Below are positions 1-64,000 of a stretch of 64,000 nucleotides of DNA, piece by piece (positions within the stretch are counted from its first letter, which is position 1; each line of letters starts with the position of its first letter). Under the pieces are notes generated by a model, which saw only the letters and a program-made list of their open reading frames with translations, had not been told where the DNA came from and did no database searches. The stretch is from an uncultured Cellvibrionales bacterium (GTDB lineage: Bacteria; Pseudomonadota; Gammaproteobacteria; Pseudomonadales; Porticoccaceae), in NCBI GenBank assembly GCA_913044275.1, contig CAJWMT010000002.1:1579-65578 (forward strand), given 5' to 3'. Both the position numbers and the translations under genes were made by a program.

Positions 1-1
1 C

Positions 2-499
2 GCTGATGAAGGTGGAATAATACCGGGCGATGTAATCATTACTTTCAATGGAAAAGCGATTATTGATTCAGGCGATCTCCCTCCCGCTGTTGGCGGTGTC
101 AAACCCGGGGAAAGCGTACCAGTAAAGATTTACAGGGATGGATCACAAAAAACCTTGACCGTCACTGTTTCTGCGTTAGCAGATTCTGGGGGAACGCGAT
201 CACGGCAAGATGGTGGTGATCGATTGGGTCTTGTGGTTAGAGATACGAATGATGGGGTAAATCAAGACCCAATGCAGCAGGACGGTGCTGCCATAAGTCA
301 AGTCTCTCCGAGATCTGCAGCTGAAAAAGCTGGCCTGCTACGTGGTGATATAATCGTTCAATTGGGGCGTGTTCGCATTAGGGACAGTAGTGAATATAAA
401 AGAGTGGTGAGAAAACTACCAGAGAACGTCCCCATACCGTTAAGATTTTTCAGGCAAGGCCGAGCGATCTTTAGAACGATCCAAATTGCTGGGAAATAA
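2..499 (+). CDS. mucD: Do/DegQ-family periplasmic serine protease, C-terminal PDZ domains (5' end outside the window)
   Basis: Frame open from base 2 (ADEGGIIPGDVIITFNGK...; SPRSAAEKAGLLRGDIIVQL, two PDZ motifs); immediately upstream of lepA as in Pseudomonas mucD-lepA. Confidence 0.85.
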   Translation, partial: ADEGGIIPGDVIITFNGKAIIDSGDLPPAVGGVKPGESVPVKIYRDGSQKTLTVTVSALADSGGTRSRQDGGDRLGLVVRDTNDGVNQDPMQQDGAAISQVSPRSAAEKAGLLRGDIIVQLGRVRIRDSSEYKRVVRKLPENVPIPLRFFRQGRAIFRTIQIAGK

Positions 500-610
500 T
501 CTTTGGGAATTATCGGCGTAACTTCAGGGGCGTTTCTGCCCTCGCGTCATGGAGTTGAGAGCCGGAATAAGATAGAATCCCCCGGTTATTTTGCAGAGGT
601 TTGAAAGTCT

Positions 611-2404
611 GTGTCCGATCTGGAATACATCCGTAATTTTTCTATCATTGCCCATATAGATCACGGCAAGTCCACCTTGGCTGATCGTTTCATTCAAATC
701 TGCGGAGGTTTGACAGAGCGCGAGATGAGCACACAAGTGCTTGACTCAATGGATATTGAGCGGGAACGTGGTATTACCATCAAAGCGCAGAGTGTCACTC
801 TCCAATATGCAGCAAGGGATGGAAAAAGATATCAACTTAATCTGATAGACACTCCGGGGCACGTTGATTTTTCTTATGAAGTCTCGCGCTCATTAGCTGC
901 CTGTGAGGGTGCATTGTTAGTCATTGATGCGGCACAGGGAGTAGAAGCCCAATCAGTAGCTAACTGTTATAAAGCGATCAATCAGGGGCTCGCAGTATTG
1001 CCTGTGCTGAACAAGATCGATCTGCCACAAGCAGATCCTGAAAAAGTCGCTGATGAGATAGAGGATATAATCGGAATCTCGGCAGAGGATGCTGTCCTAT
1101 GTAGCGCCAAAACCGGATTCGGTATTGAAGAGATTCTCGAACAAATTGTGAATAAGGTGCCAGCACCCACAGGGTCGATTGACTCTCCATTGCAGGCACT
1201 TATCATTGATTCGTGGTTTGATAATTATTTGGGAGTGATTTCACTAGTGCGCGTTGTACAAGGCGCACTCCGAGTAAAAGATAAAATCATTGCAAAGTCG
1301 ATTGGGAAGGTCCATAGCGTTGATGCGCTGGGTGTTTATACTCCCAAAAGTCTGGACACAGGCATACTCAAAGCAGGCGAGGTTGGATATGTGATCTCCG
1401 GCATAAAGGATATAAAAGGAGCACCAGTGGGGGATACATTCATTCAATCAAGTAATATTGATGTGCCTGCTTTGCCCGATTTTCAGAGGATCAAGCCGCA
1501 AGTATATGCTGGAATGTTTCCAGTTAATTCTGATGATTTCGAACTTTTTCGTGAGGCACTTGGTAAATTAGCCGTAAATGATGCTTCCCTGGTCTATGAA
1601 CCCGAGAGCTCGGATGCACTAGGTTTTGGATTTCGATGTGGTTTCTTGGGAATGCTGCATATGGAAATTATCCAGGAGCGTTTGGAGCGAGAACATGATT
1701 TGGATTTGATCACCACTTCACCCACGGTTGTTTATGAGGTGGTAACGTCGCAGGGAGATTCAAAACATATTTCAAATCCCTCTCAACTTCCAGATATTGG
1801 GCAGGTGGCCGAATTGCTTGAGCCTATTTGTGAAGCCAATATATTGGTACCCAAAGAATATGTGGGTAACGTGCTTGCCCTTTGCACTGAAAAACGAGGG
1901 GTGCAGAAGGACATGCAATTTGTCGGCGGACAGGTTTCAATAGTATATGAAATGCCGATGGCTGAAGTTGTGATGGACTTTTTTGATCGTTTAAAATCTG
2001 TGAGTCGCGGTTTTGCATCACTTGACTATGGGTTTGCCCATTTTCAAGTTGCGCCTCTTGTAAAACTTGATGTCCTCATAAATGGCGAAAGAGTGGATGC
2101 GCTTGCAGCAATCGTTCATCGAGGAGAATCTGTAAAAAGAGGTCGCGAGTTGTCCGAAAAGCTCAAGGAATTGATACCGCGCCAGATGTTTGATGTGGCA
2201 ATTCAAGCTGCTGTAGGAGGAAATATTATAGCTCGGACTACCGTCAAGGCTTTGCGGAAAAATGTCACAGCCAAATGTTATGGTGGAGATATCACTCGAA
2301 AGAAGAAACTGCTAGAGAAACAGAAGGCAGGTAAACGTCGAATGAAACAAGTAGGAAGCGTAGAAATTCCTCAGGCAGCATTTTTAGCAGTTCTGCAAAC
2401 GTAA
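611..2404 (+). CDS. lepA: Elongation factor 4 (LepA)
   Basis: [49 protein letters not shown]; GTG start. Confidence 0.99.
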
Positions 2405-2435
2405 TGCTTAACCACACTGAACTTGAAAAGAAAAG

Positions 2436-3173
2436 GTGACCATGAACTTCAATTTTGAGCTGATACTAACATCAATTTTTATTTTTTCTTTCTTATGCTG
2501 GTTGGCTAATCGTCTTATTTTTGAACACAAAGATGGCCCAATCGAGTTCATTGCGTCTTTGGCCTCAGTTCTCGGAATTGTATTGATACTTAGGTCTTTT
2601 ATTTTTGAACCTTTTCAAATTCCATCGAAATCTATGGTCCCCACATTGAAAGTGGGCGATTTCATATTGGTTAATAAATGGACTTACGGGTTAAGATTGC
2701 CGGTGTTACGTCATAAATTTTTTGAAATTGGAAATCCACGTCGTGGTGATGTTGTGGTCTTTTTTCCTCCTCATGAGGATCGGTATTTTATAAAACGTCT
2801 AGTAGGGTTGCCGGGAGATGAGATTCGTTTAATTTCTGGTGTCTTATATGTTAATGGTGAAAAAGTTAAGCAACTAGCCCTAGATATCGAGGCGGAGGAT
2901 TCGCGCTCAGTAGTTATGAATGAATTTCTCAATGTTTCTGCTCACACAATCCATAAAAGGTTGGTTCCGACTCAATTAAGCCTAAATTATACTTCAGTGG
3001 TGCCCGAAGGACATTATTTCATGATGGGAGACAATCGCGATAATTCTAGTGATAGCAGGGTTTGGGGGCCGGTTCCAGCCCAAAGAATTGTCGGGAAAGC
3101 GTTTGCCCGTTGGATGTTCTGGGACGAGTTTCTAAGTATGCCCAATTTTTCCAGAGCAGGTTGGATACACTGA
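2436..3173 (+). CDS. lepB: Signal peptidase I
   Basis: EPFQIPSKSMVPTL (Ser), FIKRLVGLPGD (Lys), GDNRDNSSDSRVWG; follows lepA. Confidence 0.97.
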   Translation: MTMNFNFELILTSIFIFSFLCWLANRLIFEHKDGPIEFIASLASVLGIVLILRSFIFEPFQIPSKSMVPTLKVGDFILVNKWTYGLRLPVLRHKFFEIGNPRRGDVVVFFPPHEDRYFIKRLVGLPGDEIRLISGVLYVNGEKVKQLALDIEAEDSRSVVMNEFLNVSAHTIHKRLVPTQLSLNYTSVVPEGHYFMMGDNRDNSSDSRVWGPVPAQRIVGKAFARWMFWDEFLSMPNFSRAGWIH

Positions 3174-3252
3174 ATCATTATGCCCGATTGAATTTACCGT
3201 CACATATCGATTAGTCTCTGTTCTAAAACCAGTCTGTAAAACTAGGGAGAAA

Positions 3253-3933
3253 GTGATTGTGGCCTTTTCAAACCTTGAGGATAAGCTTCAATATCGCTTT
3301 ACTGACGAAAAAATTTTGGAAAGGGCTCTTACTCATCGCAGTGCCGCAACCAAAAATAACGAAAGATTGGAATTCCTAGGCGACTCCATATTTGGCGCAA
3401 TTACTGCTGAGTATTTTTATCTAACGCTTCCATCAGCCAGTGAGGGTGAATTGAGTCGGATGAGATCTCAAGTGGTGCGCAAGGAATCTCTGGCCAGCGT
3501 AGCTCGGCAAATGAATCTGGGTTTGCACCTTTCACTAGGTTCAGGAGAAATCAAGGCCGGATCGCATAACCGTGAATCAATCCTAGCAGATTCTCTGGAG
3601 GCATTGATTGGAGCGATTTATTTAGATGGAGGCTTTATCAAGGCTCGAAATTTCGTATTGCATTGGTTTTCGGAAAATATGGAGCGTGCGATGAGTGCAC
3701 GGTCGATTAAAGATGCCAAAACCACTCTTCAGGAGTGGTTGCAGGGTCAGGGCAACCCCTTGCCTGATTATCAGTTGGTTAAAACAAGAGGAGAAGCTCA
3801 CAGTCGGACATTCACGGTGAGTTGTAAGATTGAGCCCCTGGATAGCGAATTCCATGCCACCGCAGACAGTCGAAGAAAAGCCGAACAGCTGGTGGCTAAG
3901 CAGATACTTGAAGCGATAAAGATACGCCAATGA
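3253..3933 (+). CDS. rnc: Ribonuclease III
   Basis: ALTHRS, NERLEFLGDS, EALIGAIYLDGG, C-terminal dsRBD. Confidence 0.98.
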   Translation: MIVAFSNLEDKLQYRFTDEKILERALTHRSAATKNNERLEFLGDSIFGAITAEYFYLTLPSASEGELSRMRSQVVRKESLASVARQMNLGLHLSLGSGEIKAGSHNRESILADSLEALIGAIYLDGGFIKARNFVLHWFSENMERAMSARSIKDAKTTLQEWLQGQGNPLPDYQLVKTRGEAHSRTFTVSCKIEPLDSEFHATADSRRKAEQLVAKQILEAIKIRQ

Positions 3934-4832
3934 ATGAAATAGTGACGCGATGCGGTCAGGTGGCGATCATTGGACGACCGAATGTGGGAAAATCTACACT
4001 CCTTAACCATATCATGGGCCAAAAACTTAGTATTACATCACGCAAACCTCAAACAACTCGTCATAGCTTACTAGCCGTTAAAACCGATCAAGAAGCTCAA
4101 ATAATATTTGTTGATACCCCAGGAATTCACGCAAAGCAAGAAGTTGCATTGAATCGGATCATGCATCGCTCTGCCCTAAGCGCAATTAACGATGTGGACA
4201 TTGTGCTTTTTGTTTTAGACCGTGCCGAATGGACTCCTGCTGATCAGTACGTTGCAAAATATCTTGAAAATATTAGGACACCAATGATTATTGTGCTGAA
4301 TAAATTAGATGTTATTCCACATAAAGACCATCTGCTAGCCCAAATTGAACTCTTGTCCGAGAAATTTCCTGCTGCGGATTTTATTCCGATATCAGCGCTG
4401 AAGAAAACTAATATCGATTTATTAATTGTGCGAATTAAAGAAGTTTTACCAAAAAGACCTTTTGTCTTCGATTCAGAAGATATCACTAACCGCAGCGAAC
4501 GTTTTCTAGTGGCAGAAATTATCCGAGAGAAAATTACCCGACAACTGGGCGCGGAATTGCCCTATCAAGCTACGGTCGAAATAGAACAATATACCTCTAT
4601 CGATGATATCACGCATATTCACGCAATAATTTTTGTCGAAAGAGAAGGCCAAAAAAAGATTATTATTGGCAATAAGGGGCAACGCCTAAAAGCTATCGGG
4701 AAGAATGCTCGTTACGATATCGAAGCTTTATTGGGCTGCAGAGTGATGCTCAATACTTGGGTAAAAGTGAAAAATGGTTGGTCTGATGATGAGCGAACCT
4801 TGAACAGTTTTGGCTACAATAACGAGTTTTGA
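3930..4832 (+). CDS. era: GTPase Era
   Basis: GRPNVGKSTL, PQTTR, DTPG, NKLD, KH domain; ATGA overlap with rnc. Confidence 0.98.
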   Translation: MNEIVTRCGQVAIIGRPNVGKSTLLNHIMGQKLSITSRKPQTTRHSLLAVKTDQEAQIIFVDTPGIHAKQEVALNRIMHRSALSAINDVDIVLFVLDRAEWTPADQYVAKYLENIRTPMIIVLNKLDVIPHKDHLLAQIELLSEKFPAADFIPISALKKTNIDLLIVRIKEVLPKRPFVFDSEDITNRSERFLVAEIIREKITRQLGAELPYQATVEIEQYTSIDDITHIHAIIFVEREGQKKIIIGNKGQRLKAIGKNARYDIEALLGCRVMLNTWVKVKNGWSDDERTLNSFGYNNEF

Positions 4833-4835
4833 ATT

Positions 4836-5558
4836 ATGCGTTGGGAAGACGAAAGGGGTTTTTTGCTTCACACCATGCCTTATCGTGAAACCAGTCTTAT
4901 CGTCGACTTGTATACCCGGTTATATGGACGAGTCAAATGCGTCGCAAAGGGGTATCGAAGGCCAAAAAAGAGAGGCGCAAACCGCCTCCTAATACCCTAT
5001 GTTGAGTATTCGCTTTGCTGGTCCGGTCGCTCTGATCTAAAAACTTTAATTAGTGCCGATATTCTGGGGCCTCCGATATTTTTGCGAGAAGAGGCACTCT
5101 ATTTTGGACTTTATGTTAACGAGTTAATCTACCGACTATTTTTAGAACAGGATCCATTAGAGGGCTTTTATGATCATTATAAGCAGTTTATTAATGCTCT
5201 ATTTAAAGGCCCTTTTCATGAATCGCATTTGAGAAAGACTGAGATGATGTTATTGAGTGAATTAGGCTACGGTTTAGTTTTAGATTCAGAGGCGGAAAGT
5301 GGGGAACCATTGGAACCCAATGGACGATATTTTTACGAACCTGAATTTGGATTAAAGAAAGTGAGCCACAAAAATGCTAAAAATGTTTTAATGGGGCGAC
5401 ATATTCTTGCCATGCCGGATGATGATTGGAGTAATCCCTCGGTAGTCAGGACGGCAAGGAAGATTCTCAAGGCAGCTATTGATTTTTATTTAGGCGGAAA
5501 ACAGTTGCATAGTCGGAAGCTTTATCGTGATTTTAAGGTTTCTAAGACTCTTTTTTAA
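4836..5558 (+). CDS. recO: DNA repair protein RecO
   Basis: FLLHTMPYRETSLIVDLYT, YVNEL, LLSELGYG, LHSRKLY; follows era. Confidence 0.93.
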   Translation: MRWEDERGFLLHTMPYRETSLIVDLYTRLYGRVKCVAKGYRRPKKRGANRLLIPYVEYSLCWSGRSDLKTLISADILGPPIFLREEALYFGLYVNELIYRLFLEQDPLEGFYDHYKQFINALFKGPFHESHLRKTEMMLLSELGYGLVLDSEAESGEPLEPNGRYFYEPEFGLKKVSHKNAKNVLMGRHILAMPDDDWSNPSVVRTARKILKAAIDFYLGGKQLHSRKLYRDFKVSKTLF

Positions 5559-5569
5559 GAGGGTTTCTG

Positions 5570-5950
5570 GTGGTGGTGTTTTCAATTGGTACTGATATTG
5601 TTGATATAGCTCGCATCGAGAGGCTAATTAAACGATATGGAGAACGTTTTGGGAGGAGAGTGCTGAGTTTGGAGGAACTGACAGCCTGGCATATTAGCAA
5701 GTGTAGTCCAGCTTTCTTGGCCAAACGATTTGCTGCTAAGGAGGCAGTAGCTAAGGCACTTGGCACCGGAATTGGCAGCGGCGTTGGCTTTCAAAATATT
5801 ATAATCAGACATGAAGCTAATGGGGCCCCCGCAGCATCATTAAACCGAGGCGCTGCCAAAGCTATGAGAAATTTTGGCGCAAGCAGAGTACTACTGAGTA
5901 TCAGTGACGAGCGCAGTTATGCTATAGCTTTCGCCATGTTGTCCAATTAG
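5570..5950 (+). CDS. acpS: Holo-[acyl-carrier-protein] synthase
   Basis: IGTDIVDIARI, LAKRFAAKEAVAKALGTG, LSISDE. Confidence 0.96.
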   Translation: MVVFSIGTDIVDIARIERLIKRYGERFGRRVLSLEELTAWHISKCSPAFLAKRFAAKEAVAKALGTGIGSGVGFQNIIIRHEANGAPAASLNRGAAKAMRNFGASRVLLSISDERSYAIAFAMLSN

Positions 5951-5998
5951 CGAAGGACTTGATGATTGGATAAATGCGACCTCAAAAAATAGGACGTT

Positions 5999-6868
5999 AT
6001 GTCACATAAAACGAACATTTTCGTGGCGATTCAACGGCTTTTGCCAAAGCATTGGTTGTCAAGACAAATCGGGCGCATAGCCCAGTCTCACTGTGTGCCG
6101 TTGAAAAATCTGTTGATAAAACTTGCGATTCGCTTCTTCAAAATTGATCTCGCAGACGCGGCCAGAACTGAATTGGCCGATTATAGAAATTTCAATGACT
6201 TTTTCACTCGAGAGCTCAAATCGAGTTTACGCCCTGTTGACGATAATTTGAATTCCATAATTTCGCCAGTCGATGGTGCAATTACACAATTTGGAATTGC
6301 TCGGGGCGACATCCTTTTGCAGGCTAAAGGGATGACATATTCAATGACTCAGTTACTTGGTGGCCATGATCTTTCCAAAAAGTACTCAGATGGATCCTAT
6401 ATTACAATTTATCTATCGCCGAGCGATTACCATCGAGTGCATGCCCCTTGCGACGGGAAACTGTTGCGTTCCAAATATATTCCGGGTGAGTTATTTTCCG
6501 TCAATGATAGCACTAACATAAATATGCAAGATTTGCTAAGTCGCAATGAACGTTTAGTTTGCGAGTTCGAATCTTCGAAAATGGGAAGGTTTTGCATAGT
6601 ATTTGTTGGGGCTATGCTGGTGGCCGGGATTGAGACGGTGTGGGGAGGCGAAGAGCCAGCCGGGTCAGGATTTGTTCGAGATCTCAATTACAAGAGACGA
6701 GATTTAACCTATTCAAAGGGAGATGAAATTGGGCGGTTTAAATTTGGGTCTACGGTCATCCTTTGTTTTCAGAAGGGTGTTTGTAGTTGGATAGAAGACT
6801 TGGAATTAAGTAATAAAATAATTTTTGGCCAACGGATTGGAATTGGCAGAGTATCGCATGGAAGATAA
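5999..6868 (+). CDS. psd: Phosphatidylserine decarboxylase proenzyme
   Basis: FNDFFTRELK, SPVDG, YLSPSDYHRVH, RNER, GRFKFGSTV self-cleavage motif. Confidence 0.95.
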   Translation: MSHKTNIFVAIQRLLPKHWLSRQIGRIAQSHCVPLKNLLIKLAIRFFKIDLADAARTELADYRNFNDFFTRELKSSLRPVDDNLNSIISPVDGAITQFGIARGDILLQAKGMTYSMTQLLGGHDLSKKYSDGSYITIYLSPSDYHRVHAPCDGKLLRSKYIPGELFSVNDSTNINMQDLLSRNERLVCEFESSKMGRFCIVFVGAMLVAGIETVWGGEEPAGSGFVRDLNYKRRDLTYSKGDEIGRFKFGSTVILCFQKGVCSWIEDLELSNKIIFGQRIGIGRVSHGR

Positions 6869-6875
6869 ATCACTG

Positions 6876-7961
6876 TCAGTGTGCTCTTGAGCCATCGTGT
6901 ACTGCTTCGATTAGGGCGCGCACATTTTCTGGGTCGATGTCAGGTGAAATGCCATGACCAAGATTAAAGATATGTCCATTGTTTCCCCCATTAGCTTGAA
7001 GAATTTTTTTAACTTCACTTTGAATTATACTTGGAGTGGCACGCAAAATGGCCGGATCCATGTTTCCTTGAAGTGCTGTGGTGGGTCCGATACGCGCTCT
7101 TGCTTGTTTGATGTCTACGTTCCAATCCAGTCCAATTCCATGACAACCGGTTGCTGCGATATCCTCTAACCAAAGGGCACCGCCTTTAGTGAATAGGATA
7201 ACTGGGACCTCGCGACCTTCAGAGCGAGGGATGAGGTTATCAACAATTTTTTGCATATAGGCAAGAGAGAAATTGCGATAAGCCGGAGTACTTAAAACCC
7301 CGCCCCAAGTGTCAAATATTTGTACCACCTGGGCACCACTTGCTATTTGAGCGTTTAGATAGTCAATGATGGAGAGACTTAATTTTTCTAAGAGTTGATG
7401 CAGAATTTCAGGGCGTTCGTACAACCATAGTTTGCTTCGAGCAAAGTCGCGACTACTTTGTCCTTCTATCATATATGTCGCGAGAGTCCATGGCGAACCA
7501 GCGAATCCAATTAATGGAACTGAGCCATTGAGTTCGTTGCGGATAAGTTTTATTGCTTCCGTTACGTATGGCAGATCCGCATCTGTTTTTGTGATCGATA
7601 ATTTTTCGATATCCCTCTCAGTTCGCAGTGGTTTTCGAAACTTTGGGCCTTCTCCGTCGCTAAAGTATAGGCCCAACCCCATGGCATCGGGTATTGTAAG
7701 TATATCTGAAAACAAGATTGCGGCATCTAAATCGTACCGTTCCATCGGTTGCATGGTCACTTCACAAGCCAGTTGCGGATTAGTGCAAAGAGCCATAAAA
7801 CTTCCTGCTCGTGCCCTTATTTCACGATATTCAGGCAAATGCCTACCTGCCTGTCTCATGATCCAGATTGGTGTTCGAGAAGTTGGTCTTCTGAGTAGAG
7901 CTCGTATCAGACAATCATTCTGAAGTTGGAATTGTTCCTTTGTCTCACTTGGGTGTTGCAT
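6876..7961 (-). CDS. hemE: Uroporphyrinogen decarboxylase
   Basis: [36 protein letters not shown]. Confidence 0.98.
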
Positions 7962-8010
7962 TTATCATATTCCTTGCAGTCATCGATGGTGTTTATTTAA
8001 AAATAAGTTC

Positions 8011-9138
8011 CTATGCTGAACTAGGGTCGGGACCGCAGAACTCGGAAAGCACATTTTGAAGGTGCTCCTTCTCAAAGGTTTCAATGACTTTAGCTTTGCC
8101 TATCTTCTCTAATAAAACTAAACGCAACTTCTCATTACGGACCTTTTTGTCTCTTAGCATTAACTTATTGAAATCAACAATAGTCATGTTACGTGGAGGT
8201 TTGACGGGTAGAGAGCAGTGTTGCAATAATTCTGACACTCGATGCACGTGGCTAATTTCAAGGTTGCCTCTAAGATACGACATCTGCATGGCCATAAGTA
8301 TGCCAACGGAAACTGCCTCTCCGTGAATCCAGTGCCGATAATTTTGGAATGTTTCAATGGCATGGCCAAAGGTATGTCCAAGATTTAGAATGGCTCGGAT
8401 GCCTTGTTCAGTTTCATCTGAGTGCACTACTTTTGCTTTAATTCGGCAGGATTGCTCAATGGCATAAGTAAGTTTTCCCGCATCACGGCTCATCAATGAA
8501 TCTATTTCTCTTTCAAGCCAATTAAAAAAATCGACGTCCGCGATCAGCCCATATTTTAAGATTTCTGCAATCCCGGCGGAGAATTCCCGATCAGGCAGGG
8601 ATTGAAGAGTGTTTGTATCTGCAATCACTGTTCGAGGTTGGTGAAATGCACCTATCATATTCTTTCCGAGAGGGTGGTTAACGGCAGTCTTGCCGCCCAC
8701 TGAGGAATCGACCTGAGCTAAAAGGGTTGTAGGTACTTGTATGAATGATACACCCCGCAGATATGTTGCAGCGGCGAAACCAGTCATGTCACCTATGACT
8801 CCTCCACCGACTGCTATAAGTGTTGTGCTTCGATCATGTTTCTCAGCCAAAAGCTTGCTGAAGATCCCGTTCAATGCCTCCAAATTCTTAAATTGTTCTC
8901 CATCAGGAAGAATGATATCGTGGACTTTCTTATCCGTAATTTGCTCACGAACCATTTCCAAGTACAGTGGCGCAACAGTTTCATTTGTTACGATCAACAC
9001 TTGATCGCCATCTATGTAACGCATTATATCTGCCCTGACAATGATGCCTGATCCGATATGCACACAGTAACTGCGAGAGCCTAAGTCCACTTCTACTCGA
9101 CGGTCCGATGGTAAGCTTGCATTTAAAATGAGAGACAT
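8011..9138 (-). CDS. aroB: 3-dehydroquinate synthase
   Basis: GGGVIGDMTGF, PTTLLAQVDSSVGGKT, LNLGHTFGHAIE, HGEAV. Confidence 0.98.
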   Translation of the reverse strand: MSLILNASLPSDRRVEVDLGSRSYCVHIGSGIIVRADIMRYIDGDQVLIVTNETVAPLYLEMVREQITDKKVHDIILPDGEQFKNLEALNGIFSKLLAEKHDRSTTLIAVGGGVIGDMTGFAAATYLRGVSFIQVPTTLLAQVDSSVGGKTAVNHPLGKNMIGAFHQPRTVIADTNTLQSLPDREFSAGIAEILKYGLIADVDFFNWLEREIDSLMSRDAGKLTYAIEQSCRIKAKVVHSDETEQGIRAILNLGHTFGHAIETFQNYRHWIHGEAVSVGILMAMQMSYLRGNLEISHVHRVSELLQHCSLPVKPPRNMTIVDFNKLMLRDKKVRNEKLRLVLLEKIGKAKVIETFEKEHLQNVLSEFCGPDPSSA

Positions 9139-9207
9139 ATGAGTTTTACTCCATATACTTAACTTTTAACTTGCCATTCATTGCCGATGGTGAGATGCCA
9201 TAAATTC

Positions 9208-9726
9208 TCAATGGCTTTGGAGTTTATCAGCGAGTTTTCTTACAGTCTTCGATATATGTCCACGACCAGATTTAAATACCATATCTGCCACCTGTCTATA
9301 TAGTGGATCGCGCTGATCCAGTATCTCACTAATTACCTTAGCGCGATCTTTTACTTGCAGTAATGGCCGTTTTTTATCTCTCTTTGTACGCTCAAGTAGC
9401 TGCTCTTTGGAAGCAAATAGGTAAATAACTGTTCCGGAGGCCGACAATAGCGCTCTATTCTTCTCCCTTAGCACAAGACCACCGCCAGTCGCAATCACAG
9501 CACAGTCCTTTTCTGTAATCACTTGAGAAAAAATTTTAGTCTCGCGATCTCTGAATCCTTCTTCTCCGTCCATATCAAAAATCCATTGAATATCTGCTCC
9601 TGTTCGGCGCTCTATTTCTGAATCCAGATCGAGGAAGGGTAGGTTTAGCGTTTTGGCCAAGGACTTTCCAACGGAGGACTTACCCGCGCCCATTGGCCCA
9701 ACCAAGAAAATATGAGTTTTGATCAT
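9208..9726 (-). CDS. aroK: Shikimate kinase
   Basis: GPMGAGKS, GEEGFRDRE, ATGGG, RPLL; upstream of aroB. Confidence 0.97.
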   Translation of the reverse strand: MIKTHIFLVGPMGAGKSSVGKSLAKTLNLPFLDLDSEIERRTGADIQWIFDMDGEEGFRDRETKIFSQVITEKDCAVIATGGGLVLREKNRALLSASGTVIYLFASKEQLLERTKRDKKRPLLQVKDRAKVISEILDQRDPLYRQVADMVFKSGRGHISKTVRKLADKLQSH

Positions 9727-9932
9727 AAAGATTCCGGAAATTTACGGTGAGGGCTTAAATCATCATCGTATTATGATCATTTTTTTTGAAAAAATCAGAA
9801 TTTTGGCTCGATTTACTCTCCATTATTTGGTCGAACCGATCTTTTGCAATAATTAAACATGTTAATTCGGCGTCACCGTTAACATTAACTGCGAAATGAT
9901 GCACTAAACTTTATCAAGGTTCTATAATAGGC

Positions 9933-12470
9933 ATGACTGTTTTGAGGCCAACTACAGAAATGAACGAGAAATATCGAAAGTATTGGACGGTTGTTTTCCT
10001 ATCGGCATTACTTGCCATTGGCAGTGTTTTAGTTGTTTCTTCCAGTATATATTTGTATCTCAGTCCCAAATTGCCCCTAGTTGATGAGTTAAAAGAGATA
10101 GAGTTGCAGACCCCATTGCGCGTCTACTCTCAAGACTTGAAATTAATGGCAGAATTTGGGGAAAAAAAACGAAATCCGGTTTCCTTTGAACAGATTCCTA
10201 GACGCATGGTTGATGCGTTCCTTGCCGCTGAAGATGCCCATTTTTTTGATCATGGGGGGATTTCTCTTTCGGGGCTCGCCAGAGCTGCACTCGAAATTGC
10301 TCGTACTGGGTCTATTCGCAGTGGTGGGAGCACCATTACTATGCAAGTCGCACGCAACTTCTTCTTATCCAGGAGACAAGAATTTACTCGGAAGTTTAAT
10401 GAAATTCTTTTGGCGCTTCAGATAGAGAAAGAGTTAACAAAACAGGAAATACTTTCGCTTTATGCAAACAAAATATACATGGGTAATCGAGCATATGGGG
10501 TTGGAGCGGCGGCACAGGTCTATTATGGAAAGACTTTGGAGGAGCTTACGCTCTCAGAGACCGCCATGATAGCAGGACTTCCTAAAGCACCTTCCAAATA
10601 TAACCCGATTGCTAATCCAGAAAGAGCAATGCTAAGACGCGACTGGATTCTTGGAAGGATGCTGGCACTCGGTAACATCGATCAACTTGAGTATCAAAAT
10701 GCAATTGGTGAGATCGATGGTTCATCTTATCATGGCTCAATATCGCAACTGGAGGCGGCTTATGCAGCAGAACTTGTCCGCCAAGAGATAGTGGAAAAAT
10801 TTGGCCTTCAGGCATATACCAAAGGCTACTCCGTCATCACATCGATTGATTCTCGGATGCAGAGACAGGCTGTAGAATCTTTGCAATCAGGCATATTAAC
10901 TTATGATCGCCGGCATGGTTATCGTGGTCCAGAGCGATCAGGAATTCAACCTCAGGATTGGCTCAATGTGCTTGCAGAAACTCCTAAATATGCAAATTTA
11001 GAGCCTATGATTGTATCCGACGTTGAAAAAGACTATGCCATATTGGTTGATGCTGCTGATCGTTTGCATACGCTTGAGTGGCAAGACGATCCTGACGGCG
11101 TCAGATTATATAGGACAGTGGACGAGGTATCCGAGCCTGTCGGCTCTCCACGTGATCTGTTGGACCCAGGTGACCTTATTCGGGTTGTAAAAGATTCGTT
11201 TGGGCGTTACAGGATAGCCCAACTTCCCAGAATTCAGGGAGCGATGGTGGCAATGGATCCGAGTGATGGAGCTCTGCGAGCTATGGTTGGAGGATTTGAC
11301 TGGAGACACAGTAATTTTAATCGGGTAACACAAGCCACCAGACAACCGGGCTCAAATTTCAAACCTTTTGTCTATGCAACGGCACTTAAAAACGGATTTA
11401 CTGCGGCTACAATTTTTAATGACGCTCCGGTTGTTTTTAATGATTCTAAACTTGAAGACACATGGCGTCCGGAGAATGACGGTGGGAAATTTTATGGCCC
11501 AACTCGGCTTCGAGAAGCGTTATATCGATCTCGGAACCTCGTGTCTATTAGATTATTGCGGCGGCTGGGGATAGACCGAGCATTGGAGGGCCTTCAGGAT
11601 TTTGGATTTGAAACTGGAGAAATGCCGGTCGATCTTTCGTTAGCTTTGGGTAGCTATGCATTGACACCATTGCAAATTGTCACTGGATATTCGGTTTTTG
11701 CGAATGGCGGTTATAAAGTTAAACCTTATGTGGTAGATAAAATCATCGATAGGAGAGGTAATATTGTGTTCGATGCGGAACCAGATACCGTTTGCATCGA
11801 ATGCAATGCTAAAGATGATCAAAAGATGGAAGTGAGTGCCGAAGACAATATGACTTTGGATAATGAGTTAGAAGAATTATTTGATGAGTTGAGTAGAGAG
11901 GAATTGTCCCAAGAAGAGCGGAAGAGCCAAAAAATTATAAAGCTAGCACTGCAGAAAAGTCGTCCTAGCGCGAAAAAAAATGCTACACAAGTCCTTGATT
12001 CTAGGACGTCTTTTATTATTGATTCAATCCTAAAAGATGTAATTATTCGCGGCACAGGTTTAAAAGCAAAGAAACTTAATCGTATTGATGTAGGTGGAAA
12101 AACTGGAACAACAAATGGTCCCAGAGACGCATGGTTTTCAGGGTATACTCCCCACTTAGCTGTTACAGCATGGGTAGGCTTTGATGATAATTCTCTCATA
12201 GGCCGGAGGGAGTATGGGGGCTCGGCTGCCTTACCGATGTGGATTAACTTTATGAGTTCGGTCCTGCATGAAAAACCAGAAATTGAGCGGTTGCAGCCAA
12301 ATGGTATAGTCCGGGTTAAGATAGATCCTAAAAGCGGCAAACGAGTGGGTCCCAATCAGGATGGATTGTATGAATATTTCAAGAACGAAAATGTGCCTGC
12401 CAATCCGGAAGAGACAACTGCGTTTCCTGATGATGGAGCCAGTCCATTGCCAGATGACCTCCTGTACTAG
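9933..12470 (+). CDS. mrcA: Penicillin-binding protein 1A (start may be ATG 9960)
   Basis: Transglycosylase motifs AEDAHFFDH, GGSTITMQVARN, RKFNE; transpeptidase motifs SNFK, SRN, KTG. Confidence 0.97.
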   Translation: MTVLRPTTEMNEKYRKYWTVVFLSALLAIGSVLVVSSSIYLYLSPKLPLVDELKEIELQTPLRVYSQDLKLMAEFGEKKRNPVSFEQIPRRMVDAFLAAEDAHFFDHGGISLSGLARAALEIARTGSIRSGGSTITMQVARNFFLSRRQEFTRKFNEILLALQIEKELTKQEILSLYANKIYMGNRAYGVGAAAQVYYGKTLEELTLSETAMIAGLPKAPSKYNPIANPERAMLRRDWILGRMLALGNIDQLEYQNAIGEIDGSSYHGSISQLEAAYAAELVRQEIVEKFGLQAYTKGYSVITSIDSRMQRQAVESLQSGILTYDRRHGYRGPERSGIQPQDWLNVLAETPKYANLEPMIVSDVEKDYAILVDAADRLHTLEWQDDPDGVRLYRTVDEVSEPVGSPRDLLDPGDLIRVVKDSFGRYRIAQLPRIQGAMVAMDPSDGALRAMVGGFDWRHSNFNRVTQATRQPGSNFKPFVYATALKNGFTAATIFNDAPVVFNDSKLEDTWRPENDGGKFYGPTRLREALYRSRNLVSIRLLRRLGIDRALEGLQDFGFETGEMPVDLSLALGSYALTPLQIVTGYSVFANGGYKVKPYVVDKIIDRRGNIVFDAEPDTVCIECNAKDDQKMEVSAEDNMTLDNELEELFDELSREELSQEERKSQKIIKLALQKSRPSAKKNATQVLDSRTSFIIDSILKDVIIRGTGLKAKKLNRIDVGGKTGTTNGPRDAWFSGYTPHLAVTAWVGFDDNSLIGRREYGGSAALPMWINFMSSVLHEKPEIERLQPNGIVRVKIDPKSGKRVGPNQDGLYEYFKNENVPANPEETTAFPDDGASPLPDDLLY

Positions 12471-12485
12471 TTTTAGGGAAGCAGG

Positions 12486-13322
12486 TTAATCTTTTATAAC
12501 GGATGACCAATCATAATTGGCATCACCAATTGCAAAGAAAAAAGGATTCAATAAATCTTCTTTTGAATTGTAACTTAACGGCTTAAAATATGGATCTACA
12601 ATTGACCCGCCGGCGGCTTCTAGAATTGCGTGTGCAGCGGCTGTGTCCCACTCGCTCGTAGGACCCAACCGAGGGTAAAGATCAGCTTTTCCCTCAGCGA
12701 TATAACAGATTTTTAGTGAACTCCCCATGTTTCTTGTTTCATAAGCGCCAATTTTACTCTGGATCTTCGTCAATAGAGAATTTGCCCCGCCTTCGGCATG
12801 TCGCCTACTCTCCATTATTATTACAGGTTCCTTTTTTGCGATTACTGAGTCCATAGTACGACATTTTATTATTCTCTCTCCTGCATCATCGCGTCTCATT
12901 GCGCCAAGATTTTTACCGCCTAGATACGTTAAGCCCTGGACTGGAGCATGCACCACACCAAGGAGAGGTTGATGATTTTCGATTAAAGCTATATTAACTG
13001 TAAACTCACCGTTTCCCTCTACAAACTCGGCGGTCCCATCTAGTGGATCAACTAACCAGTAACGCTTCCATAAGGCCCGTTCTTCAATGCTTATGGATGT
13101 CGATTCTTCAGATAAAACCGGCAAATTAACATCGAGCTTTGACAGTCCCTCGATAATCATCTGATGAGCTGCTTGGTCTGCTTCTGTTAACAAAGAGCCA
13201 TCGCTCTTTGTTTTTATTTTAAAATCAGTGCTTTTGTAGATTCTAAGAATTTCATTTCCTGCGTCGATTGCAAGTTTTGATATAGAGTTGATTAGCTTGC
13301 GTCTCATTCTGTACTTGCTCAA
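12486..13322 (-). CDS. cysQ: 3'(2'),5'-bisphosphate nucleotidase CysQ
   Basis: LSEE, WLVDPLDGT, EFTVNIAL, GSSLK, EWDTAAAHA. Confidence 0.96.
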   Translation of the reverse strand: MSKYRMRRKLINSISKLAIDAGNEILRIYKSTDFKIKTKSDGSLLTEADQAAHQMIIEGLSKLDVNLPVLSEESTSISIEERALWKRYWLVDPLDGTAEFVEGNGEFTVNIALIENHQPLLGVVHAPVQGLTYLGGKNLGAMRRDDAGERIIKCRTMDSVIAKKEPVIIMESRRHAEGGANSLLTKIQSKIGAYETRNMGSSLKICYIAEGKADLYPRLGPTSEWDTAAAHAILEAAGGSIVDPYFKPLSYNSKEDLLNPFFFAIGDANYDWSSVIKD

Positions 13323-13413
13323 AAGATGAGTTTACAGTGTACCTAAATTTCTTGATTCGTCTACTGCGTAAACCGTTCGTTTTTTATGCCAAATAGTCAA
13401 CATCTGGTGCTAT

Positions 13414-14076
13414 ATGTTATTTAACTGGTCGGAGATCGATACAGTCCTGCTTGATATGGACGGAACATTGTTGGATTTGCATTTCGACAATTATTTTTGG
13501 AGGACCCATCTTCCATTGCGATATGCAGAGCTTTTTGAGTTGGATCTATCTATCGTAAAGAGTACTTTGACTAGGCGACTAAAAGAGAAAGAAGGGACCC
13601 TAGATTGGTATTCGACCGAGTTTTGGTCACGTGAACTGTCTTTAGACGTGGTGGCGCTGAAGCGAGAGGTGAAACATTTAATTCGCGAGAGACCGAAAGT
13701 ATCTGAATTTCTTATTAACCTCGGGATTAAGGGCAAAGAACGAATTTTGATCACCAATGCTGACCATAATAGCATGGATATCAAATTTGCTGCGACGACG
13801 ATATGCCAGAATTTGGATAAAATAATCTCGTCACATGAACTAGGATACCCTAAGGAGTGTCAAAATTTCTGGTTTGCGCTTCGGAAAAACTTTGCTTTTG
13901 ATCCCAATAAAACACTTTTCATCGATGATTCAGAAGCAATTGCATGCGCAGCACAAAAATTTGGTGTTGCCAATATCCTGACCATCGCTCGACCAGATAG
14001 TTTTGGTGGGTTACGCGAGCCAAGCGAGTTTATGGCGCTAAATGATTTTGATGAATTAATGATTTCGGATTGTTAA
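13414..14076 (+). CDS. yrfG: GMP/IMP nucleotidase (HAD family)
   Basis: IDTVLLDMDGTLLDLHFDNYFW, FIDD; upstream of hslR. Confidence 0.95.
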   Translation: MLFNWSEIDTVLLDMDGTLLDLHFDNYFWRTHLPLRYAELFELDLSIVKSTLTRRLKEKEGTLDWYSTEFWSRELSLDVVALKREVKHLIRERPKVSEFLINLGIKGKERILITNADHNSMDIKFAATTICQNLDKIISSHELGYPKECQNFWFALRKNFAFDPNKTLFIDDSEAIACAAQKFGVANILTIARPDSFGGLREPSEFMALNDFDELMISDC

Positions 14077-14085
14077 AGTTAAGAC

Positions 14086-14460
14086 ATGGATAAAGTGCGT
14101 TTGGATAAGTGGCTTTGGGCTGCACGTTTTTATAAAACACGTCCATTGGCCAAGGTTGCTATTCAAGCAGGTAAGGTTAAGTTGAATGGACAGAAAGTAA
14201 AACCGAGCCGACAAATAGGGATAAATGATAAGCTTTTGATTCGAGCGAATTTGGATGATTTAATCATAGAGATTAAAGGTCTCGCTGAGCGGCGGAGCAG
14301 CCCAGCGAGTGCACGGATTCTTTATGAGGAAACACCAGAAAGTGTCCATCAGCGCGAAATCGAGAGAGCCAAGCGGCAATTGGCACAAAGCAATTTCTCG
14401 CGGACTCGGCGCCCGAACAAAAAACAGCGAAGATTAATTCATAAGTTTCTTGGATCCTGA
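14086..14460 (+). CDS. hslR: Ribosome-associated heat shock protein Hsp15
   Basis: VRLDKWLWAARFYKTR, LYEETPES, RPNKKQRR. Confidence 0.96.
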   Translation: MDKVRLDKWLWAARFYKTRPLAKVAIQAGKVKLNGQKVKPSRQIGINDKLLIRANLDDLIIEIKGLAERRSSPASARILYEETPESVHQREIERAKRQLAQSNFSRTRRPNKKQRRLIHKFLGS

Positions 14461-14806
14461 ATTGAACTAACAATGAGGGGTAACTAACGTCGACGTCACA
14501 TGTAATCTGTTTTTTCTTAAAAATCACTGACGATGTTTCCAATTTTAATTGAATAATCGAATTAGGAGCCGTAGATAAGTCTCATTGGAAAATTTAACGC
14601 TTTTTCGATGCCGAATACATTTTTTTTAACGAGCACTAATTTGGAGTATCATTAACGCCTGTTTTTGAGGGTACCTTTGGGCAGAATTAAAAAGTCTATA
14701 GCTCAATGTCTATCGGACAAAAAGGAATAATATCTTTAAATCTTTGATATACTCGCGGCGGGGCTTGGTGCTGCGCTCGGGCTTTATGAATAAGAGAAAA
14801 AAATGC

Positions 14807-16363
14807 ATGAATAAAGGAAGAGTCTTCGCTGATTTATGTTCTGCGGAATTGATAGAACGTGCTCTAGTAGGCGCCGAAGGACGACTAGCCGATACAGGAG
14901 CCTTAGTAGCTTTGACGGGGAAGAGAACCGGTCGTTCTCCTTCTGACAGGTTCATTGTGAAAGACCCCACGACCTCTAAAACTGTCGACTGGGGATCTGT
15001 AAATCTGGAAATTGACAAATCAAGATTTGATAATCTTTGGAAACGAGTTGACGAATGTATTCGCGGCGGTGATCGCTTTATTTCTCACCTTCATGTCGGC
15101 CAAAATTCAGACCACTATCTTCCAATATCAATTACGACACAGACAGCTTGGCATGCTCTTTTTGCACGAAATATGTTCATTCGTTCGGCTGAATTTAATC
15201 CTAGAGCCCTCCCCTGTTGGGAGATTCTTCATGCATCAGGATATGAGTGTGATCCAAAACGAGATGGTGTAAACAGTGATAGTGCACTATTGATAGACTT
15301 TGGAAGCCGCAGAGTCTTGATCGCGGGTCTGCAGTATGCCGGTGAGATTAAAAAAGCTATGTTTTCAGTGCAAAATTATATTCTCCCCGAAAATGATGTC
15401 ATGCCAATGCATTGCGCCGCTAATGTTGGAGAGGCAGGGGATACAGCGCTTTTTTTCGGGCTTTCAGGCACGGGAAAGACTACCTTGTCGGCGGATCCGG
15501 ATCGTTACCTTATTGGAGACGATGAACATGGCTGGACAGATGGGTGCGTCTTTAATCTTGAGGGCGGTTGCTACGCAAAGACTATTAATCTTAGCAAAAC
15601 CAATGAACCTGTGATCTGGGATGCGATTCGTTTCGGCTCAATTCTAGAAAATGTTGTAATAAGTGACCAGCTTCGTGTTGCAGATTACGATGATACTTCT
15701 GTGACCGAGAATGGTCGATGCAGCTACCCGCTTGAGCATGTCAAAAAAAGAAAGGTTGAAAATCAGGCTGGAGAGCCTCGCAATATAATTTTCCTGACTT
15801 GTGATGTGACCGGTGTGTTGCCGCCTGTCTCAATACTAACTAAAGAGAGTGCTGCTTTTCACTTTTTAAGTGGTTACACGGCGAGGGTTGGATCCACTGA
15901 AGTCGGCGCAGCAGCAGGCATCCATCCGACTTTCTCGACATGTTTTGGGGCACCATTTATGCCGCGACCGGCTAAAGTGTATGCAGAGCTTTTGATGGAT
16001 AAAATTCAAAAATTTCAGTCAAGAGTATATCTTGTCAATACTGGTTGGACTGGTGGATCGGGGGATGCAGAAGGATCTGGTTCTCGTTTTCCTATCCCAA
16101 TTACCAGGTCCATAATCACAGCTATCACAAAAGGGCTCCTCGAGGATTGTGAAACAGAACATATAAGTCTTTTTAATCTTGATATTCCAGTTGATGTGGA
16201 AGGTGTGGACAAAAGGTATCTAAACCCCAGAGAGAATTGGCCCAATCAGGCGCAATATGACAGTCAAGCAGTTGCCTTAGCTAAGCTGTTCATTGAAAAT
16301 ATTGCTAAGTTTTCGCCTTCTCAGGACATCCTTGACGCAGGACCGAGGATTATTCATTCGTAA
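14807..16363 (+). CDS. pckA: Phosphoenolpyruvate carboxykinase (ATP); start placed at ATG 14807 (ORF track starts at 14744)
   Basis: TGRSPSDRFIV, YAGEIKK, FFGLSGTGKTTLS, LIGDDEHGW, EGGCYAK, TENGR. Confidence 0.97.
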   Translation: MNKGRVFADLCSAELIERALVGAEGRLADTGALVALTGKRTGRSPSDRFIVKDPTTSKTVDWGSVNLEIDKSRFDNLWKRVDECIRGGDRFISHLHVGQNSDHYLPISITTQTAWHALFARNMFIRSAEFNPRALPCWEILHASGYECDPKRDGVNSDSALLIDFGSRRVLIAGLQYAGEIKKAMFSVQNYILPENDVMPMHCAANVGEAGDTALFFGLSGTGKTTLSADPDRYLIGDDEHGWTDGCVFNLEGGCYAKTINLSKTNEPVIWDAIRFGSILENVVISDQLRVADYDDTSVTENGRCSYPLEHVKKRKVENQAGEPRNIIFLTCDVTGVLPPVSILTKESAAFHFLSGYTARVGSTEVGAAAGIHPTFSTCFGAPFMPRPAKVYAELLMDKIQKFQSRVYLVNTGWTGGSGDAEGSGSRFPIPITRSIITAITKGLLEDCETEHISLFNLDIPVDVEGVDKRYLNPRENWPNQAQYDSQAVALAKLFIENIAKFSPSQDILDAGPRIIHS

Positions 16364-16929
16364 TATTCAAGCTGAAAGCAGACGAATAACGACTGATTAG
16401 TTAGTCAACGCATATTGACACTATCGACAACTTCGTATGAAAGAAGAAATCCTTCTGCGGCACCAGGATTAACTGCTCGTCGCCACCACAAACTTCAGAT
16501 CTGCTTTGACTCAAGTGGGGATGCTCGATTTATAAGAGCCCATCGCGGGTATAACTTCTAAAACATTACTAGCATTATTGTAAGCAGTTTCGATTCCCAC
16601 CTGGTACATTGCCCCAAGGCTTTGGGATAACTCAAAACTCGATTACATATCAAGCTGATGCCATGGTGAAAACGGCGGCAGAATCATAGATAGATTCTGG
16701 TTTGTAACGACATAGAGATTCCTCCGAACCATTATCAGCGGAACAATTAGCGTAGGTTGCGGTGCATTTCTCCTCTTCTGACCCGACACAACTTGTGCCA
16801 CAGGACGATTAGCGCGATTTTCAAAAGAAGCAACCTTAATTTAAAAGGCGTATTTGCGTCTTGGTATTTTGCATACATTCAGACAAGAAAAGCAGAAACC
16901 TTTATTCTTATCTCGTCTTTGGTCGGTTG

Positions 16930-17595
16930 TTAGAGTCGTGTCAAGTATTCGCTCAAACGATCGTTATTCATCACGAAACGAGTTCCGTACTTCTCAGCGG
17001 ACTCCTTAACAGCAGTCATATTGACTGCTTCTCCAACCTGAACCACTCCTACCATAGCCATGATTACGTGAGGATCGCACTGGTAAACATAAACTCCCTC
17101 GGTGTCAAATGTTACGCTAATGTCTTGATTCATTACGCCGGCCCAAGGCGCTGCGCCTTCTGGAATCATCCCTTCAACAGAAGCCGAGTTGTGCGACAAA
17201 TCAGTGGCTTTGAAGTGGATGGTGTCTCCCTTGGAGATCTTTATGACGGCCGGTTCAAAAATCATGGTGCCACCATCGCCAGCGTTGAGCATTTTGACTG
17301 TGTGTTCTGATCCATCGGACAGCCCAACTTTTTGTGAAGCGTTGGACACTTCCACTGCAGTGTTCTCGGATTTCAGATCTTCTTTCATAGTGACCCGGCC
17401 AACCGGGGCAATACGCTCAGCTACAGCACTGTGGGCATCTGCAAGCAACGCTGCTTGTTTTTTGTTTTCTACCTCTGCTAGTGCATCATTAAAACCGGTC
17501 AGGTCTCTCTTGAAACCCAAATTAACTGCATCTGAGCTGCAGCCAAATAAAAAAACAGCAGCAGATAGGGATAAACTCTTAAAAGCGATTTTCAT
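16930..17595 (-). CDS. Pseudoazurin-like type-1 copper lipoprotein with an N-terminal extension
   Basis: Lipobox LFG-C19; EHTVKMLN..MIFEPAVIKISKGDTIHF; Cu ligands SHN and YQCDPHVIMAM; C-terminal helical tail typical of pseudoazurin. Confidence 0.9.
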   Translation of the reverse strand: MKIAFKSLSLSAAVFLFGCSSDAVNLGFKRDLTGFNDALAEVENKKQAALLADAHSAVAERIAPVGRVTMKEDLKSENTAVEVSNASQKVGLSDGSEHTVKMLNAGDGGTMIFEPAVIKISKGDTIHFKATDLSHNSASVEGMIPEGAAPWAGVMNQDISVTFDTEGVYVYQCDPHVIMAMVGVVQVGEAVNMTAVKESAEKYGTRFVMNNDRLSEYLTRL

Positions 17596-17637
17596 TTTTT
17601 AAACTCCAACAGTTCGTCTTAAATAACTCCCAACATT

Positions 17638-17680
17638 GTACATTACTGTCATTATAATACGCACATATCTTCGATATCAG
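17638..17680 (-). promoter_or_regulatory. Putative sigma70 promoter of the pseudoazurin gene
   Basis: Minus-strand TATAAT (17651-17656) with CTGATA 18 nt upstream; GGAG RBS before ATG 17595. Confidence 0.35.
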
Positions 17681-17693
17681 ATGGGTAAATAAG

Positions 17694-18701
17694 CTATTTA
17701 AGAGATTGAATTCCTACTGCGGCGCGCAGTTCCTTCATAAATTCTAGTGAATGATGCCTTGCCCTCTCTGCCCCATCAAGAAGAACTGATTCTATTCGAT
17801 CAGGATTTGCCATTAGCTCATTATAGATTTCTCGGGGTCTTTCTAATTTGCTATTGATAAGTTCAAACAGTAACTGCTTTGCTTCTCCCCAACCAATGCC
17901 GCTGGAGAATTGATGGCTCATTTCCTGAATTTGTTTGCTTGTTGCAAATGCACTCCATAGCTGGAAGACAATCGAGCTTTCCGGATCTTTGGGCACTCCG
18001 GGTTCAAGCAGGTTGGTTTTTATTTTATTAACATGCTTTTTCAGTTGCTTTTCTGACAAAAAAATAGGTATCGTGTTCTTATAACTCTTACTCATCTTTC
18101 GGCCATCCAAACCCAGGAGCGTTTCATGATCTTCGTCAATCTGGGCCTCAGGCAATTCAAAGAATGTGCCGTAATGATGATTAAACCGCTGCGCAATATC
18201 TCGAGCCATTTCTACGTGCTGCACCTGATCTCGACCCACTGGAATAATTTGAGCATTGAACATTAAGATGTCCGCTGCCATTAATATTGGATAGCTAAAA
18301 AGACCCATTGTGATCCCGTGATCCGCATCCTCTCCAGTCGCAGAATTATCTTGAACTGCACTTTTATATGCATGGGCTCGGTTCATCAAACCCTTCGCAG
18401 TCATGCACGTTAATAGCCAAGTCAGCTCAGGAATTTCAGGAATATCTGATTGTCTGTAGAACATAGCCTTGCTTGTGTCTAGCCCGAGTGCCAACCAACA
18501 TGCAGCAACTTCTTTGGTTGATTGATGAACCAAACTCTTGTCTTGTGTTTTTATTAATGCATGGTAATCGGCAAGAAAGAAAAATGATTCAATCTGATCG
18601 GATTGACTCGCCTCTACTGCTGGTTTGATAGCACCAATGTAGTTGCCGAGATGAGGAGTACCCGTTGTAGTAATCCCTGTTAATACTCTGTTCTTCTTCA
18701 T
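17694..18701 (-). CDS. trpS: Tryptophan--tRNA ligase
   Basis: [35 protein letters not shown]. Confidence 0.98.
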
Positions 18702-18737
18702 GATAAGCGTGCTTCCCTGAATCTGGCTTCTGCCATG

Positions 18738-20036
18738 TTACCGGTTTGTGATTGCGAGTGGTTCCTGATAGTCGAAGAATTTAATTAATCCTTTTTCGAG
18801 AAAACTTGGATCCTTTACACCAGCGGTCTCTCGGCACGAATGCATGGCTAGTTGAGGTATACCGACATCAAGCGTGGGAATCCCAAGCCTGGCAGAAACA
18901 ATTGGGCCGATAGTGCTGCCGCAACCAATATCACTGCGCGAAACGAATGTTTGTAGAGGTATACCGGCATCTGAACAAATTTTTTTAAAGATACTTGATG
19001 TGATGCTGTTGGTTGCATAACGCTGTTTGACGTTTACTTTGATCACTGGGCCTTCATTTATAATGGGTTGATGCCTATCGTCATGCATCGATTTATAGTT
19101 GGGATGCATTGCATGAGCACTGTCACAAGAAATGAAAAGTGACCGTCTCATTACTCGGTCTCGGATTAAATCATTTCCTACCATTCTTTCAAGCACTGAC
19201 TCAAGGAAAGGTCCGTCGGAGCCCGATGACGACACACTTCCAATCTCCTCATGATCGCTGCAGACCAGGACGCAATTATGTTCCCCATCCGCAGCAGAGA
19301 TCGCTTTTGCGGCAACATAACAACTGAGAAGGTTATCAAGACGGGCTGATACTAGAAATTCGCCATTGATGCCAATATTAGATGCTTTTTGAAAATCATA
19401 TAATGATAGTTCGTAATCCAGAACCTTTTCTCCCATTGATAGAAAGTTCTCTTCCAGAATCTGTCGAAAATTTCGTTTATTTTTTGTTCTCATGAGAATA
19501 GGTGGAATATCGGTTTGAGGGTTTACTGAGCGGTTCTTATTTGCACCGCGGTCGAGATGAATGGCTAAGCTTGGTATAATAGCTACGGGACGCTTGAAAT
19601 CAACTAACTTTGTCTCAAGTTCACCACTACTTTTCTGAAAGATGATTCTGCCAGCGATCGACAAATCTCTATCGAACCATGGGTTAAGTAATGCACCGCC
19701 ATAGACTTCAACACCCAATTGCAGATATCCATTTTTTGTTATGTCAGGATTTGGTTTAATCATCAGACAGGGACTATCGGTATGAGCTCCTGCAATTCGT
19801 AGGCCGTGTTTGAGAGGGTCCGAGTGACCCATCACAAATGCAATTAGCGAGGAATCATTTCGGACCACGAAATATCTGCCTCCTTTTTTGAGGATCCATT
19901 CTTCTTCTTCATGGAGCTTTTGGTAACCTCCGTTCATCAACAGTTTTGCTAACTGCTCCGTTGCATGAAAAGGAGTTGGCGAAAGATCTAAAAAATCTCT
20001 GAGATCTCTGCTAAATTTATCGTGAGTTTTTTTCAT
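18738..20036 (-). CDS. M18-family aspartyl aminopeptidase
   Basis: SPTPFHA, AHTDSP, WFDRDL, RLDNL, DHEEIGS, GSTIGP, MHSCRE. Confidence 0.95.
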   Translation of the reverse strand: MKKTHDKFSRDLRDFLDLSPTPFHATEQLAKLLMNGGYQKLHEEEEWILKKGGRYFVVRNDSSLIAFVMGHSDPLKHGLRIAGAHTDSPCLMIKPNPDITKNGYLQLGVEVYGGALLNPWFDRDLSIAGRIIFQKSSGELETKLVDFKRPVAIIPSLAIHLDRGANKNRSVNPQTDIPPILMRTKNKRNFRQILEENFLSMGEKVLDYELSLYDFQKASNIGINGEFLVSARLDNLLSCYVAAKAISAADGEHNCVLVCSDHEEIGSVSSSGSDGPFLESVLERMVGNDLIRDRVMRRSLFISCDSAHAMHPNYKSMHDDRHQPIINEGPVIKVNVKQRYATNSITSSIFKKICSDAGIPLQTFVSRSDIGCGSTIGPIVSARLGIPTLDVGIPQLAMHSCRETAGVKDPSFLEKGLIKFFDYQEPLAITNR

Positions 20037-20095
20037 TCAATTAAACCTAGTTCATGATAGTTTTTTTTTAACTTTGTTCTTAAAACTGCTTGAGA

Positions 20096-20902
20096 TTACT
20101 GAGAATATGCAACGAAAAACAGCGCTGAGCCCAGCAATATACGATAAATGACGAAGGGTAGCATCCCAATTTTGGTCACAATGAGCATAAAACTTCGAAT
20201 GCAAAAGTATGCTGTCACGGCGGAAACAATTATCCCGATGCCTAGTGGTATGAGGTCTATTGAATCTTTCGCTCCCAATTGTGAGCCTTTATACAGGACA
20301 CTCATTGTGATGATTGGAATAGACAATAGGAATGAAAAACGAGCCGCGTCTTCCCTTGAGTACCCTAGAGCCAAAGCGGATGAAATCGTTATTCCCGATC
20401 TCGATGTTCCAGGAATCAGCGCTAATGCCTGTGACAATCCGATCAGAGCGGTATGATACCAAGTCATCTCTTTAAGAACCTTATTCTTCGTACCCTTAGC
20501 ATCTGCCAAGCCGAGAATCAAACCGAAAAATATGGTTGTTGAGGCCAAGACTAAAATACCTCGGAGATTTTGTTCAATGACTGAAGCAAAAGCCCAGCCG
20601 CAGATGGCCGCAGGGAAAGATGCCAATATTAGTTGCCATGCCAGCGTGGTGTCTTCGGAAGTGCTGCCAGTTGATATGGTTTTTAAACATGCTGCAATCA
20701 GTTTTTTGAGTTCTTTCCGCAGGAAAAAAATGACTGCAATCAAAGAGCCACCGTGAACAGCTACATCGAATGCTAAAGTTTGATCGTCCCAACCAAGTAT
20801 TTGAGTCGGCAACAGCAGGTGTCCAGAACTAGATACTGGCAAGAACTCCGTGACTCCTTGAATGATGGCCAGCAGAGCGGCTTGATAGTTATCCACTTGC
20901 AA
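20096..20902 (-). CDS. uppP: Undecaprenyl-diphosphate phosphatase
   Basis: QGVTEFLPVSSSGHL, ALIPGTSRSG, ARFSFLLSIP. Confidence 0.97.
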   Translation of the reverse strand: MQVDNYQAALLAIIQGVTEFLPVSSSGHLLLPTQILGWDDQTLAFDVAVHGGSLIAVIFFLRKELKKLIAACLKTISTGSTSEDTTLAWQLILASFPAAICGWAFASVIEQNLRGILVLASTTIFFGLILGLADAKGTKNKVLKEMTWYHTALIGLSQALALIPGTSRSGITISSALALGYSREDAARFSFLLSIPIITMSVLYKGSQLGAKDSIDLIPLGIGIIVSAVTAYFCIRSFMLIVTKIGMLPFVIYRILLGSALFFVAYSQ

Positions 20903-20907
20903 TTAAC

Positions 20908-21591
20908 CTATTTTTTTTTCCATGCTTCCGGTCCGCGCAAATAGACTAGGTCTAAGTCATTTATGGCTGAAAGGAGGTTTCTTTTTTCATATTCATTTGC
21001 TAATTCGCAAATATCGATGGCGCTTGGATATAGATCTATGACACTCCAGTGTTTTAACTTTCTTTCAGGAAAGAGTTTTGTTCCTTCCCCGACCACTGCA
21101 ATTGGCTTTTGAGTTTTCGCTAGGTCTCTCGCATCTTCTTGGCTCATCAGGCAATCGTTGATTTCCCTGACGAATCGGCTTCCGCTCCAACGGTATCCTC
21201 CAATTGCAAATTGTCCCATTCGGGCATCAATTACTGTGATCAGTAATTGATCTTCCCGGAGATCATTTGTACGTTTATAAGTCGCTGCCAACACCTCAAG
21301 GGTTGACAATCCACAAACCGGGAGATCTAGTGCGAAAGCTAAACCTTGGATTATAGAAAACCCGATCCTCAGTCCAGTAAAGGAACCCGGGCCTAACGTT
21401 ACTCCAAGACTTTTAACGTCGCCAATGCTGGCACATGCCTCCCGCAAAACATCGTCAATCATCTGGAGGGCTTTTTGACTGCTCGATTTTTCATTTTCGG
21501 AGCACAAGGTGTAGATTTTTTCGTTAGCACGAAATGCGACGGAACATGGCTTTGTTGCCGTTTCAATCGCAAGCATAAATGACAATTTCAT
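20908..21591 (-). CDS. tsaB: tRNA t6A biosynthesis protein TsaB
   Basis: LAIETAT, GPGSFTGLRIG, IDARMG, VYLR. Confidence 0.95.
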   Translation of the reverse strand: MKLSFMLAIETATKPCSVAFRANEKIYTLCSENEKSSSQKALQMIDDVLREACASIGDVKSLGVTLGPGSFTGLRIGFSIIQGLAFALDLPVCGLSTLEVLAATYKRTNDLREDQLLITVIDARMGQFAIGGYRWSGSRFVREINDCLMSQEDARDLAKTQKPIAVVGEGTKLFPERKLKHWSVIDLYPSAIDICELANEYEKRNLLSAINDLDLVYLRGPEAWKKK

Positions 21592-21703
21592 CTCCTTTAA
21601 AATTCGAACAGGAACTGTTTTAAGATAGAGTTACTACGATCTTGTGACCGCATAATCACTTTCGGTAGGTGGCATTTTCACGATCGCACATTTATTGAGA
21701 GAA

Positions 21704-22363
21704 TCAATCGGATGACTCTAACGCATCCAAGATTCTCTCTTGCACCTCGGAAAGATGCCCGAGCCCATCTACTCGATAAAGTTTTGGAAGACCGCTCCTT
21801 TCGTTTAGTTGCTGGTAAAATTTTATTAATGGTTTTGTTTGTTGATGGTAAATATCTAATCGATTTCGCACGGTCTCTTCTTGATCATCGTCACGTTGGA
21901 TAAGTTCCTCTCCTGTCTCGTTGTCCAAACCGGCGTTTTGTGGAGGATTATGCAGAACATGATAGGTGCGGCCGGAGCTTTTATGTACCCTTCGACCGCT
22001 AAGCCTCGAGACAATCTCTCCATCACTTACGGCGATTTCAATAACGAGATCAAGACAGATCCCTGCGTCATCAATCGCTTGAGCTTGAGGAATAGTTCGA
22101 GGAAAACCATCAAATAAGAAACCATTTTCACAGTCGTCTTGCGAGATACGTTCCTTGACTAAAGCAATAATTATTTCATCCGGAACTAAGGCACCAGATG
22201 ACACAATTTTATTAACTTTCACACCCAGCGCTGTCCTTTCTTTGATGGCCTTTCTGAGCATATCCCCAGTAGAAATTTGAGGGATTCTAAAGTGGCCGGT
22301 CACGAATTGTGCCTGTGTGCCTTTGCCTGCGCCTGGAGGGCCTAATAAGATCATCTTCATCAT
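21704..22363 (-). CDS. adk: Adenylate kinase
   Basis: [32 protein letters not shown]. Confidence 0.99.
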
Positions 22364-22559
22364 CTACTCCATCCTAACTAACTTCTTAGTTTCAAAAATT
22401 ATTGATTTTGGCGTGTGACTAAACGAGTATGAAATTTACCTATCGTTTCTTGGAGAGATATAAAACCATTAACATTTAATCGCGACACCTTTACATTGAA
22501 CAAAAATAGCACAAAACTGGCTCCATTCTGAACAAATTCGATAATTAAAAAATCTTTAG

Positions 22560-23366
22560 TCACTCTTGGGATTTAATCGTCTGCCACATTTTATCCATCT
22601 CATTTTGGGACAGTTTTGTAATGTCATTTTGGGGAGCCAATTTTTCTATAGAATTAAGTCGGACTGTGAATTTCTGATTAGCTTTTCTCAAAGCACTCTC
22701 CGGATCTATTTGCAGATGTCGAGAAAGGTTTATAATGGTAAAAATTAAATCTCCCAATTCATCCTCTAGATTACAGCTATTTTCCAATTCCATTTCTTGC
22801 TCGAGTTCGCTCAATTCCTCATAAACTTTGTTTAGCACATCACCGCTAGATTCCCAGTCGAAACCAATATTCGATGCTCTCTTTTGTAGTTTCATAGCCC
22901 GTTTGTTTGCGGGTAACGCATTAGGTATATCATCCAGAAAACCAGTCTTACCTTTTAGTTTGCGTTCATTCTTTTTTATTTCTTCCCAACTATCGGCAAT
23001 GTCACTCGAACTGACAGTAATCTTGTCTTTACCTTTAGATACTAATGATCCATCCGGAAAGACATGTGGATGTCTTCTCAACAGTTTGCCAGTTAATGAA
23101 TTGATTACATCATCTAGATTAAAATATTGATCCTCCTCAGCTAGACGACACAAAAATATGATCTGAAAAAGCAGGTCGCCCAATTCATTCTGAAGATTAA
23201 TAAAATTCAAATTTTCAACGGCATCGATGACTTCGTATACTTCCTCAAGGGTGTGAGAAATGATGCTATGGTATGTCTGTTTTTGATCCCAGGGGCACCC
23301 AAAATCGTGATCTCTCAGTCTAGTCATTAAGTAACGCAGGTCTTCAAGAGAATATTTTTCTTTCAT
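22560..23366 (-). CDS. mazG: Nucleoside triphosphate pyrophosphohydrolase MazG
   Basis: GCPWDQKQT, EEVYEV, ELGDLLFQ, RRHPHVF, second ELGDL. Confidence 0.96.
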   Translation of the reverse strand: MKEKYSLEDLRYLMTRLRDHDFGCPWDQKQTYHSIISHTLEEVYEVIDAVENLNFINLQNELGDLLFQIIFLCRLAEEDQYFNLDDVINSLTGKLLRRHPHVFPDGSLVSKGKDKITVSSSDIADSWEEIKKNERKLKGKTGFLDDIPNALPANKRAMKLQKRASNIGFDWESSGDVLNKVYEELSELEQEMELENSCNLEDELGDLIFTIINLSRHLQIDPESALRKANQKFTVRLNSIEKLAPQNDITKLSQNEMDKMWQTIKSQE

Positions 23367-23395
23367 AATTCAGAGGCCTCTAGTTGGAGACGACT

Positions 23396-24376
23396 TTAGC
23401 GCTGGGCCTTTATGTCTTGGAGGCTACCCATGATCTTATGGTAGCTTTCCAAACGTTTACCAATAATTAAATCTTCCCTAACGGCCCTATGCAGCGCGCA
23501 ACTTGCTTCATCTCTATGTGTGCAATCTCGAAATTTGCAGTGGCCCAAGAATGGCTGAAAGTCGATAAAATTCTCAATGATATCCTGTTTATCTAAATGA
23601 TTTAGTGAAAAATCTCGGATTCCGGGAGAATCAATCAATTTTCCTCCGGACTTCAATCGATAGAGTCTTGAAGCAGCGGTCGTATGCGCTCCTTGGTCGG
23701 TTTTAGAAGTAAGTGCGCTAACAGGACTATTTGCAGATGGCATTAGATAATTGAGTAATGATGTCTTGCCCACTCCAGATTGACCGGAGAATATAACCAT
23801 GCGGTTGGACAAATACTCCTCGAGCATGGGCATTCCTTCTCCTGTTTTCGCGGATACTTTGATGATCCGATAGCCGATACTCTGGTAATCTTTCGCGAGC
23901 ACTTGAATCTCTGAAGCGTGCTGATTCTTCAGAAGATCTATTTTATTAAGTATCAGAACAGGACGAACGTGTTGAGCCTCAGCTGCCACCAAGTAGCGAT
24001 CAATCAGATTGTATTGAGGTTTTGGTACACAAGCAAAGACGATTGCAATGCAATCGATATTCGCGGCCATAGAGCGAATCCTCCCCCTGCTGTCTGGCCT
24101 CAATATTTCAGAAGATCTGGGTTGGCGGGCTATAACTATCCCATAGGGCTCCGAATGCTGCCACAGAACCTGATCTCCAGCCACTAATGACCCTATATTC
24201 GCTCTTTTATGACAGCGATATACTTTGTCTTTGAACGCGTCTTCACACCCTTCAACCTCAAGTTGAGAGCCAAAGTTACAAATTACTTCTCCGGACATCG
24301 CCTTGCTTAACAGCCCACTTTTTTCAATTGTCTCAGATTGTATTGTCTGAACAGCTTTCTTTTGACTAATTTTCAT
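23396..24376 (-). CDS. rsgA: Small ribosomal subunit biogenesis GTPase RsgA
   Basis: NKIDL, GQSGVGKTSL, DSPGIR, Zn site CKFRDCTHRDEASC; divergent from orn. Confidence 0.96.
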   Translation of the reverse strand: MKISQKKAVQTIQSETIEKSGLLSKAMSGEVICNFGSQLEVEGCEDAFKDKVYRCHKRANIGSLVAGDQVLWQHSEPYGIVIARQPRSSEILRPDSRGRIRSMAANIDCIAIVFACVPKPQYNLIDRYLVAAEAQHVRPVLILNKIDLLKNQHASEIQVLAKDYQSIGYRIIKVSAKTGEGMPMLEEYLSNRMVIFSGQSGVGKTSLLNYLMPSANSPVSALTSKTDQGAHTTAASRLYRLKSGGKLIDSPGIRDFSLNHLDKQDIIENFIDFQPFLGHCKFRDCTHRDEASCALHRAVREDLIIGKRLESYHKIMGSLQDIKAQR

Positions 24377-24558
24377 TCGTGACCATCGGTGCCGTGATAT
24401 TTTGGTTTGATCTATCTACTCTTTCATGGACTAAAATTACTAACCCTCTTTTCATGACACCCAAGCATATAGCATAATCACTCTAAGAAGAATTGTCCGC
24501 TGTTATTAAATGTTATTGGGCATATTAAGCGCGCTGAGCGAATGACATTGGTTGCTAT

Positions 24559-25107
24559 ATGGTATTTAGAAGTCCGCTGAATTTAATCTGGTTAGATCTG
24601 GAGATGACGGGGCTGTCGCCCGAGACTGATCGGATAATTGAAATCGCAACTCTAGTAACCGATAGTGAACTTAACGTTTTGGCAGAAGGGCCAGCGGTAG
24701 CGATTAAACAAGTTGATGCAATCTTGGACTCAATGGATGAGTGGAATACTCGGCAGCATGGGCAGTCAGGGCTGACGGAGAGGGTTCGGATGAGCGAAAT
24801 CACTGAGCAGGAAGCAATGTTCACGACCATTAATTTTCTCAACAAATGGGTCGGACCTGGTGAGTCCCCAATGTGTGGCAATTCTATTTGCCAAGATAGA
24901 CGATTTCTGGCGAAGCATATGCCGGAGCTAGAAAAATTTTTTCATTATCGTAATTTAGATGTTTCTACGATCAAAGAATTGGTAAAGCGATGGAAGCCGA
25001 CGCTTCAGAATGGTTTTAAAAAACAAAGTACCCATCGGGCAATGGATGATATTCAGGACTCTATTGAAGAGTTACGTTATTACAGACGGAGTTTTTTTAG
25101 CATTTAA
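24559..25107 (+). CDS. orn: Oligoribonuclease
   Basis: [41 protein letters not shown]. Confidence 0.98.
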
Positions 25108-26181
25108 TTTCTCCTTTTGCATATCTATCGCCCAAGCAACATGTTCCTTCACTAATGGTGATAATTCATTCATGCTTTGCTCAAGAATACCCAATATTTT
25201 GTGACATCCATCTGCGTTACCGAGACCGATTGCAAGATTTCTTCGCCACATTTCATAACTTATTCTTCTGATCGCCATGCCTTCGGTTTTTTCCATGAAC
25301 TCGGTTTTGTCCCAATTGAAAAGTGTGACCAAATCGGAAGAATCTAAGTTATGACGTGGGGAGAAATCTGCTTCGCTACTTTTGGTAGCATCCCGGTTCC
25401 AAGGGCAAATAATTTGGCAATCATCGCAACCGAAAACGCGATTACCCATAAGATGCCTTAGTTCTAAGGGTATTTTGCCTTTGTGTTCTATCGTAAGATA
25501 TGAAATACACTTTCTTGCATCGAGCACATAAGGTTTGGGGAAAGCATTCGTTGGGCAAGCAGTGATGCATGCTCGGCACTTCCCGCATCGGTTAGGCTCA
25601 CTGATATTGTCTGCAGGGAGGGACAGAGAAGTGTAAATTTCTCCAAGGAAGAACCAAGATCCTGCAGTTTTGTTAAGGATTAGCGTGTTTTTGCCCATCC
25701 AACCAAGACCAGCCTGCTCAGCTAGAGGTTTCTCCATCACCGGTGCGCTATCGACAAAAGCTCGCTGACTTAATTGCATATCCGGAAGAGAACATCTTAT
25801 TTTCGAGACCAATTTGGCAAGTCGTCGGCGCAAGACTTTGTGGTAGTCCCTTCCAATCGCATAGCGTGAGATATAGGCCTTGTCGTTGGATTTGAGTACA
25901 GCTATCATTTTATCGTCAGTCAAGTAATCCAATCTCACACAGATTACACGCACAGCATCCTGGACTAAATCAGCAATGACATAACGCTTCTCGCCATGAT
26001 TAGCCATCCATTTCATCGACCCGTTAAATCCGTCGGATAGCCATGAATGAAGATTTTCAGATGCCTGACTTAAGTCGGGTTTGACTATAGCTACTTGCTG
26101 AAAACCTAAATCCGTTCCCCAATCCTTAATTTTTTTTGCGAGTAGCTCAAGATTTTTTGTATTACTGTTAATTTTTTGCAC
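25072..26181 (-). CDS. queG: Epoxyqueuosine reductase
   Basis: [43 protein letters not shown]. Confidence 0.97.
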
Positions 26182-26239
26182 GGCTTAATTGTTCATCTGC
26201 ATTATAATTCGAATGATTGATCTCGGAGTGTTGTTAGTC

Positions 26240-27793
26240 ATGTCATTAAATTCAATAAGCGACTGGTCATTTACGGTTAAAAAAATTAAGAACATTGAGG
26301 AGCGTGCAGTCAGTGCGCATGCACTCAGTATAACGAAACTAATGGAACGTGCCAGTGCGGCTGTCATGACAGGGATCGAGAAAAAGTTTGGAATGCCTTC
26401 TGAGTTAACGATCTTCTGTGGCATTGGCAACAATGCGGGTGATGGTTATTTGGTAGCGGCGCTAGCAGCTGAGAAATCGGTTCGGGCGAGGGTTATAGAG
26501 GTCGGTGATTTGCGAAGGCAGAATTCTGAGGTTTCTGATGCTAGATCTATTGCTGTCAAAGCGGGAGTGGAATTTTTGTCTCCAAAAACTGACCGCGAGA
26601 TAACAGATGGCATAATTATCGATGCCCTTATCGGTACAGGGTTACGCAGTCAGATGGGTTCGAATTACGTTGAGGCTATAAAATTAATTAACGCTTCAAA
26701 AGTGCCTGTGGTGTCTATCGATGTGCCTTCCGGACTGAATGCTGACACTGGCGGCGTTTCTGATCATGCGGTGGAAGCAGATCTTACCGTCACTTTTGTT
26801 GGTTTAAAGCGAGGCATGATGACTGGCCAAGCATCTTCCTTTTGTGGAGAATTAGTCCTAGATTCGCTTGAGATTCCTATCGCGGCATACAACATTGAAA
26901 GTTCGGACTCTGAAATTTTGCGGCTGGGCTCGCTGTTGGGTCACTTGCCAACGAGAGCCGGGTTTGCACATAAATACCATTTCGGTCATGCCATGGTTGT
27001 CGGAGGTGAGTTGGGTTTTGGTGGGGCTGCTATTTTGGCTGCCCAATCATGCATTCAAACAGGCGCAGGATTAGTATCTTTGTGCACTCGCTTAGAGCAT
27101 ATCGGTTCGATGTTGGCGCGACAACCCGAGGTGATGACTCGTGCAATCGATTCGGGCCAAGAATTGGAACCTTGGTTGGATGCAGCCACTGTATTAATAA
27201 TCGGGCCGGGACTCGGCAAGTCTGCATGGTCGGAGCAGCTTTTGCAAAAGACGGTTAAGGCTGGTCACCCCATGGTTGTTGATGCAGATGCTCTTAATTT
27301 GATCGCGGAGGATCGGTTGCAAATAAATTTTTCTGAGTTGTCGTGGGTTATCACTCCTCACTCTGGGGAGGCGGCCAGATTGCTTGGTACGTCGGTTCGG
27401 GTAGTTGAGGAGGATCGTTTTTCCGCGGTACGTGCGCTGCAAAATAAATACGCTGCCACTGTCATTCTAAAAGGTCCAGGCACATTAGTCGTTGGCGATG
27501 CGGTCACTGGTCCGAGAATCTGTCCTTATGGCAGCCCTGCTATGGCTACGGCGGGCATGGGAGACATACTCACTGGAATTGTTGGATCACTTATAGCACA
27601 GGGACTGCCCTTGCAAGTGGCAGCAGAGTTGGGATGCTGTATTCACTCTAAAGCAGCGGACTTAGCGGTTCATCGATATGGAAAATTTGGCTTGACGGCC
27701 ACGAGTATTTTATCTTTTATAAAATCGATTCTTAATTCCGATCCTACTGCAGTCGATGAAAGTATTGGAATCGCACGGGGTATAAGAAGTTGA
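26240..27793 (+). CDS. nnr: Bifunctional NAD(P)HX epimerase/dehydratase (start at ATG 26240; ORF track starts at 26189)
   Basis: CGIGNNAGDG, DALIGTG, SIDVPSG, GPGLG, VDADAL, ITPHSGEA, GMGDILTG. Confidence 0.95.
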   Translation: MSLNSISDWSFTVKKIKNIEERAVSAHALSITKLMERASAAVMTGIEKKFGMPSELTIFCGIGNNAGDGYLVAALAAEKSVRARVIEVGDLRRQNSEVSDARSIAVKAGVEFLSPKTDREITDGIIIDALIGTGLRSQMGSNYVEAIKLINASKVPVVSIDVPSGLNADTGGVSDHAVEADLTVTFVGLKRGMMTGQASSFCGELVLDSLEIPIAAYNIESSDSEILRLGSLLGHLPTRAGFAHKYHFGHAMVVGGELGFGGAAILAAQSCIQTGAGLVSLCTRLEHIGSMLARQPEVMTRAIDSGQELEPWLDAATVLIIGPGLGKSAWSEQLLQKTVKAGHPMVVDADALNLIAEDRLQINFSELSWVITPHSGEAARLLGTSVRVVEEDRFSAVRALQNKYAATVILKGPGTLVVGDAVTGPRICPYGSPAMATAGMGDILTGIVGSLIAQGLPLQVAAELGCCIHSKAADLAVHRYGKFGLTATSILSFIKSILNSDPTAVDESIGIARGIRS

Positions 27794-28281
27794 GTGACTA
27801 CTCTGAGGCTATGTATGAGTTTAGCGATGAAGCGGCCATGCGGCGCTTTGGACAGTTTCTTGCAAGCTTTGCCACCAATGGCCTTTTAATAACCCTACAG
27901 GGAGATCTCGGAGCGGGTAAAACTACCTTAGCTCGAGGGATACTTGAAGGATTAGGATATAGTGGCATAGTGAAGAGCCCTACCTATACTGTAGTAGAGC
28001 CCTATGAGTTGTCGGTCGGAATGATATATCACTTTGATTTATACAGAATATTTGATCCTGAAGAGCTCGAATTTCTTGGCTTCCGAGATTATTTGAACGA
28101 GGGATATCTCTGTATAATTGAGTGGCCTGAGAGGGGCGATTGGTTTGTTTATTCCGCCGACTTATGTATAGCCATTGAACCAATAGAATTTGGAAGGAAG
28201 ATTTACCTGCGATCAAATTCTCGAGAAGGTGAGTGGGTTTTTCAGAATATCCAGGAATTTTCGGAATTGGCTCAGAATTGA
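27790..28281 (+). CDS. tsaE: tRNA t6A biosynthesis ATPase TsaE
   Basis: GDLGAGKTT, VKSPTY, HFDLYR, IEWPE. Confidence 0.97.
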   Translation: MSDYSEAMYEFSDEAAMRRFGQFLASFATNGLLITLQGDLGAGKTTLARGILEGLGYSGIVKSPTYTVVEPYELSVGMIYHFDLYRIFDPEELEFLGFRDYLNEGYLCIIEWPERGDWFVYSADLCIAIEPIEFGRKIYLRSNSREGEWVFQNIQEFSELAQN

Positions 28282-28300
28282 CACTTAAATTTTTTTTTGC

Positions 28301-29614
28301 ATGCGAATAATAAAAACCTTTTTCACTCTTCTGATTTTAGTGATTGACAGCAGTCTTACATACGCATCTGATATAGAAGGCGTTCGGTTGTACAGGTCGC
28401 CCGACAGAACTCGGATTGTTCTTGATTTAAACGATTCGATCGACCACAAAATGTTTGTCCTTGAAAGTCCAGCTAGAGTGGTTATTGATCTGGCTGATGC
28501 AGACCTCAAGACCAATTTCGATTCTCTTAGACTCGATGTTACGCCAATTGATAGGATTCGCACAGGTAAACGAAAAAAAAACCATTTGAGATTGGTCTTT
28601 GACCTCAAAGAAGAGGTTAATCCCAAAAGCTTTACGCTTTCTGCAAATGAGCGATATGGGAATCGGTTGGTTATTGATTTATACGATTTTCGGAATTCCG
28701 TCAGTAAATCACTCTCAGACATCATTAAGACAGTTAATCGATCAATAGTTATTGCGATAGATGCGGGTCATGGTGGCGAAGATCCCGGGGCTTTGGGCCC
28801 AGGAAAAATTCTCGAAAAGAATATCGTTCTAAAGATTGCACAGTATCTAAAAAAACTTTTTGATGAGGATCCTGATTTTTCAGGGCTGCTTGTTCGAGAA
28901 GGAGACTATTATTTGGCGCTTCGCAAGCGAACCGCCATAGCGCAGAGATATCGGGCTGATTTTTTCTTATCTATTCATGCGGATGCATGGACGAGCCCAT
29001 CGGCTCGTGGGGCTTCCGTCTACGCTTTGTCTACGAAAGGTGCAACCAGTGAAACCGCCAAATTTCTTGCTAACCGAGAAAATAGGGCAGATTTAATTGG
29101 CGGGGCGGGCTCCATTAACATTAAGGATAAATCTGCTGATGTGGCGGCAGTTCTGCTAGATTTGTCTATGACCGCTACTTTGGGTAGCAGTCTCACGGCG
29201 GGTGAATATATTCTAAAGAATATTGGAAGCCTAACGCGCCTTCATAAAAAAAGAGTTGAGCAAGCCGGGTTTTTGGTGCTGAAATCCACCGATATCCCGT
29301 CCTTGCTGATTGAGGCTGGCTATATATCTAATCCGGACGAGGCGAGGAAGCTGTCCACCTCAGCATTTCAGAAGAAAATGGCTTTGGCGATTTACAGTGG
29401 AGTAGTGCAATATTACCTTGACCATCCTCCTCCTGGCACCGCGTTATCAAAAAATCTCTCAAAACGGCAGCTCATATATATCGTTGAGAGAGGAGACACA
29501 TTGTCAGAAATAGCTGCCAGCTACAAGGTTTCAGTTAGCCGATTAACGTCTCACAACAAACTGACCTCTCAAAAGATTCGTGTTGGCCAAAAACTGATGA
29601 TTCCACCGAAATGA
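28301..29614 (+). CDS. amiB: N-acetylmuramoyl-L-alanine amidase (AMIN + Amidase_3 + LysM)
   Basis: AIDAGHGGEDPGA, SIHAD, LIEAGYISN, C-terminal LysM (YIVERGDTLSEIA); tsaE-amiB-mutL synteny. Confidence 0.95.
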   Translation: MRIIKTFFTLLILVIDSSLTYASDIEGVRLYRSPDRTRIVLDLNDSIDHKMFVLESPARVVIDLADADLKTNFDSLRLDVTPIDRIRTGKRKKNHLRLVFDLKEEVNPKSFTLSANERYGNRLVIDLYDFRNSVSKSLSDIIKTVNRSIVIAIDAGHGGEDPGALGPGKILEKNIVLKIAQYLKKLFDEDPDFSGLLVREGDYYLALRKRTAIAQRYRADFFLSIHADAWTSPSARGASVYALSTKGATSETAKFLANRENRADLIGGAGSINIKDKSADVAAVLLDLSMTATLGSSLTAGEYILKNIGSLTRLHKKRVEQAGFLVLKSTDIPSLLIEAGYISNPDEARKLSTSAFQKKMALAIYSGVVQYYLDHPPPGTALSKNLSKRQLIYIVERGDTLSEIAASYKVSVSRLTSHNKLTSQKIRVGQKLMIPPK

Positions 29615-29639
29615 TTGACCGAGATATGGAGAAATTTCA

Positions 29640-31418
29640 ATGGCCACTATTCGAGTTCTGACGCGTCAGTTGGCTGATCAGATTGCTGCTGGAGAAGTTG
29701 TTGAGCGCCCTGCCTCTGTGCTCAAGGAGTTGGTTGAAAATAGTTTAGATTCGCACGCTTCGACGATAGAGGTGGAGACTGAGAACGGTGGTGTCAAATT
29801 AATCAAAGTGAGGGATGACGGTGGAGGTATAGAAAAAAAAGATTTATTGCTCGCCCTCAGCCGACATGCCACTAGTAAAATTAGAGGTCTTTCTGATTTG
29901 GACAATATAAAGACCCTAGGCTTTCGCGGTGAGGCGCTAGCAAGTATAGCATCTGTATCTCAACTAACGCTCACTTCCAACATCGGTAGCGGCAGCGGTT
30001 GGCAAATAATTGGAGGGCATCGAGATGCTGATAATGCGATGGTTCCCGTGGCGCATCCCGCTGGGACGACAGTCGAAGTTAGAGAATTGTTCTACAATAC
30101 GCCTGCTCGGAGGAAATTTCTAAAGACGGAGGCCACAGAATGCAATCATATTGATACCAATATTAAAAAGTTAGCCCTAAGCCGTTTTGATGTCAGTTTT
30201 GTCCTTTCACACAACAAGCGGATGCGATTTAGATTGCGTTCGGCATCAAGCCAAGAGCAAAAAGAAAGAAGAATTGCTGATCTTTGCGGAGTGCCGTTTA
30301 TCCAGAAGTCTTTGTATATTGAGAACAACCGAGGTGGGATGCGTCTATGGGGTTGGATAGGTCTACCGACCTCGTCGAGAAGCCAACCTGATCTGCAATA
30401 TTTTTTTGTTAACGGACGAAGTATTCGTGACAAGGTGGTTTCGCACGCAGTGCGCCAAGCTTACAAAGATGTAATTTATGCTGGGAGAAACGCAGCCTTT
30501 GTATTGTATTTGGAAATTTCCCCTACCGATGTAGACGTCAATGTTCATCCCACCAAAAACGAGATAAGATTCCGGGAAAGCGGCGCCATTCACGGGTTTA
30601 TCTTTCAAACCCTCAAACAAGCACTAGCTGATATTCGTCCCAGAGACAGGACAGAGTATTCTGATGATGGCCATATTGAATCTCTTTCAACAATTGGGCA
30701 TACCCAATCTCTTTCTTTGATTACTTCATCAGTTCCCATTTCAAAAAACTCCAATTCGAGTGCCTCGGTGTTGTCGGATCTTTATTCTTCCCGCGCCCTT
30801 ACTTCTTCGCAAGCGATTGATGACAATCTTGACATCCCTCCTCTTGGTTTCGCGCTGGCCCAACTCAAAGGAGTCTATATTTTGGCTGAGAGCTCAAGTG
30901 GACTAATACTCGTCGATATGCATGCTGCGCATGAGAGAATCCTATACGAAAAGATGAAGTATTCTTTTGAGAACAAAAAGTTGACTTCACAGCCACTATT
31001 GGTTCCGGAAATTCTAATGCTTAGTGAAACTGAGGCGAATGTCTGTGAGCAGTTCTCCGAGATCTTTAAAAAACTTGGAATAATAATCGATAGGAGTTCT
31101 GTCGATGGTGTCATCGTAAGGGAAATTCCATCTGTTCTGAAGGATTCAAACGTGTCTGGTTTGATCAGAGATGTTTTGTCAGATCTGATCGAGTTTGGCA
31201 CGTCAGATAGAATTCGTGAGCATATCTATGAAATTTTTTCCACTATGGCATGTCATGGTTCAATCCGAGCTAACCGCAAGTTGATGATCTCGGAGATGAA
31301 TGCAATATTGCGTGATCTTGAAACGACAGAGAGGAGTGGTCAATGCAACCATGGAAGACCTACATGGCGTGAGTTTGATTTGGAGGCTTTGGACAAACTT
31401 TTTTTAAGAGGTCAGTAG
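29640..31418 (+). CDS. mutL: DNA mismatch repair endonuclease MutL
   Basis: QIAAGEVVERP, GFRGEALAS, endonuclease motif DMHAAHERILYE, ACHGS, CNHGRP. Confidence 0.99.
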   Translation: MATIRVLTRQLADQIAAGEVVERPASVLKELVENSLDSHASTIEVETENGGVKLIKVRDDGGGIEKKDLLLALSRHATSKIRGLSDLDNIKTLGFRGEALASIASVSQLTLTSNIGSGSGWQIIGGHRDADNAMVPVAHPAGTTVEVRELFYNTPARRKFLKTEATECNHIDTNIKKLALSRFDVSFVLSHNKRMRFRLRSASSQEQKERRIADLCGVPFIQKSLYIENNRGGMRLWGWIGLPTSSRSQPDLQYFFVNGRSIRDKVVSHAVRQAYKDVIYAGRNAAFVLYLEISPTDVDVNVHPTKNEIRFRESGAIHGFIFQTLKQALADIRPRDRTEYSDDGHIESLSTIGHTQSLSLITSSVPISKNSNSSASVLSDLYSSRALTSSQAIDDNLDIPPLGFALAQLKGVYILAESSSGLILVDMHAAHERILYEKMKYSFENKKLTSQPLLVPEILMLSETEANVCEQFSEIFKKLGIIIDRSSVDGVIVREIPSVLKDSNVSGLIRDVLSDLIEFGTSDRIREHIYEIFSTMACHGSIRANRKLMISEMNAILRDLETTERSGQCNHGRPTWREFDLEALDKLFLRGQ

Positions 31419-32426
31419 ATGGCCGGTGTCGAGACAAAATCTATCGTTAGCAATCGTCCGTCAATTATTTTTTTGCTGGGGCCTACAGCGTGTGGAAAGA
31501 CTGATCTGATTTTGAATTTTTGTGAGAATTTTCCAGCTGAGGTGATCAGTGTTGATTCAACGAAGGTTTATCGCCATCTAAATATAGGTTCTGCCAAGCC
31601 GTCTTCTGCAATGCTGAATCGAATTCCTCATTGGTTAATTAACATCGCAGAGCCAACAGAGATATATTCTGCGGCAAGGTTTGTTGAGGACTCTCTTAGA
31701 GCAATTGAGACCATAGTGGCGGAGGGCAAAATACCCGTTCTAGTCGGCGGGAGCATGATGTACTTTAATTCCTTATTAAATGGATTATCTAAATTACCCG
31801 CCGCTGATGCTAGTATTCGAACGGAACTAGAGTTAAAAATAAAAAAAAGTGGTATTCAAAGTCTATATGCCCAATTGCAGCTGATCGACCCATTGTCTGC
31901 CAGGCGACTTCATCCAAATCAAAAGCAGCGAATTATCAGGGCACTTGAAGTCTATAAGAGCACAGGCAAACCAATCTCCTCATGGTGGGAAGACCGTAAA
32001 ACAAATGTTCTAGAGGAAAAATATTCTATTTATCAATTTGGAATGATGCCTTCTGAGCGTAGCCTGTTGCATGCCAAGATTGAGAAGCGATTTCTTTCAA
32101 TGATCGCTTGCGGGTTTGCGGAGGAGGTTAGGGAACTGCATCGAAGAGGAGATCTAAATTGCCAACTGCCTGCTGTAAGATCTGTCGGTTACCGTCAATT
32201 ATGGAGCTTTGTCGAGGGAGAGATAAATTTTGAAGAGGCATTGAATCGTGGAATAGTAGCAACTCGACAATTGGCAAAACGGCAACTTACATGGATGCGT
32301 GGGTGGAATGAGTTGAACTTACTTCCTATTGATGATGGAAAAAAATTATTTTCGACAAAAAAAATTGCCGATGTATGGTTGAAAATGCTATCGAGAACCC
32401 CAATCTCACAGAAATTAGGGTGTTAG
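31419..32426 (+). CDS. miaA: tRNA dimethylallyltransferase
   Basis: GPTACGKT, ISVDS, IIRALEV, VGYRQ, TRQLAKRQLTW. Confidence 0.97.
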   Translation: MAGVETKSIVSNRPSIIFLLGPTACGKTDLILNFCENFPAEVISVDSTKVYRHLNIGSAKPSSAMLNRIPHWLINIAEPTEIYSAARFVEDSLRAIETIVAEGKIPVLVGGSMMYFNSLLNGLSKLPAADASIRTELELKIKKSGIQSLYAQLQLIDPLSARRLHPNQKQRIIRALEVYKSTGKPISSWWEDRKTNVLEEKYSIYQFGMMPSERSLLHAKIEKRFLSMIACGFAEEVRELHRRGDLNCQLPAVRSVGYRQLWSFVEGEINFEEALNRGIVATRQLAKRQLTWMRGWNELNLLPIDDGKKLFSTKKIADVWLKMLSRTPISQKLGC

Positions 32427-32509
32427 GCAAAACTCTGAATCGATCCAACCTTTGCAATAGACTATAGAGTCTATACTTAATCACTTGTCTCAAATAAAGG
32501 AGAACCTTG

Positions 32510-32806
32510 ATGTCCAAAGGGCAAAACTTACAAGACCCTTTTCTTAACGTGCTGCGGAGAGAAAAAATTCCGGTTTCAATATTTTTAGTAAATGGCATTA
32601 AACTTCAAGGCCATATTGAGTCTTTTGATCAGTTTGTTGTTTTGCTAAAGAACAACATTAGCCAGATGGTATATAAGCATGCCATATCGACTATAGTGCC
32701 GTCGCGATCAGTGAAGCTGCCGCTTGCGAATATCGGTTCATCTGGATCAGAACAGTTTGGCGGCGAAGAGCAAGACTCGGGAATCCCTTTTGATGATCAG
32801 TTTTAG
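32510..32806 (+). CDS. hfq: RNA chaperone Hfq
   Basis: [31 protein letters not shown]; AAGGAG RBS before ATG 32510. Confidence 0.99.
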
Positions 32807-32812
32807 GTCCGC

Positions 32813-33922
32813 GTGTCCTTATTCCTAGAACGGCATGCTGGCGGAGAACGGGCCTTATTAGTTCATCTCAAGCTAGCCGGTGATAGAGAGCAAGAAGACT
32901 TGGAAGAGTTTGAAAGCCTTGTCCAGTCTGCCGGGTGCCTACCCGTCGAAGTAATATTGGGGTCCAGGGTGGTCCCCAACCCGAAATGGTTTGTTGGGAT
33001 TGGAAAACTCGGTGAGGTGGCGTCCTATGTACAAAAACTTGCAGCTGATGTAGTGATTTTCAACCACTCCCTATCAGCGAGCCAAGAGCGTAATTTAGAG
33101 ATGAAATTATGCTGTAAGGTCATAGATAGGACGACGTTGATTTTGGATATTTTTTCGCAACGGGCACGGACGCACGAGGGCAAGCTGCAAGTAGAGTTGG
33201 CTCAGTTACAGCACCTGTCGACAAGATTGATTCGTGGCTGGACACATTTGGAACGTCAGCAGGGGGGTATTGGAACTCGGGGTCCGGGTGAAACTCAATT
33301 GGAATTTGATAAACGTCTCATAAGAAATCGAGTTGCAACGGTCAAAAACCGCTTAACTAAAGTTCAGAAACAACGAGAACAAAACCGACAGCGAAGAGCA
33401 CGATCTGGTCTGCCAGTTGTCTCGCTTGTGGGCTATACTAACGTCGGTAAGTCGCAGTTGTTCAACCAATTGACACGTGCGGATGTGTTTGTGAAAAATC
33501 AACTTTTTGCTACTCTTGATCCCACTATGCGAAAAGGTTATTTAAATGACTATGGGTCAGTAATCTTTGCCGATACAGTGGGATTTATGAGCAATTTACC
33601 ACACAGGTTGATTGAGGCATTTAGAGCAACTTTGGAAGAGGTGTGTCAGGCCTCCCTTTTGCTTCATGTCGTGGATCTGACGGCTAAAGATGTCAACCTA
33701 AGTGTTAGGAGAGTTAAGGGCGTACTGAGCGAGATCGGAGCACAAAATATCCCGGCGCTGATGGTGTATAACAAAACTGATATAGTAGAGTGCGTAAACC
33801 CTCGCTTGGACAGAGATGCAACTGGCAAACCAATTTCGGTCTACCTCTCTGGTCGCTCGGGGGCTGGGGTTGAGGATCTCAGAGTAGCAGTGGCGAGCCG
33901 GTTGCGGCTGGGACCTAAATAG
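32813..33922 (+). CDS. hflX: Ribosome rescue GTPase HflX (short C-terminus)
   Basis: EGKLQVELAQL, GPGETQLE, GYTNVGKS, FATLDPT, DTVGF, NKTD. Confidence 0.96.
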   Translation: MSLFLERHAGGERALLVHLKLAGDREQEDLEEFESLVQSAGCLPVEVILGSRVVPNPKWFVGIGKLGEVASYVQKLAADVVIFNHSLSASQERNLEMKLCCKVIDRTTLILDIFSQRARTHEGKLQVELAQLQHLSTRLIRGWTHLERQQGGIGTRGPGETQLEFDKRLIRNRVATVKNRLTKVQKQREQNRQRRARSGLPVVSLVGYTNVGKSQLFNQLTRADVFVKNQLFATLDPTMRKGYLNDYGSVIFADTVGFMSNLPHRLIEAFRATLEEVCQASLLLHVVDLTAKDVNLSVRRVKGVLSEIGAQNIPALMVYNKTDIVECVNPRLDRDATGKPISVYLSGRSGAGVEDLRVAVASRLRLGPK

Positions 33923-34184
33923 GGATTTTTAAACAGCCGGTGCTAAATAGTTATAGAGATGCAAAAATTTTGTTGCTGAAGGATGATAATTTCAGCTTTA
34001 ATTCCCTGTAGCATAGCGGCGGCCTTACAATAGTCGATCGCGGGGATATTTAGTCTAAGCAAAGCACATGACTTTCAAAACTAGGTGCGGAGAAATTTTT
34101 TTATTTCGATTATTCGAATTAACCAAGTAGAAGAGCTTGATGAATCGAGCACTTTAAACTCAAACAAGCAATTGGAGATTATTT

Positions 34185-35321
34185 ATGGGATGGAACGATC
34201 AAGGAGGAGGTAAAGATCCCTGGGGTGGGCAGCGTGGCAACGACACCCCACCGGATATTGATGAAGCGTTGCAAAAATTGAAAGAGAAATTTGCCGGTTT
34301 TGGATTTGGTGGCGGGTCTGGTGGCGACAGCTCCGGCGGTTTCGGTGGAAGATCCATTTTATTCACGGTCTTGGCGGCGATTGCGGCTCTTTGGGTTCTG
34401 GCGGGCACGTATCAAATCGATGAGAAGGAGCAAGCTATTATACTTCGGCTGGGAAAATATGCGGGAACCGTGGGACCTGGCTTGCATTGGAATCCTCCTT
34501 TAATTGATTCGGTCATAACTGTTCGAGTGACTGAAGAACGTCAGTATTCGGCAAGAGGTTTGATGCTGACAAAAGATGAAAACATCGTTGAGTTGTCTTT
34601 AACGGTTCAGTATAACGTAGCTGATGCCAAAGCCTTCGTACTGAATATTAAAAATCCTGAAATCACGTTGCAACAGGCCACCGACAGTGCTCTACGTCAT
34701 GTGGTAGGCGGTTCGGGGCTCGATGAAATTATTACCACTGAAAGGGAACGAATGGGCCAAGCTACCAAAGATAAACTCCAAGATTACCTCAATCTCTATG
34801 ACAGCGGTATAAATGTTGTTAAAATTAACATCGAAGAGGCTCGCCCCCCAACGCAGGTGCAGGCAGCTTATGACGATGTTATCGAAGCGCGAGAGGATCT
34901 CGAGCGTTACGTTAATGAAGCACAGGCATACTATAATGGAATCATCCCTCAAGCTCGCGGGGAAGCTCAACGGTTGAGAGAAGAAGCTGAGGCATACAAA
35001 TCTCAAGTTGTTTCCAAAGCGGAAGGAGAAACCGAACGCTTCTTGTCCCTATATACCGAGTATCAAAAAGCACCGATTGTTACCAGAGAGCGGCTCTACC
35101 TAGATGCACTGGAAGGCGTTATGACGAATAGCACCAAAGTTCTTTTGGATACTAAAGGTGGTAACAATATGTTGTATCTTCCGCTTGATAAATTGATGCA
35201 AACGCAAGAAACCTCAAAAAGGAGTACAGGCTTGACAGAGGAAAACTTGGATAGTGTGGTGGACCAGGTCGTTAACAGGATGCAGCGCAGTGGAGTGAGG
35301 CAAGGGGAGGGAAGAAGATGA
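34185..35321 (+). CDS. hflK: FtsH protease modulator HflK
   Basis: MGWN..DPWG..PPDIDE N-terminus, SPFH domain, RERLYL, LYLPLDK. Confidence 0.97.
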   Translation: MGWNDQGGGKDPWGGQRGNDTPPDIDEALQKLKEKFAGFGFGGGSGGDSSGGFGGRSILFTVLAAIAALWVLAGTYQIDEKEQAIILRLGKYAGTVGPGLHWNPPLIDSVITVRVTEERQYSARGLMLTKDENIVELSLTVQYNVADAKAFVLNIKNPEITLQQATDSALRHVVGGSGLDEIITTERERMGQATKDKLQDYLNLYDSGINVVKINIEEARPPTQVQAAYDDVIEAREDLERYVNEAQAYYNGIIPQARGEAQRLREEAEAYKSQVVSKAEGETERFLSLYTEYQKAPIVTRERLYLDALEGVMTNSTKVLLDTKGGNNMLYLPLDKLMQTQETSKRSTGLTEENLDSVVDQVVNRMQRSGVRQGEGRR

Positions 35322-36187
35322 GTAGGATGACAAAAGCTTTGCTGGTATTTTCGCTCCTTCTCGCAGTTCTGGCCAACAGCCTTTTTGTGATTACGGAATT
35401 CGAGCGTGGAGTGAAATTGCAGTTTGGTAAGCTAGTGGATGATGATTTGCAGCCGGGTCTCCATTTCAAAATCCCTTTTGCCGAGCAAGTACGCATATTC
35501 GACGGTCGAATTCTCACAGTTGACGCGCAACCAGATTCGTTCTTTACCAGTGAGAAGAAGCGACTTATCGTTGATTCCTATGCCAAGTGGCGTATTCAAG
35601 ATGTTGGAACATATTATAAGGCAACCGGCGGTATTGAATCTGTGGCACAAAATAGGCTTGCAAACAGGGTAAACGAGGGATTGCGCAACCAATTTGGTGA
35701 TCGAACCTTAAAAGAGGTGGTCTCAGGTGAAAGAGAAGAGCTGATGAGTAACATTACCGAAGGGCTCAATACAACCGTTTTGCAGAGTCTTGGCATGGAG
35801 GTGGTAGATGTCCGTGTGAAAAGAATAGACCTGCCTTCAGAGGTAAGTAACCAGGTTTACCGACGTATGACTGCCGAGCGAACAAAAGAAGCCACTGAAC
35901 TGAGGTCTACCGGGAAGGAGCAAGCAGAAAAAATAAGGGCCTCGGCGGATAGAGAACGTACTATCGAACTGGCTAATGCTTATAGAGATGCGGAGCAACT
36001 TCGAGGCAAGGGCGATGCAGAGGCTGCTGGCATTTATGCAGATGCATTCAGTCAAGATGAAGAGTTTTATGCATTCATGCGCAGCTTGAATGCATATAAA
36101 TCTGCCTTCTCCAATAAAGGGGATATTATGCTGGTCGAACCAGACAGCGATTTCTTCAAATATTTAAAGAATCAGGACGGTTCCTAA
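35318..36187 (+). CDS. hflC: FtsH protease modulator HflC
   Basis: PGLHFKIPF, EKKRLIVD, VRVKRIDLP, FYAFMRSL, SDFFKY. Confidence 0.97.
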   Translation: MSRMTKALLVFSLLLAVLANSLFVITEFERGVKLQFGKLVDDDLQPGLHFKIPFAEQVRIFDGRILTVDAQPDSFFTSEKKRLIVDSYAKWRIQDVGTYYKATGGIESVAQNRLANRVNEGLRNQFGDRTLKEVVSGEREELMSNITEGLNTTVLQSLGMEVVDVRVKRIDLPSEVSNQVYRRMTAERTKEATELRSTGKEQAEKIRASADRERTIELANAYRDAEQLRGKGDAEAAGIYADAFSQDEEFYAFMRSLNAYKSAFSNKGDIMLVEPDSDFFKYLKNQDGS

Positions 36188-36300
36188 TACTTTACAAGGG
36201 TCGAGAATGTCACATGGCATCTTTTGCCTTTGTAGTTGTCTTCGCTGAAGGGTTCACATGATGGCGATTACGATGCGCCGTATTTAGCAAGGATCCATAA

Positions 36301-36486
36301 GTGCTGGAGGATATGATCAGAGCTTTTGGTTTGATGTTGGTGTTTGAGGGCGTTCTGCCATTTTTAATGCCTGGACGCTGGCAGGGCCTTCTTTCATCAA
36401 TGACCTCGACAGACCAGCGAAACATCCGAGCCATAGGCTTGACGAGTATGTTGTTGGGTTTGAGCATGCTAATCTTCATGCGGTAA
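36301..36486 (+). CDS. yjeT: DUF2065 small membrane protein (YjeT-like)
   Basis: LMLVFEGVLPFLMPGRW motif; hflC-yjeT-hisZ-purA synteny. Confidence 0.88.
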   Translation: MLEDMIRAFGLMLVFEGVLPFLMPGRWQGLLSSMTSTDQRNIRAIGLTSMLLGLSMLIFMR

Positions 36487-36514
36487 AACATAGTAGCTGC
36501 TAGTAGAGGGAATT

Positions 36515-37693
36515 ATGGTTATTTCAAATCGATGGATGTTGCCGGATGGCGTAGTCGATGTTTTGCCGGCCCAAGCACAACTTTTAGAGGCGATCCGTGG
36601 TCGTATGCTCAAGCTCTTTGATTCCTGGGGCTATGACTTGGTGATTCCTCCAATGCTGGAATTCACAGACTCTCTTCATAGCGCGGCGGGAAAAGACCTT
36701 GAATTACTGACCTTTAGGACTGTAGACCCGCTGAGTGGGAAAACTTTGGGTGTCCGCCCAGATATAACTCCTCAGATTGCTAGAATAGATGCCCACAGTC
36801 TGCGCACACAGGGTCCAGCTAGACTGTGTTATGCGGGGACTGTTTTGCATACTCGCGCTCGGGATGTTTTATCGTCGAGAACACCGATTTCAATTGGCTT
36901 AGAATTATTTGGTGAGAGTAATATTAGTGCTGATATAGAGGTTGTCAGGTTGTTTTTGAAGAGTCTTGCGATCAACAATATACAAAACATTTGTCTCGAT
37001 TTAGGACATGTTGATATCTGTCGAGGGCTTCTGTCTGCTGCCAACTTAGGTGACGAAAAGGAGGCTGAATTCTTTGATCTTCTGCGACGAAAAGCGATTC
37101 GAGATGTGGGACAATGGGTATCTGAAAATGTTAGCGATGGAAAACTCTCGGAGTGGTTGTTGTTGCTTCCCAATCTAACTGGAGGTGTCGAAATTTTAGA
37201 CATGGCGAGACAACAACTTCAAGGTGCCCCGAAAGAAGTGATTGACGGTCTCGATCAGTTGGTAGCTGTGGCGTCTGCTATAAGCGATGCCGAAGCGCGA
37301 TTGTACTTCGATCTGGGAGAGTCGCCAGGCTATGGTTATCATACTGGTCTGGTGTTTGCGGCTTATATTTCAGGGTATGGTAAAGCATTGGGAAATGGGG
37401 GGCGTTATGATCATATCGGCGAAGTGTATGGGAGATCTCGGCCCGCAACCGGATTTGCTTTTGATCTGTATTCACTTATGAACGTGTCGACAGAAGATGC
37501 TTATAAAAATCCTGGAATCTGCTTTTCCGAGGGCCGTGATGCAGGATTCCTTGAGGAGGTCGATCGGCTCAGAGCCGAAGGAGAAAGGGTTATACAGGTT
37601 CTCTCTGCCGAGACGGTTGATTTAACCGAAATTAACTGTGATCGTGAGTTGATAATAGAAAATGGTCAATTTTCCATTAAAAAGCTGAGTTAG
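36515..37693 (+). CDS. hisZ: ATP phosphoribosyltransferase regulatory subunit
   Basis: RWMLPDG, RPDITPQIARIDAH, GGRYD, RPATGF; upstream of purA as in Pseudomonas. Confidence 0.95.
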   Translation: MVISNRWMLPDGVVDVLPAQAQLLEAIRGRMLKLFDSWGYDLVIPPMLEFTDSLHSAAGKDLELLTFRTVDPLSGKTLGVRPDITPQIARIDAHSLRTQGPARLCYAGTVLHTRARDVLSSRTPISIGLELFGESNISADIEVVRLFLKSLAINNIQNICLDLGHVDICRGLLSAANLGDEKEAEFFDLLRRKAIRDVGQWVSENVSDGKLSEWLLLLPNLTGGVEILDMARQQLQGAPKEVIDGLDQLVAVASAISDAEARLYFDLGESPGYGYHTGLVFAAYISGYGKALGNGGRYDHIGEVYGRSRPATGFAFDLYSLMNVSTEDAYKNPGICFSEGRDAGFLEEVDRLRAEGERVIQVLSAETVDLTEINCDRELIIENGQFSIKKLS

Positions 37694-37728
37694 ATTGCAA
37701 CAAATATTCCATGTTTAACTGTTAGTGA

Positions 37729-39030
<1,302 letters not shown>

Positions 39031-39056
39031 ATTAGTTTGCTCGGGGAAAATGAGCT

Positions 39057-40430
39057 ATGACCTCTGACATCAGTTATTCTATTTTGGACTTAATTGGCGA
39101 CACTCCGATGTTGAAATTGGGTTCGTTTGATACTGGCCTTTGTGAATTATACGTCAAGCTTGAATTGCAGAATCCGGGTGGCTCGATCAAAGACCGCATT
39201 GCTCTATCTATCATAGAGGAAGCTGAAAGATCGGGGGAGCTTGTTCCGGGGGGCACCATAATTGAAGCAACCGCAGGAAATACTGGAATTGGTCTTGCTC
39301 TTGTTGGGGCCCTAAAAGGATATCGGGTCATCCTAGTAATTCCAGATAAAATGAGTCGAGAGAAAATCTTCCACTTGGAAGGCCTTGGAGCCGAGATTGT
39401 AATAACACGCTCTGATGTTCCTGAGGGACACCCGGAATACTATCAAGACCGCGCGCGCGCAATTGCTTCTGATATCAAAGACAGTTTTCTTGCCAATCAG
39501 TTTTCTAATCCGAGTAATCCTGCTGCGCACAGAACATTCACCGCACCAGAAATATGGCGTCAGATGGATCGCAATGTCGACGCAGTGGTGACAGGTGTTG
39601 GTTCCGGCGGCACAGTCACGGGCCTAGCCCAGTTCTTAAAAGAAAAGAATCCTAAAATACAAATGGTTGTTGCTGACCCAGATGGTTCTGTTGTGGCAGA
39701 TGCAGTAACCAAAGGAGACTACTGTTACCGTGGCGGATCTTGGCTGGTTGAGGGAATTGGTGAAGATTTTATACCAGATAATTTTGATCTTTCTTTAACG
39801 GATGATGCGGTTGTAGTTTCGGACAAAGAAGCTTTTGATGCGCTTGACATTTTGTTGAGAAAAGAGGGAGTTTTGGGGGGATCATCTACCGGAACGTTGA
39901 TTGCTGGTGCCGTGAAATGGTGCCAAAAGCAAAAGGTTGCAAAGCGGGTAGTAACCTTTGTTTGCGATACCGGGAACAAGTACCTTTCGAAGGCATACAA
40001 TAAATCCTGGCTACAGGATAATGACTTGTCGGGAAAAATTTTCTCAGGGGACTTGAGTGATCTGATAAACCGTAGGGCAGATGAGAACGAAATAATTGGT
40101 GTTACAAGTTCCGATACATTGATGACGGCATACAATCGCATGCGGTCTGCAGATGTTTCTCAGATCCCGATAATAGATGATGGGAAATTGGTTGGGATCC
40201 TCGATGAAGAAGACTTATTAACGATGGTGAGTTGTGACCAATCGTCGTTTGTTGTTCCTGTATCAAAATTTATGGTAACGGATCTTGATATACTGCAAAA
40301 GGATGCGACTATTGGTGATGTGGCGGAGCTGTTGAAAGAAGGAAAGGTAGCAATAATTTTTGAAGGAGATACATTCTTAGGATTTGTAACCAAGGTTGAT
40401 TTGATTAATTATTTTAGGCGTATAGCATGA
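39057..40430 (+). CDS. cbs: Cystathionine beta-synthase (PLP type-II fold plus C-terminal CBS domain pair)
   Basis: KLELQNPGGSIKDRIA, EATAGNTG, GSGGT, VEGIGEDF; C-terminal Bateman module; followed by a cystathionine lyase. Confidence 0.9.
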   Translation: MTSDISYSILDLIGDTPMLKLGSFDTGLCELYVKLELQNPGGSIKDRIALSIIEEAERSGELVPGGTIIEATAGNTGIGLALVGALKGYRVILVIPDKMSREKIFHLEGLGAEIVITRSDVPEGHPEYYQDRARAIASDIKDSFLANQFSNPSNPAAHRTFTAPEIWRQMDRNVDAVVTGVGSGGTVTGLAQFLKEKNPKIQMVVADPDGSVVADAVTKGDYCYRGGSWLVEGIGEDFIPDNFDLSLTDDAVVVSDKEAFDALDILLRKEGVLGGSSTGTLIAGAVKWCQKQKVAKRVVTFVCDTGNKYLSKAYNKSWLQDNDLSGKIFSGDLSDLINRRADENEIIGVTSSDTLMTAYNRMRSADVSQIPIIDDGKLVGILDEEDLLTMVSCDQSSFVVPVSKFMVTDLDILQKDATIGDVAELLKEGKVAIIFEGDTFLGFVTKVDLINYFRRIA

Positions 40431-40451
40431 TCCAACTGCGATATAGAATAA

Positions 40452-41618
40452 ATGAAGAAGTCATTTAAGGGATTTGAAACTCGAGCTATACACGCTGGAC
40501 AGCAGCCAGACCCAGCGACGGGTGCGATTATGACCCCGATTTATACCACCTCCACGTATGTTCAACAAAGTCCTGGCGTCCATAAGGGCTTTGAGTATTC
40601 TAGAACGCATAATCCGACACGAAGCGCCTTGGAGAATTGCATTGCAGAACTGGAGAGTGGTGGTGAGGGCTTTGCCTTTTCGTCGGGCATGTCTGCTATT
40701 GCGACAGTCATGGAAATTCTTGACACTGGTGATCACGTGATTGCCATGGATGATCTATACGGTGGAACGTATAGGTTGTTTGAAAATGTGCGCAAAAGAT
40801 CGGCAGGCCTAAATTTTAGCTTTTGTGACCTGAGTGATGTGAGTCAGTTGGAAAAAAAATTGACTAACTCTACTCAAATGATATGGGTTGAAAGTCCCAC
40901 CAATCCTTTGCTCAAGTTGGCCGACCTCAGAGCCATAGCAGATTTTGCGAAGCGCTATAATTTGATTGCTGTGTGTGACAATACTTTTTGTTCTCCAGTT
41001 GTTCAGCGTCCCCTAGAATATGGGTTCGATATCGTGGTGCATTCCGCAACGAAATATCTTAATGGCCATTCTGATATGATCGGAGGGGTAGCGGTTTGTT
41101 CATCAAATAGGACAGATCTTGCTGAAAAAATCAGATTTCTGTCTAACTCGATTGGTTCAATTATGAGTCCGTTCGACAGCTTTTTGGTGGCTAGGAGTTT
41201 AAAGACTTTATCCTTGCGCATGGAGAGGCATTGCAAGAATGCTCAGAGCATCGCAGAGTTTCTTGAAGGTCATGGCGCAATCGACAAGGTCCTATATCCA
41301 GGTTTGAAATCTCATCCGCAATACAAGCTGGCTAGTGAGCAAATGAACGGATATGGAGGCATGATAAGCGTGATTGTCAAAGGTGGCTTGCAAAGAGCCG
41401 TTAAATTCGTGGAGAGCACCAAACTTTTTGCGCTTGCAGAAAGCCTGGGCGGTGTTGAGAGTCTGGTCGAACATCCAGCGATTATGACGCATGCCTCGGT
41501 TCCAAAAGATATTCGTGACAAGATTGGGATAGTTGACGGCCTAGTGAGGTTGTCTGTAGGTATCGAAACGATGGATGATCTTTTAATTGACCTAGAAAAC
41601 GCATTGGACGCAGATTAG
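40452..41618 (+). CDS. Cystathionine gamma-lyase/gamma-synthase family PLP enzyme
   Basis: YSRTHNPTR, ESPTNP, DNTF, HSATKYLNGHSD, AESLGGVESL. Confidence 0.93.
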   Translation: MKKSFKGFETRAIHAGQQPDPATGAIMTPIYTTSTYVQQSPGVHKGFEYSRTHNPTRSALENCIAELESGGEGFAFSSGMSAIATVMEILDTGDHVIAMDDLYGGTYRLFENVRKRSAGLNFSFCDLSDVSQLEKKLTNSTQMIWVESPTNPLLKLADLRAIADFAKRYNLIAVCDNTFCSPVVQRPLEYGFDIVVHSATKYLNGHSDMIGGVAVCSSNRTDLAEKIRFLSNSIGSIMSPFDSFLVARSLKTLSLRMERHCKNAQSIAEFLEGHGAIDKVLYPGLKSHPQYKLASEQMNGYGGMISVIVKGGLQRAVKFVESTKLFALAESLGGVESLVEHPAIMTHASVPKDIRDKIGIVDGLVRLSVGIETMDDLLIDLENALDAD

Positions 41619-41674
41619 GATGGCATTATTTATATCTGCATACGCACTCCGAGCGCACTTGTTTCTTTGCCATC

Positions 41675-42592
41675 TCAAATGGCAGATAAAGGCTGGCTAT
41701 ATTCAACCACGATTCGATCCTTGTCCAGTTGGTAAAGATGATGAACCCGTGCTGGAAGGTCATCCAGAATAAATTCCGTGATTCTTTGGTAGTGCTGAAC
41801 AAATGAACTTATTTCTATAGCATTCATGATCCCGTGGGCCATCTCTATTCCAGATTCAAGGTGCCTCTCCATCAACTTTTTTTCCTGTTCTAAGCGCCAA
41901 ATAAGAACCTGATCGAAGGACGGTGCCCTCAACATGATCCAGTGGTCAATATAACTGAAGAGTTTTTGATATGGCCCTGCGATGCAATTATTTACATATT
42001 TTCGCCATATGAAATTGGGATCGAACTCTCTTTCAAGGTTGTTGATGTCGAACTCCAGCACTGCTCTTTTCTGCGCTTTTGCACCAAGACACCAACCCTC
42101 CAAAACGATCAGATCTAATGGGTTGGATACCCGAATGAAATCTTTGGTATTGCATCGATCATCAATCGTTTTGTCAAAACGCGGAACTAGGACGTCTTCG
42201 GAACCATCGATTAGCCCATCGAGAATACGTATGGCAAGTTCGATATCATGGGTCCCCGGAACACCGCGAGTGACGAGCAAAGGATGAATTTCCTGACCCA
42301 GTTGATTCCGTTTGTTCTTCGTGTGATAGAAATCATCTATCGAGGTTGACAAGGCATTTAAATTAAATTTAGATGCAACCACAGTGCAAAGATAGTCGGC
42401 AAGTGCTGATTTTCCGGAGCCTTGTGACCCACTGATACCTAGAATGAGCGGTTGACTTCTTTTTTTTAATACGGGTTGAAGTTTCTCTATTATTGGTAGA
42501 AACCAAGTGTATGCTTGGCTCAGATAACCTGAGCTCAATTTATTGCGTAGCAGAAAAGCTTTTTCAGTCTCATTCACGAAGCATGTGCTCAA
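41675..42592 (-). CDS. GLYK-type D-glycerate 3-kinase-like P-loop kinase
   Basis: GISGSQGSGKS, SIDDFY, TRGVPGTHD, PRFDK, LEGWC, WRLEQE. Confidence 0.8.
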   Translation of the reverse strand: MSTCFVNETEKAFLLRNKLSSGYLSQAYTWFLPIIEKLQPVLKKRSQPLILGISGSQGSGKSALADYLCTVVASKFNLNALSTSIDDFYHTKNKRNQLGQEIHPLLVTRGVPGTHDIELAIRILDGLIDGSEDVLVPRFDKTIDDRCNTKDFIRVSNPLDLIVLEGWCLGAKAQKRAVLEFDINNLEREFDPNFIWRKYVNNCIAGPYQKLFSYIDHWIMLRAPSFDQVLIWRLEQEKKLMERHLESGIEMAHGIMNAIEISSFVQHYQRITEFILDDLPARVHHLYQLDKDRIVVEYSQPLSAI

Positions 42593-42775
42593 GGAAGGTC
42601 AATCGCTCAATCAAGTTAGCTTTTATTTTCGCAATTTTAAGTTACTTTTTGCAAATCGTTTAGCGGCGTGCTTGGGATTAGGTCAAAGAAATTTGTATCC
42701 AAATTCCAATTTGATTCAGGATAATTAACTTTGGAGATTATACACTCCAACGCTTTTAACTCTCGGATAAATTAA

Positions 42776-44428
42776 ATGCTTAGTTTTAGAATTATTGTTT
42801 TGATCGCGGCACTTTTGGGATTGATGGGTTGCATTGCTGCATCTGAAATTAAAAAGCTATCTCTGCCTTCAACCACCGATCTTGATGAGCATTTTGACCA
42901 GTTAAAAACTAATCGATGGTATTCTGAATCTTCTGAGAGATTAAAGGCTGCAGTCAGAGTAGTCTCGCGGCAGACTAATCAACCTCGTTTGGCAAAAAAT
43001 ATAATTTTGTTTATTGGCGACGGAATGAGTATTGCTACGGTAACAGCTGCGCGCATATTGGAAGGGCAGAATAGAGGGCTCAGCGGGGAGGAAAACTTTC
43101 TCAGTTTTGGCCAGTTCCCTTTCCTAGGTCTAGTAAAAACTTACAATGTCGATGCTCAGACACCGGATTCTGCTGGGACTATGACGGCCATCATGAGTGG
43201 AATAAAAACTGACTTTGGAGTTGTGGGGGTCGATGAAAAAGTAACTCGGGGAGATTGTGAAAGTCAGTCAGGAAATGAAGTCATTAGCGCCTTGGAGCTA
43301 GCCGAGATTGCTGGTTTATCAACTGGCGTTGTCTCCACTGCAAGAGTAACGCATGCCACTCCGGCTGCAGCTTATGCTCATTCGGTGGAGAGGGGATGGG
43401 AAGACATATCTTCTATGCCAGATGAAGCGATAAAAGCTGGATGTGAGGATATTGCCTCTCAACTAATAAATTTCGAAGCCAATCTAGAAAGTAAATTTGC
43501 CAATGTTGATGTAGACGGCCTAGAAGTCGTTCTTGGGGGAGGCGCGCAACACTTTTTGCCAATATCACTGGCCCATGAAAGTGGCTTCCAAGGTATTCGC
43601 AGCGATCAAAGGAATCTCATCAATGAATGGACACAAAGCCATCTGCCCCGCACTTTCGTTAAAGACAATGCAGAACTTGAGGCAGTGGATCCAAATTTAG
43701 GCCAAAAAGTGCTTGGCCTTTTTAGCGGATCACACATGTTGTTTGAGTCAGTGCGAACGAATTCTAAGTCAGATCAACCATCACTTAGCGACATGACAAA
43801 GCGAGCAATTGAACTAACTGAGAATAATCCGAAAGGATTTTTTTTGGTCATTGAATCAGGCCGCATTGACCATGCGCATCATGTAAACAATGCGTTCAAT
43901 GCGCTCTCCGAAACGATAGAACTCTCTTCGGCAGTACAAGCTGCTTTAGATGCAACTAATCCTGAGGAAACTCTTATCATTGTGACCTCTGATCATGGAC
44001 ATGTCATGACCATATCGGGCTATCCCAGAAGAGGTAATCCAATCTTGGGAAAAGTAATTTCTGTGGGAGAGAGTAAATTTGCACAGGATCTGGCAAAGCT
44101 CCCATACACGACACTGGGGTATCAAAATGGACCAGGCTTTGTTAGAGGGAAAGGGAAATTTAATCCCGATCTTGCTTATGAAAGTCCACCAGCGTTTGGT
44201 CGTCATGACTTAACTAACATCGACACGTTGCAGAGCGGTTTCCGGCAGGAATCCCTTGTTCCACTTTATGCTGAAACGCACTCCGGCGAGGATGTCGTTG
44301 TTTATGCTTCCGGTCCTGGAGCGCACCTTGCGACTGGAACGATGGAACAAAGCGTAATCTTTCATATCATGGATTATGCAGGAAGTCTCACAAAGAGGGC
44401 AAAGGCAGCGATTGCGAACGAGCGTTAA
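42776..44428 (+). CDS. phoA: Alkaline phosphatase, PhoA family, probable lipoprotein
   Basis: AKNIILFIGDGM, PDSA (catalytic Ser), THATPAA, ESGRIDHAHH, DHGH, THSGEDV; lipobox LMG-C. Confidence 0.93.
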   Translation: MLSFRIIVLIAALLGLMGCIAASEIKKLSLPSTTDLDEHFDQLKTNRWYSESSERLKAAVRVVSRQTNQPRLAKNIILFIGDGMSIATVTAARILEGQNRGLSGEENFLSFGQFPFLGLVKTYNVDAQTPDSAGTMTAIMSGIKTDFGVVGVDEKVTRGDCESQSGNEVISALELAEIAGLSTGVVSTARVTHATPAAAYAHSVERGWEDISSMPDEAIKAGCEDIASQLINFEANLESKFANVDVDGLEVVLGGGAQHFLPISLAHESGFQGIRSDQRNLINEWTQSHLPRTFVKDNAELEAVDPNLGQKVLGLFSGSHMLFESVRTNSKSDQPSLSDMTKRAIELTENNPKGFFLVIESGRIDHAHHVNNAFNALSETIELSSAVQAALDATNPEETLIIVTSDHGHVMTISGYPRRGNPILGKVISVGESKFAQDLAKLPYTTLGYQNGPGFVRGKGKFNPDLAYESPPAFGRHDLTNIDTLQSGFRQESLVPLYAETHSGEDVVVYASGPGAHLATGTMEQSVIFHIMDYAGSLTKRAKAAIANER

Positions 44429-44475
44429 AACCCACCATGCCCTCTAAAAAAAATTAATGTGTCGCAATGTGTTCA

Positions 44476-44793
44476 TTACAAGCTGGGTTTAACCTCTTTA
44501 CATGTTCCCGCGCCGAGAATTTCAAAGTAGCAGGTATAGAGCAATTCGTTATATTCAACCAGAAAAGTATGAGAGCGCCCGTCAGGGCCTTCGCCGGAGC
44601 TAATGATATTTCCGTTTGAGATTATCCGCCTTAAAACAACTTTTTCTTTATTTTTTTTTTCTTCCGCTGCTCTTTCTTCTCTTTGCTTTTGTGGTTGCGC
44701 AAGCCACTCGTCATATATTCTCGCAATGTCACCATCATTAGCAAAAACTTCGGCGCTCATCATAATGGAAGCTATCAAGAAAACTATTTTCAT
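44476..44793 (-). CDS. Small secreted hypothetical protein
   Basis: Signal-peptide-like N-terminus (MKIVFLIASIMMSAEVFA), GAGG RBS, C-terminal Cys pair. Confidence 0.65.
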   Translation of the reverse strand: MKIVFLIASIMMSAEVFANDGDIARIYDEWLAQPQKQREERAAEEKKNKEKVVLRRIISNGNIISSGEGPDGRSHTFLVEYNELLYTCYFEILGAGTCKEVKPSL

Positions 44794-44917
44794 AATCTCG
44801 CCTCTTGTTATACTGTACTCATCTGTAAGTGGGGTTTAATACGTAAGTCGGAAAGTTACTCTATTTAAAACTAAAGTATGAATTTTTTACATCAATAACT
44901 GTGGCAGTTTTTGGCTA

Positions 44918-45349
44918 ATGAAACATAGACTTTTAAAATTGAATGCGGGACTTCACTGGACAACAATAGTCAGCGAGAAAATTCTTCTCGGGGTTATCGG
45001 ACTTGCGACCTGTGTTGCCTCCGTCCAATACCTTTATAACATGTTTTTGGCAAGAGAGATTCTTCTTGCCGATTTATTTATGTTATTTATTTTTGTTGAG
45101 ATCATAGGGATGGTAGGTGCTTTTTATAGTACTAGCAGGATACCCGTAACCCTGCCGATAATAATCGCAATAACTGCATTATGTCGGTTGATCATCATGC
45201 AAAGTAAAGAGATGGACGCTCTTATGGTGCTGGGGGAATCCGGTGCAATTTTAATTTTATCTGTCGCGGCATACATAATGAGCATGAAAGATCGTATCAG
45301 CCGAGAGAAAGACAAAGAATTTCGTGACGATCGTCAAGAGGAAGACTGA
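44918..45349 (+). CDS. PsiE-family (phosphate-starvation-inducible) membrane protein
   Basis: LADLFMLFIFVEIIGM, RIPVTLPIIIAITALCRLII; four hydrophobic segments. Confidence 0.88.
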   Translation: MKHRLLKLNAGLHWTTIVSEKILLGVIGLATCVASVQYLYNMFLAREILLADLFMLFIFVEIIGMVGAFYSTSRIPVTLPIIIAITALCRLIIMQSKEMDALMVLGESGAILILSVAAYIMSMKDRISREKDKEFRDDRQEED

Positions 45350-45378
45350 TCCGCTTCTTCATCTAATATTACCCCTAA

Positions 45379-47703
45379 GTGCCATCTTCAAAGTGGTGGT
45401 CTGTTCGCCAAACGCCGGTGACGAGCTTTATGAGTTTAAATTATCGTATTTTCCCAGTCTTTTGCGCAATGGCCAGTTTGCTTGTTATGCAAAGCTCCCA
45501 TGGAGGCATAGAAATTGATGGTGTCCTTGATGAACCCGAATGGGCGCAGGCAACTGAATTTCAGGATTTTGTCTCAGTCGTCCCTCTGACAGGTAGCCCG
45601 GCAAAATATGCTACAACTGTTCGAGTGATCGTCAACGAGGACGGCATCTTTTTTGGTTTCGAAAACTATCAACCGCCACAGGTTAGACGCATACGACGTC
45701 AATTTGCTAGGGATGCTGATGTAGACGCGGATCGTAATATCGTAAGCATTGATTTTGAGGGCAATGCCTTGGTTGGTTATTCTTTTGTTGTTGGCTCCGC
45801 TAATTCGAGGCAGGATGCGACTTTGACTAATGCCAAATATTCAAATGCTTGGGATGGTACATGGTACTCACAGACCCATGAGAATGAGGAGTATTGGTAT
45901 AGTGAAATACACATTCCTTGGACCGTGGCTCCTATGTCTAGTGCCGTTGACGGTCGAAAAAAAATTTCTCTATGGTTTTCTCGAGTAGTATATGACGAAG
46001 CATTGCGCTTCGCTTATCCCAATGCGTTTTACACAAGAGCCACCTTTCTCGAGGATTGGCACGTCATCGAGTTAGATTATAAAGACCAATCAACACTGGA
46101 TTTATTCCCTTATATCAGCTACGCGGAGCAACTTCGTGAGACAGACAATTCCAGCGGGCAGAGCAAATTTGAAATAGGCTTAGATGTTATATGGCGTCCC
46201 AATGGAAGCACTCAACTTACAGGAGCCATTAATCCTGACTTTGGTCAAGTTGAGAGTGATGACTTGGTTGTAAATTTCTCGGCTTTTGAAACATTCGTTA
46301 GCGAAAAACGACCTTTTTTCACCGAAAATCAATCGCTCTTTAACAGCTCAATACCAAATGATGATCAGATTCTTTATACCCGTCGTATCGGCGCTGGCGA
46401 TTCAGATGGCCTCATGGATATAGATGTTGCGTTAAAGACAACTCATTTTGGTGAAAGCATTGATTTGGGCGTGTTTGCGGTATTAGAAAGTGATCAAGAT
46501 GACAGGTTGGGAGGGCAATTCTTTGCTAGTCGATTTCAACGAAAGGTGAAAGATCTTACCATAGGACATCGCCTTACTTACTCCGACAAACCAATACTAG
46601 CGAGACAAGCCATTGTGCAAGCTGTGGATATTGATTGGCAAAATCAGACCGGGCTGAGGATCAAAGGCGAGTTGCTTTTCAGTGACGTCCGCCGCGGAGC
46701 CATTGAAACTAGCAGCGGGTTGGGAATTGAGGAAGAGGATTTTGCGGGGTGGACACAGCTTTCCTATGTGCCCAGCGATGCATGGAAGCACAACCTGTTT
46801 ATTTCGCGCTATGGTGATAAATTTGATCTCAACGACCTGGGCTTCATGAAACGCAATGGTATTAAAGAAGTGAATGGAAGCTCTCGTTATAAGCGACTGA
46901 ATTATAGTACTGATTCGAATTTGTTATCTAGTTCGAGCAAACTGGATTTTGGCTACTCGGAAAATACAGCTGGTCTCAGACTCGAAAGTTGGTTTGGAAT
47001 TGAAAATGAATGGGACTTCCGTTCGACGCGATCCATTGAACTCAAATTCGGTGTTTTTTCTGGCGGTTGGGATGATCGAATCACGCGAGGGAATGGGGAT
47101 GCTGCTTATTCATCCGGCTATTGGAGCTATGCTGAATACAGAAGCCCAAGAGGGAATGAAGTCAATTATTTTGCAGCTGTTGAGGCAGAATATAATCCAG
47201 AGCAGGAGTTCTCTTGGAAATTGTCGTTTGGTCCAGAGGTTTATGCAACTGACAGTTTGACTTTTAATGGCCTTTTTAGCGTTGGAAGGAAGGAACATTG
47301 GTTAATATGGGACTCTGAGATGAAACAGCTGGCAGGGTATGATGCAGAATTTTTCGATATGAACTTAGGCCTTGATTGGTACCCATCTAATCGACACGAG
47401 GTTCGAATCAAGTTCCAATGGGTTGGCATAGATGCTGAAGTGGTTGACGGATATAGGTTGGATGATAAAGGGAGACTTGTCGTTTCTGATTTGCCTTCAT
47501 CGGACTTTAGTTTGAGTGATACGGCTTTGCAAGTGCGTTATCGGTTTCAGATAGCACCTTTGTCAGACATATTCCTCGTTTACAGCAGGGGGGGTTATTA
47601 TGAAAGCGAAAACGGTGCTGAGGGTCCGGGGAAACTCCTGCAGAAGGGTTGGGGAGACGTGATGGTTGAAACTGTTATCGCTAAAATTCGCTACCGCTTC
47701 TAG
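45379..47703 (+). CDS. DUF5916-type protein: CBM9-like N-terminal domain plus outer-membrane beta-barrel (true start probably ATG 45430 or later)
   Basis: IEIDGVLDEPEW, EIHIPW, NPDFGQVESD, EKRPFFTE, YTRRIG; ends in RYRF (OMP-type terminal Phe). Confidence 0.82.
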   Translation: MPSSKWWSVRQTPVTSFMSLNYRIFPVFCAMASLLVMQSSHGGIEIDGVLDEPEWAQATEFQDFVSVVPLTGSPAKYATTVRVIVNEDGIFFGFENYQPPQVRRIRRQFARDADVDADRNIVSIDFEGNALVGYSFVVGSANSRQDATLTNAKYSNAWDGTWYSQTHENEEYWYSEIHIPWTVAPMSSAVDGRKKISLWFSRVVYDEALRFAYPNAFYTRATFLEDWHVIELDYKDQSTLDLFPYISYAEQLRETDNSSGQSKFEIGLDVIWRPNGSTQLTGAINPDFGQVESDDLVVNFSAFETFVSEKRPFFTENQSLFNSSIPNDDQILYTRRIGAGDSDGLMDIDVALKTTHFGESIDLGVFAVLESDQDDRLGGQFFASRFQRKVKDLTIGHRLTYSDKPILARQAIVQAVDIDWQNQTGLRIKGELLFSDVRRGAIETSSGLGIEEEDFAGWTQLSYVPSDAWKHNLFISRYGDKFDLNDLGFMKRNGIKEVNGSSRYKRLNYSTDSNLLSSSSKLDFGYSENTAGLRLESWFGIENEWDFRSTRSIELKFGVFSGGWDDRITRGNGDAAYSSGYWSYAEYRSPRGNEVNYFAAVEAEYNPEQEFSWKLSFGPEVYATDSLTFNGLFSVGRKEHWLIWDSEMKQLAGYDAEFFDMNLGLDWYPSNRHEVRIKFQWVGIDAEVVDGYRLDDKGRLVVSDLPSSDFSLSDTALQVRYRFQIAPLSDIFLVYSRGGYYESENGAEGPGKLLQKGWGDVMVETVIAKIRYRF

Positions 47704-48332
47704 AGTGTGGTTCTTGGTACTGCGCTTCCCCGGTAATTGTAACCGGCAAAGCGCGGCGTTTTCGGCAGGTACATATGCTCGAGAGTCTTGATTTCAAACC
47801 CAGACTCTCTTATCAGTGAGGCGATATCTCGATTGAGGTTGCAACCACCAGCTATCTTACTCCAGATTGGATTTATACGGTTTTGCCAAAGAGCAACTGG
47901 CTCATCTGGTGCTAAGCCATGTTCGCAGAAAAGTAACTTACCGCCATTTTTCAAGACTCGCAAGGCTTCTCGGCAGACCTTAATTGGGTCAATTACAGTG
48001 CATAGAGTGTATGTTATTAGGACGGTATCTACAGAATCGTTCGGGAGATCAATTTCCTCGGCATATGCCATTAAAAATTCGACCTGAAGGTCCTGTTCAT
48101 CAGCCACCTTATGAGCCATCGCACTCAGCTCTATTGAGGGGTCAAGGCCAATAATCTTATCGATCTTGGTAGTATCGTAAAATTCAAAATTCAGTCCTGA
48201 TCCTGAACCTATCTCCAGTACCGTGCCGCCAGCCATGGGAACAATTTTTTCGCGTTGCTGGGCAATTTGTTTAGCGCTACATAGGAAATTCAGGCATCTA
48301 GGCAGCAAATACTGTTCGTAAAATCTGCTCAT
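47700..48332 (-). CDS. Class I SAM-dependent methyltransferase
   Basis: VLEIGSGSG, DTVLITYTLC, RVLKNGG, EHG, GGCNLNRD. Confidence 0.9.
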   Translation of the reverse strand: MSRFYEQYLLPRCLNFLCSAKQIAQQREKIVPMAGGTVLEIGSGSGLNFEFYDTTKIDKIIGLDPSIELSAMAHKVADEQDLQVEFLMAYAEEIDLPNDSVDTVLITYTLCTVIDPIKVCREALRVLKNGGKLLFCEHGLAPDEPVALWQNRINPIWSKIAGGCNLNRDIASLIRESGFEIKTLEHMYLPKTPRFAGYNYRGSAVPRTTL

Positions 48333-48465
48333 TGTTGATTTCTCTAGTGTGCGTTCAAGTCTCAGAGTACAAGTAACAGTTGATTGGAAGATCAGCTGCT
48401 ACTCTATCGATAATTAAAAAACCACGCTTGCAAATATAATTTTCACTCTAAAACAACGCGGCATA

Positions 48466-49287
48466 CTAAATCGCATGGTACCCTCCGTCGACCGGCATGA
48501 TTGTTCCAGTGACCCACTTAGACTCATCAGATGCAAGATAAATCGCCATATACGCAATGTCTTCTGGACTCCCGAGATGACCAAGAGGAAACATTTCTCC
48601 CGCCTCTGCCAGTGCCTGGTCCAAGGGAGTTGAGCCGCCTAGCACATTTCCACCACGCTCTTCATAGACTGACGTAACAAGGGGAGTTGGAATAGTACCA
48701 GGACAGATTGCATTTATACGAACGTTGTCTTTCGCATACTCTATGGCCGCTTGTCGAGTCAGTGCTACGACGCCACCCTTTGCTGCCGTGTATGCTGCAA
48801 CACCACTCCATGCCGTTAGGGCAGTCAGAGAGGATTGGTTTATAATTGATCCTCCTCCCTGCGAAATCATTTGTGGAATCACGGCTTTATTTGATAAAAA
48901 AACGCCAGTGAGATTGACTGCGATCACACGGTCCCACTCACTTTTAGTAGTGGTAGTCACGGATCCCGCTCCGGGCACGCCAGCATTCGCAAATAAGATA
49001 TCTACCCGACCGAATGCTTCGAGGGTTTTGGTAACCATGACCTCATTAGAGTTTTCCTCTGATACATCGGCCTCGAGGAAAGATGCATCCCCAAAGCCAG
49101 AGTTTTCACCTATTAATTGTGCCGTTTCTTGGGCGGCTTTTGCACTGATATCCGCGCACATGACCTTGGCTCCTTGCGCTGCAAAATGTATTGCAGAAGC
49201 TTGACCCAAACCAGAACCCGCTCCAGTAACAATAGCCGTCTTCCCCAGCAATCGCTCTCCGGTTTTAATTTGACTTATATTTTTCAT
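48466..49287 (-). CDS. Classical SDR oxidoreductase (probably NAD-dependent)
   Basis: TGAGSGLG, ANAG, YTAAK, VRINAICPG, VDGG. Confidence 0.93.
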   Translation of the reverse strand: MKNISQIKTGERLLGKTAIVTGAGSGLGQASAIHFAAQGAKVMCADISAKAAQETAQLIGENSGFGDASFLEADVSEENSNEVMVTKTLEAFGRVDILFANAGVPGAGSVTTTTKSEWDRVIAVNLTGVFLSNKAVIPQMISQGGGSIINQSSLTALTAWSGVAAYTAAKGGVVALTRQAAIEYAKDNVRINAICPGTIPTPLVTSVYEERGGNVLGGSTPLDQALAEAGEMFPLGHLGSPEDIAYMAIYLASDESKWVTGTIMPVDGGYHAI

Positions 49288-49413
49288 CTTTTTCTCATCC
49301 TATGACTATTCGAGGGTGCTGCAAAATTGTATGTTACATCAAAAGGAGGTGTTCGAGTTAATCCATGTAAGACCGTCAACTTGATTTTTGATCGCGCCTT
49401 AATATATCTATTC

Positions 49414-50397
49414 TTAAGGCACTAAGTCTATGTCAGTTGCTAGGGCTTTTGCAAAGATACTTGCATCCACATTACCTCCCGACAAAACTGCTATTACAGG
49501 ATCACTAATCATATTTGACTTCAAGAACAACGCGGCTGCTAGAGCCACTGCTCCGCTGGGCTCTAACACTAATTTCAAGTGCCGAAAAGCAGCGACCATT
49601 GCTCGCAACACCTGATCTTCTGAAACCACTAACCCAGGGCCACAGAGTCTTCGCATTATAGGGAAAGTAAGTTCCCCCGGGTGCGGTGCCATTATTGCAT
49701 CGCAAAGTCCTCCAGAAGTTCTTTCATTTGCGCATATTTTTCCTTGGCCTAATGATCTTGCAGTGTCATCAAAACCTTCCGGTTCGCAGGTTCTTGCCCG
49801 AAAACAAGGTGCATTGGCCTCAAGTGCTAAAGCGATGCCTGATGTCAACCCGCCTCCGCCGCAGCAGACAAGCACATCTGCATTTCTGACGCCATGCGAT
49901 TTGGCCTCATGTGCAATCTCAAGACCAACTGTTCCTTGACCAGCGATAACCATAGGATCATCATATGGTTTAATCATTGTCAGACCGCGCTCTTTGGCTA
50001 GTTGCAAAGCAATGCTCTCTCGGCTCTGCTTAGCTCGATCATAAAGTTTGACTTCTGAGCCAAGTTTCCTAGTGTTATTTATCTTCAGTTGAGGTGCGTC
50101 CTCGGGCATTACAATAACTGAGGCGCATTGGTGCTGCTGCGCTGCGAGGGCTATTCCTTGAGCATGATTCCCCGAAGAATAAGCCAACACACCATTTGCC
50201 AGTTCTTTTTTTGACAAATTTGAAATAGCATTGAATGCGCCTCTGTATTTGAAGCTGCCTGTATGCTGAAGACACTCCGGTTTGAGCAAGATGCTACGCC
50301 CGGCTAATTTATTCAAAATGGTTGATGATATGAGAGGCGTTGTAAAAGTCCGACTCCTGAGTCGGTTTGCCGCTTTCTCAATTTGTCCAATATCCAA
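49414..50397 (-). CDS. PLP-dependent serine/threonine dehydratase or racemase family protein (no regulatory domain)
   Basis: KPECLQHTGSFKYRG, SSGNHAQG, GGGGL, EPSGA, SGGN. Confidence 0.92.
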   Translation of the reverse strand: MDIGQIEKAANRLRSRTFTTPLISSTILNKLAGRSILLKPECLQHTGSFKYRGAFNAISNLSKKELANGVLAYSSGNHAQGIALAAQQHQCASVIVMPEDAPQLKINNTRKLGSEVKLYDRAKQSRESIALQLAKERGLTMIKPYDDPMVIAGQGTVGLEIAHEAKSHGVRNADVLVCCGGGGLTSGIALALEANAPCFRARTCEPEGFDDTARSLGQGKICANERTSGGLCDAIMAPHPGELTFPIMRRLCGPGLVVSEDQVLRAMVAAFRHLKLVLEPSGAVALAAALFLKSNMISDPVIAVLSGGNVDASIFAKALATDIDLVP

Positions 50398-50534
50398 TTT
50401 TAAAAATCCATCTCATTGATTTAGCATGTAATCCGGTTATTTATTTCATCTGGTTAATTTTCCGCGAATGGTGACCAAACGCGCGCAAAGCATTATTATG
50501 CATAGGGGATGATAACAAAAAGGAGCATTAAACC

Positions 50535-52478
50535 TTGCGCTTTTTAAGTATTGCATTTGCACTAATTGCTTTCATAGCCACAGTTTCATGCGTTGTATCC
50601 GATAGAACCGTGAAAAAAGAAACGACTGCAGAAGAGCCAGCTTCATTGAGTTCTTTGGATGAAATGCGGTCACGTCGTCCGTCTACTTTCTCTGGCGACG
50701 GTCTAGATGCGTCGCACAAAGGATCAGAGTTATATAAAGAGCATTGCGCAAGCTGTCATGAGGGACAAGTATACAAGGCGCCCAATGCCTACTGGTTGGG
50801 AATTATGTCGGCAAAAAATCTCTATAACACGATGGCATCAGGAATAATGCAGCAACAAGCCTCTGCATTATCAGAACAGGAACGAAGACAGATTGTAGAA
50901 CATCTTGTTCAGCAGCCATTTGAACAAGCTTATGTGAAACCAAGCTACTTGGATTGTAGGGGCGATGCTGCAAAATTTGCTGCCTTTAATGAAGATGAGC
51001 GCACAGGTTGGGGTGTCGACACGCGTCGATTTGTTCCCAAAGATGTTGCTAATCTTGATAAGGATGATATTTCCCGGCTGAAGCTGAAGTGGAGTTTTGG
51101 ATTCCCGGGAGCCATGCGAGCTCGTTCTCAACCGACGGTTGCTATGGGAGCCATCTTCGTTGGAAGCCAGGATGGCACGGTTTATGCGCTTGATCTCGAG
51201 TCTGGCTGCGTGCGCTGGGCTTATGAAGCAAGTGCGGAAGTCAGAACCGGAGTCGTCGTCGCCAATCATTCATCACTTGGAGAGCTTGCTTTTTTTGGTG
51301 ATCTGATTGCAAATGTATATGCCGTGAAAGCTACCACAGGAGAGTTAGTTTGGAAGGTCAGCGCTGATAATCACCATAGCGCAACATTAACAGGAACACC
51401 CGCATTCTATAACGATCGATTATATGTCCCAGTCTCGTCACTTGAAGTTATTCCCGCTGCTGATCCAAAGTATGAGTGTTGCACATTTAGGGGCCATGTC
51501 CGCGCTCTGAACGCATCTGACGGAGCAACTGCTTGGGATAGTTACTCTGTTGATGTGGAATCAGTGCCTGTGGGTGCGACATCTCTTGGCACTCGTATAA
51601 TGGCGCCTTCAGGAGCACCCGTTTGGACCAGCCCAACAATTTTTGCAAGCGCCAATATGCTGATTTTTGGTTCTGGAGAAAATTATTCATCGCCGGCCGA
51701 TGACAACAGTGATTCCATTATAGCCGTCCGTCTTGATACGGGAGAGCGGATTTGGCAACGACAAAATGTGGAAGGTGATGCTTGGAACGTTGCATGCATG
51801 ATGGAGAATAATCCTAACTGCCCCAAGGAAGATGGGCCTGATCATGATCAAGCGTCTAGCCCGCTTCTGATTTCTATACCATCGGGGGATTCAATTCTGG
51901 TTGCAGGGCAAAAGGATGGTCGAGTTTTTGCGATTGATGCGCAAACAGGACAGAAAAAACTTTGGGAGGTGGATGTCGCTAGGGGGAGCATTCAGGGGGG
52001 TATCCATTTCGGTATGGCTGCTGACGGCACGGTCGTATACGCGCCGGTAAATGACATGAATGACACTAGGAACGGAGAGTGGTTAGACCCTGAAAAAGCG
52101 CGACCAGGTATGACTGCAATTGATGCAGAAACAGGACAGATATTGTGGAGCCACTTACAGGATAATGTTTGCGGAGAGGACCGTAAAACATGTGATCCTG
52201 GCATCTCTGCGCCAGTTACTGCCATTCCCGGAGCTGTCGTTGCGGGACATTTGGATGGTTTTTTAAGGATCTATGACAAAGAGACAGGATCGGTTCTATG
52301 GGAATATGATACCGCTCGTAGCTTCGAGACCGTTAACGGCGTGGAGGCTTTTGGTGGCAGCATGAGCGGAGCTGGGCCAACAGTAGCTCAAGGGCATCTC
52401 ATTTCAAATTCTGGTTATGGACTTTATTTTCATGAGCCGGGAAATGCTCTATTGGTTTATTCTGTTGATGGGCGCTGA
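50535..52478 (+). CDS. Quinohemoprotein dehydrogenase (N-terminal cytochrome c plus PQQ beta-propeller), PVA-dehydrogenase-like
   Basis: CASCH heme motif; LKLKWSF, YALDLESGCVRW, YECCTFRG, GAPVWTSP, DAWNVAC, GGIHFGMA; possible lipobox VS-C. Confidence 0.85.
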   Translation: MRFLSIAFALIAFIATVSCVVSDRTVKKETTAEEPASLSSLDEMRSRRPSTFSGDGLDASHKGSELYKEHCASCHEGQVYKAPNAYWLGIMSAKNLYNTMASGIMQQQASALSEQERRQIVEHLVQQPFEQAYVKPSYLDCRGDAAKFAAFNEDERTGWGVDTRRFVPKDVANLDKDDISRLKLKWSFGFPGAMRARSQPTVAMGAIFVGSQDGTVYALDLESGCVRWAYEASAEVRTGVVVANHSSLGELAFFGDLIANVYAVKATTGELVWKVSADNHHSATLTGTPAFYNDRLYVPVSSLEVIPAADPKYECCTFRGHVRALNASDGATAWDSYSVDVESVPVGATSLGTRIMAPSGAPVWTSPTIFASANMLIFGSGENYSSPADDNSDSIIAVRLDTGERIWQRQNVEGDAWNVACMMENNPNCPKEDGPDHDQASSPLLISIPSGDSILVAGQKDGRVFAIDAQTGQKKLWEVDVARGSIQGGIHFGMAADGTVVYAPVNDMNDTRNGEWLDPEKARPGMTAIDAETGQILWSHLQDNVCGEDRKTCDPGISAPVTAIPGAVVAGHLDGFLRIYDKETGSVLWEYDTARSFETVNGVEAFGGSMSGAGPTVAQGHLISNSGYGLYFHEPGNALLVYSVDGR

Positions 52479-53371
52479 TAATCTCTAAGCAGTCCCTTTG
52501 AGATCGCTTCTAGAGATAACTTTGCCAATCCGGCAAAACCCCTCTTATTGTTTTCGTGAGTCAGAAAGATTCCACTACTTTCGCTATCCCAGACAACTGC
52601 TTCCCACTGATCATGGGGGGCTATTTCCATTGATTTATGGCTTGCCCAATCGACACCGAAATCCGATGTTGGTGCAAGCCACAAGATGGTCTTTCCTCCT
52701 TCAGATGTCTTTTTGGTGCTGATTAGAACCAGCTGTCTGGTTTTAGGGTGAATGTCGGCAGCAGTGACTAAAGAGTTCACAGGCAGCACTTGGGTTGTTT
52801 TGGAGCGATAGTGTCCCGGCAACTTTGGAAACCGGTAAAGATTTGAATTTCTATCTCCTCTGTTCTTGGTGAAGAGCCATACTTCATCACCATGAATTGC
52901 GATTGCTTCAGAGTCGAAATCGTGAGACATAGGCAGACCGCTTCTATAATCAGCATATATAAAAGTGATTTTCTGGGCAGAGGGCTCTGGTTGCTCTATA
53001 TCCTCCCAAGCTATTCGATATATGGTTAATTTTCTTCGACGATTAAAGTTATTGCCTATATCGCCTATATATAGGAAGTTAGCGTCACTTGCCAACGATT
53101 CCCAATCAGAATTGATAGTGTTTTCCATCTGGTAGGATTTGAGCTCATTCCCAATTTTATCAAGCTTAAAAATTAAAGCTCCGTTTCCGCTGTCATTCAA
53201 GGTCCATAAATGTTTTCCTCGACTAGCTAGTGCCGAACTCTCATGAAGAGCGGAGCTGAATTGCATAATTGCCCTTGGTTCCAATGGCGCTTCACTTGAG
53301 TTTGTGGGTTGGACTAACGCCAAAAGTATCAGTGCCAATAATTTTAAATTGCTTTTGCAAAGGCCTTTCAT
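52457..53371 (-). CDS. Secreted hypothetical protein, probable beta-propeller
   Basis: Signal peptide; ESSAL, LWTLNDSGN, DWESLA, LYIGDIGNN, DSEA motifs. Confidence 0.75.
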   Translation of the reverse strand: MKGLCKSNLKLLALILLALVQPTNSSEAPLEPRAIMQFSSALHESSALASRGKHLWTLNDSGNGALIFKLDKIGNELKSYQMENTINSDWESLASDANFLYIGDIGNNFNRRRKLTIYRIAWEDIEQPEPSAQKITFIYADYRSGLPMSHDFDSEAIAIHGDEVWLFTKNRGDRNSNLYRFPKLPGHYRSKTTQVLPVNSLVTAADIHPKTRQLVLISTKKTSEGGKTILWLAPTSDFGVDWASHKSMEIAPHDQWEAVVWDSESSGIFLTHENNKRGFAGLAKLSLEAISKGLLRDYQRPSTE

Positions 53372-53523
53372 ATAGAAAACTTGCTAATTGTTTTTTAAGA
53401 ACAGGAGCTAGTGTAACACGTCAGTTTTACCTTTCGGCGCAGAGTTCGGGCTTTTGCTCAGCGGGATGGTATCTTATGCAAGGAAATTTATTTTCCGCCT
53501 GGAAAAGAAACGATTTGAGTTTG

Positions 53524-54972
53524 TTAGTCAGAGGACAACCATCTCTCGGTAATAGTTTTTTATAGTATACAATCTCACGCCATTCGGGCCATAGGCAGCA
53601 AGATCACCAAATCGGGAATCCTTCCACCCACCAAAGCTATGGTTCGCTGCAGGCACTGGAAGCGGAACATTAATTCCTACCACTCATCCTGAATGCCGCT
53701 CGCAAACTGTCGGGCTGCATGTCCATCTCGAGTAAATATACTTGCATCATTCCCACATGGATTTACGTTGACTATTTCTAGGGCTTCTGGGGCTGTTTCG
53801 GCGCGCATGAGGCAAAGTACGGGTCCAACATTTCTTCCTGTTAAATTCTCATACCGGTTTTGACATTGTCGAGGAGACATCCACCAAGAAAATATCTTGG
53901 CTGCTGGCAGCAGTTGTTTAGGCGGCCATCAACCAGCAGATAGGCGCCTTTACTAACCCCTGACTCAACTAAAGCGAGTATCTTGTCGAGTTGGACAGCG
54001 CTATTTATAGGTCCCATATCCAAATTCTGTCTTCCCGATCCTATAGTTAATCGGGCCACTTTATTGGCAAGCGTATTTGCCAGCTGATCACAGGTTTCTC
54101 GTCCGACAATAACGACTACCGATAATGCCATGCAATGTTGCCCGCAATACCCAGAAGCCGCGCCCACGATGGCATCTGAGATCATTTCCAGATCTGCACC
54201 GGGGTAGCACAATTGCGTGATTTTTGGCGCCACCAAGAGCTTGAAATGGCTTGCCACTTGTGCTTAAAACACTATAGATGGCTGTCGCGGCCGGAGTAGA
54301 ACCTACAAAACTTACGGCACTAATTTCCGGACATTGCATCAGTTTATCAGCTGTAGAAAGATCACTTTGAACCACATTGAGCACGCCCGCAGGCAAACCA
54401 GCCTCATGGAAGAGTTCCGCAAGGCGCAAGCTAGTGGAGGGACCCTTTTTGGATAATTTCAGTATAAAGGTATTTCCACAGGCTACTGCAAGTCGGAACA
54501 TCCATAAAGGCACCATAGCTGGGAAATTAAAAGGTGTGATACCCAAACAGATGCCTAGTGGGGCAAATTCACTCCACCTGCCTATATCTGGGCCAACTGA
54601 TTTGCTATGTTCACCCTTTAGATGCTCTGAGATACCATATGCGTACTCAATATTTTCGAGGCCTCGACCTGGCTCGCCCTTGGCATCTTCCATAGTCTTG
54701 CCGTGCTGTTTTGTAATAATTGAGCAGATTTCGTCGCTATTGGCGGCTATGAGTAAGTGGTATGCCAAGATGATCCTGCCTCTTTTGGCCGGATGAATAG
54801 CAGACCATGCTGGAAATGCGCGTCTGGCAGAGTTCGCTGCCTGCGCTATAATCTCATCGTCCCCCTTTTGGGTTAATGGCTACCTGCTCTCCATTGGATG
54901 GATCATACACAGGGAGTGTGTAGGTTTTCGCTGAGACCGTGCGGCCCCGATGAAATGGTTTATTTTTTTCAA
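53524..54972 (-). pseudogene. mmsA: CoA-acylating (methyl)malonate-semialdehyde dehydrogenase pseudogene with multiple frameshifts
   Basis: Fragments in shifting frames: KKINHFIG / LPVYDPSNGE / AFPAWS..ITPFNFPAMVPLW..SFVGST..QALGGAKNHAIV / GQHCMA..MGP / GPVL..IFTRDG / [20 protein letters not shown] / KTITERW. Confidence 0.9.
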
Positions 54973-55094
54973 AATGCCGCTCCCAGTCAGGACAGAGAGT
55001 AGTCATTATAATCCCATGAGGCTAAACGGGAAAATAGGGTGATTTAAGGCGTTATCGGCATCGGATTCATCTTCTGCGATAGGGCAACAATCTT

Positions 55095-55103
55095 GGGGGG
55101 GGG
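55095..55103. repeat. G9 homopolymer in a divergent intergenic region
   Basis: tctt-GGGGGGGGG-atg. Confidence 0.9.
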
Positions 55104-55232
55104 ATGAGATGCACATGCTGTTCTTAGATGTGAGGATCAAAATTCAATTTCACAGTGATTGGCCTTCACACCACGCTAAATTAAAAATAGTTTTATAATA
55201 AGGGGCTATTCAGAGAAAATAGGGAAACTATC

Positions 55233-56921
55233 ATGTTATCCAAGAGTTATGTGCATGGTTCCAGTTCGTCCAATTTGCTGGGAGAAACATTAGGCGCGAA
55301 CTTTGATGCCGCGGCAGAGCGATGGAGTGACAGAGAAGCGCTAGTGGTAAGGCATCAAAACTTGCGCTGGACCTATAAAGACCTTAAGAAGCGAGTGGAC
55401 GCATTCGCTGCAGGACTACTTAGCCTCGGTCTGGAGACGGGTGACCGAGTAGGCATCTGGTCTCAAAACAATAGCGAGTGGGTGGTAACACAGTATGCGA
55501 CTGCTAAAGCAGGTTTAATTCTCGTTAATATAAATCCTGCCTACAGAGCGCTCGAACTTGAGTACGCGATTAATAAGGTAGGGTGCAAAGCACTTATCTT
55601 GTCTGAAAGATTTAAGTCTAGTAACTATATTGAGATGCTGAAGGAGTTGGTACCTTCATTGACTCAAAGCCATCCAGGGGAGTTGGGGTCCAAACGTCTC
55701 ACAACGCTCAGTCACGTGATTCAAATAGGAGGAAAAACCTCGAGGGGCTGTTTTGACTTTACTGAAGTTATTGAAATGGTTTCCCCGAAGAGCTTGGAGC
55801 GACTGGAGCAACTCGCGTCAGGATTGCAGTTTGACGATCCTATTAACATTCAGTTTACCAGCGGCACAACCGGATCGCCTAAGGGAGCAACTCTAACTCA
55901 TTTCAATTCGCTCAATAATGGATTCTCGACTGGAGAGGTGCTGAAGCTCGGTCCCAAAGACCGACTCTGTGTACCAGTTCCACTTTACCATTGCTTTGGT
56001 ATGGTGCTAAGTAATATAGCCGCGCTAACACATGGTGCTTCAGTGGTTTATCCTGATGAGACTTTTGATCCTCTGAAGGTTCTTGAGGCCATTGAGGCTG
56101 AAAAATGCACAGCATTACATGGCGTCCCAACCATGTTTATAGCCCAATTGGAGCACCCCAGATTTAGTGAGTTTGACCTGTCGTCGCTCAGAACCGGCAT
56201 AATGGCTGGATCGCCCTGCCCCATTGAAATAATGCGACGGGTAGTGGAGGAGATGCATTGTCAAGAGCTGACGATTGCTTATGGAATGACCGAAACGAGT
56301 CCTACAATTAGTCAGACTCGGACCGACGACGCTATTGAAAGACGCGTGTCAACGGTCGGAACAGTTTTTCCAAATGTTGAGGTTAAGATTACGAATAAAA
56401 TTGGACAGGTAGTACCAATTGGTGATACCGGCGAGCTTTTGGCACGCGGTTACAGCGTAATGAGCGGTTATTGGGCTGATCCGGATAGGACGTCTGAAAG
56501 TGTTGATTCGGCGGGCTGGATGCACACAGGGGATCTAGCAACCATGGATTCTGATGGATACCTTAATATTGTAGGTCGGGTCAAAGATATGGTGATTAGA
56601 GGTGGCGAAAACATTTATCCTCGGGAGGTAGAAGAATTTCTTCATCGAAATCCCAAAATAACAGATGTGCAAGTTTTTGGTGTTCCGGATGCCAAGTATG
56701 GAGAAGAGTTGTGCGCTTGGATTGTTTTGAAGCATGGAGAGAAAGCGGATGCGGATGAGATCCGCGAGTTTTGTAGAGGTCAAATTTCTCACTTCAAAAT
56801 TCCTAGATATGTTCAATTTGTTGCGGAATTTCCAATGACGGTTACTGGAAAAGTGCAAAAGTTTTCGATGCGCGATTCAATGATTGAAAAACTCAGTTTG
56901 AATGCTTTAATGACAGCTTAG
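55233..56921 (+). CDS. Acyl-CoA synthetase (AMP-binding; YngI/ACSF2-like)
   Basis: [51 protein letters not shown]. Confidence 0.93.
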
Positions 56922-57065
56922 GTCGAAGTATTCGGAGTAAAACATGATTGCGTGCCTTGTGCGTTCTTTTGAATTCGGCAGTTGCACTTGGTTAGAAAAA
57001 TATAATGTGGTTTGGATTATAAATCTTAATGGATTTTGTTCCTTCGATTTTGGCGGACGAGGGTT

Positions 57066-57944
57066 ATGCTGATTAAAGAAAAAATTAAACTTGGAGAATT
57101 TTTCTGTGCGCCGGGAATTCCAGATATGATTTCAGCTATCGTGGCCAAGAAAATTGGTTTTGATGCGGTTTATGCATCTGGCTACTGGATGGGTGCATCA
57201 GCTTATGGGTTGCCTGATGCCGGGATTATCACGCTTACACAGATGATTGATCGAGTTTCGACATTAGTTGAGGTTGTTGGAGAGGCAGCCGTTATTGCGG
57301 ATGCCGATACTGGATTCGGAGGGTTGTTGAATGTCAGAGAAACCGTGCGCTCATACGAGAAAGCCGGCGCACAAATTATCCAGTTAGAAGACCAAGAATT
57401 CCCTAAAAAATGTGGGCACCTTAGGGGCAAACGCTTGGAAGATGTTGACACAATGGCATCTAAAATTAAGGTGGCAAGAGAAGCTGTTCAGAACGAAAAT
57501 ACTTTGATTGCTGCTCGGACTGACTGTCATCAGTCTGAGGGGATGAGCGGCGTTATGGCAAGACTTGAATCTTATATCAGTGCAGGGGCCGATATTGTTT
57601 TTCCAGAAGCATTGAGAACCGAGGAAGAAATGCACAAAGTTTGTTCGTCTTTTGATGTGCCTGTAATGGCTAATATGGCTGACGGAGGATTAACACCGAT
57701 CTTAGATGCCGATACGCTTTCAGATCTGGGATTCGCCTTTGCTATTTTCCCAGGAACTGCTGCACTCGCAGGAGCGGCGGCGGTTGAGAATGTCTTAAAT
57801 AGATTAAAGACGACAGGCACTAGTTCACATAGAGATATTGAGCTCTTCGATTTTGCAGAATTTTGTCAACTAATTGGTTTCGATGATATCGAGGTTTTTG
57901 AGGAAAAATGGCTTCGCTCAGCGGATGACAGAGAGTCCTCTTGA
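57066..57944 (+). CDS. Isocitrate lyase/PEP mutase family lyase (PrpB or 2,3-dimethylmalate lyase-like); start at ATG 57066
   Basis: IADADTGFG, LEDQEFPKKCGH, ARTD, FPEAL, ANM. Confidence 0.9.
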   Translation: MLIKEKIKLGEFFCAPGIPDMISAIVAKKIGFDAVYASGYWMGASAYGLPDAGIITLTQMIDRVSTLVEVVGEAAVIADADTGFGGLLNVRETVRSYEKAGAQIIQLEDQEFPKKCGHLRGKRLEDVDTMASKIKVAREAVQNENTLIAARTDCHQSEGMSGVMARLESYISAGADIVFPEALRTEEEMHKVCSSFDVPVMANMADGGLTPILDADTLSDLGFAFAIFPGTAALAGAAAVENVLNRLKTTGTSSHRDIELFDFAEFCQLIGFDDIEVFEEKWLRSADDRESS

Positions 57945-57997
57945 TCATCTTCGCGGTCTAACCGTTTTGCTGTGCCAAGACTATCTCTCGCGGTATT

Positions 57998-59017
57998 TTA
58001 AATTACGAAGTCTTCTCCTATGGCCTCACAGCTCTTCTCCCAGAGTAAATCTCTGGTATAAGGGTTGTCATAGAACCTTTCCAAGGGGTAGCTTAACGCC
58101 GGCCCTCTGAGCGCAGTCATGCCCATGCCCGGTCCCACAAATTGGCCAGAATTAATTTCGGGGTCAGCTATACACCTGATTATCCCCATGGCACCATCCT
58201 GTTGCGATTGTCCCATTTTCATCATTTGTCTAATTAACCACCTGCCTGTACCCCCTGAAGGCCCGGCACCACCATCTGCAATGGCCGTGCCTTGAAGATC
58301 TGTCTCGGCTACGCCAGGATGAGCAACCATTGCTTTTATTTTAGGATTTTTATCACGCAGTTTCATATGCAAGCATGCTGTAAATGCAGCATTAGCCAGT
58401 TTAGTTTGACCATAACGTTCCCATCTCCCACCTTGAAAAATGAAAAGACGTGTGCCATCTCCACCGAGGTTACCCCCTCGCTTTTCAAGATACTTTGGGT
58501 CGAGTTTTTTCACCATCAGCCGAGCCATGCTTGAATGATTAACTATTCTTGCTTCACCTCTTTTTTGCGCGGCCTCTTCCAGCAGTCGAAAAACCAATTT
58601 CGTCAACAAAAAATGAGACAGATGATTGGTTTGCATTTGCACATCGAAACCATCCGCAGTTGGCAAATCCTTTAGAGCCATAACCCCAGCGTTATTGCAA
58701 AGAATATCCAATCCTGCAGGGCATCTTGCCATTATCTCTGTGGCAGCAGATCGAACTGATTGAAAGCATTGTAAATCGCAATCAATTTTGAAAAATTTTC
58801 CGTTTGAGTTTGTTGCTTCCAGCAGCGCGAACGCGGTGTCAGCTCTTTTGGATGGGCGATTCAATAGTAGTATGTTTGCTCCTAATTTCCCACAAGCCCC
58901 TGCGGCGCTGAAACCAGTTCCAGTGGTCGTGCCCGTTATAGCAACTGTTTTACCTTCCAGACTTCTTAACCTCTGGAACGCCGTGTCAAAATGCTTGTTT
59001 TCAAGTTCCAATTTCAT
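57998..59017 (-). CDS. SDR oxidoreductase, retinol-dehydrogenase/WWOX-like subgroup (ORF track extends to 59077)
   Basis: TGTTTGTG, CNNAGVM, TNHLSHFLLT, YGQTK, HPG, LWEKS. Confidence 0.88.
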   Translation of the reverse strand: MKLELENKHFDTAFQRLRSLEGKTVAITGTTTGTGFSAAGACGKLGANILLLNRPSKRADTAFALLEATNSNGKFFKIDCDLQCFQSVRSAATEIMARCPAGLDILCNNAGVMALKDLPTADGFDVQMQTNHLSHFLLTKLVFRLLEEAAQKRGEARIVNHSSMARLMVKKLDPKYLEKRGGNLGGDGTRLFIFQGGRWERYGQTKLANAAFTACLHMKLRDKNPKIKAMVAHPGVAETDLQGTAIADGGAGPSGGTGRWLIRQMMKMGQSQQDGAMGIIRCIADPEINSGQFVGPGMGMTALRGPALSYPLERFYDNPYTRDLLWEKSCEAIGEDFVI

Positions 59018-59091
59018 ATGCTCTATCTCTATTTTACTTATTTTTTCAGAGATTCTTAACAATCCGACATACTGCAACCGCTATTGTTATA

Positions 59092-59610
59092 TTACTTTGT
59101 TAGTGCTCTAATTATATCATCCACTATTAGATCCGCTTTGTTTCTTATCTCTTCATTTGAGGCGTTTTGGATGGGATGCTGAACAAACACGCATTTCGCA
59201 TCTCTCATGCCCAATGCTTCCGATTGGCTATGGGCGGCAGAAATAAATTCCGATGAAGCTATGGTCACTGCCGGTTTCCCTTGCATTTCAAACCATATCG
59301 TGTCATGCAAACTGCATGACGTACAGGATCCTCAATCAGCTAAGGCCTCGATTACGAAATGGTAATCTTCATTAATTTCTTGCCGCAAGCTGTCTGGCGC
59401 TGGTCTAGAAAATGTCGGTTTGAAGAACCTAGTGAATTTAATCGATGGCAGTCTCTCAGAAAAATTCTCCTCTAATCGATCCAATAGAATATTACCCTTG
59501 GGTTTCGATATATCAAGAAGAGCTATATTGCCCTCTATAACACTCGTTCGACGTGCTAGTTGTCGCCCGACAGGGAGTGATTCGTTTGTTGGGTCGAGAA
59601 TTATTGTCAT
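59092..59610 (-). CDS. UGSC-family selenoprotein, 172 aa, Sec93 (ORF track splits it into 59332..59610 and 59092..59310)
   Basis: Minus strand reads GAG GCC TTA GCT GAT TGA GGA TCC TGT ACG TCA TGC AGT TTG CAT GAC = EALAD-U-GSCTSCSLHD; both halves are in frame and a hairpin follows the UGA. Confidence 0.92.
59302..59320 (-). promoter_or_regulatory. Bacterial SECIS element
   Basis: mRNA GUCAUGCA-GUU-UGCAUGAC: perfect 8-bp stem with a GU-containing apical loop, starting 11 nt after the UGA. Confidence 0.85.
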
Positions 59611-59658
59611 AATTTAGTCCTCCGCAGACATATATTAATCTATCACTAATAAAAAAAG

Positions 59659-61245
59659 CTAAATGGATTCGATTTTCCGTGAGACTGGCAGTGAGCCCCA
59701 TTTTCCATTTAGCCAACCATGATAGCAGCCAGTGAACTTGCCTGCTCCGCTGCCTGCTACAACAATATTTATGTCACTCTCATCGGCAAACTTAGAGACG
59801 GGCATATCCATTGTCTCTCTGGATAGGCTCAAAATTTCCTCCGGACGCAGTCCCGCGCTGGAGATATCATCTGGGATAAGATCTCTATAGCTTAAGCGAG
59901 TAATCTCTTGGATTCTTCTGCGCAAATCCTGCTTGGAAAAACCATCTTTTTTAAACAAGTCTGCGTGCTCAGGAGATACCACCAAAACGCATTGAGCCAC
60001 GCCATACACTTTGTGGTTTAGAATAGATCTGACTCCCTCAGCAATAGTGCCAGCGACACGTTCACTCTCAAGACCATATTCATCTATTATTACTGTCGGG
60101 CCGCTTGTCACTGCGCATACAGTTACGACTGATTCATCGGCCCTGAACCCTCGTTCAACATGGAGTGGTTGCCAAGGAGAGCGTTCTTCCCACTCAGCGA
60201 AGCAGCCCGTGTATTTCAGGGGGTTACCAAAAGTAGAACGCTCTGTACCCTCTGGTTTAGCCCCCCCAACGTTTCGGATTATGAGTCGAACAGCCCTTCC
60301 AATTGTTGCATTAGCTCGGTTGCCTTGGCCAAGTGCTCCTTGCTTATAGTTCATGCCTATCTTGTCTCGAATAGGACCGCTGACTATCAAGAGAGGGCTT
60401 GCGCCCAAAGTTGTTGCATAAACACCATGGATATTGAAAGCTTCATCGGAGAGTGCTTCGAGCGCGCCGATTATAACGGGTAGATAATCAGGTTTGCAGC
60501 CAGCCATTACGGAATTGATTGCAATTTTTTCTACAGTCAAAGTTCCCATATTTGGGGGCATAACCGCTACAATTTCACTAGGGTCACGTTCAGTTCCGGA
60601 GAGCATTTTGATTACTCTTTCCTGTGTCGGAGGAACCAAAGGGAGGCCATCCGAAAACCCCTGGTCATACATGAATTCAAAGGCATCATCAGCGCTACCC
60701 AATTCAATCTTTCTGGCGCTAATTCTGCTAGCCTCAGATATTGCTCTCAAACGGGAGCTATTGATCGGGTCGGCCGATAATGATCCGCAACCAGGACGCC
60801 ACTCGGGGAAATCATGCCAATCGATAATATCCTTGGTTGGGTTTTTTATAATATGTTTTACGAGCTGTTTCCAGTCATCTTTCACAAAACCCGCCAGTTT
60901 TCTTAGAATATAACCATCTTCACATACCGCAATTATTGTGGGAACAATTTCGATGTCCAATGCATAAGATACAAGCAATTCGCTATCATCGAGAATTTGA
61001 AAAGCGGGCTTATGCAGGTCGTTAAGGCGCTGATTGACCGAGAAATCCTGCGCGATCACATGCATTACAATATTACTTGAGAGACTTTTATGAAGAGCCT
61101 CGAGGAGGGGGGTTATTTCTTTGCAGGTTGGGCAATCCTCTTTTATAAAACAGATTAATGCTTGTTTGCCACGCGGAGAAGTAATTGGTTCACCGAAAAG
61201 ATTAAACAATTCATATGTTTTAAGTTTTTGCATGCAGCGGCTCAA
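59659..61245 (-). CDS. Thioredoxin/redoxin (CxxC) domain fused to an uncharacterised domain; partner of the UGSC protein (start possibly ATG 61233)
   Basis: FIKEDCPTC, IEIVPT, WRPGCGS; core DGLPLVPPTQERV, EKIAINSVMAGC, GNRANATIGRAVRL; ends 48 nt upstream of the UGSC gene. Confidence 0.85.
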   Translation of the reverse strand: MSRCMQKLKTYELFNLFGEPITSPRGKQALICFIKEDCPTCKEITPLLEALHKSLSSNIVMHVIAQDFSVNQRLNDLHKPAFQILDDSELLVSYALDIEIVPTIIAVCEDGYILRKLAGFVKDDWKQLVKHIIKNPTKDIIDWHDFPEWRPGCGSLSADPINSSRLRAISEASRISARKIELGSADDAFEFMYDQGFSDGLPLVPPTQERVIKMLSGTERDPSEIVAVMPPNMGTLTVEKIAINSVMAGCKPDYLPVIIGALEALSDEAFNIHGVYATTLGASPLLIVSGPIRDKIGMNYKQGALGQGNRANATIGRAVRLIIRNVGGAKPEGTERSTFGNPLKYTGCFAEWEERSPWQPLHVERGFRADESVVTVCAVTSGPTVIIDEYGLESERVAGTIAEGVRSILNHKVYGVAQCVLVVSPEHADLFKKDGFSKQDLRRRIQEITRLSYRDLIPDDISSAGLRPEEILSLSRETMDMPVSKFADESDINIVVAGSGAGKFTGCYHGWLNGKWGSLPVSRKIESI

Positions 61246-61782
61246 TAAGTTGAAATGACATTTTCTATTTTAGAGGTATCAGTAATTTAATTGTACACAA
61301 AGACCGTGAATGTAACGGTTCTTTTTGTGATCTTAGAAGTTCTGTGAGGTATCTTTGCTATAACGCAAAGTGGTCTATATTTAAGTTTTGCGCTAAACAT
61401 ATCTGGTGGCTTCAATCGGGCGGAATCAATCCCATACTCAACAGCATCGAATTCAAATAAGTAAGATGCTCGTCAAGATCCTTAAAGATCGTCACTGGCA
61501 TCTTTCTAAAAATGCCGGAAAATCTAGTCAGATGGCACAGATGCTAGATAAGATTTTATTTAAAATTAGAAATGGACTAGTCGGACCCTTCAAGCCGCAA
61601 ACTACTATGAAAGAGCGTTGGCAAACCAGTGTCTATATGTCTTACTCAGGCTTTTACGGATGGTTTGCTGCTTACAGTGAAATATGGGCGGCTCTCGGCT
61701 GTTCCCTAGACGAGAAATAGATGGCTGTTACGAGATTTACTCTTTACAGCAGTTGGCACGAATTTAAATGAACCTTGTCTTG

Positions 61783-62721
61783 CTATTCGACATTGTTTTC
61801 TCCCGGGGGATCGAGATCTTCCTCGGAAGGCAAAAGATCAGTTTCATTGATAAGTAGCTGGTTGATCCAATACTTGGAAACTCGAAAAGCTGTATTTTGA
61901 GTAGATTTCGTGACGGAGAACTCGTCGTCAACTGACTTATAAAAATTAAAAATAATTCCTTTTTTATCAGAAGGCAGATTAATGGTGGCTAATCTAACTA
62001 GACTGTCCTCTACTGCGTTTGAAATACCCAGTATTTGGAGATTTTTAAAACGAGCCAGGTAATCATTAACCTTTTGCTCGTCAGCAATATTCCCGTTAAT
62101 CTCCCAAGCAGATCCCTCATTTTCTGCGAGCGAAAAATCTTCATTTTTCAACGGTTGGTCGATATTTACCTCGCTGGGCAAATTTGCCAGAGCCAATTGA
62201 GCCTTGTCGATCCAGTCATCAACATTTGTGGAAATTTGATGGTTGGCTATGTCAACTGCATAGACGGAATTGTTTTTCGAGACTCGCGCATGGACCTTGC
62301 CAAATTCCGGAGAAGTCCCAGTAAAAAATGTCTCTAATAGTTGGTCATTCGGGTCGTAAAGTTCAACCTTTCGCTGATAATTTGAGTCTGAAAGTTCGAA
62401 TCTTTTAACCGCGTTGCTGGTCTGGGTCAATGCCCATTGCGCCTCCAACTCAAGGATTTGAGAAATAAACTCAGAAGCCTTTTTCGAGTCACCTAAATAC
62501 TTATCGTTGACAGTTACTCCATCGGACCAATTTTCGTTATCTGGCCTGAGTATAATGCTTGTTTCGCTATCAATAATCTTAATGTAAGCTATTTGTTCTG
62601 CATCAATCTGGATGAGTGCACCTGCTTCTAGTTGACTATCAAATGGTTTGAACCAAACAACAACTATCAGTATCACTTGAGTCAAGCCAAGTGCAGCAAG
62701 AGTTTTTATGTAGCCACTCAC
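61783..62721 (-). CDS. DUF4340 domain-containing membrane-anchored protein
   Basis: Single N-terminal TM segment; GTSPEFGKVHAR..VYAV..DWID; directly downstream of the GldG-like gene. Confidence 0.75.
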   Translation of the reverse strand: MSGYIKTLAALGLTQVILIVVVWFKPFDSQLEAGALIQIDAEQIAYIKIIDSETSIILRPDNENWSDGVTVNDKYLGDSKKASEFISQILELEAQWALTQTSNAVKRFELSDSNYQRKVELYDPNDQLLETFFTGTSPEFGKVHARVSKNNSVYAVDIANHQISTNVDDWIDKAQLALANLPSEVNIDQPLKNEDFSLAENEGSAWEINGNIADEQKVNDYLARFKNLQILGISNAVEDSLVRLATINLPSDKKGIIFNFYKSVDDEFSVTKSTQNTAFRVSKYWINQLLINETDLLPSEEDLDPPGENNVE

Positions 62722-62735
62722 TTTCAGTCTCCTTC

Positions 62736-63998
62736 TTAGGTAATTTCAATAAGTTTTGCTGCATAAGTTGCTCGGCGCCTTCTTTCAATGGCCCTGTTAG
62801 CCCAATAAATGGCAAGAAGTAAAACGACCGATAATACGTAGTTGAAGAATTCAATGATGGACTGTTGATTTTGATTTAAGGGAGGCAGAGTCCGATTAAA
62901 CTGTCCTCTTGAACTAATATTGTTGAGGTTGGTTTCCTCCAATGCCCAATCTACAGTATTTGCAATCAGTTGCAGGTTATTACGATGCAGAGAACCATCT
63001 GACGATCCCAGCATGCTCAGCGTTTGATCAGCTAAGAAGGCATTCGATGCAATAATCAGAAGGCGCGAAGACTCTGGCGATTTCTCAATAACTGAGCTGA
63101 TTATTAGTGGGTCCGAGTCCTTTTCGGAATCACTCTCATCATTTTTCTCGCTATTCCCATCTAGCATCGGAGAGCGCTTGTCAACAAAAAAACTTCCAAA
63201 CTTGCCTTCCAGAAGTGCGGCTATATTTCTACTCTTAACTTCCCCCTCTGGGGTAAAGATTTCCAACCCTTCTTCCGACAATTGAGGCATTATGTCAGTG
63301 TCATTAGTTACCCAACTTTCGGGACTACTTTTGAGTAGAATTGTGGAAGACCGTCCTTCCTTGCTCTTGATGATCAATGGCGAAGGCCAACTCACAGTAA
63401 CATTTGGTATGCCACGGGTTATGGATAGATCTTCGTTCAATCCTTCACCTCTTATATCTGCAAAATAAGGGTAATCCAGCAATACTAAATCTTGAAAACT
63501 GAAACCGCCAAGGTTTCGCGTTACCGGAATGGGAAGAGCCGAATTTTTCGCATCCATCAATAGAGTTTTTTCTAATTCGACACCATGATGAGTTAACCAC
63601 TCTTCAAGACCACTTACATGCTCTATGGCTAATAAACTTTCAGCACTCATCGAAGCGCTGAACGGGGAAGTAGAGAGCAAAACTGTGCCGCCTTTCATTA
63701 AAAATTGGTCGATGGCAAATATCTGTCTTTCAATTAATTCTTTAGGCTCTACTAGCAAAAGCAGGTCTGTCTCGTCGGGCACTTTGCCTTGCTTTAAGTC
63801 ATCTCTGATAATGGTGAAATCAATCTCAAGAGCATTGGTGAGTTGATTGTACTCATTAATCCTAGAATTCGCATTTTGGCTCCGTATATATGCCGGAGGC
63901 TGATCCGGAGCTACAAGCACGACAGTTTTGAGTAGGCCTTTTGCGAAGCGTTTGAGAGATTCTTCCATGGCTCTTGTGAGGGCTTCCGGTTCCAGTGG
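62736..63998 (-). CDS. GldG-family ABC transporter auxiliary component (5' end outside the window)
   Basis: DLLLLVEPK, AIDQFLMKGG, LLKSSPESW, NTVDWALE, C-terminal TM; frame stays open to the window end. Confidence 0.85.
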   Translation of the reverse strand, partial: PLEPEALTRAMEESLKRFAKGLLKTVVLVAPDQPPAYIRSQNANSRINEYNQLTNALEIDFTIIRDDLKQGKVPDETDLLLLVEPKELIERQIFAIDQFLMKGGTVLLSTSPFSASMSAESLLAIEHVSGLEEWLTHHGVELEKTLLMDAKNSALPIPVTRNLGGFSFQDLVLLDYPYFADIRGEGLNEDLSITRGIPNVTVSWPSPLIIKSKEGRSSTILLKSSPESWVTNDTDIMPQLSEEGLEIFTPEGEVKSRNIAALLEGKFGSFFVDKRSPMLDGNSEKNDESDSEKDSDPLIISSVIEKSPESSRLLIIASNAFLADQTLSMLGSSDGSLHRNNLQLIANTVDWALEETNLNNISSRGQFNRTLPPLNQNQQSIIEFFNYVLSVVLLLAIYWANRAIERRRRATYAAKLIEIT

Positions 63999-64000
63999 AT

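Follow-up and report, generated by a model that had tools for sequence, protein, structure and literature searches.

A predicted UGSC-family selenoprotein split by its in-frame TGA, and its near-constant upstream partner, in an uncultured Porticoccaceae bacterium

Two ORFs form one gene, very probably read through TGA

The window analyzed here is a 64,000-nt stretch of contig CAJWMT010000002.1 from an uncultured Porticoccaceae bacterium. Under translation table 11, its minus strand contains two ORFs in one frame, a 92-aa ORF that ends in TGA (59332-59610) and a 72-aa ORF (59092-59310). Reading TGA as U joins them into a gene of 172 codons plus TAA (59092-59610, minus strand), with ATG at 59610, the end of the TAA at 59092, and a Shine-Dalgarno-like GGAGG, read from the sequence, 8 nt 5′ of the ATG (59619-59623, minus strand). 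The 172-aa product has a single U at position 93, in the context ...EALAD-U-GSCTSCSLHDTIWFEMQGKPAV..., and the TGA codon for the predicted Sec (59332-59334, minus strand) opens the motif U-G-S-C-T-S-C within D-U-GSCTSC-SLHD. An earlier note on this DNA, which gave no strand, had proposed that the two ORFs are one UGSC-family selenoprotein gene that gene callers would record as two. The continuous minus-strand frame and the full-length family match bear this out: the read-through protein matches NF041046, "UGSC family (seleno)protein," at 157.2 bits (cutoff 125) over residues 28-171 and PF24696 at 143 bits (cutoff 25) over residues 4-171, both across the UGA, and it matches no other Pfam or NCBIfam model. 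U93-G-S-C96 lies at the family position of the U/C-G-S-C motif. The two "hypothetical" ORFs are thus one member, and an ordinary one, of a cataloged family, identical to NF041046/PF24696 in its whole-length match, its U-G-S-C motif, and its marine context.

The gene was compared with 80 related loci, kept from 92 found in a genome collection and 44-91% identical, that come from Gammaproteobacteria, Alphaproteobacteria, Actinomycetes, Rokubacteria, and others, i.e., from several phyla; its closest named relatives are marine Porticoccaceae metagenome-assembled genomes (MAGs). Codon 93 is TGA in all 80 loci and is the sole stop inside each match. Among the best 120 of 204 database relatives, 117 terminate exactly at ...ALAD, before codon 93, which is the split that the earlier note had foreseen. 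The other three show W, W, and R at the site, and the W in relatives P0002 and P0003 is probably the product of a code-4 gene call. Across the full-length relatives among the best 150 of 3584 representatives, Cys occupies the Sec position in 126 of the 135 aligned rows that span the site, a count in which Sec-annotated records, if any, may appear as C. The expectation in the earlier note that homologs would carry Sec or Cys at position 93 was borne out by these rows, by the 80 TGA loci, and by five loci with TGY in a genome sample of the order. G94, S95, and C96 are invariant across 48 aligned sequences. Codon changes relative to locus L005 are balanced equally on both sides of the TGA, with synonymous to non-synonymous counts of 32:19 before it and 28:16 after it. 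In a comparison with 4 of 15 listed RNA runs, contigs from two studies span the TGA with the codon unchanged at 95-99% identity (X2, 59232-59485; X5, 59230-59601); these are assembled contigs making up small shares, with no silent control stretch alongside.

TGA is an ordinary stop in the source genome, where it ends 483 of 1512 open frames of at least 200 codons. An alternative code in which TGA encodes Trp or Gly was ruled out, since TGA is a common stop and long table 11 ORFs cover about 80% of the genome. Because the matches to NF041046 and PF24696 run across the UGA and codon 93 is TGA in 80 of 80 loci, the open frame beyond the TGA is not a matter of chance, and we infer that UGA93 is almost certainly decoded as selenocysteine.

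A SECIS-like hairpin follows the UGA

A SECIS-like hairpin with an 8-bp stem and a GUU loop (59302-59320, minus strand) starts 11 nt past the UGA and contains a conserved 6-bp core (59304-59318). The codon of the third Cys of the motif, Cys99, falls within the stem. Across 81 sequences, codon use in the hairpin region is frozen, with Cys99 encoded by TGC in 81 of 81 and Ser100 by AGT in 76 of 76. At 59 other conserved positions, by contrast, no single codon has a share above 0.85. In 38 sequences picked for diversity from the 81, 99% of the cells in the 6-bp stem pair, compared with at most 69% in slid controls. One stem pair varies among G-C, G-U, and A-U, four pairs are unvarying, and one is broken in two sequences. 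Change on both sides was seen in one of the six pairs, a level reached by 12 of 500 shuffles, and covariation support for the hairpin is thin. The 80-nt fold of the window's own sequence after the UGA gave a z of only −1.65. The loop G, an expected feature of a bacterial SECIS hairpin, is invariant in the conserved 6-bp hairpin. Promoter and terminator scans returned signals close to shuffle levels.

The TGA form is found with the selenocysteine machinery

The presence of selA, selB, selC, and selD in the same genome, proposed in the earlier note as a check, was confirmed: selA, selB, tRNA-Sec (selC), and selD all score over their cutoffs in the source genome (G000), which is 87% complete. The first three lie together on contig C29, which does not carry the window's UGSC copy, and selD is of the Cys type and is split across two contig ends. 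A second match to the tRNA-Sec model (contig C79, 753-841, minus strand) scores 46.7 bits against a gathering score of 47 and is probably an ordinary long-arm tRNA. In a sample of 201 genomes of the order, 16 encode a PF24696 protein above cutoff; three matches below cutoff and one partial match (L115) were left out of the counts. The TGA form is found in 11 of these genomes, all 11 with selA, and the Cys form (TGT/TGC) in five, none with selA, against a background of selA in 18 of 201; related genomes do not count as independent cases, and one of the genomes with the Cys form has a completeness of only 75%. Both UGSC and selA are absent from four other genomes of the window's own family (f1) in the sample, so the selenium trait is patchily distributed among near relatives of the source genome.

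Among the 80 loci, selA lies within 5 kb in 26 and selB in 25. The linked loci that were inspected have the order selA-selB-selC-partner-UGSC, sometimes followed by Ndh-selD and mnmH, and the linked loci belong mostly to close kin (Sulfitobacter, Hyphomonas, and Caulobacterales). In L016, L022, L024, L030, L031, L039, L044, and others from Sulfitobacter, Hyphomonas, and relatives, selA-selB-selC lies directly 5′ of partner-UGSC, and where an Ndh-selD fusion and mnmH close the series, the whole forms a compact selenium cassette.

A thioredoxin-fused partner lies directly upstream

Overlooked in the earlier note was a near-constant upstream neighbor. In the window this partner gene (59659-61245, minus strand) encodes up to 528 aa and ends 48 nt before the UGSC start. 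The N-terminal domain of its product (residues ~1-137) is a TlpA/ResA-like thioredoxin with a CPTC motif (Z 17, rmsd 2.2 over 132 residues). It shares this fold and the CxxC with TlpA/ResA/DsbE-type proteins but scores below their curated cutoffs, is fused to a 350-aa domain, and is absent from some partners. The C-terminal domain of ~350 aa belongs to no Pfam or NCBIfam family. In its stretch AINSVMAGCKPDYLPV it is very similar to Sulfitobacter and Hyphomonas rows in the published alignment of the UGSC/Unknown_1 fusion (PMC2398784 Fig. S1A), and this sequence likeness identifies it as "Unknown_1." The parts of the two family papers available to us report this fusion rather than the near-constant two-gene unit (PMC2398784, PMC1976440).

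In 74 of the 80 loci the partner gene lies directly upstream and ends no more than 124 nt before UGSC begins. Of the six partnerless loci, L025 lies at a contig end, L053 holds half a gene, and four are related alphaproteobacterial loci (L059, L061, L064, and L069; U-GSCTTCCTHD) with no Unknown_1 in the available flanking DNA. L053 (4700-5267), from a close Porticoccaceae MAG, retains only UGSC residues 84-172 just past the end of a DUF4340 gene, and its missing partner and N-terminal half reflect either a deletion or a mis-assembly. In the order sample the partner adjoins all 21 full-length UGSC copies, including the Cys forms and a second pair in the source genome. That second pair (contig C29, 2-1412; L086) consists of a UGSC paralog with AYGH-U-GSCTTG, 28% identical and truncated at the contig start, and of an Unknown_1 gene behind it that encodes no thioredoxin domain; the pair lies ~9.6 kb from selA-selB-selC. 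All 15 proteins of at least 290 aa among the best 150 of 3584 representatives are UGSC-Unknown_1 fusions, with Unknown_1 behind the UGSC domain in 14 and in front of it, in pieces, in one.

Paralogs within a genome are far apart, at 23-28% identity for UGSC and 33-38% for the partner, and sequence comparison indicates that the pair duplicates together. UGSC and partner identities correlate over 21 pairs (rho 0.80), which is no evidence of contact because neighboring genes are co-inherited anyway. Among the 74 partners, 58 match the N-terminal thioredoxin query and 5 more can be aligned to it starting near residue 30; the domain is lacking in 7, and contig ends truncate the other 4. The thioredoxin domain is therefore optional, whereas Unknown_1 is always kept. 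Across 45 aligned Unknown_1 domains, D199, G200, P202, P206, E351, and R317 are invariant or nearly so, T278-T279 and H427 are present in 42-44, Cys250 in 38, and Cys348 in 37. The 45 domains have no conserved Thr-Cys cleavage site of the kind found at T420-C421 in PrdA (PMC11229817), and the partner gave no hit to PF09338, the family of pyruvoyl proproteins.

The Atlas returned only unnamed clusters for Unknown_1, one of them with 16% UGSC-fused members. Both fold searches with the 528-aa partner model were filled by the thioredoxin domain, so the Unknown_1 fold cannot be called new, and the PDB search with the partner gave only thioredoxins among the best 60 of 129 rows. The partner and the sel genes are the only frequent neighbors across the 80 loci, and neighbors point to no substrate. 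A downstream SDR gene was considered as part of the unit and rejected, its cluster occurring in only 9 of the 80 loci. Elsewhere in the window (53677-54768, minus strand), a putative aldehyde dehydrogenase gene, presumably of the methylmalonate-semialdehyde type judging by eye, is spread over three overlapping frames and represents either a pseudogene or sequencing errors.

The predicted fold of UGSC is flavodoxin-like

An AlphaFold2 model of UGSC built from 48 sequences is one compact domain across the Sec site (pLDDT 92.6, pTM 0.87). By DSSP, it contains five alternating strand-helix units and no β-hairpin, and the Sec opens the helix that follows strand 3. In thioredoxins, the redox motif follows the first strand and the chain ends with a β-hairpin. 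The predicted fold is thus not of thioredoxin element order. Previous work groups UGSC with thioredoxin-like redox proteins and supposes a thioredoxin-like fold (PMC2398784, PMC13188914), whereas the model obtained here is flavodoxin-like. Foldseek placed azoreductases and flavodoxin domains on top (TM ~0.5, 9-16% identity in the top ten), and VIA gave a flat list of α/β sandwiches with a best Z of 10.8. That score was shared by chain H of the methyl-CoM reductase activation complex (rmsd 3.0, 127 aligned) and a de novo designed protein, with LacI-type domains also level with the top matches. No thioredoxin-fold entry was present among the best 50 VIA rows or the Foldseek matches listed, and PDB sequence and profile searches returned nothing significant (best E 1.4 and 0.27). 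Because the top matches are flat, at TM ~0.5, and tied with a de novo protein, the modeled fold is best described as a flavodoxin-like sandwich of a generic kind, to which no solved structure is closely related.

A possible distant likeness to the selenocysteine domain of GrdB and PrdB

The earlier note had likened the Sec site to that of GrdB, and this claim stood in part. What did not hold is membership of that family: the UGSC protein gave no match to PF07355 (GRDB) at E up to 0.1, and the search of the source genome (87% complete) found no PrdA/GrdE (PF09338) and no GrdA (PF04723), the further subunit of the glycine type. The PF07355 scan of that genome matched only a gene on contig C72 (L087, 793-1968, minus strand), which encodes a separate 391-aa PrdB-like selenoprotein with TGT-U-LLC and a C-terminal extension, and for which no solved relative was found for fold comparison. 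What held is the alignment of the Sec-bearing strand-helix-strand in register with PrdB-like proteins. A PrdB-like profile was built from seven loci and later extended with 31 full-length relatives among 120 listed; it consists of marine sequences, without the characterized clostridial enzymes. With shallow profiles, hhalign placed Sec on Sec at a probability of 14% (score 27.4, shuffled maximum 24.2). With deeper profiles (172 and 38 sequences), Sec again fell on Sec, at a probability of 69% and a pairwise E of 4.5e-5 over 67 columns, and the score of 36.0 exceeded the shuffled maximum of 20.2, the reversed score of 16.7, and the thioredoxin control of 12.6. UGSC-PrdB scores beat 50 of 50 and 60 of 60 column shuffles. 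The match is modest, and it suggests that UGSC may be distant kin of the PrdB-like proteins.

The third cysteine of the motif is a less general feature. U93-C96-C99 is kept in 81 of 81 close sequences, and UxxCxxC is the motif of GrdB/F/H (PMC6778437, PMC13188914). In the 135 wider rows, the third position is Cys in only 36, Trp in 49, Ala in 21, and Gly in 13, so UxxCxxC is a trait of a subfamily within UGSC and not of the whole family. The subfamily of the window's protein also has the spacing U-x-x-C-x-x-C-x-x-H. In UGSC, as in GrdB/F/H and PrdB, a hydrophobic strand leads into UxxC(xxC) and the next helix, an E-x-x-G-x-P/x-T-V strand comes after that, and an H/P-P motif lies late in the sequence; in both cases the Sec subunit is paired with a larger partner. 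The GrdB/PrdB enzymes reductively cleave a C-N bond in an amino acid. UGSC differs from them in being only 172 aa long and in having a partner that is not the pyruvoyl proprotein GrdE/PrdA.

Discussion

The simplest rival to selenocysteine is that the TGA is a true stop, in which case the gene would be a pseudogene with a nonsense mutation or would encode a pair of small proteins. The source genome often uses TGA as a stop, and the N-terminal half stands alone in 117 of the best 120 of 204 database relatives. Some premature release at UGA is to be expected in every selenoprotein. A stop retained in 80 of 80 loci over several phyla, with a strict link to selA, Cys homologs in one frame, and one compact predicted domain spanning the site, makes this reading scarcely credible. 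A role in handling selenium itself, with the pair assisting the sel genes in delivering, sensing, or detoxifying the element, would fit the linkage to selA and selB, the selA-selB-selC-partner-UGSC order, and the position of the second UGSC paralog near selA. However, five genomes without selA retain the Cys form and its partner, the window's copy is not on the selA contig, and machinery traveling with its selenoprotein explains the linkage equally well among loci that are mostly close kin; we regard such a role as quite improbable.

The remaining alternatives concern chemistry. UGSC could be a general antioxidant selenoenzyme, a peroxidase or thiol-disulfide oxidoreductase, with the partner acting only as its reductant or sharing its operon. 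In marine selenoproteins the redox motif is usually UxxC, UGSC has been listed with thioredoxin-like redox proteins (PMC2398784, PMC13188914), and the partner carries a real thioredoxin domain. This is unlikely given that the model lacks the thioredoxin element order, that the UGSC profile aligns with the partner's thioredoxin domain only at background (probability 0.3%), and that what every partner retains is the 350-aa Unknown_1, whose invariant Asp, Glu, Thr-Thr, and Arg and near-invariant His resemble an active site. Alternatively, Sec93, Cys96, and nearby Cys or His residues might ligate a metal or Fe-S cluster where UGSC meets its partner, without nucleophile cycling. The U-x-x-C-x-x-C-x-x-H spacing of the subfamily would suit such a site, and so would the joint top fold match, chain H, which from its size we infer to be Mmp7; in the methyl-CoM reductase activation complex, McrC and Mmp7 are subunits with Fe-S clusters (PMC12176620). 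The tie of chain H with a de novo protein and LacI-type domains indicates a common fold only. Most relatives have Trp, Ala, or Gly in place of the third Cys, and the codon of this residue falls in the hairpin stem. These points leave the cluster-binding reading improbable.

We favor a two-part reductase. SelB bound to the hairpin would deliver Sec-tRNA to UGA93, a step of which we are nearly certain, and UGSC and Unknown_1 very probably act as one unit. From its place where strand 3 gives way to the next helix, the Sec selenolate would then attack a small substrate held by the partner, for which we see a somewhat better than even prospect; the model is PrdB, whose Sec attacks the substrate held by PrdA (PMC11229817). 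Cys96 would resolve the adduct to give a selenenyl-sulfide, and the CPTC thioredoxin domain of the partner, or a free thioredoxin, would re-reduce it. Taken as a whole, this chain would make UGSC the selenium-bearing catalytic half of a reductase completed by the upstream thioredoxin-fused protein, with no pyruvoyl subunit, an interpretation by analogy that we consider modestly probable.

For the gene itself, what has been gained is a corrected annotation. Of wider interest is the family, which is abundant yet largely uncharacterized. UGSC has been in print since 2007-2008: it was named as a selenoprotein of unassigned function (PMC1976440), ranked fifth in abundance among selenoprotein families in the GOS survey, with 255 genes in 37 samples (PMC2398784 Table 2), and has also been tabulated elsewhere (PMC9312934, PMC13188914, PMC7539508). 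A 2026 review still places it among largely uncharacterized proteins (PMC13188914). The literature searched, which covered few subscription papers, yielded no functional study of UGSC, though one may be in print. The two-part reading narrows the search, in that UGSC would best be assayed with its partner and not alone as a thioredoxin-like peroxidase, and natural single-chain fusions together with cultured carriers such as Sulfitobacter type strains make it easy to test. More tentatively, and at rather less than an even chance, UGSC may be a stripped-down flavodoxin-fold relative of the GrdB/PrdB Sec domain. With Unknown_1 replacing the pyruvoyl subunit, it would make up a thioredoxin-driven reductase, widespread among non-clostridial bacteria of water and soil, whose reaction splits a small organic substrate; some lineages would then carry the whole Sec machinery as a cassette mainly for this enzyme.
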